Assembly: GCA_010405405.1 (NCBI GenBank)
Contig: MU004234.1
Coordinates: 1,515,275 to 1,579,274 of the forward strand
Source: Microthyrium microscopicum
Taxonomy: Eukaryota
Direction: 5' to 3'
Length of the DNA stretch: 64,000 nt
Shown here: in pieces, positions 1 to 64,000 of the stretch
Layout: each line of letters starts with the position of its first letter
How positions within the stretch are numbered: position 1 is the stretch's first letter
The notes under the pieces: generated by a model
What the model saw: only the letters and a program-made list of their open reading frames with translations
What the model was told of the DNA's origin: nothing
Databases searched by the model: none
Translations under genes and position numbers: made by a program

Positions 1-82
1 ATTGCCTTCGTTCGGGCATTTCTTCCCGGTCGTTGTTGGATCGTACTGGATTTGTTCTGGCGGATGTAGCAGCAGAGCTCAT
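1..82 (-). CDS. Possible 5' end of a gene running off the window (MSSAATSARTNPVRSNNDREEMPERRQ...)
   Basis: ATG at 82 on the minus strand in GCC-ATG context, open to the window edge, preceded by a pyrimidine-rich leader. Too short to identify. Confidence 0.3.
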   Translation of the reverse strand, partial: MSSAATSARTNPVRSNNDREEMPERRQ

Positions 83-3000
83 GGCTCTAGCTGTACTTCG
101 TGGCGGGGGATACATGTTGAATGTGTTTGGCACCGGTCAAGGTACGAATAAGTCGAATAAGGAGGGAGATGGGAGATGAAGAGGCGGCAAGGGAGGTAGG
201 GATAGGACGCTGGGGTGGGCTATGACGGAGATAGAGTGAGTTGACGAGCCATTCCGAAGACGGAGACTTGTTGTAGATGGCTGCTCTCGAGATGGAAGAG
301 ACAAGAAAGGATCGCTCAAGGCCAGAGAAGCAAAGGGATCAGGCAGCAGTCATGATGGAGGTGGACAGAAAGTGATGTCTTGAAGTTGTTGCGGAGATAA
401 CCAGCGCCTCGACGAGCGAGCTATGTCAGGGTTCAAGCTATAACTAGGCTGAGCCGCAGGGACAAGTAGGCAATGCGGGGGTACGGGGGCTGAGAAAAGA
501 GAAATGGATGGAGTAGGAGGATGGCAATGGGCGGTGATGGAATGAGTGGTGAGAGGTAGATGTAGAAGATTTGGGGGATGAAGTTGGAGAATTGGAGAAA
601 GATAGAAAGGGCGATGAGCAATGATGGCAGGCAGAATGGCAGATGGACCTTTGATGGTGGATTTAATGGGGGAAGTGCAGCCAGCAACAGGACCATCCCT
701 GCAACCTCTAGCCGTTGCTTTAGTGAGTAGTCCTTGGTAGTCGTCTGCACAGTGCAAGTACCAGAGTCTACAGCAACCACTTCACCAATCCTAAATCCAA
801 CCAAGCATTTCCCACGATTCAAAAGTGATGCGAAGAGACGTCAACAAAGTGACGACGATGAGATGATCAGAGCTATTCGGTGTCACGCAGCACAACAGAA
901 AGGATCCCCACCAGACTCTACCATCAGCATCATTCAGTCACCCAAGTCTCAAGACTCAGACAAATTTAAAGTACGACTCATTCTAAGATATTACTATCTT
1001 GCTCCTATCTACCCTCGTGCTAGCCTCCTTTTTTGATACTACACTACCTAGAAGCAGTTGATGACTGTACCATTCAGAGCTGCAGCTGCCGCAATGCCGC
1101 GGTCATGGCCTGTCTCGGCGTTTACATGCTAAACTAGCCCAAGAAGAGACGAGCGATTGATCAAAAGACGTGATCATGCTTGATATCAGTTGCCGTGGCC
1201 TGAGTCAAGGGCCCCGAGGGTCCAGAGGGCTCCGATAATCCCATATCTGGGCCCTGAGCCTCCTCCATGTGACTCTTTGCTCTGTAGCCGACGGCCCTCT
1301 GCCACCACTAACTTCACACCTGATTACGGTGGCAACAACTGCTGCTTGTTGATACCATATCAATTCTTCAATGCTGCTCCTTATACAGCGCTTAAAAGCC
1401 AGCAATACTTGCCACTTTCTTTGGTCTGTAAGTTGGGCGAATCTTTACATAAGAGACACGGTGACCGGTTCGGTGTCCGATTAGGAACCGGCCTCAAGGC
1501 ATACTCTTATACTCCAAAGTCCAATGGCGACGAATGGATTATTGCATCTCAGGCTTCTTTTTTGGGGCCAGGCATTGGAGGAAGCCTGGTGAACCAGGAA
1601 CAGGCAGAAGAACGAGCATCGATTGGCATACGGATTCACAGGTCGTTGCAATCGAACAAGCACAAGGCGTACACAGTTTACAGCGCACAACGACAAATGC
1701 AGGCCAAAGGGCCAACAGTCATGAGGGTGGCAGCGTTGAACAAGGTCCCAGCCTTTTTGAATCGGGAAAATATGGAAACTGGCCGGTCCAGCTTCCGATT
1801 CGTCCTCGTGTCTCAACTCTTGATCCATACTGTCACTGCAACCGCATGCATGCTTTTACTCAACATTGAGATATCCCTTACAGGTATACTGACATTGTTA
1901 GCATCAAGTACAATGCCACAGATTAAGCTTTCTAGTAACGAGAAATTGTCAGGAAACAGATCAAGTCAGATCAATCAACCCGAGTCCCATCGGTTATTTT
2001 GCCCATGCTTCGACTCACAAGGCCCTATCGCTTACAATTGCTTGTTTAGTGGACTCTTGAGTGCGCGTAACTTCATCTATCATCATTTCAGACCGATCAA
2101 TCCGACGCATCTCTTCTCCCATCTGTCTGTACTTAACGGGAGCCCGCGCTCATGCACTTTGTAAAGCCGCATTGAGATCCCGATTGGTTTTGCATTCGTG
2201 CCCCTTTCCTGCCCTTTGTATTCTCTCTTGCGCTCTGAGAGAACACAACACCAAACAACTCATCCTGCATTGCAGAACTATAAGTCTATAGGCTGAGTCC
2301 TTTCTTCATTCGACTCTACATTCTTATCTTTCTGATACCGCAAAGGTGTTTGTATTGGCAATGCGTACTGTATACACAGTTCTCTTCAACTGTTGATGCT
2401 TCCACGTCCTCACCGACAATGCAGCGCGTCGCTCGGGGGGTCCAGCTGATGCCCCATGCGAGCTGTCAACAATAAACTACTGCAATTGCGACATGATACC
2501 CACTGCCCCATCGGATGAAACCTTTCTGTTATTACGTTCATTGGGACATATCGCAGTTGACGGGAGCCATTGCACTTCATGGTGAATATCGCACTCGCTG
2601 GGAGACATCGCACTTGGAGGATGCGTGCGATATCGACTTTGTCAACATATCGAGTCTACACCGTCCACCCCTTAATTCAACCTTTCACTAAGCTCCATCG
2701 GCTTTCAGCCGTATGATCATCCGTATTCTTTGCCCACTCATCTCGTCAATGAGAACCTCAATATCCATAAACCTGGCGACGGTTATTAGTGTATCTAAGA
2801 AGCAACAACAGCCGCACCCAATCCCATCTATACGGATAACATCCGTCTTGCCAACCAGGAAGTCACCGGCACACGACCAACACGATGGGTTTTCAGGCCC
2901 TGACCATCCCACCACCGCCAGATTAAATTGTCCAGATCGGTGGAATTTCCCATCCCCAGTATAGCATCATCTCAGAAAAAACGCACCAATCCCAAACAAG

Positions 3001-3698
3001 ACTGGCCCACCCCAGATTGCTCGGCTAACCCACTACTGTATCAACGTGAGCTTGATTGTCCCTGCCACCAGGCCTTCGGAACTTACCACTCTGATTTATC
3101 TACTGTCAGAAATAACATAGATCTCACTTGCTCAAATTGAATCTGGCATCGGGAACACAGGCCCGGTAGCCCTACCTAGCTCTCTACCTCTGCGTTGCAT
3201 TCTGAACTTCAACCCCCGGCCAGGTTACCGATTTAGGTAAGAGCCGCAAGAGACAGCATTTGGAACTTCCGAGCTTCTATACTTGAGCTTGCAATGGAGC
3301 TAGTCTTCCCCGGGCATTTAGTCGTTTCTTGCTGATCGTCCCGCATCGTCTAGAGCTATGGACCTGCAAAGAATGGGGTATATACCGGTGGGTGCGCAGC
3401 CATAGGCTTTTATACAAGGAAAGATATCGGGTGAACCGCTGTTTCCAGTCACAGTATATTGCTGTCAAACGATGTGCCGCATCATCTGCAGTGTCTTGAG
3501 AACGGGCAATCTGACTTCTGCTTGAATTATTCCATCGCTTATTGTTGGTTGGAGTCCTTTGAGCGCAGTTTTCCTGCTTGAAGTGGCGGAATAGAGTTCG
3601 ATTTATATACTATCATGACTGCCGAGTGTTCAGGTGAAACTTGAAACTGTTGTGTCGCTCGTTTGGTTTTGAAACTTGTTTGGTACCAGTCTGACAGT

Positions 3699-5964
3699 AT
3701 GACTTCACGCTCATTATCATGCTGGGCTTCGATAGCTTTGGCATGGCTTGTCATATCTGGATCTGCAACTCCCTTTCCACAGTTTGTGTTTTCACATCTA
3801 TTCCTAGACATCTGCTAATCAAAGGCCTCCATAGTACAACTCAGGATTTAGGAATATCTTCCAATGACAATGAAGAGTACGAATATATTGTCGTGGGCTC
3901 TGGCGCCGGTGGAGGACCGTAAGTTCAATACGCAGCTTATTCATGAATTGCCTGGGTCAATTTCGTGTGTTGCGGAATAGCAAGACACGACAGAGGTTCA
4001 CTGCAGTTCGACAAGTGATGACCACCGTTGTTCTAGCTATAGCGCAGTCATACTAACGTATCTCAAGATTGGCCTCCCGACTCGCGATGAATGGCAAAAA
4101 GGTTCTTCTCCTAGAAGCAGGCGATGATCAAGGAGAGAATCCAAACTCAATGATTCCATCACTACATCCATATTCCACTGAAGATCCTGCCATGTCATGG
4201 GACTTTTACGTACAGCACTACAAGGACCCTAAGACGGCCGCAAGAGACTCGAAAATGACATGGACTACACCCGAGGGCAAAACGTACATAGGATCCAATC
4301 CACCGGCAGGCTCTAAACAAAAAGGCATCTTCTATCCACGGTCTAGCACGCTTGGTGGCTGCACAGCACATAATGCCATGGTCAATGTCTACCCGACAAG
4401 TGAAGACTGGGATGACATTGCTCGAACTACGGGCGATTCGTCATGGAGCGCGCCCAATATGCGCAAGATCTATCAACGTATGGAGAAGTGTGCCTACTTG
4501 CCTAAAGGTGCTCCTGGTCATGGATTTGATGGCTGGTTGGGAACGAACTTGACAGACTCGTCGAATTCGGCTAGTGATACTAAGATTCTTCGCATTGGGT
4601 TGCAGTCTACCATTGCTATGGGCCAGGTGAAACCGGGCACTCTGCAAGAGCGTGGAGCAGACTTCAAGAAGGCATTGGCCGCGGATCTAAACAGCAATTC
4701 GACAAAGCGAGACTCGAGTGAAGGTGTTTTCCCTATCCCACTGGACATCGCCAACAATAAACGTACTGGATCTCGCGACTTCATCATGCAAGTCCTCAAT
4801 GCAAAGAACGCTGACGGCTCAAAGAAGTACCCGGGCTTTACACTCAAGCTCAATCATTTCGTTACAAAAGTCCTCTTCGCACCAACAAACTCCAGCTCAT
4901 CCACCAACTCAACATCCAAGCCACGCGCCGTCGGTGTCGAAGCCCTCGTCGGCGCGCATCTCTACGGTGCGAGCCCCAAATCCACCTCCTCCACCCGCTC
5001 CTCCGCTCAAAAGATCACCATTCGCGCATCCAAAGAAGTAATAATATCAACCGGCACATTCAACACGCCCCAACTCCTCATGCTCTCTGGCATAGGTCCC
5101 CGCGAGCATCTCGCCAAACACTCCATCCCACTCATCGCCCACTCCCCAGGCGTCGGCCGCAATCTCCAAGACCATTTCGAAATCGGCGTAACGCACACCA
5201 CCACCAGCGACTTTGCCTCCTCCGCCGCCTGCACATTCGCCCACCCACCAGCCAACCTAAGCTCCTCCACAGATCCCTGCATGCAAGCCTATCTCAAAGG
5301 TAGTGGACCCTACGCATCATCCAATGGCTTCCCCTTTGGCATCCTACAACGCACATCCGCCGCTGTAGATGCGCGCCCAGACGTGCTCGTTTTCGGCGGA
5401 CCGTCGAGATTTCATGGATATTATCCTGGGTATTCAGGACACGGGTACCAACATCGTTCCTGGACATGGGTCGTTCTCCGCGCCTTCACGACGAATCGCG
5501 CAGGTTATATTGAACTCGCTTCTTCCGATCCACTAACCACACCGATCATCAACACCGCTTTCTTTGCGGACGGGAACAAGACTGCGGACGCAATCGACAT
5601 CCGCGCCATGGCTGATGCCGTTCGACTAGCGCGAAATATATCCAACTCTGTACCCACGCTTTCACCTTCTGAGGGACCAACTGTATTGAATGAAGAGCTA
5701 CCAGGTGTAAGAGGCGGCGATGAGAAAGCAACCGAACAATTCATACGAGATGAGAGTTGGAGCCACCATGCCAGCGGAACAGCAGCGATAGGCAAGGATG
5801 GGGATGAGATGGCGGTCTTGGACAGTAAAATGAGAGTAAGAGGAGTCGATGGCCTGAGGGTGGTAGATGCGAGTGTATTTCCGAAGATACCAGGTTATTT
5901 CGTGGTGGTGCCGACGTATATGGTTGGGGAGAAGGCAGCAGATAGTATATTGACAGGAGCATAG
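3699..5964 (+). CDS. Secreted GMC (AA3) FAD oxidoreductase; exons 3699-3781, 3835-3918, 4068-5964
   Basis: Spliced N-terminus MTSRSLSCWASIALAWLVISGSATPFP is signal-peptide-like. FAD motif YIVVGSGAGGGPLASRLA is rebuilt across intron 3919-4067; also LGGCTAHN, TPQLLMLSGIGP, GVGRNLQDH, catalytic HHASGT, and RVRGVDGLRVVDAS. Confidence 0.93.
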
Positions 5965-6845
5965 ATGATAAGGGCAAGAGCGATAAGAGCATGTCGGAAG
6001 GCTTGGGTCTGTTTGTTCAGATGTACCTACTTTGGTTGGTACCTGGTAGATCTAGATCTAGATTCAGAAATATGTGTAGAGCAACTGTGGCTCAATACGG
6101 GTGCCCTTAGAGATGCACGATGATCAAACCAAGGATAGAAATAGAAACAAGTCATTTACCAACCTACATAATTGAAACCTCGTAAGCTTACATGAAATAC
6201 AATCGATGGCGATGAACAACCCGGGCAGTCAGCGAGAAACATCTACGCAAGGTCAGCAGCGGTGGAGCCGTTGCCAGCGAAGGCAATCATATTGCGCGAC
6301 TTGATGCATCTGGAGAAATACTTTGGAAATGCGCGCTTGTATGTCACGCTAATGTCTCCTTCAAAGCCGAACTATGGAAGCGCTTTCATTGATTGTCAGA
6401 GAGAGATTATGCAGACCAAAGAAGCACCGGATTCGCGACGGGCATCACCACAATACGAGTTGTAACTGTGAACAGATAGGCGAGACCCAATAGGATTGTG
6501 AGCGGAGAGGAAAGTTGAAGCAAAAAGTAAAATTAGCGTTTCATACAATCAATTATACTGATACTTCGAAGCCGGAAACCTGGGTATTCATACAGAAACG
6601 AACAGAACATCTCGACCATGGGACGTACTCATAGCAGCCACAATAGCCATCAAACAATATCAGAACTCAAGAACCGAGCCACCTCTTTCGACTACAAGCC
6701 TCGCCCAACGAAGCTCTCAATCGCTTGTCCAAAGCTACATCTTTCATGCTCAACATCTCAAATCGATCTCTTCGTATACAACTCGCGCCTCCCCTCTCAT
6801 CTTTCACAAACCATCGCCCCTCCCTTTCGTACCAATGCAAGCTAT

Positions 6846-9435
6846 CTAAGCCGTACCGGCCTGGCGCTGCTGTAAATGAGCCGCCAACTTGGTCAAATCG
6901 GACCGTGTTGCTGGCTCCTTCTCAAGAATATCACGCAAGTTTTGCAACTGTACGTCTGTCATATCCGTCACGCTCTGCATAATCTGCGTGACCACCGGCT
7001 CGCGAATATACGGCCCAAGGATTTGAACCGCTAGGGCCGAAAGAACAGCAGGTGGAGTTGGTGAGTGAGACAGAGGAGGTGCAAATTGCGGTGTCATCTG
7101 CGCCACCGGTGAGAAAGACGGGTGACTTTGGTTGACGGGTGTGTGTGGTGGTATTCCAGCATGCATTGGATTAGCTGCGCCCGCCAAAGTCTGAGGGAGT
7201 GGTGTGGCCTGGGGAGTGGACATATTTGACGAGGCACCTTTAGTGCGGACGACAAGGGTGAGGAGGAGCATGGGAGTTTGGCGCACTGGCGGAATCGATT
7301 TGGCCTCGAGCATTTGGATGAAGTGAGGCAGCTTTTCGGGTCCGCCTTCTTCGACGATGACAATGTATACGTCGCGAACAGCCTCATGGCCATGCGTAGC
7401 AAAGACGCCCCAGCGGTTCTTTTCCTTGAAGTACTGGTAGATGCGCTTGAGACCGTCGTCGTCACGATCAGAGGCTGGGAAGAGCGCGAGGCAGCAGACG
7501 TCTGTGGACTGGCTGAAGCGCATGCCGCTAACGTAGTCATCGGCACGCTTGATGTCGATTCTACCATCAATTTCAACATTGGATTTGAGCATATCTTTAT
7601 ATGGGATCTTTTGGCCTATGTCGCCGCCAGCTACCCATCTGGCCACAGCGGTAAAGGAGGAGATGGCGCTCATTTCGATGCCTCCACGCCAGACAATACT
7701 ACTGTCTCCAGTATTGGCAGGAGCGTCATTGTCTTCATTCTTCAGGATCTTGTCAAGATCAGGATCGTCCGCGGCATCTCTCATAGTGACCTCCGGAGCT
7801 CTGCTGATACTTTGTCGCTTTGGTGGTCGTGAGATCATGCCGGCCTTGGCAGGATCAATAGGTTTTACATTAGATAGTACATGTTGAAGGTTGAAATTCG
7901 GTTTTGTGGCAGACGTAGGAGTGACTGCACTTTGCTGTGGGCGATCATAGTCTTCCGGTAACTCAGCGCTTGGTGGCGGACTTCCTGTGTCAATGTGAAC
8001 ATTGGTTGCCTTTTGTTCCATTGTATTTTGGCGGGACGGAGCATGGTATAGACTTTCCGTATTGGATGCATATGTTTCAGAGGGCTCATGAGTTGGTTCA
8101 TCGCCGATGAGTTCGTCACCTTTGTGAGTTTTGCGATATCGCGGACCAGTGTCTTGAGCCAGGATGGCCTGCTTGTCTGCCTCTTCCTTCAAGCGTAGTC
8201 TCTCTTGTTGAAGCTCGTCGCTGAGCATATCCTCAGATGACATATCGGCTAGTTCGCTGGGAAGAAGCGAGCCATCAATAATTTGCTTGAACAAACTGTG
8301 ATTCTTCTTGAGGTTGAATTTGATGGCTCGGAACTGATCTCCATATTGTTTATAGTTATCTGCATGTCTTTTATGCAAAGCATCCTCAATGTCCAACGTC
8401 ATACGAATAGCTAATGATTCCACAGTCTGTCCTGATGGAATGATGTATTGTGACTTTTTCATGGCATTAGGTATGAGTTCTTCAAGTTCTTTTCTTAGCG
8501 CTTTCGCAACAGGAAATCTTTCCTTCGGTAGCTGATCGATACTAGTAATGGTGGGTGTGGCAGGTGTTGGACTCTTGATACGAGGAGCTTCCGAGATGGA
8601 TTTTGCTCGTTTTGCCAACGGTTCTGTAGACTTTTCGGGTTGCGCGCTGGGTGAGGGAGCAGCAGGCGACTTGGCTGGAGTAGAAGAAGATTGCTAATAG
8701 AGATCGATGTCAGTTTGAAGCGGGCTGGATTGTATATTAAGATGATACATACCTTTTGATGGCCATTAGTGATCTCGACAACAGCTTCATACTTACGTTT
8801 AGTCCCCGCTTCGGCAGCAGGAGTTGGTGACTTTTGCGATGGTGGCGCCTTGGGGCTGCTAGCAGCCTCAGATGTTGGTGCATTACTGGGTCGAGCAGAT
8901 TTTCTACCTCCAGTGCTGCCTTTCTTTCCTTTCTTCTTGGGCTTCTTGGACTCGCGACGCTCCAGGATACGCTCTCTCCAAGGTTCTTCACCACGACTCA
9001 TAGCAGCCAGCAGATCTTTGTGGTCGCCGGGCCTACATTGCTCGCAGTAATATTTGTCTGGCAGCTTGTCGTCCTCTTCGGTAATGCCCATGCATAGATT
9101 GTGTTGCCAAGCGGTACATGTTTCGCAGGATATCATCATCCATCCATCTTTGTCTTCAGTCGCGCCGCATATGCAGCGAATAATAGAGTCGTCTTCTTCG
9201 CCAGATTCGTCATCGTCGTTTGCTTTGGAAGAGCGCTTGCCTTTCTTGCCACGCTTAGGGGCGGCGGGAGCTTGTTCGAGATCGTAGATTTTGGTATGCT
9301 GACCTTTAGTCGCGCGACCGGAACGTCTTGGTTCAGCTATGAGACAACTATTAGCATGCTACTGACATAGATAGTCTGAGGAAGGCAGTGTTGGCTGTAC
9401 TCGACAGGCTTGGTACGTTGGAATAGCTTACCCAT
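6846..9435 (-). CDS. BYE1: Bye1-like transcription elongation factor (PHD finger, TFIIS-M, SPOC); exons 9435-9432, 9336-8753, 8693-6846
   Basis: Spliced start MAEPRRSGRATKGQH; PHD motif IRCICG...WMISCETCTAWQHNLC...YYCEQC; TFIIS-central segment QFRAIKFNLKKN...LADMSSEDM; SPOC segment GRIDIKRADDY...KNRWGV...VRDVY. Confidence 0.9.
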
Positions 9436-10288
9436 GGTTTCAGGAGAAAGGATAGTCACTAAGACGGCGGATCAATTCGGTTTAATCGATGATGGATTCA
9501 CAATCACATCTAAAAGCAAGAATGATGTTGACGCGGGGCGAGGACTAAGTCGCGTGTGACAGCTACTATAAGAGAATGAAGCCGCCAAGTTCCCACAGAC
9601 AATTCCTTCCAATTAGACACCGCGAACCCGAGCAGAATCTTTCTTCCTGCGATCCTTGCGAAAGAGACCAAGAAGAAGGCAAGATGTGACTTGCGCCAAA
9701 AGAAATGGAGCCACTGAACAACCTAACTAAAACACCGCAATAGCTTGGCGATCGGAGTTGTTGAGGCTTCGTTACGACGAGCGCACGGTCACGATATTAC
9801 CAATCGAGATGAAAAGATGGTGGTGATGGATTCAGGGTGCAGTTATTGATGAATTGACACGGTGAGAGGTGGGATGGATGAGAAGTGTGAAGAAAGTGGA
9901 GAGCTTCAAGCTTCAGAAAACGAGGTTGACTCCGCATGGCACGTGATGCAATTGCCTCTGGTCTGAAAGCTCGGTTGTTTTCTCTAGAGTCTTGGCAAGA
10001 AAGAGCGCACGGCCAAACTCGAGCCAAGATCTTTGGAGAATCCGAATCAAGTTAAGCGTCCATGCTCGGGCTTAGCCACGTGCCGTTATTTCCGACGCTA
10101 ACCGGTTACATCAACAAGCGTCGATACAGTTCGAGCCAAATCGACATTGAAGCCATGCTTTGAGATGGACCATCATTATCTACTCCACCACATTCTACGC
10201 TCGACACCACCGCTTCTACTCGCCCTTTGTGCTTAAACATGGGCTATCTGAACCCACCAGCCAACGTGCCGTCCATGACCTTCACGAA

Positions 10289-13111
10289 ATGACAGCTTCC
10301 ACTTCCAATAGTTCGCCGATTGGACCATCGCAACATCTGCATACGCCCTGGTCCTCGCGAGATCAGACTCCAACCGCAGTAGACGCTGATTCTGTATCCA
10401 AATCTGGAGACGATCAGTCAGATCTCCATGTTCTGGACAATGGCCATACTGCGATAACGCCACACGAGGCTGTTCAGGCCCATAGTAGTCTGAAATTAAA
10501 ACTTAATACATCCCCGTCTAGTTCTCACAATCCCGAATCCCAAATATCACCGAGTGCCCTGTCACCTGAGAAATCCAATGGCCGTCCTGGTGCTCCGAAT
10601 TACGTGGAACTTCCAAAGATTTCTCTCACAGACTCTACAAATAAACTAGCCAGAAAACTCTCCCCAAAGCAGATCCACGAGCTCACCTCTGTTCCACTCT
10701 CACCAACTCTCACTGCCTCGCTTTCTCCTCCGCTCCCTCCTTTAACTGCCCCACTTCACCAACTAAACGAAAATCTGGAGAACGAATACGAGATTCGTCA
10801 TGAATCTGGTGATGGTATCAGGCAAAAGGAAAGAATAAACGGGATACATCGCGATGAAAGTCCGACCAGGAGAAGGCCTTTCAAGGAGGTACAAGGACCA
10901 ACTCTGGAGAAAGAAATGAAGCTTCTACCAAATGGTAATCGTCCACCTCCCACACGTACGGTGTCAACTCCTCCACTAGTTGGCAGGAAAAGGTCTACAA
11001 AGCAAGAGTCGAAGCGGAGGAGGCAATCGCCAAAGCCTCTGGAATTTTCTGCCGAGAACCGTTCGTCCAACAATGGCTCAATACTCAAAGCGAAAACTCC
11101 AAATTTCGACGCCACACCAACTCCTGCCACTTCTATTCCCCCCTTATCTCTTCCTGTCTATCTACAGCTTGAACTAGATGCTCAACACTCTCCGGCCTTT
11201 GAGATACCATTTGAATCGTCCGCGATCAAGTTTGAGCGATTACGAGATTTTCTTCTTCTCCCTATGCCTTTGGAACATATGCTGTGGTTTGGAACATTCG
11301 CATGTATTGATGCCTGGCTCTACGTATTCACCATATTGCCACTTCGGTTCTGCAAGGCCTCATGGATATTGATACGATGGTGGATGGGCAATGCCTGGAA
11401 AGAAACACATGACATGATCGAGTTTGTTTACCTGGGAGTTGGTCGATTGTGGAGAAGAAGACGTGAGGGGGATGCCTTGTCTGAACCGTCCTCCAGAGAA
11501 AGTTCACGACCTAGAGGTGCCTCACTTTCGAATGGCGCGGTCTCCAGATCCTCGGAAACGCCAGGCGTCATAAGACCTGGACCCGAACCTCGAAGGAAGC
11601 ATGACATCAAGAAACAATTTCGTCACAGAAGAACTAGATCCACGCCTTCACTGCTTCTACCTACCCACAAGGCCGATTTACTTCGTGGCTTTTTAGTATG
11701 TGTAAGCTCACTCATTCTACTTCAACTTGACCCAAGTCGAATGTACCACAACATCCGAGGTCAATCAGCCATCAAGCTTTACGTTATCTATAACGGCCTG
11801 GAAGTCGGAGATCGTCTTCTTTCTGCGCTCGGACAGGACATTCTCGAGTGTCTGTTTTCATCCGAAGTTCTTGAGCGCAACTCGGATGGACGAAGTAAAA
11901 TCATCAGACCTACATACATGTTTCTAATTGCTCTGGCCTACAATGTGGCTCATACAGCAGCACTGCTCTACCAGGTCATTACCCTCAATGTGGCAGTCAA
12001 TTCCTATTCTAACGCATTGCTGACTTTGCTTCTCTCAAATCAATTCGTTGAGATCAAAGGTGCCGTCTTCAAGAAAGTGGAGAAAGACAATTTGTTCCAG
12101 CTCACTTGCGCAGATGTGGTAGAGCGATTCCAACTTTGGCTAATGCTACTCATCATTGCGATGCGAAATATGGTTGAAGTTGGAGGCATCAGTATCAGCA
12201 TTAGCAATACTTTCCAGGCCGCTCCAAACAACGCAAATGCCACCAATGTCCCTTTCAGCACTTCAAGCATATGGCCAACGAGCTTTACAATTTTCCCGCA
12301 GTTCACGGGACAGATTCTAGGGCCCTTTGTCATTGTTCTCGGTAGCGAAATGGTGGTAGATTGGATCAAGCACGCCTATATCAGCAAATTCAATGACACC
12401 AAGCCTAAGCTATATGGAAGATTCCTCGATGTTTTGGCCAAGGACTATTATACTCATGCATTCGGAGACCAGAATTTAATGAAACGAATTGGATTACCTA
12501 CACTGCCTCTAGCCTGTCTCTTTATCAGGACGACCATTCAGACTTATCACATGTTCCTCGCAACTCATATGCCTCTTCCGCTGCCCAGCACCGCAACTTC
12601 TTTGTCGATGGAGTCAGCGAGCGAAGCCAGCACTCCGGCAGCCACGGCAGCACTTGCACACGTGGATCAGCTGTTCCGTCGCGCACTGGGACGCTCTGGT
12701 TACCCGCTTGACCCATCAGCGCCAGCACCATTGTTTTCAGTCTACTTCATGGACGACCTGATCGCGTTTGCTCTTCTATTCCTCGTTTGCCTAGGCGCAT
12801 TTCTGCTCTTGCTAGCAGCGAAGCTAGTCCTCGGCATGATTATGCTGAGATGGGCTCGCTCGCGCTACAAGGGCATGAAAGAACGCACACACGGCCGAAT
12901 TGAAGCTGGTGGCACAAGGCTCGGAGTATCGGCAATGGTCGAGGTGGATGACGAGAAGCGTCGGATGCTGTATGCGGATGACCCGGATGGCCTGGTGAGA
13001 TACTATGATAAACAAGAGAAGATTCGTCGAGACAAAGAAAGGGAAAAGGAGAAGGGACTTGACCTCAATCGTGTAAGAAGATACGATATGGTGGCCAAGC
13101 GGATTTGGTGA
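10289..13111 (+). CDS. EMP65: Emp65/TAPT1 (DUF747) ER multi-pass membrane protein
   Basis: Single long ORF; first ATG at 10289. Family motifs MYHNIRGQSAIKLYVIYN, LNVAVNSYSNALLTLLLSNQFVEIKGAVFKK, ADVVERFQ, VDWIKHAYISKFN, C-terminal RYDMVAKRIW. Confidence 0.9.
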   Translation: MTASTSNSSPIGPSQHLHTPWSSRDQTPTAVDADSVSKSGDDQSDLHVLDNGHTAITPHEAVQAHSSLKLKLNTSPSSSHNPESQISPSALSPEKSNGRPGAPNYVELPKISLTDSTNKLARKLSPKQIHELTSVPLSPTLTASLSPPLPPLTAPLHQLNENLENEYEIRHESGDGIRQKERINGIHRDESPTRRRPFKEVQGPTLEKEMKLLPNGNRPPPTRTVSTPPLVGRKRSTKQESKRRRQSPKPLEFSAENRSSNNGSILKAKTPNFDATPTPATSIPPLSLPVYLQLELDAQHSPAFEIPFESSAIKFERLRDFLLLPMPLEHMLWFGTFACIDAWLYVFTILPLRFCKASWILIRWWMGNAWKETHDMIEFVYLGVGRLWRRRREGDALSEPSSRESSRPRGASLSNGAVSRSSETPGVIRPGPEPRRKHDIKKQFRHRRTRSTPSLLLPTHKADLLRGFLVCVSSLILLQLDPSRMYHNIRGQSAIKLYVIYNGLEVGDRLLSALGQDILECLFSSEVLERNSDGRSKIIRPTYMFLIALAYNVAHTAALLYQVITLNVAVNSYSNALLTLLLSNQFVEIKGAVFKKVEKDNLFQLTCADVVERFQLWLMLLIIAMRNMVEVGGISISISNTFQAAPNNANATNVPFSTSSIWPTSFTIFPQFTGQILGPFVIVLGSEMVVDWIKHAYISKFNDTKPKLYGRFLDVLAKDYYTHAFGDQNLMKRIGLPTLPLACLFIRTTIQTYHMFLATHMPLPLPSTATSLSMESASEASTPAATAALAHVDQLFRRALGRSGYPLDPSAPAPLFSVYFMDDLIAFALLFLVCLGAFLLLLAAKLVLGMIMLRWARSRYKGMKERTHGRIEAGGTRLGVSAMVEVDDEKRRMLYADDPDGLVRYYDKQEKIRRDKEREKEKGLDLNRVRRYDMVAKRIW

Positions 13112-13507
13112 TCATTGATTTTTGTTAACTTCAGCATTCAGCATAGCGCATGGCGGCAACGCAGCTTGAGATAAACTCAGTTTTATCTATTATATTGTCT
13201 TGCATTCCATATTATTTTCACTTTACTCAAGCTAACCATCCATTTTAGTCATATTTCAAGTTGTGACAACTTCAACCCCTGAGCCGACTTCCGCCAAGAT
13301 TCACTCCCCAACACTACAAATTATTCCTCGGCTGCGCAACAACAAGCAATTGATATTGTTCTCGTCTGGTAAACCTATTATGGAGGCTATCCGAACCCGT
13401 CAACCTTCGGGAAAGTTCTGTGGTTGCGAACTCATTGTTCTCATCTCCTCAGGGGAGACAATACTAAGCAGCCTCATTTTGCCAGGGACACAATACTAAC
13501 CACCACC

Positions 13508-13592
13508 ACAAAGTACAACAATCTTTATACCAAGCTTCAAAGATAATTCCCAAATGATCGCCCCTATCAAAAACCCTTTCTCATCCTCAAAG
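13508..13592 (+). promoter_or_regulatory. Cluster of putative HMG-box (MAT1-2-1-type) binding motifs upstream of the pheromone ORF
   Basis: ACAAAG 13508-13513, AACAAT 13517-13522, TTCAAAG 13536-13542 and CAAAG 13588-13592 lie within 85 bp, 160-245 bp upstream of the ATG. These are short motifs in C/A-rich DNA. Confidence 0.4.
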
Positions 13593-13707
13593 AACTGTCC
13601 ACGTTCCAACCCATCACCATCGCACTACTTAATCCTTCGATTTCAACCACCATTTTGAAAAAGCCACCCACGAACACATTCATTCTACACAACCATAACA
13701 AACACTT

Positions 13708-13746
13708 TCCAACTCCAACCCAACCCAACTCAACCCAACCAACACC
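13708..13746 (+). repeat. Imperfect (CCAAC)n low-complexity tract in the pheromone-gene leader
   Basis: tccaactccaacccaacccaactcaacccaaccaacacc just upstream of atcaaaATG. Confidence 0.6.
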
Positions 13747-13752
13747 ATCAAA

Positions 13753-13989
13753 ATGATCTCCATCCCAGCTACCGCATCTCCCGTCAACTTCAACTGTTGG
13801 GGCGGTGGAAACGGACAGAACTGCACTGTCATGAAGACCGAGACTGAAGCCGCTCCAGTCGACCGCAACGGCTGCGGTGGTGGAAACGGCCAAAACTGCA
13901 CCGTCATGAAGGTCGAAGACGAAGCAGGTCAACCAATCGACCAAAACGGCCTTGGAGGTGGCAACGGCCAAAACTGCACCGTCATGTAA
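13753..13989 (+). CDS. Multi-repeat a-factor-like (CaaX, farnesylated) mating pheromone precursor, ppg2/mfa-type
   Basis: 78 aa, strong CAAA-ATG context, no signal peptide, three GGGNGQNCTVM units, terminal CaaX (CTVM-stop). All five variable nucleotide positions among the 11-codon cores are synonymous. Confidence 0.85.
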   Translation: MISIPATASPVNFNCWGGGNGQNCTVMKTETEAAPVDRNGCGGGNGQNCTVMKVEDEAGQPIDQNGLGGGNGQNCTVM

Positions 13990-14792
13990 ATCACTCCTCT
14001 GATTTAGCATGTTCGTCTGTGTTTTTGTTTCTTGGCATTAGCGAAGGTCTCTTGATATGAGAGGCGTCGTTTGTGAATTATCTTCCTATCACACGCCCAA
14101 TCGGTCTGCGGATACATCATTCCCGCATGGCGGTTTTTCTTGCTTCACTTCTTGTTGGTGAGTACGACTTCTTCGACGGACGCGTTGGGAGGGACGGCTT
14201 GCTAGTTTTTGGGAGTTGATGCTGGAGTGTTTCTTCTTTGGAGCATTCTGGCGTTTTCTTTCTTGGATATACCTATTCAGTTACTGTATATATCTACTCC
14301 TCGGTTCTGTGCTTTGGTACTACCGGGATGAATTATACTTGCTTTATGCAATCTTTCTTCTTCTTTTAACTGTGTGTGAATGCGGAATCTTCGCCAGTGT
14401 GAGTTGAAGCTCGTTAGAGGTCATGTTGATACTTCTTCACGTCCATAACCGTCCTTAGCTTGACTGCTGTGGTTATCATGTATTGATTCAACTGTGATTC
14501 TATCGACCCTAGACTCCAACTTAAGAAGGATCAAACGCAAATGACTATAGTAAGCAGATGTGCCTGACTGCAAGGCAGGGTCACGTCTTACCCGCCGTGT
14601 TACAAGGTAAGCAAATAATGGTGCCCGCGGGTCCAACAACAGTGTATCTGATGTATGTTTGTCAGATAGAAAATGTTTAAACAACTAAAAAGAATTTCTG
14701 CCCGTTCGAAGGTTTAAATGACACCCAGTTCTTCCCTAAAACGCCCCTGTTGCTTGCCCTTCTCAACTCTACCTACTTGTAGGTACCTTCTA

Positions 14793-15578
14793 CTAGTAGT
14801 GTAAGACTTGATCTGGCCTTGGGTGCGAAATCACCAGAAGATGAGGATTCTTTTCCAAGCCAAGGACCATATCTTGGTTATGACGACGACTGAGATTGAA
14901 AGGTTAGCCAACTCGGATCGGGGTTTTTTTGGTGACAGTTTTGGTAATAAGAACACGGAGGAGAAGGCTACGACTTACTCAGGTATGCCAGCCTTATCCA
15001 TCCTATTTCTCAAAGCCCCCTGACCGCATCCAATCGGTGTCTGCATAGTTGCCATCCAATAGTAGCCACTTGGTGCTATCTCTACCGCGTTATTGTCAGT
15101 GTTAAAGCCAGCGCTGAAGGTGAAGTTTGTGCCCAAGCACCAGTGGTCAGATATGGCGTCTTTGAGTTTAGAGCCATCGAGGCCTAAGCTCTCCTCCCAG
15201 TTCCAGCAATTGGTATCATGATGGGTGGGACAGTATTTCTCAACTCCAACGATATAGTGCCTGTTGAGAACTCCGAAATTGCTAGAGGATACTAATGTCA
15301 GAGGTGGTCTTCAACTTCATGAGAATGCGGAGAGTTTACTGTTTACGATTGCATGTCGCAGAAACCTTTGCATTGCAGTTCTCATCAAATCCGGAAACAT
15401 GTGGGAGATGATGCATCTGCCCAAGGTGCCGATAAGGATCTTTTGGAACAGGCAGCGTGTTGCGAGATGCGATGTGTTTGCTCGCTGTGAGAGCACCTGC
15501 TGAGTCCGCTCGATTCAGTGCAAGAGCAATGACCGGCGTAATGGCGACAAGCCTTGAAACGACTAAGAATAGTTTCAT
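14793..15578 (-). CDS. Small secreted Cys-containing protein (effector-like); exons 15578-15340, 15281-14979, 14889-14793 (or stop at 14975 if intron 2 is retained)
   Basis: Signal-like MKLFLVVSRLVAITPVIALA. Intron 15339-15282 (GTAAAC..CTGAC..TAG) joins to an open exon NFGVLNRHYIVGVEKYCPTHHDTNCWNW...LKDAISDHWCLGTNFTF...WMATMQTPIGCGQGAL. A second intron-like segment reads GTAAGT..GCTAAC..CAG. Confidence 0.7.
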
Positions 15579-16919
15579 TGCTCGAAAGTTATGGTGATAT
15601 TCGATAATTTGGATGTAGAGTGTGGTCTTGAAGTGAGGGTCAGACTCGGTAAGTGAAGTGTTCAGTAAAATTGCTTTCCACAGTCAGGATACATGCCGAT
15701 TCAAGTGTTAAATATCTTTCTGGAAAATACCAGTTGCAAACTTGCCTAGGTGTACCATCCTACGTAAGGTAGTGATTCATGGTTTACCAATGATCAAGAG
15801 CTTTTGAGTCAAATTTTAAATACCATTTCTATGGTCCACTAGACGTTAAACTCATCTTGTACTTATATGGATAAGTCCTTTCTCATCTTGATACTCTATT
15901 GCATACTAGTAGGTACTTCCGTCATAAGCGGCACCGAATTTTGAGAATGCACTCAACTTGACTTTGATTACTCTAGTACAGGCTGAACAGAAACGTTTCC
16001 CGACTGCTCCTAGGTAAGTGTATAAAATACCAGTAAGCATGGAAATCTGAAAAGGAGGATCCTCCAGGTAACGTCCGGCCCAGAGAAACAGAGTTTGGTC
16101 ATTTGTACCAAATTTTCGATGTTCAGCTTGATAAGCGGCAACACCACAGTCTACTACTCTCAGAGCAACTTTAAATACCAGTATAGGTTATTTGGAGTTA
16201 GCGGCAGTTGGAGCAGCGCAATGTATAACCATCATTTACAGAGGAACCTAGTAGTTACTTAACGAAACCTGCTCTGATCTGGCGTACGACATTGAAACGT
16301 CATTCTCGCGTCACACTCCGTGAAACAACCTACCTACCTAAGTACTATAAAAGCATATTGCTGAATCAGGATGTGGCAAACCTTGATTCCAGCTACTTAC
16401 CTGGTCCATCAATTCTAGCTATTTGATGTACACGATAAGTACTATCTTTTGCTTAGGTAAAGTATTTAAGCGTCCAATTATAGCCTTTACCAGCTTGCCT
16501 GTGTGCTTGTCAAGTTGTCAACATTTTGATCCAGATTACGTTTGTGTAACGGGGAAGGTCATTCTTGCCATCTGGATGTCACGATGTCACGATGTGGGGA
16601 AACTTACATCAAATCCAGTCACCACTCCACCCAACTGGCATGACGACACAGCTAGATTCGGCATAAGTTTTGATTTCAAGCTTCGTTGGAGAGGAAACTA
16701 TGCACTTGATAACCTGACATCAACATGGCTTCCAAGACATTCAGACTGAGCTCCACCTATCTTCTCACCGTCCTAAACCGATACCCCGCATGCCAATTGG
16801 CCAAATGCTGTGATACCAAACATCAGCTTATCAGTCCACCCAACAACTCCTTCTCCTCTTACATCTCGAATTCGAGAAGAGCAATTCATACTTCACTACC
16901 TCTGAACTCAACCTCCATA

Positions 16920-18021
16920 ATGACTTCCGCTGCCGTCGAGCAGGACAATCTATTCATTCCAGTATGTCAGACGGTTGATTCAACTTCACGCCCGCTTATC
17001 TTTTCATAGCTTATTGACTTTGCCCCCTTCCGGGGTGGCTCTGCCGCCGACAAAAAAGCCGTTGCCAACGACATCGTCAATGGCTTTCGTAACGCGGGCT
17101 TCATCTACTTGAAAAATCATGGCATTTCACCTGCCGCGGTGGCAAGTGTATTCGGCCAAAGTGCAAAGTTCTTTCAACTGCCCCAAGACCAAAAGGACAA
17201 ATTGGCCTGGTATTCAGCAGAAGCAAACCGTGGTTATACAGCCCATGGACGTGAGAAAGTGAGCATGGCGGACGTGGAGGATGTGGATGCGCTTCGGGAA
17301 TCGAATCCGGATCTGAAAGAGTCACTGGAGATTGGACGGGATGATGAGCCACAGTTTCCAAATATGTGGCCGCCGCAAGAGGGTGAGAGTCAGTGGCCGA
17401 CGGAGTTTAGGAAAGAGACCATGGGATTTTTTGAGCAGTGTAAGGAGATGCATCGGCTGGTTATGAGCTCGATTGCGGTCGGGCTGGGTATTGGTGAAAC
17501 GTGGTTTGATGGCTTTACGAGTGATGGGGATAATACGCTGCGTTTGTTACATTACCCTGCAGTGAGTAGGGAAGTGTTCGAGAAGAACGTGGGACAGGTG
17601 AGAGCTGGAGAGCATACGGATTATGGTTTGTGTCATCAATTCTTATATTGGATCCGACTAACGTATTGGACCAGGCTCTATGACACTGCTATTCCAGGAC
17701 GCCAGGGGTGGTTTGCAAGTCGAGTCCCCAAATGGAAACTTTGTCGATGCAACACCAATTCCCGATACTATCGTCGTGAATGCTGGAGACTTGATGGCGC
17801 GATGGTCAAACGACTACATTAAGAGCACAAAGCATCGTGTGGTTGAGCCACCCAACAAAACCTCTGAATATCCAGCTCGATATTCAATCGCGTACTTTTG
17901 CAATCCAAATTTTACCAGCAAGATTGAGGCCATTCCTGGAACCGTTGCTGAAGGGGTTCAGAAATATGAGCCGATCATCAGTGGCGAGTATCTGGTACAG
18001 AGACTGACTGCAACTTATTAG
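16920..18021 (+). CDS. Thymine-7-hydroxylase (thymine dioxygenase), 2OG-Fe(II) oxygenase; introns 16962-17009, 17626-17674
   Basis: IPLIDF, AGFIYLKNH, EANRGY, DLKESLEIGRDDEP, DNTLRLLHYP, iron ligands HTD...H (KSTKHRVV), RYSIAYF, and end YLVQRLTATY. Closely resembles Neurospora T7H as I recall it. Confidence 0.88.
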
Positions 18022-19192
18022 ATATATGGTTCAATATCAAATTTTCATCTATATCTTAGTATGTCTGAAATGCCTTCTTCCTTGCCTTACTGACACTCGA
18101 TACTCTGAAGAAAGAACTCATTCCACACCGGTGACTGTATATATACCATCCCGATTCTGCTGTCTTGGGTCTCTACATTCTTGTCTTGTCTTCTTTCAAC
18201 CTTCTTGTTCCTTTCCTACCAGGCTGCTTCAACCCTTTTAGGAACATAATCACTGGGGGTATGCCTGAAAGCAGCGACAGCATTTCCTCATTCGGCTTCA
18301 CTGCTACCTGTTACGAAAAGTATCGCCTATTACCTCGCAGCCTAGGAACTTCCAACATAGGATCCCTTCGTCTATCTCTTTCAATGCTCCCGAAAACTGC
18401 CAGGCTCCAAAGAAGCAATTGGCTTTCGGCTCCACATATCCTTGATTACTTTAACCTGATCAATTCTATCAACAACAAAGTAAATTGCATGACCTCCTTA
18501 AGCCTAATCACAACCAACCAAAGATAATCTCTCTTCATAGCACCTGATTGTAGCACGAGCCAACTGCACAATCCATGATTGCTATCACGATCTACTTTCA
18601 GACTTCACCCAGCGGCTTAACTGGCATACGAAATGCTTGTTAATTGTTCCCATGACAATCAATCACAGGTAGGATTCGGATCACGACGTTTGGGTTGCAG
18701 TGATTGACTACTAAGTTTAACAGAAACAGATTTGACTTCATCTTCCCTCTACCTTCACAGAAAACCGTCAAGTCCAATCGATTTAAACTAAGATTCTCCC
18801 GAATTACCGTGTGCAGATATATTATTGGCATATAGAAACTCTAATCACATCCAGTCAATCAAGACACGGAAGACTCGTGCCTGACCAACGAGCAAAGCCA
18901 TTGCAGATCCACAAGCTGAAGTAACTACACCCGGTCAGAACCCAGGCCAGTAAGTCAATCACGTTAAACAGATCACATTCGCTCTTGCTTTGGGCCTTTT
19001 CTGTCCGATATCGTCCATCATCTGATTTACTCGAGACCCTTTACAATTCACTGCATAAGAAATCTATCACTAAATAGCGCAACTATCGACACATTTGCTT
19101 CCATCATTCGTTGCAGGTATCTCTTGTCACTGACAAAAAAATATCCAAAGCAGATAAACAAGTATTTTAACCCACTCACGACTTGCCACTTT

Positions 19193-20498
19193 ATGGAAAA
19201 GATGGAGTTTGCAATCAAGCAGATCAAGCATGATATCCAAGACCATCGGCTTGGAGAATCAGATGTATCCGATAAGTCTCAAACAACCATCAGCACGCCA
19301 CGAACTTACGCGTCTTCCGATGGGTCTTCAAATCTAGCCAGATCCATCCACCCGTCTACAGAGGATGTTTACATCATCAAAGAAACCAATGGCAAAGGCC
19401 TCGGCATGTTCGCTATCGAAGACATTCCTTGCGGCACACTCATTCTCGTCGAAGACCCCCTATTTGCGCTCGATACCCGTTGCTGGAGCGCGGAGCAACT
19501 CGAAGATAAGATCAACGAACTAGATTCCCACGAGCAAGAGCGATTCTTCTCCTTGCACTCAGTGCACGATTTACCATACAACGACCCGTCGGACGAATAC
19601 CAGCATCAATGGGCAAGTTTCAAGGAGGCTCGTCAAAACCACCTGGCTGAAGTCGCTCACGCAAGATCATCTGGCAAAAAAACAGCGAGCAGCATATTTG
19701 CCGCAAACATGATGGATGGCTCGGACGAAGAGTCAGACTGGAAGCTTGTACTTTGCGTCACTGCCGCCCGAATCAATCACTCGTGCTTGCCGAATACCCA
19801 CTATGTATGGAACGATGCCAACAAAGCGCAGGAGTTTCGGGTCACGCGGGACGTTGCAGCTGGAGAGGTAAGAGACAGCTTGATCCGGGTGCGCCGATAG
19901 ACGCTGAAAGCATAAACTAGGAAATCACTATCAGCTATGTGTATTCAACCGAACGCTACGAGAAGCGCAAGAAGATCCTGGCCGAGCACTATGGGTTCAC
20001 TTGCCATTGCCCTGCATGTGGCAATCGAGACAACTGGTCTAGCGTGGCATATCAGAGTTACGATCGGCGATTTAGACTGGGCGAGCTGGACCGGAAACTA
20101 TCCTCCAATTCCTATTTGGCCAATGATAACCTTTGGGGCCGAATTCGAGATAGGATCTTGTATATCAAATTACTACAGGAAGAAGGCTTGTACACACCCA
20201 CACTGGGCACAGAGTTAGTACATCGGCTGGTTGACTTGGGGTGAAGCTAACTTCGATTCTCAGATTCGGCAGAGTGTCACGGTGCTATCTTTCGTTTGCA
20301 CTTGCTGGTGAAGGTGGTCTGGAGCAAGCTATTGACTATGCCCGTTCAGCAGTGAAAGTGCTCACAAATTGTGTCGGCGCAGAACATATCAACAATGTGT
20401 ACGAACAGAAATGGCTTCATGCTATAGAAAGTCATGGACTCAATGCCGTGTTTGTTGAGAACGGAGTACTTCTGCTCAGAGGGACCAATAACCTATGA
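19193..20498 (+). CDS. SET-domain protein (fungal SET5/SMYD-like lysine methyltransferase family); introns 19868-19920, 20214-20263
   Basis: GKGLGMFA, ARINHSCLPN, RDVAAGE|EITISY across the intron, post-SET YGFTCHCPAC, helical C-terminus. Confidence 0.85.
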
Positions 20499-21035
20499 TG
20501 CAGACAACAGAAACTTGGTCATGGAAATCAATTCACAAGATCCAATAGGGATGAGAAGCGAGACGAACAACCAGAACCGATTTTTTTGGAATGGTAAGAA
20601 TTTCCCGTGAGCCATGCTGTCATAAGGCTGAGAAAAAGGCTGACAACATGCAGATTACTAGCGCGGCAGGGTAGCGACTGATGTACATCATGGTGTATGA
20701 TGATGATTCATGTCTTCTTTAACTGTTTGGATACTGCCCCTATTCTTGAACTATCACTCAAGGTTTACATTGCGTACAAGTCAACTATTAATGTTTAAAT
20801 CCAATTTATATTCTTGAATGCCATCGCCATAAAGTGACGCAATAAATACCACCAGGTCGAAGAAGGATTAGCGTGAAATATTCTCGAATTGCTTTTTCGA
20901 GTTTCGGATATTACTGCATCCGATAACATGTTTCAATGTCTATGACTTGTACAACTATTCGCATCCTCATCCTTCAAAACTTTTGCCTGTCTTTCAATCA
21001 TCAACACACACTATCGCAATCATATCACCTTCAAA

Positions 21036-22007
21036 ATGGCCACAGTAGAATCGTTGCCAGCCGAGTCTACATCTGCTCAACCGATCAAAACCGGAACAAC
21101 AAGCACATCACCAAACTCGCCACCAAACCCACAAACTCTTCCAACACCACCACCAACCGACGCATCAGACTGCGGCTGCGGACCACCCACCACCGCGCCC
21201 GTCACCAACCACCTCCCCGACGCAAGCACCACCAAAACCATCCTCTCTCTCCCCATAACCGACGCCCAATCAATCCAACATACGCTCCAATCCCATCTCT
21301 CCTCAACACCCGCAGCCAAACACCTCCTAATCTTCGTCCGCCATTTCTACTGCTACAACTGTCAAGAGTTTCTCCGTCATCTGGTGCACCATATTCCTCA
21401 ACTCCCCGCCAATACCGCCATTACCATCATATCGAATGGCGCGCCCGCGCTCATCGAGCCATATATTGCGGCCACCCAGGTACCGTACCCCGTCTTCGTA
21501 GATCCAGCGCCAAGCCCGCTATACAAGGCGTTAGGATTGGCCAGTACGAAAAGTATGGGCGCCAAGAGCGAGTATGTGCAACAAGGCCTACTAGCAGGCG
21601 TCGTCCAAGGCGTCCTACAAGGAGTTGGCAGTGGAAAACATGCGACGAGTGGTGGCGCTATGTGGCAGGTTGGAGGCGAGTTCCTGTTCGAGCGGAACGA
21701 TAAAACGTATGAGGCGAACTGGGCGATTGGAAAGTCAAAGGGGGAGAAGGTGGAGCAGCCCAAAGAGGCAGGGGATGAGTGGGAGATTACCTGGGCGCAT
21801 CGAATGAAGACTACGAGGGATCATGTCTCCATGGAGGAATTGAGGAGAGTTCTGGGCGTTGATGCTAGTGCTGTGCCGGTTGAAGATAGGAAGAGTGGGT
21901 GGAGCGAGGTTTGGAGGAGTTGGAAGGCATGGCACAGAGGATTCGTGGACAAGGCGGAGAAGAACAAAGGCCCGAAGCCACCGGGTCTGTTTGGTACTAT
22001 GGTTTAG
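21036..22007 (+). CDS. Thioredoxin-fold AhpC/TSA-2 (PRXL2/AAED1-like) protein
   Basis: LLIFVRHFYCYNCQEF (CxxC), YPVFVDP...LYKALGL, QVGGEFLF, WAHRMKTTRDH. Confidence 0.85.
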   Translation: MATVESLPAESTSAQPIKTGTTSTSPNSPPNPQTLPTPPPTDASDCGCGPPTTAPVTNHLPDASTTKTILSLPITDAQSIQHTLQSHLSSTPAAKHLLIFVRHFYCYNCQEFLRHLVHHIPQLPANTAITIISNGAPALIEPYIAATQVPYPVFVDPAPSPLYKALGLASTKSMGAKSEYVQQGLLAGVVQGVLQGVGSGKHATSGGAMWQVGGEFLFERNDKTYEANWAIGKSKGEKVEQPKEAGDEWEITWAHRMKTTRDHVSMEELRRVLGVDASAVPVEDRKSGWSEVWRSWKAWHRGFVDKAEKNKGPKPPGLFGTMV

Positions 22008-23048
22008 ACTGGTGGTGTAAATGTTATAGTATGCTGTATGTGTAATCAAGATACCCAGGAGTTCATCAGATGGTGGAGTTGGACATGAGTTGCGTGACAA
22101 AATCAGTGATCCGGTGCTCTTTTCTCTGGAATGAAAGAGCGATTTCGAGATTCGTGCACTCGACTCTTATACAATCCGTTTAGTCTACTGCTATTACACT
22201 CCAATCGGGACTTCGATCATTCACAACATCCTACCACCCTCTCATCAAGAATTTATGTTTTCAAGTTATATCATTATCCACCGTCTCTTCATTGTATAAA
22301 GCATCTCATCTGGTTGCCGCTGCACCTGCAGAAGTACACAAATGCATCATCCAGCTGCCAATACACACTCTGATGATACAGCCTCAGATTAGTATGGTGG
22401 TTGAAGTCGAGGAGGCGGTAAAGGTTGGGACGGAGGATGGAGAACACTTCCCTGTCTTGACCTTGTACTCTTACAAACTAGTGATTGTGGTAGGAGGGGA
22501 GATTGGATGAGGACGTACTTTCTATGCATGGAAGGGCAGTGGGTCGTTAACTCCTTGAGGAATGTCAATGGGACTTTCCACCTACTATTCTATGGCCGCC
22601 ATGTGCTTCATTGATGAGTGCTTTGTCTGCCTTAAGGGGCATACAGATTTTGGAAGTTGATCGAATCCGCTAGGCCATACAGCATCTTCTGATTGAAAGG
22701 GCTGGTGGGTGGCCATTATTCTTGATGGAAGAATACCATTTACTTCGGCATTGCGTTGGAGAGGATCCAGTGATGTTGAAGAGTGGAATCATTGTATCAA
22801 AAAATTTCATAAACACTCTATACGTAACACGTCGTTAAATAAACCTCCTTTCGTGTGTAACCACTGACGACGCTATACGGTAACACAACTGGTACAGGCC
22901 ATCGAATCCTTTATACACTAGTCGATCTCAGAGTTGAGTTTCAAATGCCGTTCCGCTCCCCCAAAAACACTTTAAGACTCCAGATCTTCTTCTTCTGCTT
23001 CTATTGTACATTGCGTGCACAAGAACCTCGGCGAAGAGCGCTCATAAC

Positions 23049-24572
23049 TCATGGTAGCGGCTCGTCAGGAAACTCTCCTTCTAGAAGGATATAGGTGAGG
23101 ATGTCGGATAGGGTAAGGACACCTTGAAGACGTCCTTTAGGGTCCACGATGATGAATCGATGGACGCGGGACTTGCGTATTGTGTCGAGAATAGTGCCGA
23201 GATGATCCCAGATGGAGCAGGTGTGGATGCCAGCAAAATCCTGCCATAATCAGCATGGTAGTAAACGGGTAAGGAACGATATATTATACCTCTGGTCTTT
23301 TCAACAGTGCTTCTCCAACTGTTATCTGGAGATCATCGTATATTCCACCCTTTATAACCGTAATGACATCAACAGCTTCAAATATGTTGAGCAGAATGCC
23401 TGCAGTTGAAGTTAATAAATGTGTAATCGTAGTACGAGGCGAGAGGACCAACCATTTTTGTCAATAATGGGAACACTCGAAATGTTCTTTTTGACTAGCA
23501 TATGTATAACATCAATGACAGGCGTATCCATGGTAGCAGTCGCCAAGTCCCCAAATGTGCCAATGTTCAGCATCTTCAACGGTTTTATGAGCTGATACGT
23601 GCTATTAACGTTTACAGCAATGAATTTCAGTATGCGGTACTGCGTAATGACACTGACGACCATGGCACGTTTAGTCTGATCATCTATATCGACCAGAGGT
23701 ATTCTCCGTGCTCTCGACTCGAGCATCCGTCGGCAAGCTTCGTAGAGCGGGCGATCCGGGTGGATGCTGATCGTCTCCATTGGTTCCGCGCCAATCGCTT
23801 TTTCAATCTCGGGCAATGCATCCAGCCGAAACTGATCAATCTGCGCCAACGCGCCTGGATTTTGCCAGTAGTATTGCACCACATTGATATAGTCATGGCT
23901 GGTAATCAAGCCAGCAAACGTCGACGTTCGACTGTCCCACAGCGGTGCAGATACGATCCCGTTCTGGATCATCACGTTCAGACTCGCCTTGACGAGCAGC
24001 GCCGTGTCCAGCATGATCAACCGGTAGCTGATAGGTAGCACATCATAACTCGTGCGCACTTTGAGGAATCCGCGTATCTGTCGTAGGCCGGCGAGCTGTT
24101 CTTTATCCTCAGCGGTTCGTGGCGGTTCGCTCAGACCTGCGAGGCCAGGCATGTTGGCGGTCGTGTCGCCGGCGGTGATGCCGCTAGCTTTGCTGAGGCT
24201 ACTACGAGGTCGCAGATAGCTTGCAGGTGTGACAAAGTGGACAGGTTGCGCGACGGGACTGGCGGTGCTGGAGCCGCGACCAGAGGCAAGCGTGGAGCCT
24301 GTGAGGGAAGAGCCGCTGCCGCTGGCGGGCGAGATAGTGTTTCCGGCGACTTGTCGTAGAGCCGCTTGGGCGGGCGAGCGGGTACGAAGATCGTCGGTGG
24401 AGGATTGGGAGGCTGGTGGATCTGTAGTGATGCGAAGAGCATACAATTAGACTGGTGAAGCTGAACGAATCGAGGTAAATATAGCGGGGCAAAGAGCAAA
24501 ACGAGAGATTGAAGCAGTTTTGAGGCGGGTAGAAGAGGTAGGATGTCACTCACCGACGCCGTTGTCAGCCAT
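23049..24572 (-). CDS. SNF4: Snf4, AMPK/SNF1 gamma subunit (CBS domains); introns approx. 24553-24422, 23452-23400 and one near 23290-23241
   Basis: FLKVRTSYDVLPISYRLIMLDTALLVK...IVSAPLWDS...FAGL; ITQYRILKF; ISSVPI; spliced C-terminus IRKSRVHRF...GVLTLSDIL, TGA at 23051-23049. The first exon (MADNGV) is less certain. Confidence 0.92.
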
Positions 24573-25753
24573 CGTGAATGGTGGGGGGTTCAGCGCACTT
24601 CCAATAGGTAGGATCAGATGTGTTGGCCTCTGCCTTGTCCAGACCAATTGGACTCCTGGAGGTTTGCGTTGTCGGTTACCGTCGCGTTCCCAAGAAGTAT
24701 GATGGTTGCCAACAACTACGTACTTTCCAAAGTCTTCAACCTCTGCTCAGTTCGAAAGGACAGAAAACGAGAAAGATGAGATGACGATATTGAGGCATCG
24801 GAGTCTACTGCGAGCGGTTCACTAACGGTAGAGATCCGCTGCCTTGGGAGCCAGAAGAGTTGATGGGAGTGTGTTGATAAGCACGCGCAGCTTGCAGCGA
24901 GCTGTAAACTGACTTTTCGTGGTGGATAGCGAGTGTATAGGAGTTCGAAGTCTCCTACAAAGCCATTGCCTCATCTATATCGAATCGGGTTGTGTCGTCT
25001 TTGAAGAATCACGTCGGGAACGAGGAGCTGAGGTACAGGCCTGGCCCAGTAGGCGGGGCTCGAATTGCGGAGGGAAAAAAGCTAGGCTGGCGATGAAATA
25101 AGCAACGCGTCCAGAATCAATGAGGAAAAGGATTTGCAGTGGATCGAGATCAAGTATCAACACAACAAACAAATCATCAATTGAGGTTGCGACAGTTGGA
25201 TGGGTGCTTACCAGGTATCGGGAACAAGCGGTTGACTGGCGTCGAACCTTCCCCTTTTAGTTGCACTTACTCTACGGTACGTCGGTACCCATCTGGTCTA
25301 TCACGACTTCCCATCAACTTTTATCCCTATCACCAACGCTCCCAGACAAGACATACTGTACTTTCCATCACAATTATTGCATGATCAACGAGTAAACCGC
25401 GTCTTTTGAAATAAAGCATTCAATGACAAAGTATGGCTATTCACTTCCCGTCAATCGACAGTAACAATTGATTTCTAACGAGAGACTCTTCCCATTGCTA
25501 TAACTAGTAATTGATTGAACCCTCTCATACACGTCGTCAGGCATGTTTAAACGCCAGAGATGCAGAATAAAGACCCCACTCCTGTGGCTACCCGCCCATA
25601 GAGCAACAACAGCTCTGTTCACTACCCCTACATGCGTAAGAGATAGACATTCGAACAATAGGAAAAAAGAGCAAAAGGGTACTGATGTACATCCCATCAA
25701 GGCCGGCCGTTTCAAAGCTAATCAATCATGTCTGTGAACGCTTCGTAAAGGCA

Positions 25754-27480
25754 TTAGCTGTCAGTCTTCTTGGCTGCCTTCAATGCCGCAGGATTAAGCT
25801 CCAAAGGTGGAGCTTTGGTGTCTTCCGCTTCCTCCTGAATCGTTTCCGGAGTAGCGGTAGTATTGAAATCAGTGGCCGCCGCACCATCCTCCTCCTGGAG
25901 CTTCTTGGCCTCGGAAACAATAGCATCGGCTTCGGAAATCCCTCCCTTTGCTGTGATATTATCCCCTTCGACGCCGATTGACGATCCTTCCTTGAGTGTC
26001 TTTACAGCTTTGTTGTCAAAACGGACCACCATACAAGACAAATTATCGGTTGAGAAGCGAGTGAGAGCGTATTCAACCAATTGTTTCGATGCAGCCTGAG
26101 GGTCTGAACTATTTCGAATAAGATCGACTGCCTCTTGATCGGTACAGACATCCCAAAGCTATCAAATGTTAGCGCATATCATGCAAGTAGAGCAGACCGA
26201 CTTACCCCATCGCAGGCCAGAATCAAAAACTCATCCTGGTCGGGCTGAATGACTGTTTCGGTAGTATATGGATGTCCAGTGACCAAATCCTTCATGTACG
26301 TATCACCCAAGGCACGTGTCACAGCCAACACACCATTCACTCGATTATTAAGGATCAATCCGCCAGCGTTGGCAATACGACGTCCTTCACTTTCGTCGCT
26401 ACCTTTGTGATCGTAGGATAACCGAAGCGCGCGACCATTGCGGCAGAGTACAATTCGAGCATCGCCGACATTGGCTGTATACAAGACGCGTTGTCGCGTG
26501 GCTGATCCACGAAGTTTTGCTTCAGTGGCTTGCACTTTGCTCGAATCGGCACCGTTACCCTGAGGCGGTGCAGCTTCTCCTTCTGGTACAGATTCAACCT
26601 TGGCTGCCTCCTTAGCTGCAGCCTGATTGATATAAGCAGACCCAGTCGCTGAGGCTGGGTTTGGTACTCGATCTTCCCATCGGAGAACAGCTGTAATAGC
26701 CGTGCAACCACTGTTTTTCAATGGGAGTTTTTCCAACTCTTTGTCGACAGTGGTGAAGGTTGAATCGAGAAGCTCTGGAATCGGAGTATTTGGGTGTTTA
26801 CGTATTGTATCTTCAAGAAGGAGATGGAGTTTTTTACCGCACCACTCAGCAGCAAATGTACCTGCGTGTCCATCAAAGATTGCGAAGTATCCATTATCGG
26901 TCTCAACAACTTGTTCCGAGTCAATGGTAGCCACAGATGATTGTGATTCTGGATCGACTCGGGGAGTGCTGAGAAAGTTGTACAAGTACGCGTGGGTGTC
27001 TTCCATGGTTCTCCGACATTTCTTATTCTTGTCTTCGGTGACACCGACACGAAATGTCGAGTTTGGACCAGGATGCGACTCTCCGGCAGAGTTGTTCAAT
27101 GAACCCTGCGGCACCCCGAGGGCAGGATCCGCTTTTGTAAGTTTTTGCATCGGACTGAGAGGTGCAGACTTGTCAGAACCAAAATTCAAAGAATGACGGG
27201 CGCTTGTGAATATATCTTTTGCCTTTGAAGCACTACTACTTCTGCGCTTCTTGTCCTGAGTTGGTGTTTTCTCGTCGTGTGTAGCTTTGTCTTCGGTAAT
27301 GGCAGTGTTCACTTTAGGCTCATCCTTGGCCACGGGGGCGACACTGGATCTTGTTGTTTCGGGGGACGTGGGGTCTTCGGTCTTTGATTCTTCGTCGGAT
27401 TTGTGATTATTATTGCCAAACACGCGGGAGATGAGACCACCAGTGCCCGCGGAAAAGCTTCGACGCTTACTGCCTGCCAG
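25754..27480 (-). CDS. PTC1: Ptc1-type PP2C phosphatase; intron 26205-26159; start probably non-AUG (CTG 27480 or GTG 27423)
   Basis: [75 protein letters not shown]. Confidence 0.92.
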
Positions 27481-29866
27481 CTTGAGGGTTTAGGGGTCGT
27501 TGAGGGAAATTCCCGGTCTATTGGATGATTAGTGTTTTGGTAGATGAAGAGGCGGTGGGATTAGAGAGCCCTGGAGGTGCAAGATTAAGGCAATGGCGCG
27601 ATCGTGAAGCAACAAGGCAAGTCTAGTAGCCGTTGATCTGAGTACAAAAAAGGAAGGGATATTGCAGGATTGGTTAAAATTAGGGAAGGAGTAGTTGTGG
27701 TTGTAGGAAGTCGCGATGTAGTGGCGGGAAGTAGCGATGGGTACCGGGCAGAAAAGCGCAGGTACGGTTTACGTACTGATAGTTATGGTGAGGAAAGATA
27801 TGGAGCACAGTTATTGAAGTCGCTTTCACTGGAGTGGTAGGCGGCTGGAGGGAAGATGAAGTAGAGTTGCTGGAGAGTGACGATGTATGACGAAGTAAGT
27901 TTGGTACTGGGGATGCGCTATGGTAAGGAGTTGTTACAGATTCCCTTTGTACGGACGGATAGACGGCTCAGGGCGGCAGACAAGCACTTTGACTCCTGGT
28001 TTGGGTGATAGAGAGAAAGAAACTCTGTAACAGGACAGGAATCTTAAGAGAAAATAAGTCGATTTAACTTGGTAGAGGATCGAGTTGAAGGGCAAGTAAT
28101 GCCAAATGGTGGAGTTGGAGTGCTCTAACAGGTAGGTAGGCTTTGGTAGGCATGGTGGTGGCAGGCAGGCGTTCCTTCCCTTCCTGGTTGTACTGTAACT
28201 TGCGCCTGCCTTGTCTGCATCGTAGCATCATTGCCCCGCCTGCCCGCCCGCACGACGTGACCAGGTTGAACCGCCCATGTGGTGGCCGGGCTAGCCAATC
28301 CGTTCTGGGCATCTTAGGTCAAAGGATACCCAAGTCCTCACAACCCAAGCTGCCAATTTGTTTGTATAAAGACTAATCTTATTATTACTCGTTTGTTCTT
28401 TGTTCCACAATCTGAGATTAACTTACTTCGTGTGTGGTGTATGGATATGCGGGGGTATTCCCAGCTTTCAAGCTTCACAAACTTTGTGTTCTATTTTTAC
28501 ACACGGCGGATGCAATTCATAAACTTACCGTATGTTTAGTGATTTTGATCAAGAGCTTCCAGTGAACGATTGTTGTTGTTCTTTACCGCTGTCATCATTA
28601 TGCTCTTCGAAGACGACATTTTTCGTGGCAAACCAGCACAATTAAGTTGCAGATGTGCTTCTACATAATTTCTCATTGCGCTTGTGGTCGAACAAAGTTT
28701 TGAAAGCTGTCACGAAGGCAAGAGTTGGAGCCAATTTACTCCCTGTCTTGTGACATATAAGAAGTTTCTATTGAGTTAACGAGTTCCAATAATCTCCTCA
28801 CCTCTCTTTGAATCGTTTTTGATAATTCTCGAGATTCTGTCTTCAGAGCTTCCTGATCGACCACAGAAAGGTCGATAAAGTCCAGCAAGACAGTTGTTGC
28901 TACTACTATCTTAGTAAGACTTCTCGTAGAAAGCTTCATTAAGCCATACGATATAACATGCCAAATCCCGTAGTATCTGATCCACGAACCTACTTGTAAG
29001 TGATAGATACCTAGGTAGTCTATGAATTGAATCACAATCCCATCGCTGGCGGGCAAACAAGGACATAACTCGGAATTATTTTCGCTCAACCAAGTTGACG
29101 CTGTCCTCCAGAACTCTAGATACCAAAACATTGAAACTCGGATACACAGCCACACAGATCCAAACTGAAAAGCTTCCAGAACAATTTGGTTTCTTGTCGA
29201 TCGATTCGGATGCCATCCGGACCGTGTCACGATCGTATGTAAGCAATTGGCGATCTGCAAGATTCAGGGTCCACGATTTGGTTGGCTTCATGTCGAACTT
29301 CAGCCTTGTCTCTATGATATCTCGCAATGCCATTTATTTGAGTCAAGTATATTTGATGTGCAGCAAAAGCTTTAGTCACTAGTCAAAGCAATCACTCATT
29401 TGAACAATGCGTGAAGTCAAGATGCCGTATTGAGATTAGCAGATTCACAACATGAAAATATCTTGATGTGGGTCCAATGTGGTATCCGATATAATTCGGA
29501 CCCAACTCCGCAATTGTGTACATCCAAGTATTCTCAACCAGTATCTGCGATAGCATCTCTTAACAAAATGATGTATTCACCCTATACCATCGCAATCACT
29601 TGATTTGAATGAATAGAAAGCATTTTATCACAAAGCATAATAGATGGTTGTCATTGACAATTTTCGTCAATGGCCCATGGCAATGTCCGTTCAAGCAACT
29701 CCCTTATTCTGACGCCAGACAGGTCTCAAGTATGTTAGGGACGGGACGATCTTGAGGCTGAGCAAAGCAAGGCTTGCCTATCACAGCTACCTCATTTAGT
29801 TTATGCGCTGGCGTTTGTGGATTGTGCCGCGATGCCTTTGTTGTTTTAATGACGGCAGATCGCTTC

Positions 29867-29935
29867 TGACGTCATCGCTCGCGAGGTCAGTGTACAGGGA
29901 ATCAGGAACCAACCCCGATCCGCGATCCGCGATCC
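29867..29935. promoter_or_regulatory. CRE/ATF palindrome TGACGTCA plus near-perfect (CGATCCG)x3 tandem upstream of the BAR-PH gene
   Basis: TGACGTCA at 29867-29874; heptamer tandem at 29916-29935; 130-200 bp upstream of ATG 30067. Confidence 0.35.
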
Positions 29936-30066
29936 ACACCGCGCCTGCACCCTGCGAAGATCAGAGACCATATATTTTCCATCCTCCCCTTCGAATTCTC
30001 CTTGTACTTTTCCTACAAGACATTTCTTCCATTAATCCCATTTCGATCCCCTTATCAACACTCAAA

Positions 30067-31701
30067 ATGGCTACTCCTACCAGCCCAACAAACACCACTT
30101 TGCCCACAAGATCGGGCACGATTATGTCAACTGCAAATTCGAGAGACTCTGATGACGATGCCATCCCAGCCGAGGTCGGCAAGCCTCTATACTGTGCTCA
30201 AGAATATGTTGCTAACAATATCGCAGGATACCTCTGAGGCAACAAAATTGTTCAATGAGCGGTTGGCGGCATGGAAACATGCTTGTGGTTACCTCGAGGA
30301 CTACATCAGCGCAACCCAGAAAATGCACCACTCTCACGGCAAAGAGTATGAGAAGGTTCTCAAGACTGTCTCCAAGCCATTGAAGGAGGGGAACCATTTC
30401 GATCAGAATATCGGTGGTATTGCCGGCTTTTTTGATAACATGCGCTCCAACACCCAGGTAAGCCAGATCGAGTCTCTATAATTTTTTCGATACTAATTTC
30501 GACCTCACAGGGTATTGCCAACTCTCATGAAGAGACCGCCAAGACTATCAAAGGTTCCGTTCTTCCCACATTCGAGCGACTACATGCAGAAATCAAGAGC
30601 AAATCCAAGGAGCTAGTCAAGGGTGCAGGCAAAGGCAGCAAGGCCGTTGATAAGGCTCGAAATGCCACTCAGAAACATATCGAACTCTTGGGACAACATT
30701 CCGCTACCTACGACTCTACGGGAGGCAAGGTTGGCGCTCATGATGACCCATATGTCATCCAGCGTGGCATTTTCCATCGATTGCATAGACAAGTCATTGA
30801 GGAGAACGCCAACAGACAAGACATTCTGGCTGTTCAGTCCAACTTCGCGTCATTCGAGGCTCATGTCATCGAGACCATCCAAAATGGTATGGCACAATTC
30901 AACAGCATTGTCAGCAAACAAGCAGACTTGACCAAGAGTATGTATGGCGATATCGTCGCAAGCGCACAACGAATTCCTGGCGATTTTGAATGGAACTCGT
31001 TCCTCCATCGAAACACTGGCGTTCTGATTGATCCCGAGGCCACTCCTCGAAGTGTTGAATCGATTAACTTTCCAAATCAACACCATCGCGCTACCATACC
31101 ACTGATATCTGGAAGTCTAGATCGACGAACCAAGTTGCTTCGAAAGTACGAGACTGGATACTATGTTGTCACAGCCTCCAAGTATCTCCACGAGTTCAAG
31201 ACAGACGACGATGTTGCGAAAGATCCTGTTCCCGAAATTTCTCTATACCTACCCGACTGCGTGGTGGGACAAATTGATGGTGACATGTTTGCTATCAAAG
31301 GCAAAGATGTCTCCAAAGGCAAAATGGGCATCAAAATGTCCACCAACTCCGAATACAAGTTCAAGGGTCATACTCATGACAGCGCTGAGCAATGGTGGGA
31401 AATCATCCGCGCTGCTGCTGGTCAAGTAACCAACGAGGTTCCCTCTGTTAGCGCACCTACAAGCCCAGTGGTGGCACACAGTGCCGAGGGCGAGAAATTT
31501 GGCACAATCGCCTCTGCTCAGGAAAGTGGCACAACAGCTGCTCCGGCTGCCACGCACCCAACACCTACTGAAGCTGCACCGGTTCACGCTGCGGCGCCAG
31601 CTACCTCAGCTGAACCTGCATTTTCAGCAGCACCACCCACTGCCGGTGCCGACGAGAAAGCCGCTGAAGCTGCCCGCCATGCTACGCACCCCGGTGCTTA
31701 G
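30067..31701 (+). CDS. Slm1/Rgc1-family BAR + PH domain protein; introns 30175-30226, 30458-30510
   Basis: Helical region ERLAAWKHACGYLEDY...DPYV; PH segment SGSLDRRTKLLRKYETGYYVVTASKYLHEF...PEISLYLPDC...EQWWEII; Ala/Pro-rich tail. Confidence 0.85.
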
Positions 31702-32099
31702 GAACTCCACGTCGTAGAAACTACAGTTACTGCACCGGCTCCTTTGACACCCGCTACGCAGGAGTCAAGTGTGACTGTAGAGCGGGCATCAAACCCTTAG
31801 CAAGACTTTTATGAGCAAGAGCAGATTTTCCGCGCTCAAGCGGCGAACACATGGCACTATTTCACTACACCTTCCGACGATCGAATTCGTCATGCCCTAA
31901 ATGATTATTCCGAGCGGCTTTGATTACCCCCCTATGTTGTTGTTTGCTTTTATCCTTATGATACCTCCTTGTTGCATGCGAATGGAGTCCAGTAATGCCC
32001 GGTGGATGAGGAATACAAAATTATGATGAGACATCCAATAGTTTCCTTATTGCCTAGATGAAATTAAGACTCTTATTACACGTATATCTAGCACAGTCT

Positions 32100-33566
32100 C
32101 TAATCTTGTCCACTGTTCTCCTCGCCATCGCGACCACCGCCCACTGTAGCCGGAGGAATAGGCACCACGATGCTGTCACGATCCGGCTGCATCAACTTGC
32201 CTCCTTTAAACACCTCTGTACCGTCCGCACAGCTACCCGTAACTACGAACACAGCCGTATCGTGCGGAGCCACTTCAACATCCACTCCGCTGTCAAAACA
32301 TCCCTTGTCCAAGCCGCTCCATACATCGAAAAGCTGCCACACACTCCCTTTCCCTTTCAACTGTGGCACCGCTCCAAAGTCCAATCTCTTAGTCTCCACG
32401 CCATCATGTACATTCACCAAAAAGACAAATGTTCCCATCCGTGAGCCGCCAGACCAGTACTCCGCCGGATGTGTGTCATTAAACGTCCAATCCGGATTCG
32501 TCCCCCATTTATACGGCACCGCCGGCTCACCAGTACTATTATCCTGATTAAAAGCCAACAAGAACGAATTCTTCAAAATCTCTACACTTCCCTGTGTTAA
32601 CTTTGCGAGATCAGTGCCCATTAGCAGCGGACTCTTCATGCCCGCCCAGAGCGCAAAGTGTGTGCGCTCTTCCGCGGGTGTTAGACCGCCATTGCCGACC
32701 TCCAACATGTCGGCATCCGAGTGGCCCCAGAAGTTTGTCGAGTAGAGAGTGAAAGTGTTACGGTTCGCGATATACCGCACGATGCGCCAAGTCGGTGTGA
32801 TATCTGTAGTCGTGCGCCACGATTGCCCCGTTCCATTCCCCCAAGTTGCAACGTTCGCTTCGCCCCATTGGCAAAGGGAGAATACCATCGGCCTCTCAAC
32901 CCTATCAAGCGCATCGCGCATACGATTAAACCGCTCCACAGTCTTCGTCTTGCTGAAATCAAACCCCGTGGGACAGAAACCCCTATCACATGGTCTCGTC
33001 GTGATGTTGAGTTCCTGGCAATATTTACATTCATCGGCTTGGATTCTGGGGTAGTTGCAGTTATCGTATTTTAAGTAGTCGATGCCCCATTCGGCCCAGG
33101 TCTTTGCGTCAATGTCCTCTTTTCCTAGACTCGCGGGATAGCCGGCGCAGGTGTGGGTGCCGGCGGAGCTGTAGATGCCGATTTTGAGGCCTAGGGCGTG
33201 GACTTTTCTGGCGAGGCCGTCGATTCCGGAGGGGAATTTGGTTGTGTCGACTACGATTCTTCCCGTTGTGTTGTCACGGCCTCCCGGACCGCGGACGGAC
33301 CAGCAGTCGTCGATGTTGACGTATTCATAGCCAGCGGTCGGGAGGATGGTTAGTACTGTGGTGTAGCTTGAGGAAGTGAGGACGATTACCTTCAGTCCCA
33401 GGTCGACAATCTTTTGTGCGGCTGACATGAATTTCTCTTCAGTAATATTGCACCCATACGCGTTCCATGAATTCCATCCTAGGGCAGGTAATTTGCCCAC
33501 ATTGCCCTTATTGACGCCGCCGAGGACGACTGGCAAGCCGACAAGGACAGACAAAAACGTCTTCAT
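32100..33566 (-). CDS. Secreted GH27 alpha-galactosidase (contains a 51-nt intron-like insert at 33389-33339)
   Basis: Signal peptide; PALGWNSWN, YVNIDDCW, KIGIYS, nucleophile motif DYLKYDNC, SWRTTTDI, DADMLEVG, HFALW. Confidence 0.93.
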   Translation of the reverse strand: MKTFLSVLVGLPVVLGGVNKGNVGKLPALGWNSWNAYGCNITEEKFMSAAQKIVDLGLKVIVLTSSSYTTVLTILPTAGYEYVNIDDCWSVRGPGGRDNTTGRIVVDTTKFPSGIDGLARKVHALGLKIGIYSSAGTHTCAGYPASLGKEDIDAKTWAEWGIDYLKYDNCNYPRIQADECKYCQELNITTRPCDRGFCPTGFDFSKTKTVERFNRMRDALDRVERPMVFSLCQWGEANVATWGNGTGQSWRTTTDITPTWRIVRYIANRNTFTLYSTNFWGHSDADMLEVGNGGLTPAEERTHFALWAGMKSPLLMGTDLAKLTQGSVEILKNSFLLAFNQDNSTGEPAVPYKWGTNPDWTFNDTHPAEYWSGGSRMGTFVFLVNVHDGVETKRLDFGAVPQLKGKGSVWQLFDVWSGLDKGCFDSGVDVEVAPHDTAVFVVTGSCADGTEVFKGGKLMQPDRDSIVVPIPPATVGGGRDGEENSGQD

Positions 33567-33908
33567 TTTTGGAAAGGTACACTATCATGAAGCCATTGGA
33601 ATGAAGTTATTTTAAAGATAGGAAGTTATAGTGAAGTCCTCGAATCTCAAGGGTGTTTTGGGCCGACGCTGGAGCCTCTAGATAGATTTCAGGGTTAATA
33701 CGCTACAATGTATACAAATTAAGTCTCTTAAACATGATATAGGAAGAGCATTGACTGCAAACGAAGCACGGAAAGGTCATTGCTTGTTGAAAATTAGAGG
33801 AACTCTTATAGTACCTAGTTGGAATATAGCAAATTCGTCAGTGATGCATTTTGCCTAATATTCGTCCTGTTGTTGTTGCATGTATTTTCGAAGTATATGC
33901 CGCGTGCG

Positions 33909-35149
33909 CTATCCCCTTGATGCTTGTGGTTCTCTGATTCCGAGATCTGATATCGATCGTGACCGGGTTGTTACTCTGTGAGAGCGAGATGGATGCTGGA
34001 TGCTCTTGAGAGAAATCCATTGATTTTTCAGAACGGGTGCTAGCACAGGCAAAGAGGTTGCGATCAAGCCTGTAGTAATCTCTACGCAACTCGAAATGCT
34101 AAGGATATCCCATGCTCTACGATTGATTAGAGTCTTAAGCAGCACCCATAGCATGGCAAACTCACATTGCTGTAGTTTCATGTTCGACAGTGGTTTTGAA
34201 CAACGCCAAAGCCACAATTCGTCCTACTGCGGCAAGTAGTGTCAGGCTGCAGACTGCAAAAACACAGATCAGAAATCCTAAGCAGTCGTTATTCATGAAA
34301 GCCATAACAGTTTTGTTAGTTTACTGACGCTTTTTAGCTGGATCTAGTGGTGATCTTAATACCAGGACCATTGGAAGTATGTACGTGAGAGTATCGGTGC
34401 ACAAGTTGATACAAGCGTGCGTGATGTAGATGATCGTTGAGTTTGTACATCCAGAATGCATCAAACGAGGCGTCCAGAAGTTGGACATTGGACGACATTG
34501 TAATAGCAGACTCTTGAAACATCATTAGTGATAGACATCATAGAAAAGGACAATCTTACCAATATTGCAGATATTGTATGGAGAGTACATAGTGTGGCTA
34601 GAGCATAGATAACCTGTTTGGTTGTCCTTTTGATACCAAATACCCTCAAACATGCATAGAGAATACTCATCTTTGTGGCCCTGATGTACTTTCAGTATTA
34701 GGCCTCTCGCGAAGGTTAAATCATACCATTCAGAGACCCAGAAGGAATAGAAAGAAACTAATACAGCCTATACCAGTAAGTACAGTTTCCCTGATCACGA
34801 CCGATGGTTTAAGGTACTTTTAAGATGCCGGAATTAGGTTTTGCCGTGTCGTTGTGATCGAGGACATGCGCCCAAATAGTGGCCACCGCAGTAGTTATCA
34901 CTCCAGCCTGTTTTGTCATTAGATATACATGTGAGTATCTTTACGCGACTCACAGATGCAACTGCTGCAAATAAATCATCAACTCCCGTGGTCTTCTTGA
35001 CTATGGCTCTGATATAAATTCTAAAACCGGGAGTTAGTATAATATACCACGAATATCAGGATTGTAGCGTACCTTATACTCACAATTACCAAAGCAGTGA
35101 TTGTGAATACTCCAATGATCCCGAATACCTTGTCATCAGGATCGAGCAT
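33909..35149 (-). CDS. PTH11-like (fungal rhodopsin-domain, no CFEM) 7-TM protein, about 6 introns
   Basis: Manual splicing gives an intact frame: RIYIR..GVDD, TKMSIL..LRVF, QCRPMSNFW..GC, NLCTD..LP, VEITTGLIATSLP. Confidence 0.8.
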
Positions 35150-35825
35150 GATCTAGGTATGTAACTTAATATACGGGTAGAAGTAAAGACAATTGCTTTT
35201 GTGGTGAGGATGATGTAGACGATCTATTAGACGATGGATTGAGCTATCTTCAATAGATAAACTCCTGTGAGGCAAAACATAGGTTCAGGGGAAGAAAGTA
35301 AGGTCGAGTCAGATCAGTGACATGTATACCTTAGATATGGAACGCTAGGCTGCTGGCCACGGCCGATACACAACCGTACCAAAGCTGAGCTGTTATACCA
35401 AGCGGCGATTTGCCCAAGTACCGCTAAGCCTACGTTCCAGATCGGCTTCGACCAAAAGTTTCCGAATCATAATTTGACTTATTATGAGTTCGTAGTACTT
35501 ACAATGAATCATCAACCTGCTATTGGGATTTCTAGGTCATCGTGTGTAGAATGGTCTAGTTTCCCAATCGAATGAGCATTGCCTACACGGCGCCGTCCCG
35601 CTCAGAGTCGTCATGTATATCCTGTTCCAACACAGGTTTACTTGTGTATTTCTCAACGACAATCATTTCTCTACCCGGGGCATCCTCTTGTAAGACTTTG
35701 ATATGAATGCCGCTGGATCGGCCAACGAAGGCTTTTTACTTAAGCTCAGGCAAATTAGATTCCGTGACCTGACAATCGCCATCCTTTTGGAGAGCAATTG
35801 TGTTTTGATAGAAGACACATGCTGC

Positions 35826-37123
35826 CTATGGCAATTCAGGAGCTTCTTCTAACGGCGACGAGACAGTGAGCTCAAACTCGTCACTGCTTGCGGCCTCAGA
35901 GAAGAGAATCGATACATACGCATAATGTGCTGAAAAAGGATGGTAGATGATTTGTGTTTGTGAATTCCAGTTGCAGCCAGCAGGGTGAACTTTTCGCATT
36001 CGATAGCCAAGGTCCCACATATCAGGAGATCTAAGCAGGAACTGTTTTGCGCCTGTCAGATAAAACTGGGTAGTATGTTGGTGAATGTAGATTGCTACTG
36101 GTTTGGTGAGATTCATCTTTCTCATATCTATATGATGAAGTGCAATGCCAACTCTTTCATAGACATCTGCCTCCTTCGTTGGAGCTATAGGGATCGCAAG
36201 GTAATTGAGCGGATCTCGGTCATCTCGACAGTTGGAGACTCGGTATATCGTTCCTTTCAGGCTTCTAGGCTCTACGTGCGAGCCGAGCAAAGGCAGTGAA
36301 ATAAGTAGTCCATTTTTGGTCATGTTATAGTGAGATGCGGCCAAACGAGACGCTACCGAGCGTACTTTAAAGACATGCGCTTTGCCACGCTCTGGACCCT
36401 CACTAGATTGGGGCTGACAAGAATATCTTGGTCTATCCGAGTGGCTTGACTTATATACTCTGCAGGATGGATCCGGGAACCGATATATTTGTCATTCTTG
36501 TCTCGAAACTCGACTGTCTTTGGTGCGAGGAGCTCTTGGAGTGTCCAGCCCTTTGTAAACCAGCGACTTTTGACAAAATTATGCTCCCAGCGAAGCTCGC
36601 CAAAGACTCTCTCAAGGCCTTTGTGGGTATAAACCTCGAGATAAGCGTAGCATTTCATTGATTGTTGGTGACAACAAAGCATGGAGTTTATCGCTTCACT
36701 GGAACATGTCAGTTCATGAATGAAATAGGAGAAAGCCGCTTCGAAGCCATATCCCTGGCATGTTCTCGAAGTACTATAGAAGATCGTCATTGACCTTAGT
36801 TCAGCGCTCGAAATCTTGTTGATACAGCACGTATCGATCCACATATACCTGATGCCGTCCTCCTCTGCCCAGGAGCATGCTTTACGGATATTCTCATATC
36901 CAGTCTTTGGTTTTACGTCCTTCGTTCCAGCATCGAGTATCTGGCTTGGCAATAAGTAACTTCCAAGGCATCGCAATGAACCCTCCTGTAGGCGAGAAAG
37001 CAGGCACATCTCTTGATAACTGACTTCCTCAGTTTCCCAAGCATGTGAGAGGATGGCATAGCCGGGAGGTTTTCCGTGAAAGAATTCTTCCAGCTCCAAG
37101 GTCTTGACGTCTACAAGACGCAT
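35826..37123 (-). pseudogene. HET-domain (heterokaryon incompatibility) gene with an internal deletion and frameshift
   Basis: YAILSHAW, MWIDTCCINK, SAEL|SEAINSM (intron 36794-36699), SRWFTKGWTLQELLAP, then KRMS followed by a premature TAG at 36353. The downstream YNMTKNGL segment is in another frame. Confidence 0.75.
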
Positions 37124-37651
37124 GGTTGAAGGCCATGTTGATCGCGCCGAAATATTGTCGAAGTTATCGGGTCGTTATCAGGTCGTTATCAAGCGAGTTG
37201 TAATCATGCTTAAGTGGGTTACACGGCAAGATTCTGCGGGCTCGCTCACAATTTTGGGAATAAATGGTTTCCACTGTTGCATTGAAGTAGGAGTTCAAGA
37301 AGGAAGGAGCCACCCGAGATCGATGAAACACCAAAGCTTGGACGTTATGTCTCGTGGTTCGCGTGGCATGTCATGCTAAATTCAACCTCATCTCTGAAGT
37401 CTGGTGGATTCCAACATGAAAGTATGAACATGAAGCATTTATCTAGTCTTGTGCTGATGACGAAATTGGAATAAATATCATATATTACATTAGAGGAGGA
37501 TATCTCGCTAGGCCATGCAAGTTCATGGCCATTTTTTACTTTGCTCGTAATGAGTATCTAAGGTATCTCTCGCGTTATACGCAGTCTTGCGCAGTAATAA
37601 TCAAAGCCACGCTAACCACCCGCACCCTTCAATTTTGTCAAAAAAAATCCT

Positions 37652-39403
37652 TTACACTTGGAACATTTGTGCCACTACGCTTGGCTTACGCTCAGCATAG
37701 CTTTCGCGGCGGGCCTCAACGTTCTTGGCATCTTGAGCGGCAATGATATCTTCGCCTGTATCGGCGTGATCCATCATAGATGGGTGATGTGGCGATAGCT
37801 TATTAAAGCCCCAGTAGAAGAGACCAGCAGCGATGAAGGAGTAGATATAACCAATGGCGAAAAGATGTTGACCACCTGCGGAGATTGAAGTCTTTTGACC
37901 ACCAGCTTGGATGATGTTGTCGATGAAGCCAGGGAGAGGAGGAATGCAGCCGATGAAGAAGGCTGCAACGGCACGCCAATTGCTACCAAACTTGCCATAC
38001 TTGTACATACCATTGAAGTTGTACATATCTGGAACAGAGACATTGCCTCTGCGGACGATGAAGTAGTCGGTGATGAGAATGGCAGTCATTGGTCCCAAGA
38101 AGATGGTATAACCACCGAGGAAAGCAAGGAACTTTGCAGCAGATGCAAGAATCTTCCATGGCACGAAAGCCCAGCTACCAATGACAGCAGCGAGGAGTTG
38201 TCCACGGCGGATGTTGATGTACTTAGGTGCGAATGACATAAGATCATTGGCGGCGGAGATGGAGTTGGCGGAGATGTTGATACCGAGGGTGACGATGATG
38301 AGGCCAATGGCACCGAAAGCAGCAGCGGCACGACCTCCGTGGGAGCCTGACATTTGCCAGTTGTTGATGATGTCGATTGGGTTCCACAAGATTTCGCCAT
38401 AAACGGTTTCTGAGGCAGCGGCGGTGAAGATACCGAGAAGACCAACGATTGTGAAGATGACGGGGATAACAAAGACTTGGACGTTCTGTGCGCTAGGCTT
38501 GTTGGCGTATCTTGAGAAATCGGCAATGTTGAGACCCAAGGTAGCGTAGTTACCCAATACTCCGTTAAGGTTGGAGAAGAAGGCCCAGGCGAGAGCTGAA
38601 CCGCCCAAAGTGGTTCCTTGGGTGATGACAGTGCTGTTACTGATAGTGCCACCAGCCTTGTGGAGAGTGTCTCCGAAGACAGCCAAGAAGATCATTGGTG
38701 CAATGACAGACTTCATGGCGAAAAAGTACTGGACCTTGGTGTAGGGAATGCAGAGGAATGGAAGCTGGAGCAGGAAGTAGAGCACGAAGCCACACATTCC
38801 ATTAGTTGTGATGCCTTGATCCGCGGGTATCGTATTGGGTATATTTTTGAAGCTGGGCCATATCGCTGTGAGCAAGACGACCATACATTGTCCTCCGGTG
38901 GTAGTTTGGACACCAAGCCATACAATGGCGAGGACGCAGCGAGAGACGACGACGAAGTAACTGAAGTAATAACCAAATGGCATGCGCGCGAGAACCGGGA
39001 ATGGAGTATGAAGGGTGGCACCCATTCTACCGTTGATGGTAATAACCATACCCATGACGGTGTTTCCGAGTACGCAAGCACCAATAGCCATTTTCCAACT
39101 GAGACCGACCTTGATCATAGAGGACGCGACTTCCCAGTTGGATACAGCCCAGGCGTCGGCCATCCAGTAGGCGACATAGGCGCCCCAGTTCCATGTTCGC
39201 TTTGATGGGGGAATTGGGTCGAAATCGGCATTGGAAGCATTCTTTGTGGCAGCAAAACTGCTCTCTTCTTGACGGACCTGTAGACTGAAGCCGGGAAGAC
39301 GTCTTCTTAGTTTAGAAGAGTGACCAGGCTCAGCATAAGAGCCGGATGGGGAAGAGCCATTCTTCTCGGCGTAAAGAGGTCCTTTAGTCTCTTCTGTGGA
39401 CAT
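37652..39403 (-). CDS. NCS1-family nucleobase (uracil/allantoin) permease
   Basis: About 12 TM segments; NADFDPIPPSKRTW, YWMAD, PFPVLARMPFG, ADFSRY, NISANS, PKYINIRRG, PWKIL, DYFIVRRG, NWRA. Confidence 0.93.
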   Translation of the reverse strand: MSTEETKGPLYAEKNGSSPSGSYAEPGHSSKLRRRLPGFSLQVRQEESSFAATKNASNADFDPIPPSKRTWNWGAYVAYWMADAWAVSNWEVASSMIKVGLSWKMAIGACVLGNTVMGMVITINGRMGATLHTPFPVLARMPFGYYFSYFVVVSRCVLAIVWLGVQTTTGGQCMVVLLTAIWPSFKNIPNTIPADQGITTNGMCGFVLYFLLQLPFLCIPYTKVQYFFAMKSVIAPMIFLAVFGDTLHKAGGTISNSTVITQGTTLGGSALAWAFFSNLNGVLGNYATLGLNIADFSRYANKPSAQNVQVFVIPVIFTIVGLLGIFTAAASETVYGEILWNPIDIINNWQMSGSHGGRAAAAFGAIGLIIVTLGINISANSISAANDLMSFAPKYINIRRGQLLAAVIGSWAFVPWKILASAAKFLAFLGGYTIFLGPMTAILITDYFIVRRGNVSVPDMYNFNGMYKYGKFGSNWRAVAAFFIGCIPPLPGFIDNIIQAGGQKTSISAGGQHLFAIGYIYSFIAAGLFYWGFNKLSPHHPSMMDHADTGEDIIAAQDAKNVEARRESYAERKPSVVAQMFQV

Positions 39404-42400
39404 GATGGATGGAGCAATCAATGCGAACGAAGTGTGAAGAGAAAAGTCCGGCAAGCAATAACGAACCTTGTCCGCTTGTTTATATTGCTCGCAACGGAGT
39501 ACTGGTGAGTAGTAGTTGATGGAGACAAGATAAGACGCAGGAAAAAGAAATATGGATCATGGCCTAATGCAATTGATCGAAGGTGTCTAGCGGAGCCATG
39601 TGCATGGGATGTGCATTGGAAAAGATAAGGAATTGACGGACAGTGCCTATCACCGCATTAAGCGCAAGCACCCCCAAGCTAATGGTGTGCAGTGGGGACG
39701 CCACTCAAGTGGTCGTGTGCGCGCGACGTCAGTCTACGATGAACTGGGTACAGACACAGTAAGACTAGCATACAACTCGCTGTGCTCGGTACTGGGCAAA
39801 GGGCACAAAGTAGTGGAAGAATACGAATTGACGTTGGGGGGAAACAATGGAGCACAGAGGGAAATGCAGAGCGCAACGGCACGTGGCTAGCAGCTTGCAA
39901 GGCTGGTACAGCAACGTACAGGGCTTCAGACCAGGCGTAGAGGCGTGTGGGAGTCGCCAGGGTTCTCCACAGGCCGTACCAGTAGAAAGGTTCCAAACTT
40001 GACCTGTTACTCGATCACATCGAGCAATTCTCAAGCCTTCCATCTTATCATAGGTGGCTGGCCTAGAAATAGGCCCTGCTACCCAGTAGCGATCCAACGT
40101 GAAGGCTGGCCAGGGTCCGGTCGGAGCGCCTTGGTGTGGGCTAGCTGTAGTTCCTTACGGTGCTGCCGAGTCAATCCAGGATACCGGTATCTGAATATCT
40201 CCGCTAGACGAAGCATTTGAAGCTTTCATAGGCGTTGACGTTGGAACTCGGCGCTGCTACCAGACGACGCTTAAACTTGCAGTGCGCCAGTACTTACGAG
40301 GTGGGTCTGGGCCTTATTTCGCTTTTGCGCTGCCTTCATGATTGGTCGACTCTTATCCGACACCAGAGATAGATAATCCTAAACTGGCCTTGTCCACTCT
40401 TTTGTGAGGATCCGACCTCGTCCATTTGTTGTCCAGAATACGGGTCTTTGAGATCGTGAGAATGCTACCCAACAGTAACTGCAGAAAGAAGAAAATAATC
40501 AAGTGAGATTGGCCGCGTTGCTACCCAAGGTATATCCGGGACCTTCCGCCCATAGTATCTTCTTGTCACGAGCACAAGGCCATCTAGATTCACTAAAAGT
40601 CTCGAAATCGCCTATTCTAGAGCTATGGATATGCTTCAGCTGAAAGACTTCTCTTGAAATCCGAGCTAACATATCCCTCTTGATCGGCCAACTACGATTA
40701 TGCTCGTGCAAACGGAACAATATCCGTCTTGTTCCATTTCATCAGCCGTCTTTGACATTCGATTTTCAGATACTTTTGTAATTCTACTCACTCGAACATG
40801 AAGCCTACGTTCATGAGATACCTAGATTGTCGAGATCGAGTTGGTGGTAGAAATCGTCGCACTTCATGTCTCTGAACATATAAAGCCTCGTCATAGAATA
40901 ATTATATTTGCTTTTTGCAAGCAGATCATATAAGAGAGGAGAGTAGTAGCAGAGTAGTCAATAGCTTTAAACAACTGATCGACTCTTCTCTGCAAGCTAA
41001 CGATGAAAATCGATTTATTTTTGTCCAATAATTTCGTTGGCGTTTTGATCAGCACGGTAGAATTGAGGACAACTACGTCCATAAGATAAGCGCAGCCAAT
41101 GTCATTGATCCAAGCACAAAACTCCGTTTTAACATCTAAATGGACCGAAAACATCACACGATCAGAAAACTCCTGAAAATATTGTTATGAGATCATTCTG
41201 TGGTGGCGGCATTTCTTTTGGTGGTGATGCTGCTTTACATTGAATGACGTTGCCACAAACTTTTGTCTACAGAAAATTTAGCTATCTTGAGGTATCGGAT
41301 CGGATGATTGTTGAGAGACAGACAATAACAAGACATTTTTCAGTGGCACAAAAGGCACAGTGGGTACTTGATCTCAGCTTTCCAGCGTGAAGACAGTGAT
41401 TTGGCATCTAAACCAGTACGGAGTAGCTCGGTAAGCGGGCGGACCTTTGCAAATAGCTTTCATCACAAGCCTTTCGAAGCTACACATCTGCATTCTCCAT
41501 GTCACTTACAGCCATTTGATTGATCGCACTTGGAGAAGAGACTGCAAATATGTACATCAATTGAAGATCTAAGCTATATCATTCGACTTTTGATAGATAA
41601 TGAGTGTTCTGTTACAGGTACAAAGAAACAAAACGGCTCGAAACACTTTCCTTGAAAGCCACTACTTTTTATTATGCAAGCTGAAAGTTCGCATCTAGAT
41701 CTAATGGTGACAGTCATAGTATACGTTACAAGAGTATGCAACTTCTGGCTGGTTCGGATATTCTCAAATGCATAGTTACATGAGGTCGCAGATAGTGTCG
41801 TACGTTCTGCGACATTCATCGCGTAAGAATATCGATCTTCCCTTGTTGATGTTGTTGAAGGCGACTGAGTTTGCGAGTTCTGTTACCTGTTCAAAGAAGC
41901 GTAGGGCTGAATGATGGGGTACTTGTTGTTCTTTGAAGGCAAAAGAGGATGATCACAGTCTTATATAAACCTGATCTATTTTTAGCTTAATCAGCCACAT
42001 GAGCCTTACGTCCATTTCTTGTCGTAGCAGATTACTTGCATGCGCGGCTCACAGTTACACTACATTGGATGTAGTGTAAGTAGATTGAATCCACCGGAAC
42101 TGTCATAAGTGATGCTTCCATAGCGCATAATAGGGCGATATGGATTATCTGGTAAAGGATGGGATAGCAATCTATCTGGAATCGAAAGGATTAACCTTGA
42201 AAATGTCAAAAATAATGCACCGCCGCATCGGGGCGTTTTCACAGTGGATTGTGAGTGGAACACCAAAGTCTGAGCCGCGTTGGCTTACGCAAATCACCAC
42301 TTGCGGCTCTTGGCTTTCTTCACTCTTCACTATTCAGCCCAACCACTCTCTCTACTTCTTGCAATCTTTCAACTATTCTATCTTTTCTCATCCTCTCTCG

Positions 42401-42646
42401 TCCTTTCTGCCACGCGCTGATTTGCTGTCACATCGGCCTTCATGTTGACATTTGTCCTGGCTCTCCAGCGTTGATCCTTTAGCGAAACCCTGAAATACAG
42501 CCTACCACGCCCGTTTCTTGAAACACCACACTTGTCAATTCTTCTTGACATCACCTTCGCTGTTTCTTTTGCAGGAGCCATTTTTCAATCGCAACCGACT
42601 AGTGGTTCCTTCTACCTTCCTCTGATAATTTGGTGGTCTATCGAAT

Positions 42647-44300
42647 ATGGCATCTAACGACTACTATAATACTCATGGCAACAGCCATCAATACGGCGGT
42701 CATGAAGATAGCTCATACCACGGCTCACGTCCCCAGGACGCTCCTCTCCCATCTTTACCGTCAGAAGCATTCTCACACGACGCTCCTTCGTCGACGACTG
42801 CACACTCCGCTGTATCGCCGTTTAGCACCCCTTTTGACGACCATCATACATATACTCCCTATAATCAATCAACCCAGTCAATTGATCACCCATATTCATA
42901 TACCGACTCTGCTCAACAAGACCCGTTCAGGGATAGTAATGCTATTCCACTTCAAACAAAACACGGCGCTAGCGCCTACGACCACGTAGCTCCATCGCCA
43001 ACAGCAGCGATGGCGAATGCAGAACAATTTGGCAATGGCGGATATCCTCCCAAGGACGAAGAGGTTAGCCGGGGACCGAAAAGCTGGTTCAAGGGAAAGA
43101 TTCCTTTTGCAGTCTACACGATATCACTAGTCCAAATAATCGTCTTCATAGTCGAAATTATCAAGAACGGTATGTCCTTCACAACTTGAAGCATGAAAAC
43201 CGTACTAATCACCATATAGCGACCCTTACAGGCTCTCCCATCGAAATACATCCCTCAGTCAACCCCATGCTTGGCCCATCTCCATACGTGCAAATAAATA
43301 TGGGCGGGCGCTACGTGCCATGCATGCGCGAATACCCAGCACCCAACAACCAAACCATCGCGCAATACCCCGTTCCCTGCCCCAACTCGACTACCACCGA
43401 CTCCCTCTGTTCGCTCGCCGAGCTCTGCGGCTTCGGTCTCAACCTCACTGGTCAAAACGGCGCACAACTACAGCCAAATCAATGGTTCCGATTCATCGTA
43501 CCCATCTTTCTACACGGCGGCATCCTCCACATTGGTTTCAACCTTCTCCTCCAACTCACACTAGGCAAAGACATGGAGCGCACCATCGGCACACTCCGCT
43601 TCGTTCTCGTATACTTTGCCGCTGGCATCTTCGGCTTCGTGTTCGGCGGCAACTTTTCCCCGAACGGCATCGTCAGCACCGGCTGCTCAGGCGCATTATT
43701 CGGTATCATTGCCATCACCCTCCTCGACCTCTGCTACACATGGAAAACGCGCAAAAACCCCGGGCGCGAACTCGCTTTCCTCATGGCACAAATAGTTATC
43801 ACTTTTGTTATCGGTCTTCTCCCTGCCATCGATAACTTCTCCCACATTGGCGGTTTTCTGACAGGCATTGTCCTTGGTATTTGTCTCCTCCACTCGCCTG
43901 ACTCACTACGCGAACGTATCGGACTCGATGAGCCTCCGTACGCAAGCATGACTGGCGCAGCAGATCCAGGCACAGGCACAGGAATGCATAAATTCGTACG
44001 TGCGCCAGTAGGCTTCTTCAAGGGCCGGAAGCCGCTTTGGTGGGCATGGTGGTTGGTAAGAGCTGCCATGTTGGCAGCGATGTTTGCGGCATTCATCGTA
44101 CTGTTGAACGATTTCTATTTGTATCGGAGTAATTGCACGTGGTGCAAGTATTTGAGCTGTTTGGTAAGTACCCAATCTTCTTCAACATGAGTTACTGAAG
44201 CTAACATGATCACCAGCCGATCAAGGATTGGTGTGAGGTTGGCAATATCCAATTCACTACTACACCAGCGAAGCGTGCGGCGGAGGTGTTTGGGTTGTGA
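42647..44300 (+). CDS. Rhomboid intramembrane serine protease; introns 43170-43219, 44164-44216
   Basis: NPMLGPS, QWFRFIVPIFLHGGILHIGFN, catalytic GCSG and HIGG, Cys-rich C-terminus. Confidence 0.92.
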
Positions 44301-44746
44301 GCGTTACGTTTTGACATGGGATGGAATCTTTGCTGGAGCGAATGGCATACTTGGTAATAAGTCTTGACAAATTCTTGATGCTTGGACAATGAGTGGTTGA
44401 AGCATATTTGTTGGCATTGCAAGGCGTTGGCGATATGTGTGTCTATATCCAGGAGAAAGTGGAGACATAAAAGGTCACATTGTGTGCATGCGTGCGACGT
44501 ACAACAACGGCTGTATGCGGCCTATTACTTTTAACGAATTAATGACACCCTGAAGATTGAACATTCATATTGCAAAACTGTTCATTGATTCATCGCATTC
44601 TAATAGGAGAGTGGATTGTACTAGGATCGGTTGTGAGTGTCTTTTCGTGATCGAAAACAATAGGTCCAAGTTTCAAGGAAGAGAGAGAAAGTGGTCCCGT
44701 CCACTAGAGTTCGGTATCGCTCAAGACACCCTCGCTGATCGAACGT

Positions 44747-47700
44747 CTATGTATACACCTCCGCCGTGAACGCATTCAGCGAGATGCCCTCCTGAGCAAT
44801 ATCCTCCTCCTTCAAGAACATCAACGGCATCTCTACCAACGTTCCCTTCACCCTTGCCAACTCGTCCTTGACCTGTGCGACGCCGCCAGGGAACTCATCT
44901 CGCACCACATGGCCCACCTTGTACGGACCGGCCTTCTTCTTTGCATCTTTGGGATCGGCAGCGCGGAATAGGTCCTCGTACCATGTGTCGTACTCTTTCC
45001 ATGACTTGACGTTGTCGTGTGGGACTACGTGGAACACTTTGCCGAATACCTCTGTGTTCGTTGCAGCAGTCTCGTTCCAGCGGGCCCAGAACGCATCGCT
45101 AAGCGGGTCGGTAACCACGGCATCTTCGGCAGAGTCCCAGTCGTACTCGTTGGGCGAGTGGTTGACGGGTGTGTAGTTCTGGTGCTCGGTGGAGTAGTCT
45201 TGGGGGCTGAGTAGACCGAGATGTTTGCGGAAGATGGTGCGGCGGAGAGAAGTAGCGAATTTTGAGACTGAGTAAGGATTTCCACCAAGCGTAGATTGGT
45301 GGGGCGTCTTGTCTTGGATAACAACGGCAATCTCACTGTCATGACTGCCGAGTTGCGAGCGATCATTGAGATTGGCGGAACCGCAGATGACGATGCGGTC
45401 GTCGGCGATGAGCAGCTTTGAGTGGATGTATAGTTCTTCTGTGACAAAGGCATCGATTTCAGCCACGTTACCTTCTTGCCAGGGGACACTGCGGATATCG
45501 GGGCCGTTGAGCATATAGCAATCAGCAACACTGTCCCAGCGGCCAGTGGCAAGATTTCCTTGATCGCCCACTTGTTGAGTGCCTTGCTGATATGTATCGA
45601 AAGCGCCTGGTTGATGTTGTGGCTGTTCACCATAGCCGCCTTGTTGTTGGAAGCCGCCCGAGTACATTGCATCGTGTTCCTTTCTTGCTTCTTCGTACGG
45701 GATGCCGCTCTGCTGCTCAGCGCTCTTCATTGCAGAAGAAACGTTGATGCGGTCGTAGTTGCGAAGATTATAGAATCGAATATAGTCAAGAGGATTGTAA
45801 CCTGCTTGTGCAATCTTTTCGTAGATTGAATGTCCTCCCCGGCTGATTGACGCGTATTGGAACTCCATGATGGCTCTGGTTGCCAATGCATCGTCATTTC
45901 GTAAGTCGCCAGCAAAAGCAGGAACTGCAGGCATCAGCACTATCATTCGATAATTCTGTCCATTTTGTGCAGCACGGATAATTCGTTCGACAATTGCTGC
46001 TCCAATTTTGTTTCGGATGGGATGCTGTTGGTCACTTGTAGCCGTGATGAAGAACTGGTTCTCTATGTAGACGAAGTGTTCACTGTTTTTGATAACATCA
46101 ATGTAGGCGTTGGCAATGGAGTGCTGGTAGAATTAGTATATAGCATCGTGATAATCTTTAGAATCTTACTTCAAGCCGAGACCCATGGCTCCATTTACAA
46201 GCGGATCGAACAATTTGGCAAGAAATTCCGGAGCCAGACCCGAGTTCAGAAGTTAGTTGTGGATCCCTGAAGTTGTCAGTTGAAGTTCACAATGATATGT
46301 TGCACCAATACGCTCCGAAAAGCTAATGCGAGATCTTCACGATCGGCTTCCCAATTCGCATCGCACTTCGTGGCAGGCATATAATGCTATGGGAGCCACC
46401 AAGTGCGTAAGCATTATCGGTCGCTCGGCACAAAGTGATGAGAAATGTTTCGAACAGATAGACTAACATGTTGTGCTGATGATGATGCAAATGTTGCTTG
46501 AGCTTGTCCTTCATTCCAAACACTCCGGTCTCGACATGCCTGAACTTTGTTAGTGTAAGATTACACAATATTTTACCATGGGAGTCATCAAACGCGATGG
46601 GAGCCACGACATTTTTGGTCTCATCGCTTCCTGTCAATAAAAGGGGGAAGTCTTACTCTATCCCAGACTCGACAGTGTCGGAGATCCCACGAGACTCTTC
46701 GCCATCCTGCTCAGTAGCTTGTTGATAACCGCCCAGAGTTGATGTATGCTCCAGTCGCGCATATCTTGGATCTGGTCGACTGTGATATTTCTCGTCGTAG
46801 ATGAAGTTCCATCGCTGGACAAAATGTTCTCCTAGATCCTGAACGACAGGCCCAACGATCGAGAGTGCAATGTCGCTCCAACCCATGCGAGAGTTCTCCG
46901 TTCGATCCAATTTGTTGTTTTGCCAGTTTTGTACGTCTTGGAAGTCCATGACACGAGAGTTATTGTAATCTTGGCCTGGAAAGACGGTTTTGTTGATGTC
47001 ACCGGGATGCGCATCAGCGATTGAGTGCTGATTCGTATCCCATCGACCATAACATAAGTCCAGTCCACCCATGAAGGCTATTTTCCCGTCGATGAGACAA
47101 AGTTTCTCGTGATGGGCCCTGAGTTTTATTAGTAAGACTACGGGACAGAGCCAAAATGTGCTAAAAAGACCATTTGGTCTCCTTGGCACAAAATCCCATC
47201 ACTTCTTATGGTAGCCATATAGTGCGACAGGAGCCATGACACGCTATGGGAATTCGCGCTGAAGGTATTTTATACGCAGGAAACTTACCAGTAAAGGACA
47301 GTCTCTGCATTTGTGCCGTAAATGGATTCCAACGCCTCTCCCGGGAGTCTGGATGCGTTGGCGGCAGTAAGCTTGAAGTTCTTGAATTGGTCTGCGAGGT
47401 TCGCGGCGATGGTCTTTTGATCAGGTAAGTGGTCAGGATGTCTGATGACCGCAATATTTGGATGAAGCTCCTCCAATGCATGTTTGGTGTGGGACGAAGA
47501 AACTGTGATTGGGGGTGATATCAGTGGATCGTGCTTCTCGATATACTCAAGAGACTCAAAGATAGTTTGTAGTCCCAGCTTGGTTACAGCTCGAGTATAA
47601 ATATCGGTATGATGTGGAAGTAATTGATGTAGATAGTTTGGAAGCCATGGATTCAAGTACTTACGGGTGAGCGCTTGTGTGACCTGTTAGAAGAGTTAAT

Positions 47701-48814
47701 GGGGCTCATCAACAAGTATTGCTTCAAGACATTTACCTCCTTATATACTATAATATTGACTTTGACACCACGCTCCGCAGCGGCATGTAGCATTTTGTCT
47801 AATCTGTACTGCTCATGTGCGGCTGGTGGGCGGCGTAGATAGAGTTCGGGAGATAACCACCCTACAGGTTATCAGTACGCTGTAGAACAATCGCCATAGT
47901 TCAGAATACGTACAGTCCATGATGTAAACATATTGCTGTGCCTGTTCCAAAGCCATAGAGACAGCCCACATGTAACCACAGCCATCTACATACCACTTGA
48001 CATCATTCCCGGTAGCTCGTTCTGGGGCGAAGCCAATGAAGCGATTGTGGGCATGATGATCGTGGTAGCCTGGTTCACATTCGCCGCTGAGATGTGTATG
48101 CGAATGTTGGTTACCCATACCACTAATTCTGGTCTTCAACTCTGACCCAAGGCTGTGGACGGCGCCGTGTAGTTTCCCGAACAAGCCTGACATTGTGGAA
48201 GTATTGCTCGTTTTGGAGGTTGAAGCGGGTTCAGATTGGTCGCTCTAAAAGGAATAGGGTCAGTAGAGGCGTATCAGTAATATCATGGATGTAAAAGAGG
48301 TTGGGAAAAGGATGAAGTGGGACTAGCTAGTGCTTGTCGTGGATTGACAGAGCTCACGTACAGCCAAGCCATGATGAATTAGACAAGGAAGGTACTGTAA
48401 GTATGAAGAACTTTCAGGAAAGCGCCAAAGAACCAGGACAACAACCGTCAACTAGCTCTAGCAAGCTCCCAGCAACGCTACTCCAGGAAAGATGCCATAT
48501 CTTTTGACAGCCGTGCTTGATAAACAGTGTGACAGTCAAAAGATTCACAGCATCTTTGGGCAGTAACGCACTCAATGCTACCTTAGTACGTAGCATATAG
48601 GAGCTAGCGAGGCTGGTGGGAGCAACATTGACTGCACATTCTTTCCAGGGGAGAATCGTTCACCAATAAACGTACGTACCTGTTGTTGAGGCCGTAAACC
48701 ATCAATCCTGTGGAATACGTCGCCCAAAAAGCCTCTCTCTTCTACATCTCCATGGTCTGGTCCATGATAGTCGCCATAAGCGAGATCGTCGTCGTCCCCT
48801 CGACGTCTGGACAT
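44747..48814 (-). CDS. Phospholipase D (two HKD motifs, no PX/PH), multi-exon
   Basis: VKWYVDG, YW|AHHEKLCLIDG..FMGGLDLCYGRWDT, RMGWSD, YIENQFF, LYIHSKLLIADD..GSANLNDRS..DSE. The start is 48814 (MSRRRGDDDDLAYG) or the downstream ATG at 48193. Confidence 0.92.
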
Positions 48815-49463
48815 GGCGCTTGAAGTTGATATGAGACGAGGAAGGGAAGTGGAAGCTCGCTCTTGCTCAGATGCTCATGTTCGAACAGATAGGGCCATGC
48901 TGTGATGCACAAACTCTAGGTACTTGTTGCCTTGTTTGTGATAGCTCTTACGCGTTAGAGTTTAGGAATACAAGACTCCTAGCATCAGATCAGATCAAAT
49001 CTGCGTGATATCCTTGATACGATCAATGCCATGCGCTGAGCTGCCCCGCAATGCCCCACCATAATCGCAACCAGATCGTGAGACGCGACTAGACACTGCA
49101 TTGCCCACCTCGGCGCATCCTGATTATTGACGCCAACTTATTTATCATTCATGTTCAAATCCCGAGAATGCAGCCATCATGCTAGATTCCCTATATAGCT
49201 CCTCATCATCTTCTTCTATCCTCGCCGGAGAAACGGAGTTGCAATTCATCTACCAATGATGCCGCATCGCCGCAAATGCCGCTAGTTTATGATGCCCATA
49301 CATCTCGCCCGAGAAATTTCCTCGAGCTTGACCTCGCGAGAGCTCCAGCTACTATAGTATATAGGTGTCATAGTTCTAAGTCAATCGAATCCATCTACAA
49401 CCCCAAATCCAACCTCACTTCAGCCTGTGACTTACGCTTGCTATTACTGACTATTAGGACAAC

Positions 49464-50066
49464 ATGGCCCAACTCAATGCTAACAAGACAATTGCCACTC
49501 TCGAGGTATGTCCGCTAGTCTTTGGGAACTTCTCTCACAACTGACTTCATCGAGCCATCGCTCATCCCGAACCTCCCTACCTCCTCTGTAACCCTCTTCG
49601 AAGCCAAGAAGCAAAAGAATCTTACCTTCGCCGAGATCGCGCAACGCATTGGTCGAGGCGAAGTAGCTGTGGCCGCGCTTTTCTACGGCCAATCCAAGGC
49701 ATCTGCAGAAGACATCCAAGCACTCTCAGAGATCCTCGGTGTCGACCATGCAAAGCTAAACGAGCAGCTCGCCGGCTGGCCGGATCGCGGACGCTCAGGC
49801 CCGATGCCTCCTAAGGAGCCATTGGTATATCGATTGTATGAGATCGTCCAGAACTATGGATTGGCGTACAAGGCAGTGTTGAATGAGATGTTCGGAGATG
49901 GAATCATGAGCGCAATTGCTTTCAGTACCAAGATCGAGCGCGAGGTGGATGATAAGGGCGCCGAATGGGCGATTATTACGATGAGAGGGAAATGGTAAGT
50001 TTCTAGATCGTACATGTCAGAGGTTCTGTGCTAACATCATGCAGGCTTCCCTTCACTCGATTTTAG
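49464..50066 (+). CDS. cyn1: Cyanate hydratase (cyanase); introns 49506-49554, 49995-50044
   Basis: [41 protein letters not shown], spliced end RGKWLPFTRF. Confidence 0.95.
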
Positions 50067-50744
50067 GGAAATCTGCACATCCGTTTAACGAGTATCGGAA
50101 AAGGGGAAAAGCTTCGGCATGTACGTTGTCTTGCACGTGGCCATGTATGAGTGGTTCCAAAGATTGCAAAGTATAGGCCGGCAGAGTGAATAGTTCGTAT
50201 GTTTATCGATGAAGATTTGATCAGTTCTGGGGTCACGCCTTTTGAATGTCGTGTTATCGAGGAAGGTTCTAAGTGTCTTGCTGTCTGGCGGTAAAGTCTT
50301 TCAAGAAAAGGCGATCGCGAACAATAGCACGGGCCATATGGCGCTAAAAATAAGTTAAAGCACGGTCACTCCTGTGGACCGCGCTCAGGTCCCTGTCCCA
50401 CTCCCACAGTTCAAGCCATCATCAACCAGACTTCGACCTCATCTCTACAAATTCTACCTTGAGTTTTACCATTCTCCTCAACCTTAATCCTCCATACATC
50501 CCCTGAAGATCACTTTTTTCTTCCTATACTCACTAAACAACCGTTCAGATCCAGCCAAGTATTGTTCTTGTCTAAAAGATTCTTCCAACGAAATCTGTTG
50601 CGTCCAAGGGCCCAACAAATCACCTACAAATCACCTACCTATTGATCAGAATGCAGACATATGTGCGCAATTGGATTGTCAACTGTCGCCCTGCTCTCCT
50701 GATTCGAAAACAATATCAAGCGGTGCCAACCTACGATCGCAGCG

Positions 50745-52067
50745 ATGACGGATGAACACGAACGCCGTGCTTCCGTCATCTCTAAACTAGAGCGGGAATA
50801 TTCTCGTGTTGACACCTCTCTCATTCATGCTCTCGCGTTCGACCATGATCCTCTTACTTCTTTGGATGCCTTACGCCAGACTTTAGATACTCTCTCAGAA
50901 CTCGCCCAAGTCGACGATGTAGACGGTAATTTCGATTCATCCGGTACTGGTGGCTTTGCTGGAAGTAGTGAAGAGAGTAAGACTCCTGATCACTCTTCTG
51001 GTGTTGACAAGAGAACTCTGCCTTCAGACCTCACCAGCCTCGACAGTGCTTTGGAACGTCTGAGCTCCGATGATTCGACATATACTGACAAGTTTGACGA
51101 TGCTGTCGATCCACTCGAACTGCTCGATGATGATCAAAAAGTTGCAGCTCTTCAGTCAATGTTTCCTGATCAGAAAGCGAACGACATCAAATTCTTCTTG
51201 AAAAAGGCCAAAGGTGGCATTAAGGACGCCATCGAGACCCTTCTCACCAATGTGTTCCTGACTGACGAAAACCTCCTTCTTAAGGGTGTGGACGGTTTCG
51301 CAGCTGAGGAGCAATTCACCGTCGTCAAGCGCAAGAAGAAGCGCGGCAAGGAGAATAACTCGCCCCCCAGTCCTGCTGACTTGACACCACAGCGTGTCTC
51401 CTCTCCATGGATCAACACCTCATCATCTTCGGCCGTCACCACACGCGCTACAACTTCTCAAACACCCATCAAAATCATCCCATCATATGCTCCTCTCAAT
51501 CTAGACGACCACGAGAAAGAGGCGACTGGCTGGACCCCAGTCGCGCGCAAGAAGGGCCTAGCCTTCTCCTCTCCTGTCACAAACTCCGTTTCTTCATCAG
51601 CATACCACCTCGCCGCCGGCACCGAAGCATACTCCAAAGCCGCCTTGGCATTTCGACGCGGTAAATCCGATCCTCTCTATGGCGGTGCTGCTGCGTATTA
51701 TAGCGAAGAAGCACGTACACATTATGCCGCCTTCAAGTCTTCCTCTGCTGCCGAAGCCGACGCTCACGTCGCTAAGACCTCAACTGCAACTCAGATCGAC
51801 TTACACGGCGTGAATAGCAGCGATGGCCAGCGTATTGCGCTCGCACATGTGCGGTTATGGTGGAACTCGCTTGGCGAAACGAAAATACGATTCCAGGGAC
51901 GCACGGGTGTAGGTGAAGGATTCCGCATTGTTGTGGGCGCTGGTAGACACAGCGCTGGTGGAAAGGCAGTACTGGGCCCGGCGGTATCAAGAGCGCTGGT
52001 TGGCGATGGTTGGAAGGTGGAGATTGGGAGTGGTTTGGTGCTTGTGAAAGGTCGGCAGAAGGGCTAG
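50745..52067 (+). CDS. CUE + Smr domain protein (Cue2/N4BP2-like endonuclease family)
   Basis: CUE-like LQSMFP; YGGAAAYY; Smr IDLHGV...IVVGAGRHS...LGPAV...GWKV. Confidence 0.87.
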   Translation: MTDEHERRASVISKLEREYSRVDTSLIHALAFDHDPLTSLDALRQTLDTLSELAQVDDVDGNFDSSGTGGFAGSSEESKTPDHSSGVDKRTLPSDLTSLDSALERLSSDDSTYTDKFDDAVDPLELLDDDQKVAALQSMFPDQKANDIKFFLKKAKGGIKDAIETLLTNVFLTDENLLLKGVDGFAAEEQFTVVKRKKKRGKENNSPPSPADLTPQRVSSPWINTSSSSAVTTRATTSQTPIKIIPSYAPLNLDDHEKEATGWTPVARKKGLAFSSPVTNSVSSSAYHLAAGTEAYSKAALAFRRGKSDPLYGGAAAYYSEEARTHYAAFKSSSAAEADAHVAKTSTATQIDLHGVNSSDGQRIALAHVRLWWNSLGETKIRFQGRTGVGEGFRIVVGAGRHSAGGKAVLGPAVSRALVGDGWKVEIGSGLVLVKGRQKG

Positions 52068-52584
52068 AAGCGCTGATGTCGCACGCAACAAGCGCAGTGG
52101 GCTGGCCCGTGTTATGTGTTGGTGACTGGAAAGAATGGTTGGCTGGCTTGTGTGGTGAAGTGATGACTGTAATGTACTAATGCTAATGTATGATAATGTT
52201 GCGGCTGCTGTGTTGGTTTGATGAATAGATAGACCTATAGAAATGCTTAGTTGATACTAAGCTCAGACAAATGAAGCATAACTTTTGAATATTTTGCTGC
52301 CTTTTCTCAACTCTTGGTGAAGAATTTCGAGCATCTTAGACATTTGAAGCTCTCGATTATATGAGAACAAGGGGGTCTAAAACGTCGAAGACCATTTGTA
52401 GTACGCTGCGAGCTCATGTCTCATACAAAAACCAACGCGCTTTACTCGGCCCCTCTCACGACCATTTTGAAGCTGGCCCCTCCAACGTGTAAGTCCAACC
52501 GCAGACTTTCCAGCACTCATGCCGAAGCTTTGATACCACTCCTTACAACCAAAATCAAAGTGTCAGCGTCTTTTACAGCTGATA

Positions 52585-53586
52585 ATGAGCTCCAGTGCCA
52601 ATGCTTTAGCGGCGTTCGTGGAAGCTGCGCCACCAGGAGAGGTACGATGGTTACCAGTACTGTCCAAGTCCTAAGCTAAATCCAGTACAACAGCTCTCCA
52701 ATGTCACCTCCGCGATCAAGACTCTGGCCAACGAGTCCGCCCTGAAAACCCTCGAACCCGCATACAAGAAGTACAACGAGGATCAGCTGACGACAGTCAA
52801 ACTCCCAGGCGCAAGCCAATCTGTCCTTGTCAGCGAGCACAACTCCCTAGACGGAGACCGATACTACGACGTGGAGAGCTCGAGCTCCTTCGCCTTTGAT
52901 CATGCCACGCAAAAGGCCAGCGATACACAAAGCTACGTGCTAGAATCATCACACTCAGACACAGTGTAAGTCTGACAGCATACTTCAACGGGACGTGACT
53001 AACGAGAAACAGCAAATCGATACTCAAAGCGCTCAAGACACACACCGACGAGCATTTCCAAACTAGCACCCTCGGCGTCTTCCCCACCGCGTCCGACTCC
53101 AAAATCGCAATCCTCATCGTCGCTAACAAATATAGCCCCAACAACTTCTGGTACGGCCATCTCAGCCACCGAGCTCTCCTCAGCTAACGTCCCACAGGAA
53201 CGGCCGCTGGCGCTCAAAGTACATCTACGATCCTTCTTCCAACTCGCTCACCGGCAGCATCGCGGTAGACGTACACTACTACGAAGACGGCAACGTGCGC
53301 CTCATCACAAACAAAGACGTGACCGCATCTGCGAGCAGCTCAGCAGCGGATGTCGTCAAGGGCATTGCTGCGGCGGAGCGCAAGTATCAGGAGGAGCTAA
53401 ATCGGGGATTTACGGGGCTTAGTGAGGGAGCGTTCAAGGGATTGAGAAGACAATTGCCGGTAACGAGACAGAAGATGGAGTGGGAGAAGGTCAGCAGCTA
53501 TCGGGTCGGGTAAGTTTTGCGTTCTGATGAAATGGAATCAGCTAACGATGTGTAGACAAGATATTGGTGGTGCGGGACGAAGATAG
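52585..53586 (+). CDS. CAP1: F-actin capping protein alpha subunit, 4 introns
   Basis: FVEAAPPGE|L, KYSPNNFW|NGRWRS, VDVHYYEDGNVRL, FKGLRRQLPVTRQKMEWEK; TAG at 53584-53586. Confidence 0.95.
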
Positions 53587-54128
53587 GCGGGTGATATGTC
53601 AAGAGGTTATGAATATATGCCGTTTCATGATGCTCGTTATGAGTTATTGCTGCTGATGTGGTCTGCTAACATGCAGGTCATATGCTCCGAAGCGGCCATC
53701 ACCGATTTATAGAAGACTCCTGAGCGGATCAATGATTTTTGCAAAAAGTTTGGCCGCGAAGTCCAAGGTGATCGGGTTCTAGCATGATGGTAAGACGGCT
53801 GGGTGGCTCCCATCGAGTGCTATCTAGCTCTATTATCCATAGGCGCAAATGCTCAGTATCATATGGAAACCGCGGAAAAGTTCTTAGTTGTCTCTTCAAG
53901 TGGATAAGTCATATCGGGTCATCTCAATTCGGGACGCGGTACGATTGCGCCCGCCCGTCCGCTCCTAACTATTTGGGAAGGAACCACTACCTTATATGTC
54001 CAAGCGCGTCGTTCCTGCTTCATCAAGGCAACAACTCGATATCGTCATTTATTCTCCCCGCTTCTCTCAGTGAGATTTTTCTTCATCTAATTGTACCTTC
54101 AAACTCACTCACTCAAACAACCGCAACC

Positions 54129-57100
54129 ATGCCTCGCAAGCCGGTCAATCAAGCGTTCAATAAATGGCGCAAGCACATTCCAAACGATTACGACAACGAG
54201 CCAAAGCCACTCGGCGAGACCATGCCATCCTTCCTAATCGGAGCCATGCTGCTGCTCAAAGACAACCCCGCGACTATGCAGCAAATAATCCCCCTTTTCG
54301 CAAGCCCAGGTGGACAACATCGACTAGCAGAGTTAGTGGAGCGCTGTGAACAGTCTTTGGGACAGGACGATTATGAGGAGGCGACGTTTCGGGCCGAAGT
54401 CATGGTGAGTTCAATGGTTTTAAGATTGGCGGAGTATGCTGACGAGCCTATAGATATTGTTTGAAATCCTCGCGAGACACGATGTTATGACTTCGCCGGT
54501 AATTTCGGATCCGCTGAAGAACATCTATCGCTTCCTGTGGGGAGAGAACGGAAAAGACTTTCGTATCCTTTTCAACTTTGTGCACGTTTGTGCTTCGAAG
54601 AATTTGGAGAAGACTAATGTTGTCTACGTCCTGAGTGTCTATCACAGCTTTGTTGGCGCTGAATCTCAGGCTCGATCGAATGAGGGCTATCGAGATTTGG
54701 GTCAGAAGCTTCTTGTAAGTGTTGGCCTGTTAATAATGGGAATTATCGATGGCGATGGCAGCCAGGTCGCTCGAAAGCGTGCTATATGCGGTATCATGGG
54801 TTGCCATGGATTTCGATAGGCATAAAACTGGGAAGCTACTTGGACTGACATATTCCAGGTTTTAGCCAAGGCCGCATTGCCCAACGCGAATGCGTTCGAT
54901 CAACCAGAAATAGAACAGCTCATCGAGAAGATTGAAAAGACCGTTCTGCAAGCATCAAGTCCTGCAGCTGGATCAGCTGGACAGGCCTCCAGCTCACCTT
55001 CCCCTCCCAAGTATCTCGTCCCTAAACGACATGATAACGACTTTGAGGACATATGTCGAGTCTCCATCTTGCCAACAGTCGATGAGGCCACTGCACACCG
55101 AGCTGGAGATCCTTATCTACCTACCTTGAACCCACGATCGTGGATTGATGGCGGGGAAAGTGCTACTGGTCTTCTGGATCGTCAATTCCGCCTGCTTCGT
55201 GAAGATACTGTTGGTCCAATCCGAGATGCAGTGCGAGCTATTATCGTCAGAAATGGCTTCAGCGCGCCTAGCGTTGGAGCTTCATCGGCATCAAAACTCA
55301 ATCAAGACGCTGCCCGGACTTTCGTGTATACAGGTCTTGAGTTTCTTAACATATCTGTCGACTCGTTTATACGCGGCATACAGGTGACTGTTGCGGTCAA
55401 TCAGCCAAGTCATCTCAAAGAAATGCCAATCCCGCAACGCGCTCGATGGTGGGAGACATCAAAGCGGCTCCAGAATGAGGTAAGAGATGTCGTATCCCGG
55501 CGACAAAATAAATGGCATTCTCCCATCGGCGGCGATGGCTACCACTAACCGCACTTGCCAACGAGAGTATACTTATTTTCCCATCTTTAATCGATGATTC
55601 GAGCGACTATCTGCGGATTCGATGGTAAATAAAATACTCTGTAAGAAAGCGCGGGACGTGGTAAACATCGCACTCGATGGTAGGATGCCATTAACTCTGC
55701 CGTATCGTTGGCTTCCATACCATAACTACCATAGAACTTGAAAGCAATATACTAACCATAATTGCAGGCTCTTGTCTGTATAGTTCAGCCTGGCGTGGAT
55801 GGAAAACCTTCAGTACGTACCCATATCTCTATCTAGCACTATGACTGACAGAACTAGGTAGTGTTTTGTACGATTACATCAATTCTAAAGCGGTCCAACG
55901 ACAAACGCGACCAAGGTCCACGGCCAAGTGCTCCGATATGGGAGAGATACGGTCTTTCTGGACACAAGCAACAAGCTTTCGTCACGCTAACTCTAGTCAA
56001 TACTGACAAAATGGAAGGTGTCGATGCGGACATTAGCCGTATCCTTCAGGAATTTCCCAAGCCAGCCAGTCCAAACTGGCAATCGAAATCGATACTGGTC
56101 GAGTTTCCTAACATAGTAGTAAGTTTACATGGCTCTCTTAACAAAGGGGTTGTTCCATGTGAGAGTGATCTGACAACATTTTAGCTTCCATCCTTTGAAC
56201 CCACTCTGAAAGCTCTACAGAACATGAAAGTGACCGGACAGTTGCCATTTTCTAGCTTACTCGCTCCAACGGGTCCCAAGGCCTCGGGACAAACTGTTTC
56301 TATACGCCCGCCTCACTACACTTTGAAGCCAGGCTTTGCCTTCAATTTGAAATGTCTCATGAAGGATGGAAAAGATTTGTTTCTGGACTCGCAAGCTACG
56401 TTTGATGCGACTCAATTGCAAAATCAATCTTCACTCGATGCTACTCAGGCCGAAGCTGTTGTTCATGCTCTTACTCGACAAGTATCTTTGATTCAAGGCC
56501 CTCCAGGTAAGCACTTCCGGCCCCAGATAGCCCTTCTTCGTGCAGGTGGCGAATGAACCATTGAAATTATGGCATTCCACGGCACGGCCGGCCGACAAGC
56601 CAAAATGCGCACTCCCGTCGATTACGATGTCTGCCATTGCACTCTATCGCCAGAATATGCTTAAGTTCCCTGCGCATTCAACGGGACATAAAGCACTCGG
56701 CAATAGAGCGTAGTAAATGGTAGATATCATACTTGAAGGGGTTTGCTGTTTCGTTGATTCGTTGGGAAACAATTGTATGCTTCCGCTAACAAAGTTTAGG
56801 CACCGGCAAAAGCTACTGTGGTATCGCTCTTACCAAGGTCTTGATTGACAATGGCGTCGGCCCCGTCCTTGCTGTATGCTACACCAATCACGCCCTGGAT
56901 CAACTGTTAGAGCACCTAGTCAAGTCTGGGATGGAAGGCGTCATTCGAATGGGCTCTCAGTCCAAATCAGAGTTACTAGAGCCTTTCAATCTCCGCAATG
57001 TCATGATGGGTAATTCACGTACAGCGATTGAGAGATCTGCACGAAACGATATCAACAAGGATTTGGATGGACTACGAAACGATGTGGAGGCTCTCGTTGA

Positions 57101-59108
57101 ACAAATCAAAGACGCAGGCAGCTGGTCAAGTATCGAAGGTTTTCTACGACGCCAATATGCTCTACATTTAAAACAGATCCTCGCACTCACTCCAGCTTCA
57201 TCGACCAGGTACGCAATCAAGAAGAAGCACTCATATCCGATGACAAGTGCGATATGCAGGAAACTAATGCAATAATAGAAGTCCTCTAGATTTTTGGCTT
57301 CGTGGGGGCACGCCAATAGGCAATGCTGTTCGCCGATCAGCTAAGGATTTACAGAATTCTCGATTGGACAGTTTGACCAAAACCGAAAGAAGCCAGCTGT
57401 ATGAGTACTGGTAAGATCCCCATCACATCACCTGGAGATGCGATCACATCCACATGAGCTGTGCTAACGATAGAAAAATAGGATCTCTGTCATCAAAGCG
57501 GATCCCTTCGAGAAATTGAGACCTAAAATTCAATCCTGGATCGAAAGTCAAGGACAGCTTGAAGAGGTTCGCATTTCGGAACAGGTCCGGACGCTGCAGA
57601 AAGCTTCAGTGATTGGCGTGACTAGCTCAGGTCTCGCTCGAAATCTCAATCTACTGAACTGCCTGGACTCGAAGGTTGTCTTGATGGAAGAAGCAGGCGA
57701 ACTTCTAGAGGCCCATTCTGTCACTTCGTTAATACCAACTGTTGAGCATGCGATCTTAATTGGAGGTAAATACCTTCGTTCAAATGAGAAGAGAGAGCTA
57801 TGCTAACAACTCCAGATCACCTTCAATTACGCGGTCAAGTAAACAACTATAGCTTATCGTCAGAGTCATCCCATGGGCGTCAGTACGCTCTCGATGTTTC
57901 TCTATTTGAACGGCTCGTTGCGCCTCTCAGTACCGAGCGAGCTCTGGTTCTGCCGTTCACTACACTCGAGGTCCAGCGTCGTATGCATCCTTCAATTTCG
58001 GACTTGGTAAGATTCTTCACCTGTCAGATTACAGGCATAGCCAGTCAACGGGTCGAAGTCAACAAGTGGCTCACTCCCATCAACTATGTTGTCTCCCATT
58101 GTACTTTTGGACCAAAAGGTGCTTTGATTCCTAGCGCAGTCGCTGAAGAGTCGAGGATTTTATCATATAAGATAACGTTCCTGATGGGAGTGTGCTACAT
58201 GGTTACATCGACCCTTTGATTGGTCATGCAACGTGATGGCAGAATATATCTTTCATCATCGAATGCTAACGTATCAGATTCGACAATCGCTCTATCCAAA
58301 GCTTTTGGATGAAAGTAGCGTGGTAGGCGCATATCCAGCGGTCAAAGGGATGGATAGACGACTATTCTGGCTCGATCATCATCAACCTGAAGAGGGCGCT
58401 GACGGAAGCGATACGCTTTCTAATTCCCGAAGCAATCAATACGAAGTCGAGAAGGTCTCGACTCTGGTAGCGTGAGTAACCTCGCCTCTTTCGAGACGAT
58501 GGACTCTTCTTTGTTGCTAATAATACCACAGACATCTCGTCAAGAATGGGTATTCCACAGGACAGAAGTTGGCAATATTGACTCCTTATGTCCGTCAACT
58601 GCAGCTCTTACGTCGTGCACTTTCTCGTCATTTTGAGGTGGCTTTGTCAGAGAAGGATCAAGCTGAAATGGAAAAACAAGGTACGGTCTAATTTTGAGAA
58701 GCTACTGTGGCTTCTGTGACGCTCTTTGCATGCAAAGCTCACTATATCAAATCTTGCTAACAAACGCCAGGTCTCGCACAAGACGCACCGGTGCCACAGA
58801 TGTCCAATCTCAAGCTGAACAAAGACGGAAAGGCAACACTCCTAGATCCCATTCGCGTTGCCACGGTCGACAATTTTCAAGGCGAAGAGGCCGATGTGAT
58901 TGTGATTTCACTTGTTCGATCGAACGCACAGCGCAACTGTGGTTTCTTGCGGACCTCCAACCGTATCAACGTCTTACTTTCGAGAGCAAGACATGGTTGC
59001 TATCTAATCGGTAACGCAGCGACTGCTGAATCGGTTCCTATGTGGGCGACTACCATTCGGCTCCTGAAGAAGGGCAGCAACTTTGGACAAGCCTTGCCAT
59101 ACTGTTAA
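54129..59108 (+). CDS. ZNFX1-like (UPF1-type SF1B) RNA helicase lacking the C-terminal NFX1 zinc fingers; many introns
   Basis: RHDND, DRQFRLLRED, IQGPPG|TGKS, CYTNHALDQ, MEEAGE, LIG|DHLQL, SLFERL, QRRMHP, TVDNFQGEE, NRINVLLSRA; stops at GQALPYC. Confidence 0.88.
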
Positions 59109-59452
59109 AGTCTTGCGATTTTGGTCAGTCCCGGTCTTCAGCCTGAAAATGGAGGGGCTTAAGCTAGCATCTAGCAAAGTATTGAAGGCAATGCTGAATA
59201 CTCCATGTGCTTTAGATCCTTTGGTAATATGACGATACCACTCCTTCTTGCTTCCTGGGATGTTGTAGGGACGATTTGATCCTCTCTTGACCATGATTGT
59301 TATGTATCATGCACTAATCTCCCGTGATCAGGTTTGTATGCTAAGCTGAAGAGCAATGATAGCCCAAGCCAATCATTGTTCCAAATGATCAAATTAGCAA
59401 CACTGGCTGCTCGCAACCGGACACGATATATAACTCAAGAGAGGCGACGAAG

Positions 59453-62400
59453 ATGAGTTTCTCTAAAGGATTTTCGTCCAAGATGTCGGCACCGAAAAAC
59501 AAAGATCTTCTGCTACCTTTCAGAAGCCTTCGACGTAAATTGTCCAGAAGTCGCAGCAAATCGCCATCTGGCCCATTTGCTTCGCAACCGCCTACAGCTC
59601 CATATGCTTCCCTGCCAACTACATCTGCAGCTGGATCGCAACCACCCACATCACTTTCTACCTCGCAACCAGCTGCTGTACCATCGTCTTCACGGCCAAA
59701 TGAGACAGGTGTACGAGAACGTGATACTGACGGAAGTCTCCTGCTGGAGCAAGCACTAGACAGATTATCGAAAGATGAAAGAAAGACGATTCAGCAATGG
59801 ACAAACAAGAATACGGACTTGGCCTTTGAGGAGGCCTACAAGGCTGCTGAAGCCGCTGAGACAGTATGTGAGGACAAACAATGGTCTTTTACCATTGGAG
59901 ATCGTACCGTAAAAGCGAGGTAGAATTTGAAGCAGCGGCCAAAGTGTTAGGAATAGTCACTGAATACATACAGGAGTGTAGCCGACAACATCCTTCAATG
60001 GCTAGATCGATTCAAACCTATTGGTGACATTATGGCCAACGCACAGCCTATCTTTGCTGGTCTTCCGTGGGCGGGAATTCGCTTGCTACTCGAGGTGGGC
60101 GACCAATGAACGGATCCAAGTTGCAAGTCTGATTGCTTTTAGGTTGCAACTTCAGAGCATCGTCTTATGCGCGACATTGCTAATGGCCTTGATTTCGCTC
60201 TATATCACGGAAACAGGTTGAAGGTTTACGTCAGCTACCTCCATAGAATTCCCGCTGGCCAGGCTCGGAACAATTTCGAGTCTCGACTTGTTATTCTCTA
60301 CGCGAACATACTAAGTAAGTGAATCGTTGGAGCTCACGGCTCCAGATAGTGAATCAAAGCCGCAAGACATTACCGAAGAGTATGCTAACAGAAAATAGGA
60401 TTTCTATCTCAAGCTATTCAGCTCCAGGAAGAACATACAGCTATACGATTAGTCGGAGCTTTATGGAAAGAGTCAGATGTACGAAAGTTTGAGGAAGACT
60501 GCCGAAAACACGCTTCTGATGTGGAGAGGGAAGCATCAAATTGCGATCGGGAAATCTTGCTAAGTCTACAAGAGGATCTCGCACGTTTAGACGAACTCAA
60601 ATCCTCACTCGATCTCATTGGCAACACAGTTTCTGATATTTGGACTACTATGAAGGATAACGAAAAGCATGAAGTGTTGATGTGGACATCTCCAATTGCC
60701 CACGCCGATCAACATAACGTAGCTATAAAAGGGCACGTCGAGAATACAGGTGACTGGATCTTCCAACACGAGTCTTACAAAGCCTGGGCTACGGACTCTT
60801 CTTCCAGTATGCTTTGGCTACACGGTGGCGGTAATGAGAAAATTCTCCTCTCTTCGATGTAGTCTGACCTTGCCTAGTTGGAGCCGGGAAAACGAAACTG
60901 ATGGCTCATATAATCGAAAATCATCAGAGTAGTCTGCCATCAGACGAAGGTCTCGCCTACTTCTACTGTAACCGCAACGAAGATTTGCGACGCGACCCTG
61001 ATGTGGTTCTGCGAAGCTTCGTAAAACAGCTGTCAAGTACTCGTGATGGTCGCTCAGCGAATGTTCACAGCGCCTTGGCGAATAAATACAAGGAAAAAAG
61101 AAGCGCGTCTTCGCAGCTTTCGACTGACGAGTGTGAAGATCTACTTCAGAAATTAGCAAAAGCATACAGTAAAACTACTCTGATTCTGGATGCATTAGAT
61201 GAGTGCGAGCAACACTCTAGATTTGGTAAGCTTCCCTTCGGCACTGCACTTAGCACTTCAATTCAAACTGGTTCCAGTGCGCCGATAAATCCTGGACATC
61301 AGGCTGCGAGATTCTGACTAGTTCAAGGTCTACTGAATGTTTTGGATCGGCTGACTACAATTCAATCCCACGTGAAAGTTTTGGTCTCTAGTCGTCCAGA
61401 CAGCGGTATCACACACCGTCTCGAACGAAAGACTAATCTTGGGATAAACGCAACCAACAATGAGCATGATATTGAAAAGTATGTGCGCTTCAGACTTGAA
61501 GCAGACGAACGAGAAAGACGGAAGCCTTTCTCCGAAAAATTGCGTAGAGAAATCATCGCGACAGTGTTCAAGAAGAGCGAGGGCATGTATGTTGAGCCAC
61601 GAATCTATCTCAAAACAAGAACCAATCCGCTTACCCGCTTTGCTTCTAGGTTTCAATGGGCAGTCCTACAAATCAATCAATTACTGGATATGGAGAGAGA
61701 GGCAGATGTCCGAGCGAGGTTGGGAAGGCTTCCAGATGACTTAACTGCCACATACCATGAGATCTACAAAAAGATTACTCGTCAGCCTGGCAGCAAACCG
61801 CTCATTGCCAAGAGAGCGTTCCAGTGGATTTGTTCGGTGCCGCAGCCTCTTGTGGCAGATCAAATCGTTGCAGCAGTTTGTCAAGATGCTAACAGTCAAG
61901 AATTAAAGGAGACCGATATCGACATTGAGTTTGTGATTTCAGCTTGTCAAAATTTGATCAGACAAGATGAGCAGAGCATTATGAGGCTGTCACATCTTTC
62001 CGTTCGCGAGTACTTTGAACGAGAACACACTGAATTGCTTCGGGAGGGCGTACGTGAGTCGATATCTGTTGTTTTGAATTTGCTTCAACATCCGGAATCC
62101 CGGTCTCTCCAACACAAGAGTTCACTCGACGCAAGCAAGAAGGCTCTCACTGCACTTGTTGTTTATGGTCGTAAATATTGGCCCGAGATGTACCGCTCTG
62201 CCGAATCTCTCGGCAGCAGCAACATCGCTCAGTCTGCGCTTGAGTTTCTGGGATCAACTGGAATACCAGGAATAGCCTATTGGGAATGGTATACCATTTT
62301 CAAGGAGGACAATATAGTCGATGTTCAAGATTTTCAATTGTTATTCGCCGGAGCGCCCCAGGATTGGACACAATATTTCGAGCACGTAGAAGAAAATGGG

Positions 62401-63849
62401 CATATATTATTTCCAATCTGCTACTTGGGCCTTGGCACAGCACTGGAAAGATGGTGCGCCCAGTCCGGAGTCGATGCAACATTCGATACGGACCTCAAGA
62501 ATTCTGAGGGCTTTGATCTACTATCTCTCGCAGTGTTACAGAACCATCCATCAACTGTGGAACAGCTACTTGTAAAAGGGGCAGATGTGAACACTCAGCA
62601 TGCTGGCACGTTCGGCAGCGCGCTCGCCCTCGCTGCAACGAGAGGATTCGTCGATATTGTGGTTTTACTTTTGCAACATGGAGCACTGCCTAACGAAAAG
62701 CTGGGAGGACATAGGTACGGAAGCGCTCTTGTAGCCGCAGCTAGCCACGGCAGACTCGAGATCGTGCGAATCCTTCTCGATAAAGGCGCAGATCCTCACC
62801 TGCAAATCGAGAATGGGGAGTATGGTTGCGCCCTAGTAGCCGCTTGTGCCCGCCATGATGGTGCCGATATCATAGAAATACTGCTGAACTGCGGTGTGGA
62901 CATCAACGCACAGCCTAGGGATCAGTTTAGCCCGCTAATGACTGCAATATCACGTGGAAATATAGCACTCGTCAAGCTATTGATTGAGCGTGGAGCAGAT
63001 GTCAATCTGCAAGCTTGTCACAAGTATCATGGTAGCGCCTTGCAAATTGCCGCTGCGGGCGATCAACTGCCCGTACTTCAGTTACTGCTCGACAAAGGGG
63101 CAGAAGTCGATATGCCGCTTGTTAGCGGATCTATGGGCAGTCCGTTGGCCGCCGCAGCCAGCAATGGCCGTTTCGATCATGTAAAACTACTTCTGCAGCG
63201 AGGTGCAGATATCAACGCCCACCTCAATGGCAAGTATGGGAGCGCGCTGGCGGCTGTGGTGTCAGAAGGCGAGCCAGAGTCCGTGAAGTTGTTACTCGAC
63301 CTCGGCGCAGATGTCAATGCACGCCTTAATGGCGATTTTGGCAGCGCACTGGCGGCTGCAGCATACCATGGCAATATGAAGTCCTTGAAGATGCTGCTGA
63401 GGCACGAGGCAGATCCACATGCAATACTGAACGGGAAGTTTGGCAGCGCGCTAGCTGCAGCAGCCTACAAATGTAGAGTTAGGAGCGTGAAGCTACTTCT
63501 TGACCTCGGCGTGGATGCTAAAGCAAGTCTTAGTGGACAATATGGCAATGCTCTTGCGGCCGTGGCCCATGACGGGGAGAGCGATGAGAACTTCGCAGAA
63601 TGTATGCAAGGCTGGAAGTGGGAGAGAAGAGTTTTGAACGAAGACTCGCGCAGAGTAGCGTTGAAGAGGCTCGAAGCTGATAAGATCGCTCGATTGTTAA
63701 GAGAGCATGGTGCAGTTGGTGGGATGTATGACTTCGAACTAGACACCGAGGAGATGCAATCAGTCAAGGTGTTCAGCGAATGGCGTAGTCAGTTGGAGTC
63801 GGACCAGGATTTAGAGTTTGATGAGGAAGTAGATTGGATGAGGAGGTAG
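59453..63849 (+). CDS. Fungal NLR: helical NWD-type N-terminal domain + NACHT + ankyrin repeats; several introns (including in-frame 61587-61649)
   Basis: WLDRFK..GD..AGLPWAGIRLLL; ENTGDW; P-loop WLHGG|VGAGKT; AYFYC; Walker B LILDALDEC; VLVSSRP; GM|FQWA; about 10 ankyrin repeats of the GSALAAAA..G..VKLLL..GADVN type. Confidence 0.92.
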
Positions 63850-64000
63850 ATTCGGATGAGGAGGACGAGTTCAGTGATGTACTGGTGTCTTGCAAGACCA
63901 TATGAATGAGCTGGCTAATTCTGCCTGAAATGCTACACGTACCGGCAGTGTGTTTGCAGTATTATTTGCTTGTGCTAATGAGCTCCCTGCCTTGCAATGG

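Follow-up and report, generated by a model that had tools for sequence, protein, structure and literature searches.

The a-factor of Saccharomyces cerevisiae is a 12-residue peptide. Precursors featuring several units have been described in filamentous ascomycetes. HPP1 of Trichoderma reesei hosts three copies of the motif (L/I)GC(T/S)VM, the last of which is the CaaX or 'CPAX' box, and two Kex2 sites (Schmoll et al. 2010, PMC3068285). Male fertility requires HPP1, and the h-type class was reported only from Hypocreales (PMC3068285). Not every h-type candidate has Kex2 sites (Schmoll, PMC3068285). In Huntiella and other Ceratocystidaceae, and in Fusarium, a-factor genes encode several repeats, each with a CpaX box of its own (PMC10182648, PMC13037118).

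The putative a-factor of Leotiomycetes, the BCIN_13g03330 family, spans 45-64 aa, and features a single CaaX box, mostly CTVM, usually with a GY motif near the C-terminus, one that has been noted in both Leotiomycete and Sordariomycete a-factors (Wilson et al. 2023, PMC10569646). The Leotiomycete a-factor is itself putative, and its expression does not depend on mating type (PMC10569646). Before this putative gene, no a-factor gene had been reported in filamentous ascomycetes outside Sordariomycetes (Wilson et al. 2023, PMC10569646). Literature searches for an a-factor-type gene in Dothideomycetes, covering few of the subscription journals, found none.

Organization of the three-unit ORF

The window, i.e. 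the whole 64-kb stretch of Microthyrium microscopicum DNA analysed here, hosts at 13753..13989 (+) an ATG-to-TAA ORF of 78 aa, made of three tandem units. The order is MISIPATAS, PVNFNCWGGGNGQNCTVM, KTETEAA, PVDRNGCGGGNGQNCTVM, KVEDEAGQ, PIDQNGLGGGNGQNCTVM, stop. All three units end with C-T-V-M, and the terminal copy abuts the TAA. The sequence agrees exactly with the three units and the two acidic spacers, KTETEAA and KVEDEAGQ, described by the first-pass annotation. The absence of dibasic Kex2 sites, noted there too, was confirmed, as no [KR][KR] pair is found in the ORF. The features discussed in the text are the following.

4069..5964, GMC oxidoreductase (Pfam), within 10 kb of the ORF
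13355..13522, no strand assigned, five sites with the HMG-box-type core ACAAT, matched by motif only, a candidate regulatory region
13674..14297, strand not given by the contig, longest RNA-library contig, 624 nt, from run X2
13709..13740, + strand, pentamer repeat of the CCAAC type in the CA-rich leader, ending CAAA-ATG
13753..13989, + strand, putative three-unit CaaX precursor ORF, stop included (sequence; homologues P0122, P0123, P0126)
13780..13833, + strand, unit 1, aa 10-27, PVNFNCWGGGNGQNCTVM, internal CaaX followed by K28
13834..13854, + strand, boundary K and acidic spacer 1, aa 28-34, KTETEAA (K or R stands after 8/8 internal family units)
13855..13908, + strand, unit 2, aa 35-52, PVDRNGCGGGNGQNCTVM, internal CaaX followed by K53
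13909..13932, + strand, boundary K and acidic spacer 2, aa 53-60, KVEDEAGQ
13933..13986, + strand, unit 3, aa 61-78, PIDQNGLGGGNGQNCTVM, terminal CaaX abutting TAA; I62V variant in runs X2, X7 and X4
17010..17822, 2OG-dioxygenase-like ORF (Pfam), within 10 kb of the ORF

At the DNA level, Tandem Repeats Finder reports at 13804..13986 a 78-nt period present in 2.4 copies, with 81% matches. No extended hydrophobic run is seen at the N-terminus of the product, 9-residue Kyte-Doolittle means peaking at 1.18. The 64-kb window has 35 M-to-CxxX-stop ORFs (12-200 aa in length), and only the present one features more than one CaaX-like motif. Properties listed in published a-factor criteria, namely a length of at most 100 aa, a terminal CaaX/CpaX and a CaaX for each repeat, are all found in the ORF, which has no hydrophobic leader.

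As HPP1, the product is small and leaderless, and features three motifs ending with C-(T/S)-V-M, the last at the C-terminus. In contrast to HPP1, it has no dibasic site, and a single K or R followed by an acidic spacer of 6-10 residues comes after the internal CaaX. The residues preceding the Cys, compared by motif description only, are (L/I)G in HPP1 and Q-N in the ORF. The HPP1 class belongs to Hypocreales, whereas the ORF is from a Dothideomycete. The genes of Huntiella and Ceratocystidaceae are similarly short, have no signal peptide described, and encode near-identical repeats, each with CpaX; several genes per genome are possible there as well. These are Sordariomycete genes, however, with 12-residue repeat units, and the descriptions compared mention no monobasic-plus-acidic spacer. 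The putative Leotiomycete a-factor resembles the ORF as a small unannotated gene with, most often, a CTVM end, a Ser/Thr-containing N-terminus and expression seen outside mating. It differs, since the ORF has 78 aa, three CaaX boxes, no GY and no aromatic residue beside the Cys.

Canonical a-factors (S. cerevisiae MFA1/2; Sordariomycete mfa-1/ppg2) share with the ORF the C-terminal CaaX, the predicted mature length of 12 residues and the predicted cytosolic precursor, but carry one pheromone per precursor, and have no detectable sequence homology to it. The rhodotorucine A precursors of Rhodosporidium toruloides, which Akada et al. are said to have described in 1989, reportedly have a lysine closing each internal spacer, which parallels the K/R found here. 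In this basidiomycete one unit is said to follow straight on the next, without a long acidic spacer in between. The enzymes maturing rhodotorucine A are not known, according to the discussion of Schmoll (PMC3068285).

Because it lacks the Kex2 sites of HPP1, and the size, single CaaX and GY of the Leotiomycete family, the ORF has been assigned to neither, and is placed in the general multi-CaaX a-factor kind. It is very likely a genuine gene for a CaaX-peptide precursor. Our favoured reading, to which we give a probability of about 0.6, is that it encodes a cytosolic multi-unit precursor of an a-factor-type (farnesylated) mating pheromone, with monobasic boundaries instead of Kex2 sites. A minor likeness concerns unit 1, whose V-N-F-N recalls the N-F-N-G-Y preceding the CaaX of a Chaetomium globosum candidate; only three residues are shared.

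A family of three-unit CaaX proteins

Queried through a word index, 5.8 billion protein clusters yielded no relative among proteins of 42-137 aa, and therefore the ORF itself is unannotated in that collection. JGI metagenome contigs gave 437 pattern matches to the ORF, none of which was confirmed by tblastn, and the ESM Atlas contained no usable match. Five matches at E <= 0.001 were obtained by running phmmer against 1.84 billion representatives. Among them are P0123 (125 aa, E 1.9e-6) and P0122 (81 aa, E 8.4e-7), the latter aligned up to its extreme C-terminus. When the ORF, P0122 and P0123 were combined in a profile, 3 proteins at E <= 10 came up among 19 candidates, and P0126 (85 aa, E 1.9e-20) was gained. 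No named Hypocreales protein was returned by the word, phmmer or profile searches.

P0121 (823 aa) and P0124 (652 aa), both long, repetitive and devoid of a terminal CaaX, were treated as compositional matches. P0125 (1550 aa, 14 stretches) was excluded on length and pattern alone. That only three homologues were found is a point against the pheromone reading.

For P0122 and P0126, both JGI "hypothetical proteins", the contigs measure 1933 and 1174 nt, respectively. P0123 carries the label "hypothetical protein" at NCBI and comes from Microthyrium microscopicum (Dothideomycetes, Microthyriales). Most likely it represents a paralogue residing in the same assembly, outside the 64-kb window, with different predicted peptides. 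When the CA-rich leader of the ORF is conceptually translated in frame, the product aligns with residues 27-50 of P0123, in which an internal Met followed by I-S also matches the ORF start. The first 50 residues annotated in P0123 are thus probably leader. The M-to-CxxX-stop ORF scan detected no second family copy inside the window. A tract at 58194..58238 resembles the C-termini of the homologues (D-W-S-C-N-V-M); it is not followed by a stop, and was set aside as a chance match.

The four family proteins (ORF, P0122, P0123, P0126) are 35-47% identical, and each features three units. All 12 units end with C-x-[V/I]-M, in the forms CTVM (7), CAIM (2), CTIM, CSVM and CNVM (1 each). K or R directly follows all 8 internal units; next comes T, S or V, and then an acidic stretch. 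The spacers measure 6-10 residues. Other basic residues are rare, 0-2 per protein, and dibasic sites are absent from the units of P0122, P0123 and P0126. The unit start P-[V/I]-[N/D] is found in 9 of the 12 units, at 11-13 residues from the Cys; the distance is 12 in each of the three ORF units. Conservation is strongest at the C-terminal part and the CaaX; the sole named homologue in this comparison, P0123, is a probable paralogue and not an orthologue.

Two traits of the ORF units count against a pheromone. The predicted peptides are Gly/Asn-rich, and in all three a Gln is found 2-3 positions before the Cys. The three homologues have there an aromatic residue (G-W/Y/F-x-C, W-Q-L-C, Y-W-S-C); the GY motif noted in Leotiomycete and Sordariomycete a-factors corresponds to it (PMC10569646). 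In addition, units 1 and 2 contain one additional Cys each.

Predicted processing of the units

The scheme proposed here is modelled on the established a-factor pathway. Farnesyltransferase requires a free C-terminal CaaX, and for this reason the internal units must first be freed at M-K/R. The precursor would remain cytosolic, and an endoprotease would cut the monobasic M-K/R boundaries, turning each internal C-T-V-M into a free C-terminal CaaX. The last unit would already have its CaaX free. The cut might fall N-terminal to the K or R, a kind of cleavage of which Axl1/Ste23-related metalloproteases of the M16A type are capable in other systems. Alternatively, it might fall past the basic residue, which would then be trimmed; such a route was reportedly proposed for rhodotorucine A. 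Each unit would be farnesylated on the Cys, lose -TVM and be carboxymethylated. Removal of the N-terminal part together with the acidic spacer would come next, probably by a cut behind the conserved P-[V/I]-[N/D]; in a yeast pheromone screen, Asn served as predicted site of the N-terminal protease. The predicted products are 12-residue peptides ending with farnesyl-Cys, FNCWGGGNGQNC, RNGCGGGNGQNC and QNGLGGGNGQNC. These would leave the cell through a Ste6-type ABC transporter, with the partner's Ste3-type receptor as their target.

It is conceivable, if unlikely, that the precursor is prenylated and only its C-terminal unit matures, the internal CaaX boxes being relics of duplication that are never exposed. 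The requirement of farnesyltransferase for a free end suits this model, and no protease is known for the internal release. The cutting of multi-CaaX precursors is moreover described as unsettled even for HPP1, in which Kex2 sites are not essential, and for Huntiella (PMC3068285, PMC10182648). Relics should decay, however, and the internal cores of the ORF have been kept identical to the terminal one, with synonymous changes only. Similarly, the 8 internal C-x-[V/I]-M boxes have all been kept, each with its K or R, in four proteins that are only 35-47% identical. That the internal CaaX-K/R junctions are so strictly conserved speaks for the use of all three units. With its conserved monobasic boundary, the family lends itself to tests of how multi-CaaX precursors are cleaved.

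RNA contigs and the possible mating role

According to a sequence-run index, seven runs, five of them recorded as RNA, contain part of 13680..14060. Four (X2, X3, X4 and X7) have been compared with 12600..15000; X1, X5 and X6 (share 0.21 for X5/X6) were left out of the evidence. The soil metatranscriptome X2 provided a single gap-free contig of 624 nt, covering 13674..14297. Contigs were also found at 13678..13833 in the freshwater metatranscriptome X3, at 13806..13956 in the soil metatranscriptome X4, and at 13691..13870 and 13848..14110 in X7, a run of unrecorded kind. The first-pass annotation held that the lack of a transcript would refute its pheromone interpretation. Metatranscriptomes from three studies (X2, X3, X4) have contigs on the ORF; these give neither strand nor level, and RNA libraries can contain DNA. 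No contig of X2, X3, X4 and X7 was found on 12600..13673 or 14298..15000, which is uninformative on the neighbours as the runs were chosen for the ORF.

The X2 contig is collinear with the DNA at 13674..14297, and therefore the region has no intron. If it corresponds to the + strand mRNA, the ORF would be preceded by some 79 nt of leader and followed by some 308 nt of trailer. The X2 and X3 contigs, derived from two studies, start 4 nt apart, which is a weak hint that the 5' end of the transcript lies near 13674. X2 differs from the window at 9 positions. Two of these fall in the ORF (237 nt) and 7 in the 308 nt past the stop; the leader (79 nt) is free of differences. One ORF change, 13936 A>G, is seen in X2, X7 and X4, and replaces I62 with V, so that PID in unit 3 becomes PVD, as in unit 2. 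The other, 13971 A>G, is found in X2 and is synonymous. The ORF variants of X2, X7 and X4 spare both core and CaaX. Altogether, the ORF is probably a small, intronless, transcribed gene.

The peptides might be a farnesylated secreted signal having its main role outside mating, in the sensing of density, in germination, or in other autocrine or interspecies exchanges. The contigs come from soil and freshwater metatranscriptomes, which are probably not mating cultures, and a paralogue with different peptides exists. In the literature, the co-option of pheromones for quorum sensing is mentioned as possible, being documented in Fusarium oxysporum (PMC10182648), and the Leotiomycete candidate is expressed whatever the mating type (PMC10569646). 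On the other hand, accepted pheromone genes are likewise expressed outside mating (PMC10569646). All the characterised fungal peptides of such build covered by the cited papers are mating pheromones (PMC3068285, PMC10182648), and a non-mating main role appears slightly less likely still than the maturation of the last unit alone.

The mating pheromone precursor is the reading retained. The first-pass annotation had gone further, presenting the ORF as the a-factor-type pheromone gene of this fungus. This interpretation is partly supported at the sequence level. The type agrees with the short ORF, the CTVM end, the coding selection, the RNA contigs and the homologues. As the paralogue P0123, with different peptides, apparently belongs to the same assembly, the ORF is not necessarily the sole or the principal pheromone gene.

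A broader proposal, tentative and somewhat against the odds, is that the family represents the long-missing a-factor of Dothideomycetes. Monobasic CaaX-K/R cuts new to ascomycetes would then release three different farnesylated dodecapeptides per transcript, and at least two paralogues per genome, encoding unrelated peptides, would provide a combinatorial lipopeptide signal. Dothideomycetes are the largest ascomycete class, and include many crop pathogens and many species without known sexual stage. The family pattern (three units, K/R directly behind C-x-[V/I]-M, P-V-N at the unit start) is a concrete query for their genomes. It could also be used to predict synthetic lipopeptides, and to probe Ste3 receptors and cryptic sexuality in the class.

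Genomic neighbourhood

The gene found upstream of the ORF (10160..13111, +) encodes a membrane protein of the DUF747/TAPT1/EMP65 type (Pfam E 1e-125). Its best named relatives are from Dothideomycetes, and are 53-55% identical, a level that fits a sparsely sampled lineage. The first-pass annotation suggested looking for the CaaX ORF beside EMP65/TAPT1 in related genomes. To this end TAPT1 relatives (35-77% identity) were located at 16 metagenome loci, 9 of which extend at least 900 nt downstream, and the loci were subjected to a six-frame M-to-CxxX-stop scan. A multi-CaaX ORF was found at none of the 16, a result to be counted against a pheromone, and tblastn with the four family proteins gave a best E of 0.28 at these loci. 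Since both scan and tblastn were empty, the gene is either unlinked to TAPT1 in those relatives or absent there.

The remaining neighbours are ordinary housekeeping or metabolic genes. SPOC/TFIIS, SET, AhpC-TSA_2, CBS, PP2C, BAR/PH and alpha-galactosidase genes have been identified in the window, as well as HET, purine-cytosine permease, rhomboid, PLD and ankyrin genes. Neither mating genes nor RiPP-tailoring families were detected among the 23 neighbouring ORFs scanned with Pfam, a set that leaves out small or intron-split genes.

The neighbourhood bears on the idea that the ORF encodes a non-prenylated RiPP precursor, either of the dikaritin type, with repeated cores processed by Kex2, or of a new type. 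Near-identical repeated cores separated by spacers are compatible with it, and the GMC oxidoreductase (4069..5964) and the 2OG-dioxygenase-like ORF (17010..17822) are both within 10 kb. Dikaritin-type precursors have a signal peptide, cores flanked by KR, and UstYa/DUF3328 genes nearby. The ORF has neither a hydrophobic leader nor a KR or RR site, and UstYa/DUF3328, tyrosinase and methyltransferase are all missing from the same 23 Pfam-scanned ORFs. In addition, the motif is exactly C-terminal in all four family proteins, a position that a RiPP core need not have. A RiPP precursor is accordingly improbable, and prenylated units are preferred.

Coding strand and upstream region

The three GGGNGQNCTVM cores, of 33 nt each, differ at 5 nucleotide sites, which are all third-codon positions and synonymous in the + frame. 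Read antisense, 4 of these 5 differences change the residue. As the differences are synonymous in + and mostly non-synonymous in antisense, selection on the + frame peptide, and not a recent DNA repeat, plausibly accounts for the likeness of the cores. Judged from this pattern, the RNA contigs and the homologues, 13753..13989 is very likely a real gene and not a chance ORF. Codon usage differs between the 78-aa ORF and the TAPT1 gene, GC3 being 0.63 vs 0.47, and C-ending codons 52% vs 25%. The ATG of the ORF is in a CAAA-ATG context, downstream of the CA-rich leader. Neither the ORF nor the 147-aa antisense product belongs to a Pfam family, and no Rfam match was found at 13000..14600.

The antisense ORF at 13567..14010 (-) is open for 147 aa. 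Both natural ORF variants (13936 and 13971) are synonymous also in the antisense frame, and for this reason cannot choose the strand. That the antisense ORF is the real gene, or that the + frame is an accident of a tandem DNA repeat, is highly improbable, since the open antisense frame, the neutrality of the two variants and the strandless contigs are outweighed by inter-unit differences that are all silent in + and mostly non-synonymous in antisense, by a + product that retrieved homologues, one of which is an annotated gene, by the ATG context behind the leader, and by an antisense product without Pfam family in a region without Rfam match.

The 641 nt upstream of the ORF have been searched for regulatory motifs. 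The Ste12-type TGAAACA is absent from this interval, which speaks against a pheromone gene. HMG-box mating-type proteins and Mcm1 regulate pheromone genes in other fungi. The same 641 nt contain 6 ACAAT cores, vs 1.56 expected from the density in the window. Five are grouped at 13355..13522, where ACAATACTAA occurs twice (13458 and 13490), 32 nt apart; at least 4 ACAAT are found in 0.7% of 200-nt segments. A CC(A/T)6GG box is located at 13374, the density implying about 2 such boxes in the 64-kb window. The ACAAT cluster and the CC(W)6GG box, identified by motif match only, are a lead to a candidate regulatory region.

Leader of the window gene and its probable paralogue

The annotated homologue P0123, an NCBI hypothetical protein of Microthyrium microscopicum (125 aa, three units), is probably a paralogue located in the same assembly, outside the window. 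When P0123 was compared with window 13681..13947, its residues 27-50 were found to align with the in-frame translation of the untranslated CA-rich leader of the 78-aa ORF (13753..13989, forward strand), and an internal Met-Ile-Ser of P0123 matches the start of this ORF. Both matches suggest that the two paralogues share leader sequence besides architecture. Judging from the translated sequences, the start of the annotated P0123 model is probably placed too far upstream.

Two types of motif, both rare within this 64-kb window, are found 150-320 nt upstream of the first base of the RNA contig (13674):

13355..13522, cluster of ACAAT cores (motif match)
13374..13383, CC(A/T)6GG box (motif match)

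The sequence ACAATACTAA is present twice in the ACAAT cluster, at a spacing of 32 nt.

Variants in environmental runs

The same change, A to G at window 13936 (I62V), was found in three runs, the soil metatranscriptomes X2 and X4 and the run of unrecorded kind X7; seven of the nine differences from the window are common to X2 and X7. It seems that a closely related lineage or allele is widespread across the sampled environments.

Other CaaX-like termini

A metagenome contig (L006) carrying a relative of the TAPT1 gene hosts two very short ORFs running from Met to a CxxX-stop, located 4-5 kb upstream of that relative:

L006 1053-1109, forward strand, 18 aa, ending in CIIM
L006 1787-1828, forward strand, 13 aa, Ser/Thr-rich, ending in CSVV

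These could be fortuitous, or could encode single-unit CaaX peptides.

Within the window, D-W-S-C-N-V-M encoded at 58194..58238 (forward strand) has six residues identical to the P0123 C-terminus. It was rejected as a CaaX terminus: it lies in a different reading frame, where more coding sequence follows instead of a stop, and the similarity is due to chance.

Flanking and distal genes

Only short ORFs (up to 120 aa, stop to stop) are found in the ~2.7 kb downstream of the transcript (14300..17000), a gene-poor gap preceding a 2OG-dioxygenase-like gene (17010..17822). Two further ORFs are typical fungal genes of the non-self-recognition type, and have no relation to the putative CaaX precursor:

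36353..37174, reverse strand, HET (heterokaryon incompatibility) domain ORF
61318..63849, forward strand, large ankyrin-repeat ORF
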